Source of the DNA: Candidatus Jordarchaeia archaeon
GTDB taxonomy: Archaea > Asgardarchaeota > Jordiarchaeia > Jordiarchaeales > Jordiarchaeaceae
Reading direction: 5' to 3'
Length of the DNA: 21,939 nt
Assembly (NCBI GenBank): GCA_029856435.1
Contig: JAHQXB010000116.1
Coordinates: 1 to 21,939 of the forward strand
Positions 1 through 21,939 of this stretch are shown one piece after another. The notes beneath the pieces are model-generated. The model searched no databases. It was not told where the DNA came from and saw only the letters and a list, made by a program, of their open reading frames with translations. The position numbers were made by a program, and so were the translations under genes. Every line of letters begins with the position of its first letter. Position 1 is the first letter of the stretch.

Positions 1-315
1 GAACAAGTATAAATTTAGGCATAACAGAATAATTTCTGGGGGAGCCTCCCCTCTTTCAAAAGTTATTTGAAGCATAAAAATAGAACTGGAGTATCCCTCC
101 AAATAAACAAGTTGACAATATCGCTTTTTTCAACTATTGGGAACTTTGTAGGAATAATTTTTGGGAAGGAAAAATTATTTAAGTTAATCTTTTTTATCCC
201 ACAATTAATAATTATATACTATCTAAATATAGTGGAATGGAAAACGTGTTGAAAAGTTCATTTAGTTTTATAATCTTTTGCTCAATTTTTAGCAACATTG
301 GAAAAATACCTAAAT

Positions 316-329
316 CCACTTTAAAGTGG
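316..329. promoter_or_regulatory. Perfect 14-bp palindrome CCACTTTAAAGTGG containing a TATA-like TTTAAA; candidate promoter/operator of the lys operon
   Basis: Read directly from the sequence. It ends 40 bp upstream of the lysW ATG. SD-like GAGGTGA at 355-361. Function is inferred from position. Confidence 0.45.
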
Positions 330-368
330 CTCAAAGATTATTGTTAACATCACAGAGGTGATTGGATA

Positions 369-542
369 ATGGTTAAGGGTAAATGTCCAGAGTGTGGTGC
401 CGATTTGGATCTCGAAGACCCAGTTTTAAGAGAGATTGTTGAGTGCCCAGATTGCGGATCCGAGCTTGAAGTTGTGGCGATAGAAAAGAATAAGGTGCAG
501 CTTAAGGTCGCAGAGATCGAAGGCGAGGATTGGGGCCAATAA
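369..542 (+). CDS. lysW: LysW/ArgW amino-group carrier protein (57 aa, Zn finger), C-terminus EDWGQ
   Basis: Not in the ORF track; translated by hand: MVKGKCPECGADLDLEDPVLREIVECPDCGSELEVVAIEKNKVQLKVAEIEGEDWGQ*. Two CxxC motifs, acidic composition, EDWG motif, SD GAGGTGA, and first position in a lysXYZJK operon. Confidence 0.95.
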   Translation: MVKGKCPECGADLDLEDPVLREIVECPDCGSELEVVAIEKNKVQLKVAEIEGEDWGQ

Positions 543-592
543 GTAACGCTAACATTATTGAAGAAGGGTTGCGTTTATTGAAAAAGATCTAG

Positions 593-1456
593 GTGGGTGA
601 ATTGGTAACTATCGGCATGGTAAGTGATCGGGTGAGATGGGATGAGAAGGCACTAATTCAAGCTGCGCGTAATAAAAATGTCAAATTGGTGGTTATTGAC
701 GCGAAAAGTATTTTCTTAGAAGCTACTGGAAACTGTGATCATATTCCGGAGGCGGACATTTACCTTCAGCGTATGGTGAGCACATTTAAGGGTCTTTATA
801 TCACCAAAATTTTGGAGAGTAAGGGGTATCCAGTAGTTAATTCTTATGACGTTTCCAGTATTTGCGCAGACAAGCTTTTAACAACGCTGGCTTTAACCAA
901 AGCAGGTGTGCCTAGCCCCAGAACATTTTTGGCTGTTGATATAGACTCGGCTCTACAGATTTTAGAGGAACTGAAATATCCTGCAGTAATTAAACCCGTA
1001 TTTGGCAGTTGGGGAAGATTGATCGCTCCGTTAAAGGATCCTCAATCTGCAAAGGCCATAATTGAGAGTAGAGAGTCTATGGGAGCACTTTACCAGATTT
1101 ATTATATTCAGGAATTTGTGGAAAAAGTAAATAATAGGGATATTAGAAGCTTTGTCATTGGTGACGAGGTCGTTACTGCTATTTATCGAGTCGCCGGTCA
1201 AGGCGAGTGGCGCACAAACACTGCGCTTGGAGGACGAGCGGAAATTTGTCCCGTAACCCCTGAGATTGAGGATTTGAGTCTAAGGGCTGCAAAAGCCATT
1301 GGGGAAGGAGTTTATGGGGTAGATATATTAGAAAGCCCGAATGGTATGCTTGTTAATGAAGTTAATCACACGATGGAATATCACACAACTGTACCCTTAA
1401 CAGGTGTGGATATCCCTGGAATGTTAATTGATTATTGTTTGGAGATGTTAAAATGA
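593..1456 (+). CDS. lysX: LysX/ArgX-type ATP-grasp ligase (LysW--aminoadipate/glutamate ligase, RimK family)
   Basis: Motifs IKPVFGSWGR, YIQEF, RDIR, WRTNTALGG and EVNHTME. Follows lysW. The true start may be the TTG at 602 (SD AGGTGGG upstream). Confidence 0.92.
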   Translation: MGELVTIGMVSDRVRWDEKALIQAARNKNVKLVVIDAKSIFLEATGNCDHIPEADIYLQRMVSTFKGLYITKILESKGYPVVNSYDVSSICADKLLTTLALTKAGVPSPRTFLAVDIDSALQILEELKYPAVIKPVFGSWGRLIAPLKDPQSAKAIIESRESMGALYQIYYIQEFVEKVNNRDIRSFVIGDEVVTAIYRVAGQGEWRTNTALGGRAEICPVTPEIEDLSLRAAKAIGEGVYGVDILESPNGMLVNEVNHTMEYHTTVPLTGVDIPGMLIDYCLEMLK

Positions 1457-2502
1457 GAGCTGGAGTTGTTGGAGCTTCAGGATATACGGGTGGAGACCTA
1501 GTAAGACTGTTACTCTTCCACCCTAAAGCCGAGTTAACCTGTGTAACTTCTAGACAGTTTTCCGGAAAATATTTGAGTAGTGTGCACCCGAATCTGAGAG
1601 GGATAACCCAGATAAAGTTTGAAGAGTATGACGTGAACAGGGTTTCTGATAAATGTGACTATGTTTTTCTCAACGTGCCCCACCGAGCTTCTATGAACAT
1701 AGTGCCTGAACTACTTCAAACAGGAGTAAAGGTAATAGATTTGAGTGCGGATTTCAGAATTAAAAGCCAAGAGGTCTATGAGTACTATTATGGTAAACAT
1801 GAACATCCTGAACTATTAGGCAAATCAGTATATGGAATTTCCGAACTTCACAAAGAGGAAATTAAAAAAGCTAACTTGGTTTCCTGTCCAGGATGTCTAG
1901 CTTCAAGCGCCATACTGGGGGCGGCTCCCCTTGTTAGCACAGGGGCTGTAGACTTGAACAGAATAGTAATCGATTCAAAAGTGGGTTCTTCAGCCTCAGG
2001 AAGAGAATTTTCCTTGTCTACCCACCACCCCGAAAGGGCAAATGTCGTGAGACCATATAAGGTTACCAATCACAGGCACACTGCCGAAATTGAGCAGGAA
2101 CTAAGTGCGGTAGCTGGGAAGTCAGTGAAAGTCGCGTTCTCCGCTCATGCAGTAGATATGGTGCGGGGTATTCTATCTACTATACATATGTTTCTGGAAA
2201 AAGAACTTACTGAAAAAGATATTTGGAGTATTTTTCGGGAATTCTATGGCGATGAGCCGTTCATAAGACTAGTTAAGCAGAAAACTGGAATCTACCGATT
2301 GCCGGATCCCAAAGTCGTTGTTGGAACCAACTACTGCGATATTGGCTTCGAGTTAGATGAGCACATGCCACGCATAGTAGTTCTCTCCGCTTTAGATAAT
2401 CTAATTAAGGGGGCTTCGGGACAAGCAGTACAGTGTATGAACATTATGGAAGGTATAGACGAAACTACTGGTCTAACTTTCCCAGGGCTTCACCCATATT
2501 AA
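1453..2502 (+). CDS. lysY: [LysW]-aminoadipate/glutamate-phosphate reductase (ArgC family)
   Basis: Motifs GASGYTG, DLSADFR, catalytic CPGC, SSASG, HRH and DNLIKGASGQAVQ. The ATG at 1453 overlaps the lysX stop (ATGA), so it is preferred over the track start at 1435. Confidence 0.93.
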   Translation: MRAGVVGASGYTGGDLVRLLLFHPKAELTCVTSRQFSGKYLSSVHPNLRGITQIKFEEYDVNRVSDKCDYVFLNVPHRASMNIVPELLQTGVKVIDLSADFRIKSQEVYEYYYGKHEHPELLGKSVYGISELHKEEIKKANLVSCPGCLASSAILGAAPLVSTGAVDLNRIVIDSKVGSSASGREFSLSTHHPERANVVRPYKVTNHRHTAEIEQELSAVAGKSVKVAFSAHAVDMVRGILSTIHMFLEKELTEKDIWSIFREFYGDEPFIRLVKQKTGIYRLPDPKVVVGTNYCDIGFELDEHMPRIVVLSALDNLIKGASGQAVQCMNIMEGIDETTGLTFPGLHPY

Positions 2503-2518
2503 TCGAGGATGCGATTAA

Positions 2519-3331
2519 ATGAAAATAGTGGTAAAAATTGGCGGTAGCTTAATTGATGAGGATTTATCACCCCTAGCGCGCGACGTAAAAGAACTTTCCA
2601 AGGAACACCAGATAGTTATAATACACGGTGGAGCAAAAATTGTCACCGAAATTGCGCAAAAACTGGGTAAAGAGCAAAGATTCGTCACCTCCCCTACTGG
2701 TTTTAGAAGTAGATACACCGATGCTGAAACCGCAGAAATTTACACCATGGTCATAGCAGGTACGGTAAACAAAAAGCTGGTAACAGTTCTATTAAAGGAA
2801 GGTGTGAATGCCATAGGGCTCTCAGGGATTGATGGGGGACTCCTAATAGCAGAAAGAAAGCCAAGAATCAAGGTTAAAGAGGGAAACAAGGTACTCCTAA
2901 TGGATGGTGATTACACAGGAAAAGTGGTGCAAGTTAACACTAAACTCCTAGAACTACTATTAAATGCAGGTTATGTCCCAGTTATAGGCGCAGTAGCAAT
3001 CGGTAAAGAAGGCGAAAACCTGAACGTAGACGGAGACAGGGCAGCTGCAAGTGTTGCAGGAGCCATAAAAGCGGATAAACTGTTAGATATGACAGACGTA
3101 CCCGGAGTTCTCGAGAACGAGAAGATAATAACAAAATTAAGCATATCGGAAGCAAAACAGGCCATGGAGAAAGTTGGCCCTGGTATGCGGAGAAAGATCT
3201 TTGCAGCATTGGAGGCACTACGCGAAGGTGTACCAGAAGTGGTAATAGCTTCTGGAATTGGAGAACACCCCCTCACTAATGCTTTGGAAGAGAAAAACTG
3301 TACGGTGATTACTAATGAGTCAGTCGAATAA
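2519..3331 (+). CDS. lysZ: [LysW]-aminoadipate/glutamate kinase (ArgB family)
   Basis: Motifs VVKIGGS, IHGG, SRYTD, LNVDGDRAA, TDVPG and GMRRK; operon position. Confidence 0.93.
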   Translation: MKIVVKIGGSLIDEDLSPLARDVKELSKEHQIVIIHGGAKIVTEIAQKLGKEQRFVTSPTGFRSRYTDAETAEIYTMVIAGTVNKKLVTVLLKEGVNAIGLSGIDGGLLIAERKPRIKVKEGNKVLLMDGDYTGKVVQVNTKLLELLLNAGYVPVIGAVAIGKEGENLNVDGDRAAASVAGAIKADKLLDMTDVPGVLENEKIITKLSISEAKQAMEKVGPGMRRKIFAALEALREGVPEVVIASGIGEHPLTNALEEKNCTVITNESVE

Positions 3332-4502
3332 TGCCAAAAGATATATGCTTCTAGAAGATACCTACGAAGCCCAAACTTACGCTAAAAGACCCGTAGTAAT
3401 TGTTAGGGGAAAAGGCGCCCTAGTCTGGGACACCGAAGGTAGAGAGTATATAGATTGTGTAGCAGGACATGGGGTAGGCATCACCGGTCACTGTCACCCC
3501 AAGGTCGTAGAAGCCATAAAAAATCAGGCTGAGAAGCTTATCACTTGTTCTGGTATACTATACAACGACGTCAGAGCGGAACTTGTGGAAAAAATAACAA
3601 AAATAGTTCCCAAAGGACTAACAAGAACTTTTCTTTCAAACAGTGGAGCAGAGGCAGTAGAGTGCGCCCTAAAATTGGCTCGTAAATACACAGGCAAGAA
3701 GGAAATTATAGCTATGACTAAAGGATTCCATGGACGTACCTTGGGGGCGCTCTCAGCTACTTGGGAGAAAAAGTACAGGGAGCCTTTTGAACCTTTGATT
3801 CCGGGATTTACCCATGTAAAATTTGGTGACGCTGGAGAAGTTCGAGAGGCTATAAATGAGAAAACTGCTGCGGTTTTGGTGGAGCCTGTACAGGGAGAAG
3901 CAGGAGTTAATCCTGCGCCCAACGGTTATCTGGAGGAGTTAAGAGATATTTGCGATGAAAAGAATGTTCTGTTAATATTTGATGAGGTTCAGACTGGGTT
4001 TGGTAGGACTGGGGAAATGTTTGCCTGTATGCATTGGAAGGTGACTCCTGACATTATGGCCGTGGCTAAAGGAATTGCTGGTGGAGTACCTATGGGTGCT
4101 ACTATTGCTAGAGAGGAGATTATGGGGTCCCTTAAAGAAAGTGAACATGCTTCAACGTTTGGTGGAAACCCACTTGCTTGTGCTGCTGCAAACGCTGCAA
4201 TAGACGTTATAATAGAGGAGAAACTTCCTCAAAGATCTAGGGAATTGGGATTACGCTTAAAAAATAAGTTGGAAACCATTAGGGAGAACTCTAAGATTGT
4301 AAAAGAGGTTAGAGGACTGGGTTTAATGATTGGCATCGATTTACGTTTCAGAGTAAAGGATTATGTGCTAAAATCTTTGGAAAAGGGACTGTTGGTTTTA
4401 ACTTCGGGACTAAGCACCCTCAGACTTCTACCCCCGTTAGTTATTGAAAAGGAACAAATTGATAAAACTGCGGATATTTTGGCGGAGGTATTGGAGACCT
4501 GA
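3315..4502 (+). CDS. lysJ: [LysW]-semialdehyde aminotransferase (class III PLP, ArgD family)
   Basis: Motifs NSGAEAVE, FHGRT, EPVQGEAG, DEVQTGFGRTG, AKGIAGG (PLP lysine) and STFGGNP. Overlaps the lysZ 3' end. Confidence 0.93.
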   Translation: MSQSNNAKRYMLLEDTYEAQTYAKRPVVIVRGKGALVWDTEGREYIDCVAGHGVGITGHCHPKVVEAIKNQAEKLITCSGILYNDVRAELVEKITKIVPKGLTRTFLSNSGAEAVECALKLARKYTGKKEIIAMTKGFHGRTLGALSATWEKKYREPFEPLIPGFTHVKFGDAGEVREAINEKTAAVLVEPVQGEAGVNPAPNGYLEELRDICDEKNVLLIFDEVQTGFGRTGEMFACMHWKVTPDIMAVAKGIAGGVPMGATIAREEIMGSLKESEHASTFGGNPLACAAANAAIDVIIEEKLPQRSRELGLRLKNKLETIRENSKIVKEVRGLGLMIGIDLRFRVKDYVLKSLEKGLLVLTSGLSTLRLLPPLVIEKEQIDKTADILAEVLET

Positions 4503-4505
4503 AGA

Positions 4506-5564
4506 ATGGAGCCTCAAGATTTTCTTAAAAAAATGCTTGAAATCTATAGTCCCTCAGGAAAAGAAGCAGAACTTGCAAACTTTCTCTTCCACCAGATGAA
4601 AGAATTGGGTTTTGATGCAGAGATAGACGAGGTTGGAAACGTCATAGGTAGAATTGGAAAAGGGACTCCAACTCTACTACTCTGCGGTCATATGGATACA
4701 GTTGAAGGATACCTACCAGTACGACTAATTAATGGCGAATTAACTGGTCGGGGAGCAGTTGACGCGAAATCCTCCTTGGCCACCCTTATACTTGCTGCGG
4801 CAAATTTTGTGAATAAAAAAATAAAAGGAAGCATAGTTGTTGTGGGTACAGTGCAAGAGGAGGGAACTTCTGAAGGAATAATACACATAGTAAACAAAGG
4901 TTTAAAGGCAGACTACTCAATTTTTGGAGAACCTTGTAACACCAATTTTATTGTGGTAGGCTATAAAGGAAGCTTAAACGTTGAAATTGAGATTAGAACT
5001 GAACCAGGCCACCCTGCCAACCCTACTGTTAAAAATGCTAGCGAAGAATTAATCTCCATTTGGCTGAAAATTAAGAGTGAGTTAGGGAAACACCAATCCA
5101 AATCAAAGCAGGATTCGGTAAGCATATCCTTAGGACGATTGAATGGTGGTGAAAATCAAAGCACAGCAGAAATAAGGGTCAGGATACCCTTCAAAATGCG
5201 TTGTGACGAAATCTATGAAGTAATAAACCGTATACTTCAAGCACACCAAGAAGAGAACAATGGGGTAAAGGGCATGCTTAAAGTTATAGATAAAACTGAG
5301 CCCTACCAATCTGATAAGAGGTCACCATTAGTAAATGCCTTAAGTAGTTCAATAATGGAAGTTACGGGAGAGGAAGCCCGCCTAATTAAAAAAACTGGAA
5401 CAGGCGATATGAATATTTATGGGAACAGGGTCAAAACTGCGGCTGTTACCTACGGTCCTGGGGATCCTCGCTTAGACCATACGGAATACGAAAAAATATC
5501 TATAAAGCAGTTTTTAGATACAATTGAAATTCTGACTAAGACAATTGAGAAATTGCTGCTCTAA
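4506..5564 (+). CDS. lysK: [LysW]-lysine/ornithine hydrolase (M20 family)
   Basis: Motifs GHMDTV, GRGAVDAK, QEE, GEP, GDMN and YGPGD..LDHT..E. Last gene of the operon. Confidence 0.92.
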   Translation: MEPQDFLKKMLEIYSPSGKEAELANFLFHQMKELGFDAEIDEVGNVIGRIGKGTPTLLLCGHMDTVEGYLPVRLINGELTGRGAVDAKSSLATLILAAANFVNKKIKGSIVVVGTVQEEGTSEGIIHIVNKGLKADYSIFGEPCNTNFIVVGYKGSLNVEIEIRTEPGHPANPTVKNASEELISIWLKIKSELGKHQSKSKQDSVSISLGRLNGGENQSTAEIRVRIPFKMRCDEIYEVINRILQAHQEENNGVKGMLKVIDKTEPYQSDKRSPLVNALSSSIMEVTGEEARLIKKTGTGDMNIYGNRVKTAAVTYGPGDPRLDHTEYEKISIKQFLDTIEILTKTIEKLLL

Positions 5565-5567
5565 AAC

Positions 5568-6650
5568 TTAGATACGTAACGGCTGCTTCTCCATTTTCTC
5601 TTTTTTCTCCTTCCTCTCCTTGATTTTTTGTTCAAGCTCTGAAACTAAAGGAACCATTTCCTCCGACGTTTCAAAGGCCATAACCCTCTTCAACGGTCTC
5701 ATCCATTCCAAAACTAGCGAAGCATGCTCCAATAAACTGAGTACTTGTAATGTGGCCTCTTTGCCAGCTTCGGAAAATATGTTAGCTAGGGTATGAGCTA
5801 AGGTTTCAATGTCTCCTTTTGGCAAAGCATAAGACTTTTCCAGTTTTAAGGGCATACTAAAAGTTATGGGCCCCGTTTTGCTTTCTCTTTTGCTTTCAAA
5901 ATTGATTTCCCCAGTCAGAGAGCATATATAGGTGGTATTTATGTCGGCTTTAAACCTACAGTTCCACTTTGTTTCCCATTTTTCCTCGTCGCTTCTCTTC
6001 TTAGCTATATGCCTCAATATCATTCTACACTTATCAACCATGGGTATAGCTAATACCGAATGTTTTGACTCTCCAAACTTGATAACCTCGTTGTAAAGAG
6101 GCTTCAAAAGTTCCTCCACTCTTTTTCGGAGTTCATTTACTTTAAAGCCCAAAAAAGTTTTTTCAGGTAAACCTCTATCGAGAGCACTTACAAATTTACC
6201 CTCATAAAATTCATATTTAGAAAGAGCGTTGCAATTAGGGCAGCCAAACGCGCCAAACACCCTCCCTTCCAACTCAACAAATTCCTCCTCCAATTCGGAA
6301 TCTAAAAAGAAATCTGTACTGCATTTGGGACAGCTTACTATGACCGGAAAACGATCTATCGAGTCATGATTTTTATATGCACTCACTAATTTCTTCGTTT
6401 CCTCATATATTGATTGAATATCCAAATCAGTAATACTCTTTAAGCCCTGTAAAACTTCGTCTCGATTGTCAATAAGGAGATTTTTAATAATTCTTCGAAA
6501 ATTCTTCTCTCTCTCCTTCCTAGCTTCCTCTGAGACTTCCTTAGCCCTCATAATGATATTTTCCGCTTCCTTCTTGGCAATCTCTAAAATCGAATCCGCC
6601 TTCGCTTTAGCATCCATAATAATTCTGTCAGCATCCCCAGACAAAACCAT
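5568..6650 (-). CDS. Hypothetical protein with N-terminal 11-residue-repeat coiled coil and a central CxxC...CxxC Zn ribbon
   Basis: 360-aa ORF with SD GGAGGTG before the ATG. Repeats ADRIIMDAKAK / ADSILEIAKKE / AENIIMRAKEV; CPKC and CPNC. Convergent with lysK across a 3-bp gap. Confidence 0.8.
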   Translation of the reverse strand: MVLSGDADRIIMDAKAKADSILEIAKKEAENIIMRAKEVSEEARKEREKNFRRIIKNLLIDNRDEVLQGLKSITDLDIQSIYEETKKLVSAYKNHDSIDRFPVIVSCPKCSTDFFLDSELEEEFVELEGRVFGAFGCPNCNALSKYEFYEGKFVSALDRGLPEKTFLGFKVNELRKRVEELLKPLYNEVIKFGESKHSVLAIPMVDKCRMILRHIAKKRSDEEKWETKWNCRFKADINTTYICSLTGEINFESKRESKTGPITFSMPLKLEKSYALPKGDIETLAHTLANIFSEAGKEATLQVLSLLEHASLVLEWMRPLKRVMAFETSEEMVPLVSELEQKIKERKEKKEKMEKQPLRI

Positions 6651-7003
6651 ACACCTCCATCACCTTCCTATGACATATCGTTCCAATAGCACAAGCCAAT
6701 ATCTACAATATTTTCAATAAAGTTCCAAAAAACAATTAGACCTGAACTATACTTATATGAACAAAATGATAAGTGTTTCCTTAGGACGTTTAAAAATTAG
6801 GTTCTCTCTGATTCCCAAACTTGTATAACAGTAAATTAGAGTAAAACTCGAGCCAACAATAACTTAAAATGAACGCGTTGACGTTTAGAATTATGTTTGA
6901 CCTGCTTTTTAATAGTCTAATTTTGGATTACTCTGGAAGGTAGACTGAAACGATTACAATGTCTCTTTAATTGTGAAATTTTGAAATTTACATTAACCAT
7001 TTT

Positions 7004-7966
7004 TTAAAAGAGGCTTTTTTTATCTCCAGAAAGCCAGCCGAATTCTTCTTGAAGAATAGTGAATGCTGCTTGGGGAGGGATTATCCCCTTCTCTGTTATA
7101 ATGAGGTCTATGTAATTCGGTGGGGTAATGTCGAAGGCGGGATTTAAAACCTTGGGGTTTCCAATTTTTTCCAACTCTTCCCTATCAATTACCTCCTCAA
7201 TGTCTCTTTCCTCTATTTCTATGAGTTCGCCTATCAATGTTTCTGGACTAAATTTGTAAGTTTCTGCGGCTACAAAGAAGAGTGTTCTAGCCTCTTTAGC
7301 CACCAGAGCCACAGTGGATGTGCCAATCTTGTTAACTAGGGCGCCATTGGATGAGATGGCGTCGGCGCCCACAATCGCAGTATCTATCTTATTCATATAA
7401 AGTCTTACTGCACTATCAATTATAAGAGTCACATCTATTCCCGCATCTCTCAAAATTTTGCAGGTAATATGACCTTGAAATTTGGGTCTTGTTTCCGTCG
7501 CAAAGACCCTGATCTCCTTATTCTGTTGAGCAGCGTTTACAATGACTGATAAGGCTGCCGCGCTATTGCAATGTGTTAATAGTACATCCCCATTTTTAAT
7601 CCGCTTCGATCCTATCTCGCCTATCCGCTGCACCGCTTTCTGCGAGTTTACTATGAACTCTTCTGCCGCTTTATTCACAATGTCTTTTAATTCTTCTAAG
7701 CTAGGTTTTCTCTCTAATTCTTTTTTCACTCTCTTAGAGACGAATCTAATTCCATTGGGAAGGGAAACTGCAGTTGGACGCGTATTAATAACAATTTCAG
7801 CGGTAGTTCTCAGCTCCTCCAAAAGTTCCTCCACGGTTTTCGCTTTTGAATTTTGAACCGTTATTCTAAGCGTTTTAACCGCTGCTCTAGCAATCTCTCC
7901 CGCGCCTCTAATCTTCATTTCCTTTATGTCTTTTGCGATTCGCTTAACTTCATCTGGAATCAACAA
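7004..7966 (-). CDS. e2b2: Ribose-1,5-bisphosphate isomerase (eIF-2B alpha/beta/delta family)
   Basis: Motifs IRGA, RPTAVSLPN, LTHCNS, ETRP.FQG, GADAI, NKIGT and NPAFDITP. Start is probably a TTG at 7966 or 7963 after GGGGTTGA; the track start at 8017 looks over-extended. Confidence 0.88.
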   Translation of the reverse strand: MLIPDEVKRIAKDIKEMKIRGAGEIARAAVKTLRITVQNSKAKTVEELLEELRTTAEIVINTRPTAVSLPNGIRFVSKRVKKELERKPSLEELKDIVNKAAEEFIVNSQKAVQRIGEIGSKRIKNGDVLLTHCNSAAALSVIVNAAQQNKEIRVFATETRPKFQGHITCKILRDAGIDVTLIIDSAVRLYMNKIDTAIVGADAISSNGALVNKIGTSTVALVAKEARTLFFVAAETYKFSPETLIGELIEIEERDIEEVIDREELEKIGNPKVLNPAFDITPPNYIDLIITEKGIIPPQAAFTILQEEFGWLSGDKKSLF

Positions 7967-8107
7967 ATCAACCCCAAGCAGTATATTATACTTGTTGAAG
8001 ACTATAAACAATTCCAATAAACTTCACTCAATAGTTATGGAATAGGTCTTCGGAAATCTCTGAACTACAGAAAAGGTTCTATACAAAAAAACATTACGCG
8101 TTTTAGA

Positions 8108-8125
8108 TACTTTTCATGAAAAGTA
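8108..8125. promoter_or_regulatory. Perfect 18-bp palindrome TACTTTTCATGAAAAGTA (imperfectly extendable to 8096-8134); candidate operator
   Basis: Read directly. Lies between the Lrp gene 3' end and the isomerase start, just downstream of a minus-strand TATA-like TTATAAG (8161-8155). Confidence 0.55.
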
Positions 8126-8188
8126 ATCTCGCGTTTATTGTACTCCTTTATTAACTTATAATGATAATTAGTTTAGGAGAGTCAAGTT

Positions 8189-8638
8189 CTAAATAGGTAT
8201 CATGTGAGTTTCTTTTCTCGTTTTTAAGGAAAGGTAGCACTCCACTTTTAACAAGCCCTCAATTGATTTTAGTTCTTTTGTGATGAACTCCCTCATTGAT
8301 TCTATATTCCTGTCTCGAACTTTAATGAGAATATTCTTCTCGCCGAATAAAAGGTGTAATTCCAGAATTTCTGGAAAACTCATTAACTTATTGATAATTT
8401 CTTCCTCCTTTGAAGGCTCTACGGCAAGCATTATAAATGCTAAACTTGTAAGTCCTACAGCTTCAGGATTAATGATGGTGGTAAAACCTTCGATGACCCT
8501 TTCTTCTTGGAGCTTTTTTACTCGGTTATACAATGTTGGTTCAGAAATGTTCAGGTCTGTAGCAATCTTTCTAAAAGGTCTCCGAGAGTCTTCCTGAAGG
8601 AGCCTCAGTATTTTCCTATCTACCTCTTTGACCTTCAA
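8189..8638 (-). CDS. Lrp/AsnC family transcriptional regulator
   Basis: N-terminal HTH (DRKILRLLQEDSRRPFRKIA..L.ISE.TL.NRVKKLQEE.VIEGF) plus RAM domain. Start is probably the TTG at 8638 after AGGTGG (track start 8647). Confidence 0.92.
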   Translation of the reverse strand: MKVKEVDRKILRLLQEDSRRPFRKIATDLNISEPTLYNRVKKLQEERVIEGFTTIINPEAVGLTSLAFIMLAVEPSKEEEIINKLMSFPEILELHLLFGEKNILIKVRDRNIESMREFITKELKSIEGLLKVECYLSLKTRKETHMIPI

Positions 8639-8743
8639 AACTGCCACCTGCTCACTTGCACGTCAAGTAGTTAGCTTTACAGAGGCTTTCTCTTTGGAGA
8701 CCCTGCGTACCCTTTTAATATTGTCGCTTGTCTGTTTAATTTA

Positions 8744-8771
8744 TCGCAAAAATAGCTTAAATATTTTGCGA
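8744..8771. promoter_or_regulatory. Inverted repeat TCGCAAAA-N12-TTTTGCGA bracketing a minus-strand TATA-like TTTAAG upstream of the Lrp gene
   Basis: Read directly, about 105-135 bp upstream of the Lrp start. The role is inferred. Confidence 0.4.
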
Positions 8772-8837
8772 AATTTAACAGATTTAACCTTTTTTATTCA
8801 AATTATTTTATTAATATTTAATGAATTTGAAAAACCT

Positions 8838-9575
8838 TCACACATCCAAGACGTCTAAATCTTTAGCCAAGATAATTTCGCCATCAAAACTTTTTCTAGC
8901 TTGATTGATAAGTATATACTCGCTTCCTTCAAAAATGTCTGGCCAGTGAACTAGAGCTAAAATTCGGACATTGGCTTTAGAAGCCAGCTGTCCCGCATCG
9001 CTAGGTGTACTATGATTTAGTTTGTGAGCCAAATTTGATAGTTCATCAGGAAAAGCTGCTTCATGTATAAGAACATCGCATTTTTCAGCTAACTCTACTA
9101 ACCCTTCGCAAGGTGCAGTGTCTCCTGTGTAACAAAGACTTTTTCCTCTCCTTTCTATACGATAAGCGAAATTTGTAGGGTTGTGAAGAGTAGCTTTAAA
9201 AAAAATATTTTCAGAGGAGGTATCCAACTCATAATTTATTTTAAAAGTTAACCTATCTAATGGAGTGTACCCCAACTTTAACAAAGAAGTCACCAAGGTT
9301 TCAATGTACTCCGGTCCTATTATTTTAAGATCTTTAGTTCTCTTACTAACTAGCCACATTGCCCATAAGAGTGAGGTTATCCCCATAATATGATCCGCGT
9401 GCCCATGAGAGATCAAAATAGTCTCAATTTTGGATAAATCTCCTAAAATTGCGAGAAGTTTTTGGCTAGTTCCTTCCCCGCAATCAATAAGCAAATCCTC
9501 ATCAACTAACACAGCGAGGTTGGTTCGAGATTTTGTAATCATACTTCCAGCGGTACCCAGAAAAGTTATCTTCAA
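8838..9575 (-). CDS. Metallo-beta-lactamase-fold hydrolase, RNase Z/ElaC-like but without the tRNA-binding exosite
   Basis: Motifs ITFLGT, LIDCGEG, HGHADH, YTGDT, HEA, HST and LVH. Start is probably the TTG at 9575 after AGGTGA (track start 9611). Confidence 0.85.
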   Translation of the reverse strand: MKITFLGTAGSMITKSRTNLAVLVDEDLLIDCGEGTSQKLLAILGDLSKIETILISHGHADHIMGITSLLWAMWLVSKRTKDLKIIGPEYIETLVTSLLKLGYTPLDRLTFKINYELDTSSENIFFKATLHNPTNFAYRIERRGKSLCYTGDTAPCEGLVELAEKCDVLIHEAAFPDELSNLAHKLNHSTPSDAGQLASKANVRILALVHWPDIFEGSEYILINQARKSFDGEIILAKDLDVLDV

Positions 9576-9806
9576 AAAATCACCTGAAAATTCTTTTATT
9601 ACCTTTCTCATTTTGCTTTCGTAGCCAAATCTTTTTCGATACTCATTAAAATAATCACTATTTTAAAATACCTAACCTTTTTAAAACCAAAATTCCCTAA
9701 TATCAAACATAAGAAAATTGTAAAAATTTTGTGGGGAAGCGAATCCTATATGTAGATGTTCTTCGCTAAAATGGTATAAATGTTTCAAACTATATGAATA
9801 TAAAAG

Positions 9807-10559
9807 GTGATGGTGATGGAATCCATCGATGAACTTTCCAAATTGTTGGAAGAAATAGTAAGAGACGATGTAATAAAAGGAATAATTCTGATTAGCAAAG
9901 AGGGGAAATCAGAATCAATGGTGATCCTAGAAGAAAAGATTAATAAAAGTAAGCTAGCGGCCGCCAGTGCCACCCTACTTTCGATTTCTTCACAAATTAT
10001 TGGAAAGCTATTGGAACAAAATCCAGACTATGTACTCTCCTTTACGCCCAATAACTTAGTTATAACTTTGCCGGTCAATACGGGCATGGTTCTTTCTGCA
10101 CTAATTGACAGAGAAAAGGCCGAAAGCAAGGGTGTTGAAAATTACATCACCAAAATTCAGAATTTTTCCCATAAAGTGGCTGAAGTGATAGAGCTCTCCG
10201 GATATCCTAAAAAAGGATTATTTATGAATGTTAAAAATGTGATGCCGGAGGCCAAGGCAATTGCTATCCTTACCAAGGAGGGAGTGCCCCTAATAGTGCA
10301 CCCCATGGAGGAAGCAATAACTCTCTCCGGAATGATTAGCGCCATTTTTATGATAAGTAGCAGTATGGTTTCTGATGAAAATAGCGACTACTCAGTTATT
10401 GTTGGTAAAGAAGGGATGGTTATTACTCTACAAATCGATAATGATAGATTACTTTCAGTGGCCCTCCCAAAAAAGATGAAAATAAAAGACATTATAAAAA
10501 AGCTTAAAGAGGCTATAAAAGAAAGTGAAAAACATAGTGATTTGGAGGGCTCCACTTAA
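9807..10559 (+). CDS. Tandem Roadblock/LC7 (MglB-like) domain protein
   Basis: Two repeats of the Roadblock pattern: GIILISKEGK...KLAAASATLLSISSQI...V and AIAILTKEGVP...LSGMISAIFMISSSM...VIVGKEGMVI. SD AAGGTGA; the start may be one of the downstream in-frame ATG/GTG codons (9810-9816). Confidence 0.75.
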   Translation: MMVMESIDELSKLLEEIVRDDVIKGIILISKEGKSESMVILEEKINKSKLAAASATLLSISSQIIGKLLEQNPDYVLSFTPNNLVITLPVNTGMVLSALIDREKAESKGVENYITKIQNFSHKVAEVIELSGYPKKGLFMNVKNVMPEAKAIAILTKEGVPLIVHPMEEAITLSGMISAIFMISSSMVSDENSDYSVIVGKEGMVITLQIDNDRLLSVALPKKMKIKDIIKKLKEAIKESEKHSDLEGST

Positions 10560-10561
10560 CT

Positions 10562-11761
10562 GTGGTTGGAAACCAGTCAACTGTTCTTGTCTTGGGATTT
10601 AATGCTAGACCAATAGTTTCCTCAGCAAAAAGATTAGGACTAAAAGTTTTGGTGGTGGACTACTGGGGAGATGTTGACATCTATAAATATGCAGATGAGG
10701 TACTAGTAGTTAATGAATGGGGCAAAGGACTAGACACCACAAAAAGCCACACCAGTCTTTTCTTGAAGCTGGCTCAGAACTTGGCAGAAAAACATGAGAT
10801 TGATTTTATTTTGGTGGGGAGTGGTTTTGATGATCAATTTCAGTTTTGGGAAGAACTCAACAAGGTTGCTCCTGTAATAGGTAACACTTCAGAAAATATT
10901 AAAAAATCTAGAGATAAAATAAGGATTTATCGTGAAGCAGAAAAATTGGGCATTCACTCTCCAAACTCAATCATTGTAAAAAGTGTGGAAGATGCTGTAG
11001 AGGCGGCGGAATTAATAGGGTTACCGGTAGTGGTTAGACCAACGAAAGGAGGAGGAGGACAAGGGATTCATTTAGCCAAGAATATTAAAGAAGTTGAGGG
11101 AATATTTCACTTGCTATCGAGCCAAGGAAATGTAATGATTCAGGAATACATTAAGGGTATCGATGCGAGTTGCTCCCTTATCTCAGATGGCACATCGGCG
11201 CTGGTAGTTTCTATTAATGAGCAGTTAATTGGCTTATCTGAGCTGGGCGCAAAAGATTTTACTTATTGTGGAAACATTGTGCCCCTAAAGGCCACAGAAC
11301 AACTATACAAAAAAATAAAAGATGCCTCCGAAAATTTAATCGAATCATTAAATCTTAAGGGCTCAAACGGGATAGACTATGTTATTCGCAGAGGTGAACC
11401 ATACCTATTAGAGATAAATCCCCGTTTTCAAGGCACGCTTGAGTGTGTTGAAATGGTAACTGGACTAAATATAGTTGAAGCCCACATAGAGGCTTGCCAA
11501 GGGATATTGCCTAAAAGTATTCCCCAAAACAAAGGTTACGCCGTGAAAAATATTTTGTTCGCCAAACATGATTTCATAATGCCTGAACTTACTATGTCTG
11601 GGATATTCGATATCACAAAACCTGGATCTGTAATTAGGAGAGGGAAGCCAGTTTGTACAATTCAAATCTACGCATCAACCCGAAGCGGTGCATTATTTAA
11701 AGCAAAAAGAGTGGCGGAAAGAATTTACAGTAAATTTAGAAAAACAAGACTGAATACCTAA
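10562..11761 (+). CDS. ATP-grasp domain protein (archaeal COG2232-like putative carboligase)
   Basis: N-terminal VLVLGFNARP...DYWGDVD and GSGFD; ATP-grasp motifs GGGGQG, IQEYIKG, GIDY and LEINPRFQGT. Starts 2 bp after the Roadblock gene stop. Confidence 0.8.
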   Translation: MVGNQSTVLVLGFNARPIVSSAKRLGLKVLVVDYWGDVDIYKYADEVLVVNEWGKGLDTTKSHTSLFLKLAQNLAEKHEIDFILVGSGFDDQFQFWEELNKVAPVIGNTSENIKKSRDKIRIYREAEKLGIHSPNSIIVKSVEDAVEAAELIGLPVVVRPTKGGGGQGIHLAKNIKEVEGIFHLLSSQGNVMIQEYIKGIDASCSLISDGTSALVVSINEQLIGLSELGAKDFTYCGNIVPLKATEQLYKKIKDASENLIESLNLKGSNGIDYVIRRGEPYLLEINPRFQGTLECVEMVTGLNIVEAHIEACQGILPKSIPQNKGYAVKNILFAKHDFIMPELTMSGIFDITKPGSVIRRGKPVCTIQIYASTRSGALFKAKRVAERIYSKFRKTRLNT

Positions 11762-11802
11762 TTAGTGCTCTCTTTGAAAGAGCTTTTTTGAGCTCAATAT
11801 TA

Positions 11803-12297
11803 TTATTGATTGATTCTTCTTACCTTCTCTTTTATTCTGTTCAGCCAGTCGTCCCAGGAGACATCTAGAGGCTTTTTCCCCGTTTTTATATTTTCTATTA
11901 TCTCATTTAAAAAGTCGTCAGAAGCTTCCTCTCCTGATACTCCAAATACCTTATCCAGAACTGGCAAGAAATCTGCAAATTTGTCGCGATCCCCATCCCA
12001 ATTCTCTAAGTTACCATAATTTTTTATGAATTCTTGGCTGATGCTTTCCAGTTTACTTTTTATATCGTCCTGTCTGTCTGTGTAGGCAGCAAATATAATG
12101 TCATCATTGTAGACGTATACAAATTTTTTATCATCCAAAAGCACACTTTCTATACTTTGACCACTTATATTTCTACCAAAAGAGAACATTGCACTAAGAA
12201 AACCAGATACTAGATTCTCATCTGTCTCTAGGCTTCCGTATTTTCTGTGGATTATGCATTCTCCGCTTCTTTTCAATAGATAGAAGTTGTGAATCAT
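11803..12297 (-). CDS. Longin-domain (sigma-adaptin/sedlin-like) protein of the Asgard type
   Basis: Pattern IHNFYLLKRSGECIIHRKYG...DENLVSGFLSAMFSFGRNI...IESV...FVY...F...Y...WDGD...F matches longin-fold proteins as I know them. SD GGTG. Confidence 0.75.
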   Translation of the reverse strand: MIHNFYLLKRSGECIIHRKYGSLETDENLVSGFLSAMFSFGRNISGQSIESVLLDDKKFVYVYNDDIIFAAYTDRQDDIKSKLESISQEFIKNYGNLENWDGDRDKFADFLPVLDKVFGVSGEEASDDFLNEIIENIKTGKKPLDVSWDDWLNRIKEKVRRINQ

Positions 12298-12569
12298 AGT
12301 TTTACACCCAAAGTGAACCGCATAACCATATTATAGTTAATCTTAATACGCTAATAAATATTGTGTTTTTGTTGTGAATTACACATCAAAATGAATTTAT
12401 TTTGTGAACATCGCAATTTCTTTGGACTCATTGTAGCCGAATAAGTCATTCTTTTAGAAAAATTTTTGTAGGAGAGTAATTATTAGCTAAGGATTATTAA
12501 ATAATTGATCTAAAAATATAAATTTATTTGATTAATATAAATATTTTCCTTGAGATTTAAAAAAGGGGG

Positions 12570-12857
12570 TTAAAGATATCTGAATCGGCAAAGAAGTGCA
12601 TAAAAAACAGATTATCCTAAATTCAAGGGGCTTGGTTTACTTTTGTAGAGTACAAGTCTTGCTGCGGAGAAGTTTCAAATGCATTCCTCATAGATCTAAA
12701 ACAGTGTTGCCGAGGTGGTTTCTACAGCTAGAAGTAATGAGGGTATCACAGTGTACGTTGAAAAGGATTCCGATTTTTTGAAAAGGAGTATACTCTCATA
12801 AAAATAGACGCTAAGGGTAGAAAAGACTGCAAATTGCTTCATGTTCAATTCGGGTAA
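12570..12857 (+). pseudogene. Degraded HesB-like / CC-motif small protein gene
   Basis: Reconstructed by hand: LKISESAKKCIKNRLS*IQGAWFTFVEYKSCCGEVSNAFLIDLK / NSVAEVVSTARSNEGITVYVEKDSDFL / KEYTLIKIDAKGRKDCKLLHVQFG*. It has an in-frame TAA (12618-12620), two compensating frameshifts (near 12700 and 12780) and TTA at the expected start after AGGGGG. Family assignment is by eye. Confidence 0.55.
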
Positions 12858-12867
12858 ACACTATAAC

Positions 12868-13524
12868 CTAGATAAGGATATTCTTGAGCTCATAAAGATT
12901 GTTTATCACGAAATCCGCTTTAACTTTGGTTTTGGTTTTTGAACGTACTATCACAGCGGTAAAAGCTCCTGCTCTTATTCCTGCAATAATATCACTATCC
13001 TTGTCTCCTACCACTAACGACTCTTTAGGTGAGCCACTCAGTTCCCGGATACATTTAAGGATCCCGTAAGGCTCTGGCTTGGCATTTTCTTGTTCCACGG
13101 TTCCCAGAGCTACAATGGAACCAAAATAATGGGTTAAATCAAATGTATCTAGTTCCAAGAGTGCTAGGTTTAGTGGAGTGTTTGTTACCACGCCCAATGC
13201 ATAGTCCTTGCATAGATCCTCTAGAACTGTCACATCATCGTAGGGCCTGATTTTATTAGATTTTATAAGCCTTAGGCGTGCTTCATAATCTCTTCTGTCA
13301 AAGACCCTCCAAAAATTGTCTATGTCTTTTATTCCCCATGATCTTAAAATCTTTTGATAATCCTTCCCACTATCCCAAAAACGATCCCTCTGCTCACGAC
13401 TAGGCAAATGGCATCCAATCTCCTCAAGCGATTCTACAAGTAACTGGTCAAAGAAATCCCCATCTGGCACATCTACTAGTGTGCCGTCCAAATCTAGAAC
13501 GATTACTTTAATCTTGCTTCTCAC
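12868..13524 (-). CDS. HAD-superfamily hydrolase (phosphoglycolate phosphatase-like, subfamily IA)
   Basis: Motif I DLDGT, motif II VTN, motif III KPEP, motif IV GDKDSD. Confidence 0.9.
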   Translation of the reverse strand: MRSKIKVIVLDLDGTLVDVPDGDFFDQLLVESLEEIGCHLPSREQRDRFWDSGKDYQKILRSWGIKDIDNFWRVFDRRDYEARLRLIKSNKIRPYDDVTVLEDLCKDYALGVVTNTPLNLALLELDTFDLTHYFGSIVALGTVEQENAKPEPYGILKCIRELSGSPKESLVVGDKDSDIIAGIRAGAFTAVIVRSKTKTKVKADFVINNLYELKNILI

Positions 13525-13706
13525 GCTTCAAATCTCCCTGACACATTCGCGATAATAGTGTAATACTAGTTTTTGAATTTTTTAGTGTGGTGAAAGTGGT
13601 ATTCCCCAATTTTTCAGTGGGAGCTTTAGAAGGATTTCCCTTCATTAATGTTGTGCTCTAGAAACCAAATTATTCTTTTATAACACCAAAAGTGAGAGAT
13701 GTAACG

Positions 13707-15878
13707 TTAACTTAATTTTTGTTTTTCCGTTGAGCTTGAGGTTCTCCACCACAGTATGAGTATGTATATTGCAACAGCTAAGTACATTAATGCCCAAGGG
13801 AATCGAAGAATGACTTCTTCAATACTTTTGGGCATTGAGTATGCATGAATTATCCCCACTAGTGATAGTAGGCAAGAGGCGGCCGCAAATATGAAGGCTC
13901 TTCTCAAACGTCTATGATTTAGGTCTGAGACTATACTTCCCCAGATTAGTCCCACAGTTGTTGCTCCTAATCCTAAAAATACTATTCCATACCAGCCGAA
14001 TGTGGCACTTGAATAGCTAAATGTTTCATTTAAACCGTATCCATAGAGACCCAAATACTGGGCAAATGGTATTTTTAAGGGTATGCCTGCAATACTCACA
14101 GTTACAAAAAATATGTTGTCTAATAGCTGATAAGGCGTTATTGATGTACTCATTAATGCTCCAGTAAAGGCATTTTTAAAATTATTGATTATTATTAGGG
14201 TTAACACCGTGAATACGTGTGGAACCATTGCCAGCATTACCGCGAATAAGTCTCCCCAAATAATGTAGTCTGGACTATCCTTTTTTCTGTTTTCATCATA
14301 AACTTCCTTAAAAGATTGAACTACAATTAATCCTCCAATTACCAGAAGAACTGGTACCATAACACAGGGGGGGATGATTATGGGCAACAAGAATAGAATT
14401 CCGCACCAAACTGTTGCCGCAATGATTATTCCGTGGAGTAGAGAGTATCCGATCCCTGCCCCCATTCTGACAAAGCTTGCTGAGCCCACAGAATTCACGG
14501 TTGGCGTCCATCCGCCAAAAGGAGTTCCAAGCAGACTACTACATCCATCTATGAGCATAGTGGTCTTTGCAGAGTACCCGTACTGGTCGCACCAAAGCTT
14601 CAAGCTCTCTGGATCCTCTATTCCGAATTTGCGTGCCATTTCTAAGTTTCCTGATTCATTGTTGGCGTAGCTCTCGAGAGAGTCATAGATTTGGAAAGGA
14701 ACAACTACCGCTATAATCATTGGTAGAGCTTGTAGCCCGCGGCCCAAAAGCTCTGGTCTAAAACTTGGAACCATAAAGCTGAAGGTTTGTAAATAAATGT
14801 AATTGGTAATATCCTGCCCAAGATTTAGGGCGATTAAAAATTGGGGGCCCAGCCCACCCCAAATCTGAGCCCACATCTCTTTAAAATAGAAGAAGAAATC
14901 TCCAAAATTGGTGTTTCCCAGCCACAAAATGTTAATTGCTACAAGAACTGATCCAACAATTATTGCCAGTAAAGTTGTTGGAATTTTTTTAAAGATTCTT
15001 AAGCGAGAAATTATCCCCGCTAGTAATATAAATAGTACCACAAATCCGATTGTAGGCGATAGGTAAGGCCATCCATTAAGAGCACCATACACACCATTGA
15101 CGGGGCCTCCGGCTATGTAGCCTAGGTAATTAAGGATAAGCCAAGCAAAACCTATTCCTGCAATTGTGCCTAGTACCCCTGCTGTGGGTATGTTTTTTCT
15201 TAAGTGTTCTATTAAGCCAAGCGCTATTATGATCTCAATAATTGAGCTGATAATATTAGCTAAAATGGCTATGGAAATCGCGGTATATAAATCAAAGCCA
15301 AGGACTGACTGAGAGAGTCCGATTATTGCACCAAGAAAAAGAAACAATCCGGGTAAGCTTATGCCGAAGGGTAATGCGGTGTAAATTTTTCCTGTTTCCA
15401 TTGTTTTTTTATAGGCATAGTAACTGTAAGCAAAATTTCCTATAAGAACTTGTAGCGCGCCCGCGCCCAGAAGAGTTGAGATTAAGCCCCAAGGCTTATG
15501 GGGAAAGAGTATCTGTAAATCTGTGGGCAGATAGTATCCCTGAGGGATAATTACGGGGATCTGATTTCCCAAGATGTGAATTATACCTACAAGATCCGTT
15601 GGTGCAACGTATATTCCTGTTAGGGCGGAGAAGTACCATGCAGGAATAAACTGCACGCTCCAAATGATAGGGAGTAAACCAATTAGTAAGATAAATAGGG
15701 TAAAATTATCTGCAAACAGAGCAACGGCTCCGTTAATATCCTCTCTTTTCCAGATTTTAATGGTACCCCTGTTAAATAAGCTGAGGAAAAAATCATAAAT
15801 GGAAGGTTCACCCAGAGAAACCATTTCAGGGATTGAAGGCTTTCTCCTATTCTCATTAACGCACAAATTTTTCACCAC
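13707..15878 (-). CDS. Large polytopic permease, NCS2/nucleobase-transporter-like
   Basis: Many hydrophobic segments. Segments WKREDINGAVALFADN, YTALPFGIS.P, MLIDGCSSLLG..FGG..PT and MGAGIGYSLLHG resemble the xanthine/uracil/vitamin C permease-like family. Directly downstream of purM. Confidence 0.65.
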   Translation of the reverse strand: MVKNLCVNENRRKPSIPEMVSLGEPSIYDFFLSLFNRGTIKIWKREDINGAVALFADNFTLFILLIGLLPIIWSVQFIPAWYFSALTGIYVAPTDLVGIIHILGNQIPVIIPQGYYLPTDLQILFPHKPWGLISTLLGAGALQVLIGNFAYSYYAYKKTMETGKIYTALPFGISLPGLFLFLGAIIGLSQSVLGFDLYTAISIAILANIISSIIEIIIALGLIEHLRKNIPTAGVLGTIAGIGFAWLILNYLGYIAGGPVNGVYGALNGWPYLSPTIGFVVLFILLAGIISRLRIFKKIPTTLLAIIVGSVLVAINILWLGNTNFGDFFFYFKEMWAQIWGGLGPQFLIALNLGQDITNYIYLQTFSFMVPSFRPELLGRGLQALPMIIAVVVPFQIYDSLESYANNESGNLEMARKFGIEDPESLKLWCDQYGYSAKTTMLIDGCSSLLGTPFGGWTPTVNSVGSASFVRMGAGIGYSLLHGIIIAATVWCGILFLLPIIIPPCVMVPVLLVIGGLIVVQSFKEVYDENRKKDSPDYIIWGDLFAVMLAMVPHVFTVLTLIIINNFKNAFTGALMSTSITPYQLLDNIFFVTVSIAGIPLKIPFAQYLGLYGYGLNETFSYSSATFGWYGIVFLGLGATTVGLIWGSIVSDLNHRRLRRAFIFAAASCLLSLVGIIHAYSMPKSIEEVILRFPWALMYLAVAIYILILWWRTSSSTEKQKLS

Positions 15879-15959
15879 TGCCTTCTATTTTTAAAAACAT
15901 GTCCTTAAAAATGTGAGAGGTCGAAAATAAACTTTAGCCTTGTCAATAAACTCTGCATC

Positions 15960-17033
15960 TCACATTTTCAAAAGATTCCCTTTAGACACTTCCAGTACTA
16001 TACCTTTTTTGGCGACTATTTTGCCTATAATTTGAGCTTGGGTGTTCGCTTTCTTACAAATTTTTATGACCGTTTCAGAGCTCTCCCTTGGGGTAACTAC
16101 AACAAATCCCACTCCCATGTTAAATGTCTGGTACATCTCATAGTCACTAATATTCCCCACTTGCTTAATGGTTTCAAAAATAGGTTGTGGTTCTGGTAAC
16201 TGGTCAAGGTACATTCCCATTTCCCCATAACATATTCTTTTAAGCTTTGAGAACGCTCCCCCAGTTATGTTTGCGAGACCATGCACTTGCGCTTTTTCCA
16301 GAATTTCTAATACTTCTTTTACATAAATTTTGGTGGGTTCAAGTAATGCCTCACCCACACTCTGTTTCGAGTTAGGTAGAGGGTCAAACACACTAAATCC
16401 CGCTTCTTCCAGAAGGGCCTTCCTAGCTAGAGAAAGTCCGTTTGAGTGAATCCCGCTACTTTGCAAGCCCACCACCACATCATTAGCTACTATTTTCCTT
16501 CCTGTGACAATTTTATCTTGGTAAACCACTCCAATGCACATAGCGGCTAAATCAAATCCTTTCCCTTCAACCGCACCTTTTATCACATCGGGCATTGTAG
16601 CGGTCTCCCCACCCAATATTGCTACGCCCGCTATTTTCGCTCCCTTAATAAGCCCTCGAACAATCTGCTCAATCATTTCAGGATCTGATTTCTCAACCGC
16701 CAAGTAATCCACAATGGCTAGGGGTTCGGCGCCCATACAAATTAAATCGTTAACATTCATAGCCACACAATCGATTCCAACAGTATCATATTTATCCATA
16801 AGTTGGGCAATCAATACCTTAGTACCGACCCCGTCGGCGTGAACTGCCAGAGCCCTTCCTGAACCGATATCTATAAGATTCGCGTAATGGCCGTACTCAC
16901 CCACTACTTCACCGAATTTACCACTTCTCAATGAGAAGGTTTTTTCAATTAATTTACCAATAATTCTGTGGCTCTCACTAGCCTTTGATAAATCTACTCC
17001 TGCATCTCTATAAGTTAAGGCTCTTCTCTTCAA
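15960..17033 (-). CDS. purM: Phosphoribosylformylglycinamidine cyclo-ligase (AIR synthase)
   Basis: Motifs LTYRDAGVD, DGVGTK, GIDCVAMNVNDL.C.GAEPL, GGETA.MP, SSGIHSNG.SLAR, ITGG and TFNMGVG. TTG start after AGGTG. Confidence 0.97.
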   Translation of the reverse strand: MKRRALTYRDAGVDLSKASESHRIIGKLIEKTFSLRSGKFGEVVGEYGHYANLIDIGSGRALAVHADGVGTKVLIAQLMDKYDTVGIDCVAMNVNDLICMGAEPLAIVDYLAVEKSDPEMIEQIVRGLIKGAKIAGVAILGGETATMPDVIKGAVEGKGFDLAAMCIGVVYQDKIVTGRKIVANDVVVGLQSSGIHSNGLSLARKALLEEAGFSVFDPLPNSKQSVGEALLEPTKIYVKEVLEILEKAQVHGLANITGGAFSKLKRICYGEMGMYLDQLPEPQPIFETIKQVGNISDYEMYQTFNMGVGFVVVTPRESSETVIKICKKANTQAQIIGKIVAKKGIVLEVSKGNLLKM

Positions 17034-17063
17034 TTTTTTACACCTAAAGTTGAGAAGGTAGTT

Positions 17064-17075
17064 TTTTTATAAAAA
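17064..17075 (-). promoter_or_regulatory. TATA box (TTTTTATAAAAA) of the purM promoter, inside a GGTAGT...ACTACC inverted repeat (17057-17090)
   Basis: Lies 31-42 bp upstream of the purM TTG, a spacing compatible with an archaeal promoter and short leader. Confidence 0.55.
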
Positions 17076-17104
17076 TCTAGCTAGACTACCAAATTAGGCA
17101 AGCT

Positions 17105-17452
17105 TTAAAGCAAATTAGCCATCATTCTAGCTAAAATCAATACGATAACGACAGCCAAATTTGTTAGTACAATCCACCCATATACAGAATTAATAGTGGT
17201 GTAAACAAGAGAAATCGGTAAAGTTATGATAAAAGGAATAACCGAAACGCTTAGAGAAACCCATTCAAAGGACAATGCGATTAGAAGGGAGTCAATTAAC
17301 CATATCACCAGTATTATTTGCAATCCCTTCTCCGTAAATTCACTTGACCAATTTATGGTGTTTATTGATTCAATTACTAGAGGCATCTGAATCAGAGTCA
17401 CTAAAACCAGCAGAACAATAAAGCTGAGAATTCTGCTCATAATTCTTGCCAA
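17105..17452 (-). CDS. Small membrane protein (about 4 hydrophobic segments), unknown function
   Basis: 115-aa hydrophobic ORF with SD GGTGA upstream. Fills the gap between purM and a divergent promoter region. Confidence 0.7.
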   Translation of the reverse strand: MARIMSRILSFIVLLVLVTLIQMPLVIESINTINWSSEFTEKGLQIILVIWLIDSLLIALSFEWVSLSVSVIPFIITLPISLVYTTINSVYGWIVLTNLAVVIVLILARMMANLL

Positions 17453-17675
17453 AAACCATCACCAAACTATATATTATCTTTTTAGCATAAAAACAACCCA
17501 TATAGTATTCCATAACTTTTCATTTTCAATTACAAGAGTTATAAAAAGGCTTCATTGTTATTACTTTTAATATTTTTAAATTTAAACCATAAGTTTTGAT
17601 AATTTGATAAGGATTATATTCATAAGATAGAACCTATACTATTATAACCAAGGAGAAACACATGGGGAACAAGAA

Positions 17676-18410
17676 ATGAGTAAAGTTGAGGTAAGGCGTT
17701 GTGAGAGTTGTGGAACCACATTTCTATCGGTGCGCGAAAACTGTCCAAACTGTGGAAAACTTACACACCAATCAAAAACGAAACTCAAAACAAGTCCAAA
17801 ACTCTCCCAGAATAGTACAACACTAATCATCCCTTTAGCCAGAACCTCTAAAGAATCCAAAGAAGAACTAGAATTTATTCCCAGCAAGCTAATAAATCAA
17901 CCAATTCTGGAAAAAACTCCCGAGTTCTCAGATTTTCTTGGATCTGGCTTTTCAATAAACGCAATAGCCTCAGAAAAAAAGATACACTACGAAATAGAAA
18001 ACGTTGGAAAAGAGTTTCAAGGATTCGCAGAATGCGAAAACACCAAATCAGGCCTAATAATGATTTTTAAAGACGCCAAAGGAATAATTACCGTCACAAT
18101 CGAAGGAAACCCTCAATACACACACTATGTTCTAAAAGACCGATACAACAAAACAATAGGCACTATGCAGCAGCAAGGTATCCTAAAACCGAGTTACACC
18201 ATAGAAGACCTCAAAAACAATATGAAACTCTCAATAAGAGGAGACCCAACAAAAAAAGAATACTCAATAGTAAAAAATGGGCAAAGCTACGCAACTATAC
18301 TGAAAACCTCACCTGAAACATACAAAATAGAAATAAAAAACAAAATTGACAAAAGAATACCAATACTCTTCTCAATAATAATAGACGCCATACAAAGAAG
18401 AAAAAAATAA
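17676..18410 (+). CDS. Zn-ribbon protein with C-terminal LURP-one/scramblase/Tubby-like domain
   Basis: N-terminal CESC-x10-CPNC. C-terminal IGTMQQQGILKPSYTI...SIRGD...EYSI..NG..YATI.K....TYKIEI....D....ILFSIIID resembles LURP-one-related proteins. Confidence 0.6.
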   Translation: MSKVEVRRCESCGTTFLSVRENCPNCGKLTHQSKTKLKTSPKLSQNSTTLIIPLARTSKESKEELEFIPSKLINQPILEKTPEFSDFLGSGFSINAIASEKKIHYEIENVGKEFQGFAECENTKSGLIMIFKDAKGIITVTIEGNPQYTHYVLKDRYNKTIGTMQQQGILKPSYTIEDLKNNMKLSIRGDPTKKEYSIVKNGQSYATILKTSPETYKIEIKNKIDKRIPILFSIIIDAIQRRKK

Positions 18411-18623
18411 TACACGAGGCCACACAAACAATCAAAAAACAGTATGAACCCTAAAAAACCCAAAAACAATGATTATTTCCGCTGGTCAAAGTATTTCCGA
18501 AGTCTTAAAAAAGTAAGAGTCTCGTTTTGTATTTCATTCATATTATCCTCATCTTATTAACTTTCTAATATTCTATTATTCAAAAGTACTGCGAATAGTT
18601 CAGCTTCAAGAGAGGGTGCTCAA

Positions 18624-18863
18624 ATGTTTAAAAACGTACTTAGGAGAAATGGGTTTTGGTGTAAAAGGTCAAGCGGAGGAGACACATTCCTGAAACACGA
18701 TTCAACGCTAGGCGGAATATACGTCACGGTGCAAAAAAAATCTGCAATTCTGAGAATTGTAGACAGAGACAGCATACACATATTCAAGAGCGCAAAGCAG
18801 CTTGAAGCCTATCTCAAAGAATTAGAAGAAAGAGAGCCAGGCTCAATAATATACCAAAAGTAA
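18624..18863 (+). CDS. Small hypothetical protein, possible HicA-like fold
   Basis: 79 aa with SD GAGGGTG. VLRRNGFWCKRSSGGDTFLKH...VTV echoes the HicA pattern but lacks the GSH histidine. Confidence 0.6.
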   Translation: MFKNVLRRNGFWCKRSSGGDTFLKHDSTLGGIYVTVQKKSAILRIVDRDSIHIFKSAKQLEAYLKELEEREPGSIIYQK

Positions 18864-19352
18864 ACTATCCCCAAACACCACAGAAAACTTATTCGCCACT
18901 TTTATTTTATCACCCAATGTAATCCGAAAATCCTAACTACCATCGCTCACAAACCAAAATCTAAAACACCCCCAAAAGTATAAACCTTTTAAACCCCCCT
19001 TATCTCGACAACCAGTGTAGATAAGTTCCCGTTTCTAGGCTGTCAGAATAGTGGAATTTCCTTCCCAAACAAAATGAAAAACTTATTGGTATCAAAACTG
19101 GCACCGTTTCCTCAGCGTCTCCTGTTGCGAGGTAGTGCTGTTTTGTAACTTTTCCCACCTTCTACGCCTTAAATGAGTATTTTCTTCTTCCTTAAACGCC
19201 GAATTTAGGCTTAAACCAAGACATTCCCTACACACCACGAACCTGCCCACAACAAGTGACACCAGGTTAACAGTGCCTCAAAACTCACCAAATTTCTTAA
19301 ATTCTCCTCCAGCAATAAATCATATTGTTAATATTTTTAAAGGTGAAATTTT

Positions 19353-20390
19353 TTGGGTAATTATGAACCCTATGTTGACAGACTTTTCGACCTTTTGCTG
19401 CAAGTATTCGAAATAGGAGAGCTGGGGTTAAGTATCATTGAAGACTCCCTCTGGTTCATAGAAAAAATAATTGAGAAAACCCCTAGACAAGAGGAAAGGG
19501 ATGCGTTTTCCCTAATACGGCAGGCTGTTAACTCTTGGATGCATCATCTAAGAATGCGTAGAGCTTTTGGGGAAACCGCCGTTTTTCCACCTCAAGAAAT
19601 CATCTACTGGAAAAAGGCAGCTCAAATCTTCAGTGATCTGAAAAAAGATAAACTCTCTGAAATAACCCAAGTATTGGGCAAACTCCGAGAAGCCGAGGAT
19701 AATATACTGGTAGGTGATTTTGATAGAGCAATATTTGCATACCGTGAAGCTGAAGAAACACTGGAAAAACTAGGAAAAAAGGCGGCGCTCACCGCTAAAA
19801 GGAAAAGACTAAACATACAGGCAGAAATTTTCTACTCAAAACAAGAATTCCAAAAAGCATCAGAAATCCTATTCCAAATAGCCGAAATCCTTGGAAAAAC
19901 TGGATTTCAAAACAAAGAGGCCACATTAATAAGAGCACATGAATTATTAGTGCTCCACGAAGGAAATAGAGGAAACTGGGAGAAAGTATCCGAACACCAG
20001 ATGGAAATAGCCCAACTCCTAAGACTCATAGGCCAAGAAGAGAAAGCCCTCATCGCAGAATACTACGCATACACGGCATCCGCAAGGAGCGCCGAAGAAC
20101 AGGAAAAATGGGAACTCGCAGCAAAAAAACATCTTAAAACCTCAGAAATACTAAACTGCATAGGAAACCCAGTCAGCGCCCTATACGCAAAACTAAACTA
20201 CCACATCTGCAAGGAAAAAGCAGAAAACAAATCTCCAAAATGGCTAAATGACGCAGAACAACTCACCAAAAAAGCACGCACAAAGAGCGCCAAAGACACC
20301 AAAGAACTGGAAAAAGAAGTAAAAGAAATACTCGCCCTCATAGAACAAGAAAAACAAATCAGAAACTGCTCAAAAATGGGCACAAATTAA
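19353..20390 (+). CDS. All-helical TPR-like repeat protein
   Basis: TTG start after AGGTGA. Recurring units GDFDRAIFAYREAEETLEKLG, QEFQKASEILFQIAEILGKTG, GNWEKVSEHQMEIAQLLRLIG and EKWELAAKKHLKTSEILNCIG. Confidence 0.75.
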   Translation: MGNYEPYVDRLFDLLLQVFEIGELGLSIIEDSLWFIEKIIEKTPRQEERDAFSLIRQAVNSWMHHLRMRRAFGETAVFPPQEIIYWKKAAQIFSDLKKDKLSEITQVLGKLREAEDNILVGDFDRAIFAYREAEETLEKLGKKAALTAKRKRLNIQAEIFYSKQEFQKASEILFQIAEILGKTGFQNKEATLIRAHELLVLHEGNRGNWEKVSEHQMEIAQLLRLIGQEEKALIAEYYAYTASARSAEEQEKWELAAKKHLKTSEILNCIGNPVSALYAKLNYHICKEKAENKSPKWLNDAEQLTKKARTKSAKDTKELEKEVKEILALIEQEKQIRNCSKMGTN

Positions 20391-20576
20391 TAAAACTATG
20401 AATAATCCAAATTCAACCAATTTTCACAAAATCCAGCCGCACCAACCACCAATCTATAAGGTTTCCACCAAAAAAGGAACTCATAGAAGCCCAATGCCAT
20501 CCAGAAAAGGTAGGTATAATCCAAATATTTAATCATACCAAAATATATTTCAATACATCTTGTTAGTATAATTTTT

Positions 20577-20664
20577 TGAGGGTATACCCATTATGATAGT
20601 GCACAGCGAGTATAAGGCTAGCGATGACCTCGTGTTTCTGTAATGGGTAACACCTATACCCTCA
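20577..20664. other. 88-nt intergenic inverted-repeat element (17-bp arms, 7-nt insertion in the right arm); possible structured RNA or mobile-element remnant
   Basis: Left arm TGAGGGTATACCCATTA (20577-20593); right arm TAATGGG-taacacc-TATACCCTCA (20641-20664). The 47-nt interior has further pairing (CGAG/CTCG). Confidence 0.5.
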
Positions 20665-20860
20665 TTCCTCTATATCCAAAACCAGAAATCATAACCTAAA
20701 AAGTATAAAACGAATTTCTAATCCTAAAAAATTGAATAATTTTGCAGACATCGACACAAATATATTATGTTACTCCCTTAAGAATAACACACTAACAGGA
20801 AAACACAACAATCTCAACTAGTTTTTAATGTATACACTAACACTGAAGGGAAGCAACACT

Positions 20861-21939
20861 ATGAAAAAGTCCAGAGAGGCAACAAAAAAGCTCACTCTGC
20901 TAGTATTGATAACTCTAATCTTCACGACCACAGTGACCCTCACATTAAACCAACCGCCTCTAACTCAAAACACACTAGCAACGCCTACACCACAAGACAA
21001 CACAACCACCCAAAACCCAAAAATAGGAACATCTCTCCAACAACTACTACAAACCTCAGACCCCATATCACAATGCGAGATGATAATATTCTTCGAAGGA
21101 GCAATCAACCACACCCAAGGAATAAACCTACTCAAAAGCTTAGGAGACTTCGAAATCATATCCAACTACACCATACTCAACGGTGTCTGCATAAAGGCAC
21201 CAATAAAAATGGCTGAAACCATAGCCCAACAAAACTACATACAATCCATATCCCTCAATGGAAAAATAAAACTAGCCGACCACCACATAACCACAAACGA
21301 AGTCCACACAAAAGACATCAACGTGAACAATGCCATAGGAGCCACCACACTCCAAAACTCACCATATAACCTGAGTGGAACAGGAGTCGTCATCGCAGTC
21401 CTAGACACTGGAATCAACCCCCACATCTACCTAGACGGAAGCCGAATAATTTATAATGAAAGCTTTGTGCCCGGGGAAGACTACACAGACCTGAATGGTC
21501 ATGGAACAGCCGTAGCCGGAATAATCGGGGCATCAGATGGTCCTGCTAAGGGCGTTGCACCAAATGTCACCTTCCTAAACTTAAAGGTATTAAACCAAAA
21601 CGGAGAAGGAGAAGAAAATTGGCTAATAAACGCGGTAAATGCAGCATTGAGTACAGGTAATGTAACACACCCTCACCCTAAGGCGGACATTATCTCTTTG
21701 TCTTTAGGTAACACGGAAGGTAGTTCCAATGATGCTATGTGCCAGGCCGTCAATAAGGCTTGGGAAAATGGTGTTGTTGTTGTTGCGGCAGCTGGAAATG
21801 AGGGTGGAAATTTTTGGAATACATACTATAAAACCATAAATTCTCCGGGGCTGGCAGCCGAAATTATAACTGTCGGCTCAGCAGGAGGATTTGGCTATAC
21901 CTCTATATCCTCTTTTTCAAGTAGGGGACCAACAGATGA
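20861..21939 (+). CDS. Secreted subtilisin-like serine peptidase (S8), 3'-truncated by the window end
   Basis: Not in the ORF track (no stop); open to the end when translated by hand. Signal/anchor MKKSREATKKLTLLVLITLIFTTT, then a propeptide, catalytic Asp IAVLDTG, His HGTAVAG, oxyanion AAGN and FSSRGPT. The catalytic Ser lies beyond the window. Alternative in-frame ATG at 20828. Confidence 0.93.
   Translation, partial: MKKSREATKKLTLLVLITLIFTTTVTLTLNQPPLTQNTLATPTPQDNTTTQNPKIGTSLQQLLQTSDPISQCEMIIFFEGAINHTQGINLLKSLGDFEIISNYTILNGVCIKAPIKMAETIAQQNYIQSISLNGKIKLADHHITTNEVHTKDINVNNAIGATTLQNSPYNLSGTGVVIAVLDTGINPHIYLDGSRIIYNESFVPGEDYTDLNGHGTAVAGIIGASDGPAKGVAPNVTFLNLKVLNQNGEGEENWLINAVNAALSTGNVTHPHPKADIISLSLGNTEGSSNDAMCQAVNKAWENGVVVVAAAGNEGGNFWNTYYKTINSPGLAAEIITVGSAGGFGYTSISSFSSRGPTD

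What the first reader, a model, noticed from the sequence alone, without database searches (positions are those of the whole stretch)
369..542. LysW carrier ends in Gln (EDWGQ), lacking the gamma-carboxyl that carries the substrate
Seen: the last codons are GAG GAT TGG GGC CAA TAA. Established: in Thermus and Sulfolobus, LysX/ArgX ligates aminoadipate or glutamate to the gamma-carboxyl of the C-terminal Glu of EDWGE. A terminal Gln has an amide there, yet all five partner enzymes look intact with tight operon spacing. Inference: the carrier may need priming by deamidation (the operon's M20 amidohydrolase LysK already cleaves gamma-amides at this position), or chemistry may use the alpha-carboxyl or transamidation, or the carrier may serve a different product. 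I recall Q-ending LysW paralogues in some other archaea but cannot verify that. CAA versus GAA is a single base.
Basis: partly seen in the sequence, partly recalled or inferred. Interest (0 to 1): 0.8.

Follow-up and report, generated by a model that had tools for sequence, protein, structure and literature searches.

The report
Glutamine-ended LysW lysine carrier protein
The small carrier protein this Asgard archaeon uses to build lysine is encoded with a terminal glutamine where the known chemistry needs a glutamate; the change is real, inherited, kept by selection and recurs in many microbes, so an undescribed uncapping or attachment step must exist.

Summary
Observation confirmed. Window 369..542 (+) is a 57-aa LysW ending EGEDWGQ (CAA at 537-539). 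It heads an intact lysW-X-Y-Z-J-K operon.

It is not an error. The exact protein lies on at least 23 contigs; the 10 places shown come from 10 samples. Four species of the genus carry it, while two sister species and all other close homologues end in Glu.

In the Q clade lysW has 8 synonymous and 1 non-synonymous variable sites, and all operon genes have omega 0.02-0.19.

The genome has a second, Glu-ended LysW, but in an arginine cluster (argG-argH-lysW-lysX-lysZ-lysK) that lacks its own LysY and LysJ. The window's ligase carries the lysine-type signature.

Gln-ended LysW recurs in 70 genomes of many phyla and is the only LysW in 8 of 9 genomes tested.

In a bacterial family, E and Q forms interleave (80:40, no other residue; at least 6 switches among 35 operons). 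No LysX column and no release-hydrolase column tracks the switch.

Best reading (0.55): a pro-carrier deamidated to Glu, probably by LysK, as Dop does for PupQ. Rivals are alpha-carboxyl ligation, direct use of the amide, or a decoy.

No paper describing this was found. The scan noted the same thing earlier in at least 8 other genomes.

The parts
369..542 (+). lysW (paralogue A): 57-aa zinc-ribbon amino-group carrier protein ending EGEDWGQ
   Evidence: PF21344 58.8 bits, TIGR01206 62.3 bits. Identical protein on at least 23 contigs.
537..539 (+). CAA codon for terminal Gln57 (Glu in all characterised LysW); stop TAA at 540-542
   Evidence: Invariant in the four Q-clade species, while 8 synonymous sites vary elsewhere in the gene. 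GAG or GAA in sister species G002 and G005.
593..1456 (+). lysX: ATP-grasp ligase of the RimK family, lysine (aminoadipate) type; the true start may be TTG 602 or ATG 617
   Evidence: TIGR02144 318.8 bits against 275.6. Signature positions F/I/T/T-T against Thermus LysX F182/I192/T203/N258-S259 (motif from PMC12998189). Omega 0.02-0.05.
1435..2502 (+). lysY/argC: [LysW]-aminoadipyl/glutamyl-phosphate reductase; the only true copy in the genome
   Evidence: TIGR01850 430.6 bits. The only hit above cut-off in the genome. Omega 0.02-0.06.
2519..3331 (+). lysZ: [LysW]-aminoadipate/glutamate kinase
   Evidence: NF010662 263.1 bits against 194. Omega 0.02-0.06.
3315..4502 (+). lysJ: class-III aminotransferase
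   Evidence: TIGR00707 484.4 bits against 410. Omega 0.06-0.09.
4506..5564 (+). lysK: M20 metallohydrolase that releases lysine from LysW; candidate deamidase of Gln57 (inferred)
   Evidence: TIGR01902 296.7 bits against 163.1; NF003367 306.1 bits, below its 363 cut-off. Omega 0.09-0.19, the least constrained gene of the operon in both Q and E species.

Best explanation
The gene is a real, inherited, functional LysW of the lysine (alpha-aminoadipate) branch, made as a pro-carrier. Shown: the terminal Gln is encoded, conserved in a four-species clade, and under purifying selection together with its five partner enzymes. Shown: Gln-ended LysW is the sole carrier in several other genomes. Shown: only Glu or Gln ever occupies the last position, and the two swap freely between sister operons with no matching change in the ligase or the release hydrolase. 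Inferred: the side-chain amide of Gln57 is hydrolysed once to give Glu57 (+0.98 Da). After that the ordinary cycle runs on the gamma-carboxyl: LysX ligation of aminoadipate, then LysZ, LysY, LysJ, then LysK release. Each later turn regenerates the Glu form. Inferred: the likeliest deamidase is LysK itself. It already hydrolyses a gamma-glutamyl amide bond on this same residue of this same protein, so ammonia would merely replace lysine as the leaving group. This mirrors Pup, which many actinobacteria encode with a C-terminal Gln; Dop, the enzyme that also removes Pup from its targets, deamidates it. Within the 0.55 given to priming, I put about 0.35 on LysK and about 0.2 on an unlinked amidase (for example the GATase_4 paralogues on contigs C75 and C154) or heat-assisted spontaneous deamidation.
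For: The codon is real. It is found in 10 samples and in four species at 93-95 % nucleotide identity.

Selection acts on the gene. In lysW, 8 of 9 variable sites are synonymous, where about 20 % would be expected under neutrality (my binomial estimate P about 2e-5). Omega for X, Y, Z, J and K is 0.02-0.19.

The change is derived. Sister species G002 and G005, the order-level relatives and 109 of 111 homologues end in Glu; the other 2 of the 111 are truncated or frameshifted.

The Q type works as a carrier elsewhere. It is the only LysW-family hit in 8 of 9 Q-type genomes tested.

Only E or Q is tolerated. None of 229 full-length homologues has another terminal residue, even though K, D, A, G, V and stop are also one base away from GAA. 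Over 73 loci Gln is encoded by CAA 38 times and CAG 35 times.

E and Q are interchangeable. A LysX tree of 35 bacterial operons needs at least 6 state changes and the label is not clustered. No LysX or hydrolase column separates the two types. Sister operons L138 (E) and L079 (Q) are 93, 92 and 87 % identical in LysX, LysY and LysZ.

No Q-specific gene was found. The operon layout is the same in Q and E species of the genus. The small Ntn hydrolase of bacterial operons is present in 7 of 7 E-type operons as well.

Every complete Q-type operon seen keeps a hydrolase for the release step, either M20 LysK or the Ntn type.

Precedent: PupQ and Dop (PMC8599861).
Against: No biochemical or proteomic datum exists. 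Deamidation by LysK is inference only.

LysK shows no clear Q-clade-specific acceleration or signature. Its dN is 0.15-0.16 between Q and E species and 0.108 between the two E species, a ratio within the range of the other genes.

If Gln were fully neutral, one might expect polymorphism inside the Q clade; none is seen. The clade is young, though (dS 0.03-0.23 in lysW).

This genome has a second, Glu-ended LysW, so the Q form is not proven indispensable here.

The nearest enzymatic relatives of LysX (RimK, MptN, CofF) ligate to an alpha-carboxyl (family names), which keeps that rival alive.
Confidence: 0.55

Rival explanations
1. Alpha-carboxyl ligation. LysX attaches aminoadipate to the free alpha-carboxyl of the terminal Gln, as RimK-type ligases do, and LysK later cuts an ordinary peptide bond. 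No deamidation is needed.
For: LysX belongs to the RimK family (TIGR00768 298.5 bits), and its neighbours MptN, CofF and RimK are named alpha-L-glutamate ligases. M20 enzymes include carboxypeptidases (established knowledge). No extra gene would be needed, which fits the unchanged operons.
Against: If the side chain were a bystander, other residues should appear at the end, yet 0 of 229 do. A two-carbon shift in linkage would touch five enzymes. Even so, E/Q sister operons are 87-95 % identical with no discriminating column in LysX, and E/Q flips at least 6 times in 35 operons. According to a figure legend in PMC12998189, the solved Thermococcus complex shows aminoadipate attached to the terminal Glu; that the bond is on the gamma-carboxyl is my knowledge of that literature.
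Confidence: 0.12
2. Direct use of the amide. LysX, or LysK run in reverse, converts the Gln amide straight into the gamma-glutamyl-aminoadipate bond with release of ammonia. For example, an acyl-phosphate could form by phosphorolysis, as proposed for Dop. The first loading would then need no separate priming step.
For: Dop, a ligase homologue, acts on an amide through an active-site phosphate (PMC8599861). No extra gene is needed. Only E or Q is tolerated.
Against: No ATP-grasp enzyme is known to me to do this (my knowledge, not tested). LysX shows no Q-linked change. The reaction is uphill at the acyl-phosphate step.
Confidence: 0.1
3. Decoy or retiring gene. In this genus the Glu-ended paralogue LysW-B has taken over as carrier for both branches, and the Gln-ended LysW-A cannot be loaded. 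It either persists as a regulator or competitor, or is on its way out.
For: A second LysW ending EEDWGE exists in all six species of the genus. One LysW serves both branches in Sulfolobus (PMC12998189). The two clusters already share LysY.
Against: After the change, lysW-A shows 8 synonymous to 1 non-synonymous variable sites. LysX-A, LysZ-A and LysK-A, which have counterparts in cluster B, are still under strong constraint (omega 0.02-0.19). The Q type is the only carrier in 8 of 9 other genomes tested, so a Gln end does not disable a carrier.
Confidence: 0.1
4. Sequencing or assembly error, or a private mutation of one assembly.
For: GAA to CAA is a single base. Reads could not be inspected.
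Against: The same codon is present in 10 independent samples and four species, and the same ending occurs in 70 genomes.
Confidence: 0.01

Closest known systems
LysW/ArgW amino-group carrier proteins of Thermus thermophilus (PDB 3wwl), Thermococcus kodakarensis (5k2m chain E) and Sulfurisphaera tokodaii (3vpb chain E), with LysX/ArgX, LysZ, LysY, LysJ and LysK
   Same: Homologous zinc-ribbon domain (E 8e-14 to 6e-8), the same acidic EDWG tail, the same six-gene operon and the same enzyme families. The adjacent ligase has the lysine-type signature.
   Different: All three solved carriers end in Glu; this one is encoded with Gln, which has no gamma-carboxylate to activate. The genome also runs a second, Glu-ended carrier cluster for arginine that borrows LysY from this operon.
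Pup (PupQ) with Dop and PafA in Actinobacteria
   Same: A small protein is ligated through the gamma-carboxyl of its C-terminal Glu. In many species it is encoded with a terminal Gln, and related species have E or Q forms. The enzyme that cleaves the conjugate also deamidates the Gln (PMC8599861). The E/Q lability seen here is the same pattern.
   Different: There is no sequence relationship: LysW is a zinc ribbon. LysX is an ATP-grasp enzyme and LysK an M20 hydrolase, not glutamine-synthetase-like enzymes. The conjugate is a biosynthetic intermediate, not a degradation tag. Deamidation is not shown here.
RimK-family alpha-L-glutamate ligases (RimK, MptN, CofF)
   Same: LysX is a member of this ATP-grasp family. 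These enzymes act on a C-terminal or terminal glutamate of their substrate.
   Different: By their family names they extend from the alpha-carboxyl, while characterised LysX and ArgX use the gamma-carboxyl (established knowledge). Whether the Q-type carrier switches to alpha is the main chemical rival and is untested.
Bacterial lysW-HCS-lysX-lysY-[Ntn hydrolase]-lysZ-lysJ operons (Melioribacteraceae, Ignavibacteria, Acidobacteriota, Calditrichia and others), seen here
   Same: They carry Gln-ended LysW in many members, and E and Q forms interleave among close relatives.
   Different: A 206-214 aa class-II glutamine-amidotransferase-like hydrolase stands where LysK would be, in both E and Q operons. 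The window keeps the M20 LysK, and its genome has no close homologue of that operonic hydrolase, only distant GATase_4 paralogues that E-type sisters also have.

Membership tests
LysW/ArgW amino-group carrier protein (AmCP) | Small zinc-ribbon globular domain with two CxxC pairs | tested here: met
   CPEC and CPDC are in the sequence. PF21344 58.8 bits against 27, TIGR01206 62.3 against 53.2. NF041070 scores 64.7, below its cut-off of 75.
LysW/ArgW amino-group carrier protein (AmCP) | Acidic C-terminal tail ending in the EDWG motif | tested here: met
   The tail reads ...AEIEGEDWG and aligns end to end with the three solved LysW chains.
LysW/ArgW amino-group carrier protein (AmCP) | C-terminal Glu whose gamma-carboxylate receives the substrate amino group | tested here: not met
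   The encoded residue is Gln (CAA 537-539). It is Glu in 3 of 3 solved carriers and in 109 of 111 homologues of the first search; the other 2 are truncated or frameshifted. Whether the mature protein carries Glu cannot be told from sequence.
LysW/ArgW amino-group carrier protein (AmCP) | Encoded next to a LysX/ArgX ATP-grasp ligase and the LysZ, LysY, LysJ and LysK enzymes | tested here: met
   The operon spans 369..5564 and all members are above curated cut-offs.
Lysine (aminoadipate) branch rather than arginine branch | LysX five-residue specificity signature (Thermus F182, I192, T203, N258/S259) and aminoadipate supply | tested here: met
   The window's LysX has F, I, T, T/T. The cluster-B ligase has F, M, A, H/I. 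Sulfurisphaera ArgX has I, Y, V, G/F (motif from PMC12998189). Homocitrate synthase TIGR02146 scores 459.9 bits against 413.6. lysA and dapA score only below their cut-offs.
Pup-like pro-form (works like, not a member) | Encoded C-terminal Gln, with E and Q forms alternating among relatives | tested here: met
Pup-like pro-form (works like, not a member) | Gln deamidated to Glu by the enzyme that also cleaves the conjugate | not testable with these tools
   This needs mass spectrometry or an ammonia-release assay with LysK. It is an analogy only (PMC8599861).
RimK-type alpha-carboxyl ligation | New bond made on the alpha-carboxyl of the terminal residue | not testable with these tools
   Indirect evidence against: only E or Q is tolerated at the end, and LysX shows no co-variation with E/Q.

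The most novel reading that the evidence does not exclude
The Gln-ended carrier is loaded without first becoming Glu. Either aminoadipate is joined to the alpha-carboxyl, or the ligase or hydrolase swaps the amide's ammonia directly for the substrate amine. Either way, a core amino-acid pathway would use a chemistry not known for ATP-grasp ligases or amino-group carrier proteins, across many bacterial and archaeal phyla.
Probability: 0.2. Interest if true: 0.85.

Novelty: new variant of a known kind. Interest (0 to 1): 0.62.

Why it matters
LysW-mediated lysine and arginine synthesis is regarded as an ancient route and is the textbook case of a protein used as a protecting group. All its biochemistry rests on a terminal glutamate.

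In this survey about a third of one large bacterial LysW family, and scattered archaeal lineages including this Asgard genus, encode glutamine there instead. In most Q-type genomes tested it is the only carrier. Either a maturation step is missing from the pathway as described (a Pup/Dop-like uncapping in primary metabolism), or the attachment chemistry differs.

Both options can be tested directly with a 57-residue protein and two enzymes. The outcome affects how these operons are annotated and modelled, since a Gln-ended LysW currently reads as 'LysW' with no caveat. It could also reveal a nitrogen- or growth-linked control point, as is still debated for PupQ.

Tried and rejected

Sequencing error: rejected.

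A Q-specific extra amidase: a single-protein search with the bacterial operonic Ntn hydrolase found nothing in this genome. The family model found three GATase_4 paralogues, but these also occur in the E-type sister species, so none is tied to the Gln.

The earlier lead that Gln-ended carriers occur only where an extra amidohydrolase replaces LysK: rejected. 7 of 7 Glu-ended operons of the same family carry that hydrolase, and the window's clade has Gln with a normal LysK.

LysK acceleration in the Q clade: LysK is the least constrained gene in E species too, so there is no clear signal.

Co-variation of LysX or the hydrolase with E/Q: none.

Ammonia-oxidising archaea: the phylum-level sample around G046 held only 43 genomes and did not reach them, so that lead is untested here.

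Literature: no paper with 'EDWGQ', none with LysW plus deamidase, and none linking LysW to a terminal glutamine. The library lacks most subscription papers, and PMC4281745 is not held, so absence there is weak evidence.

Not run: structure prediction and complex prediction. LysW with LysK or LysX is a textbook pair, and a pass would not separate the mechanisms.

Full report
**1. The observation**

Window 369..542 (+) encodes a 57-residue protein with two CxxC pairs and the tail EGEDWGQ. The last codons are GAG GAT TGG GGC CAA TAA, with CAA at 537-539. It is a LysW by sequence: PF21344 scores 58.8 bits against a cut-off of 27, and TIGR01206 scores 62.3 against 53.2. The archaeal LysW/ArgW model NF041070 falls short at 64.7 against 75.

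Downstream lie lysX (593..1456), lysY/argC (1435..2502), lysZ (2519..3331), lysJ (3315..4502) and lysK (4506..5564). All are intact, closely spaced or overlapping, and above curated cut-offs.

**2. Not an error, and not private**

The exact protein is, however, recorded on at least 23 contigs. The ten places shown come from ten different JGI, NCBI and SRA-derived samples, and all read TGG GGC CAA TAA.

In the genome collection, four species of the genus (G000, G001, G003, G004) carry Gln; their operons are 93-95 % identical at nucleotide level. Two further species of the genus (G002, G005) carry Glu. So do the order-level relatives and 109 of 111 homologues; the other two are truncated or frameshifted. 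The change Glu to Gln (GAA/GAG to CAA) is therefore derived and arose once inside the genus.

**3. Selection**

Among the four Q-clade species lysW has nine variable sites. Eight are synonymous and one is K40N, and the CAA codon does not vary. With 35 synonymous and 136 non-synonymous sites this is far from neutral expectation (my binomial estimate is about 2e-5).

Pairwise omega by gene:

| Gene | omega |
|---|---|
| lysX | 0.02-0.05 |
| lysY | 0.02-0.06 |
| lysZ | 0.02-0.06 |
| lysJ | 0.06-0.09 |
| lysK | 0.09-0.19 |

The carrier and its dedicated enzymes have stayed under constraint since the change.

**4. Which pathway**

The genome has a second LysW on contig C59. It ends EEDWGE and sits in the order argG, argH, lysW-B, lysX-B, lysZ-B, lysK-B, next to a carbamoyltransferase. 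That cluster has no reductase or aminotransferase. The window's lysY is the only true argC/lysY in the genome, so the two systems share at least that enzyme.

The specificity signature defined for LysX-family ligases (PMC12998189) reads as follows:

| Ligase | 182 | 192 | 203 | 258/259 |
|---|---|---|---|---|
| Thermus LysX | F | I | T | N/S |
| Window's ligase | F | I | T | T/T |
| Cluster-B ligase | F | M | A | H/I |
| Sulfurisphaera ArgX | I | Y | V | G/F |

A homocitrate synthase scores above its cut-off, while lysA and dapA score only below theirs. The Gln-ended carrier is thus the lysine-branch carrier, and the Glu-ended one most likely serves arginine.

**5. The phenomenon is widespread**

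A degenerate DNA pattern for E-[G/E/D]-E-D-W-G-Q-stop found 73 loci in one-genome-per-species contigs, where I estimate about four by chance. Seventy of them are real zinc-ribbon LysW genes.

- Bacterial lineages: Melioribacteraceae and other Ignavibacteria, Acidobacteriota, Calditrichia, KSB1, Thermoflexus, Planctomycetota and Gemmatimonadota.
- Archaeal lineages: Methanosarcinales, Undinarchaeales, Nanoarchaeota, Thermoproteota and the window's own clade.

The Gln is encoded by CAA 38 times and CAG 35 times. In eight of nine such genomes tested it is the only LysW-family gene, so a Gln end is compatible with carrier function.

**6. E and Q are the only options, and they swap freely**

None of 229 full-length homologues from two searches ends in anything but E or Q, although K, D, A, G, V and stop are equally one base from GAA. 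In the bacterial family around Stygiobacter the listed cluster representatives split 80 E to 40 Q.

On a LysX tree of 35 operons the carrier's E/Q state needs at least six changes, at least three of them forced by well-supported branches. The label is no more clustered than shuffled labels. No column of LysX or of the release hydrolase separates the two types. Sister operons L138 (E) and L079 (Q) are 93, 92 and 87 % identical in LysX, LysY and LysZ.

The Q and E samples were gathered in different ways, so frequencies are not representative, but the interleaving is real.

**7. No dedicated uncapping gene**

Most bacterial Q-type operons carry a 206-214 aa class-II glutamine-amidotransferase-like (Ntn) hydrolase between lysY and lysZ and have no lysK. 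I find it in seven of seven Glu-ended operons of the same family. It therefore stands in for LysK regardless of E or Q.

The window's genus has Gln with a normal M20 LysK, and the same operon layout in Q and E species. The genome's three standalone GATase_4 paralogues also occur in E-type sisters.

**8. Mechanism**

The pattern has three parts: only E or Q is allowed, they flip often, and no partner co-adapts. This is what one expects if Gln is converted to Glu by something already present.

The carrier is recycled, so one hydrolysis per molecule would suffice, and selection against Gln would be weak. The release hydrolase (LysK here, the Ntn enzyme in the bacterial operons) already cuts a gamma-glutamyl amide on this very residue. 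Deamidation is the same reaction with ammonia as the leaving group.

The documented precedent is Pup. It is encoded with a terminal Gln in many actinobacteria and is deamidated by Dop, which is also the depupylase (PMC8599861).

My odds:

| Reading | Probability |
|---|---|
| Deamidation priming (all routes) | 0.55 |
| - by LysK | about 0.35 |
| - by another amidase or heat | about 0.2 |
| Alpha-carboxyl ligation | 0.12 |
| Direct use of the amide | 0.10 |
| Non-loadable decoy, LysW-B taking over | 0.10 |
| Error | 0.01 |

- Alpha-carboxyl ligation is chemically sensible for a RimK relative, but it fits poorly with the strict E/Q rule and the lack of co-adaptation.
- Direct use of the amide by the ligase or hydrolase has no known ATP-grasp precedent.
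- The decoy reading conflicts with the constraint on lysW, lysX, lysZ and lysK.

LysK shows no clear Q-specific acceleration, so nothing in its sequence points to a new activity. That is compatible with a promiscuous reaction but is not evidence for it.

**9. Novelty**

I found no paper that mentions a Gln-ended LysW. The library lacks the founding subscription papers, so this is weak evidence of absence. All three solved carriers end in Glu.

The scan itself has noted the same feature in at least eight other genomes, including sister Jordarchaeia. My independent tests agree with those notes on reality, recency and selection, and they contradict one note on the hydrolase association. I class the finding as a new variant of a known kind.

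Noticed in passing
G000 contig C59, locus L110:5855-11773 (+): A second carrier cluster reads argG, argH, lysW-B (ends EEDWGE), lysX-B, lysZ-B, lysK-B. It has no reductase or aminotransferase. The only true argC/lysY of the genome is the window's, so two carrier systems appear to share LysY and probably LysJ.
   Followed up: partly
L110:12668-13657 (-): The carbamoyltransferase beside the arginine cluster scores best as N-acetylornithine carbamoyltransferase (NF003384, 398 bits against a cut-off of 288) rather than plain ornithine carbamoyltransferase. In a LysW-based pathway there is no acetylornithine, so its real substrate, possibly carrier-bound ornithine, is open.
   Followed up: no
L012, L015, L016, L030, L132, L134, L136, L138-L141 and others: Bacterial operons read lysW, homocitrate synthase, lysX, lysY, a 206-214 aa GATase_4-like Ntn hydrolase, lysZ, lysJ, with no M20 lysK. 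The small hydrolase most likely replaces LysK as the release enzyme and is present whether the carrier ends in E or Q.
   Followed up: partly
window 4506-5564 and its orthologues in G001, G003, G004: dS between the same genome pairs differs strongly from gene to gene. For example, G000-G004 gives 0.06 in lysW, 0.16 in lysY and 0.45 in lysK. This suggests recombination within the operon among the Q-clade species.
   Followed up: no
window 8189-8647 (-): An Lrp/AsnC-family regulator lies 2.6 kb downstream of the operon. Sulfolobus controls lysWXJK with the Lrp-like LysM (PMC3597687, abstract listed), so this is a candidate regulator.
   Followed up: no
window 5568-6650 (-), 13707-15878 (-), 17676-18410 (+), 19353-20390 (+): ORFs of 360, 723, 244 and 345 aa have no Pfam family. 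The first has only a weak V-ATPase subunit E-like hit in NCBIfam.
   Followed up: no
window 9807-11761 (+): A 250-aa protein with a Roadblock/LC7 domain is followed directly by a 399-aa ATP-grasp enzyme of unknown substrate.
   Followed up: no
L101 (G024, another family of the same phylum): A further, independent Gln-ended LysW (ends ...IEAEDWGQ) turned up in a different family of the same phylum.
   Followed up: no
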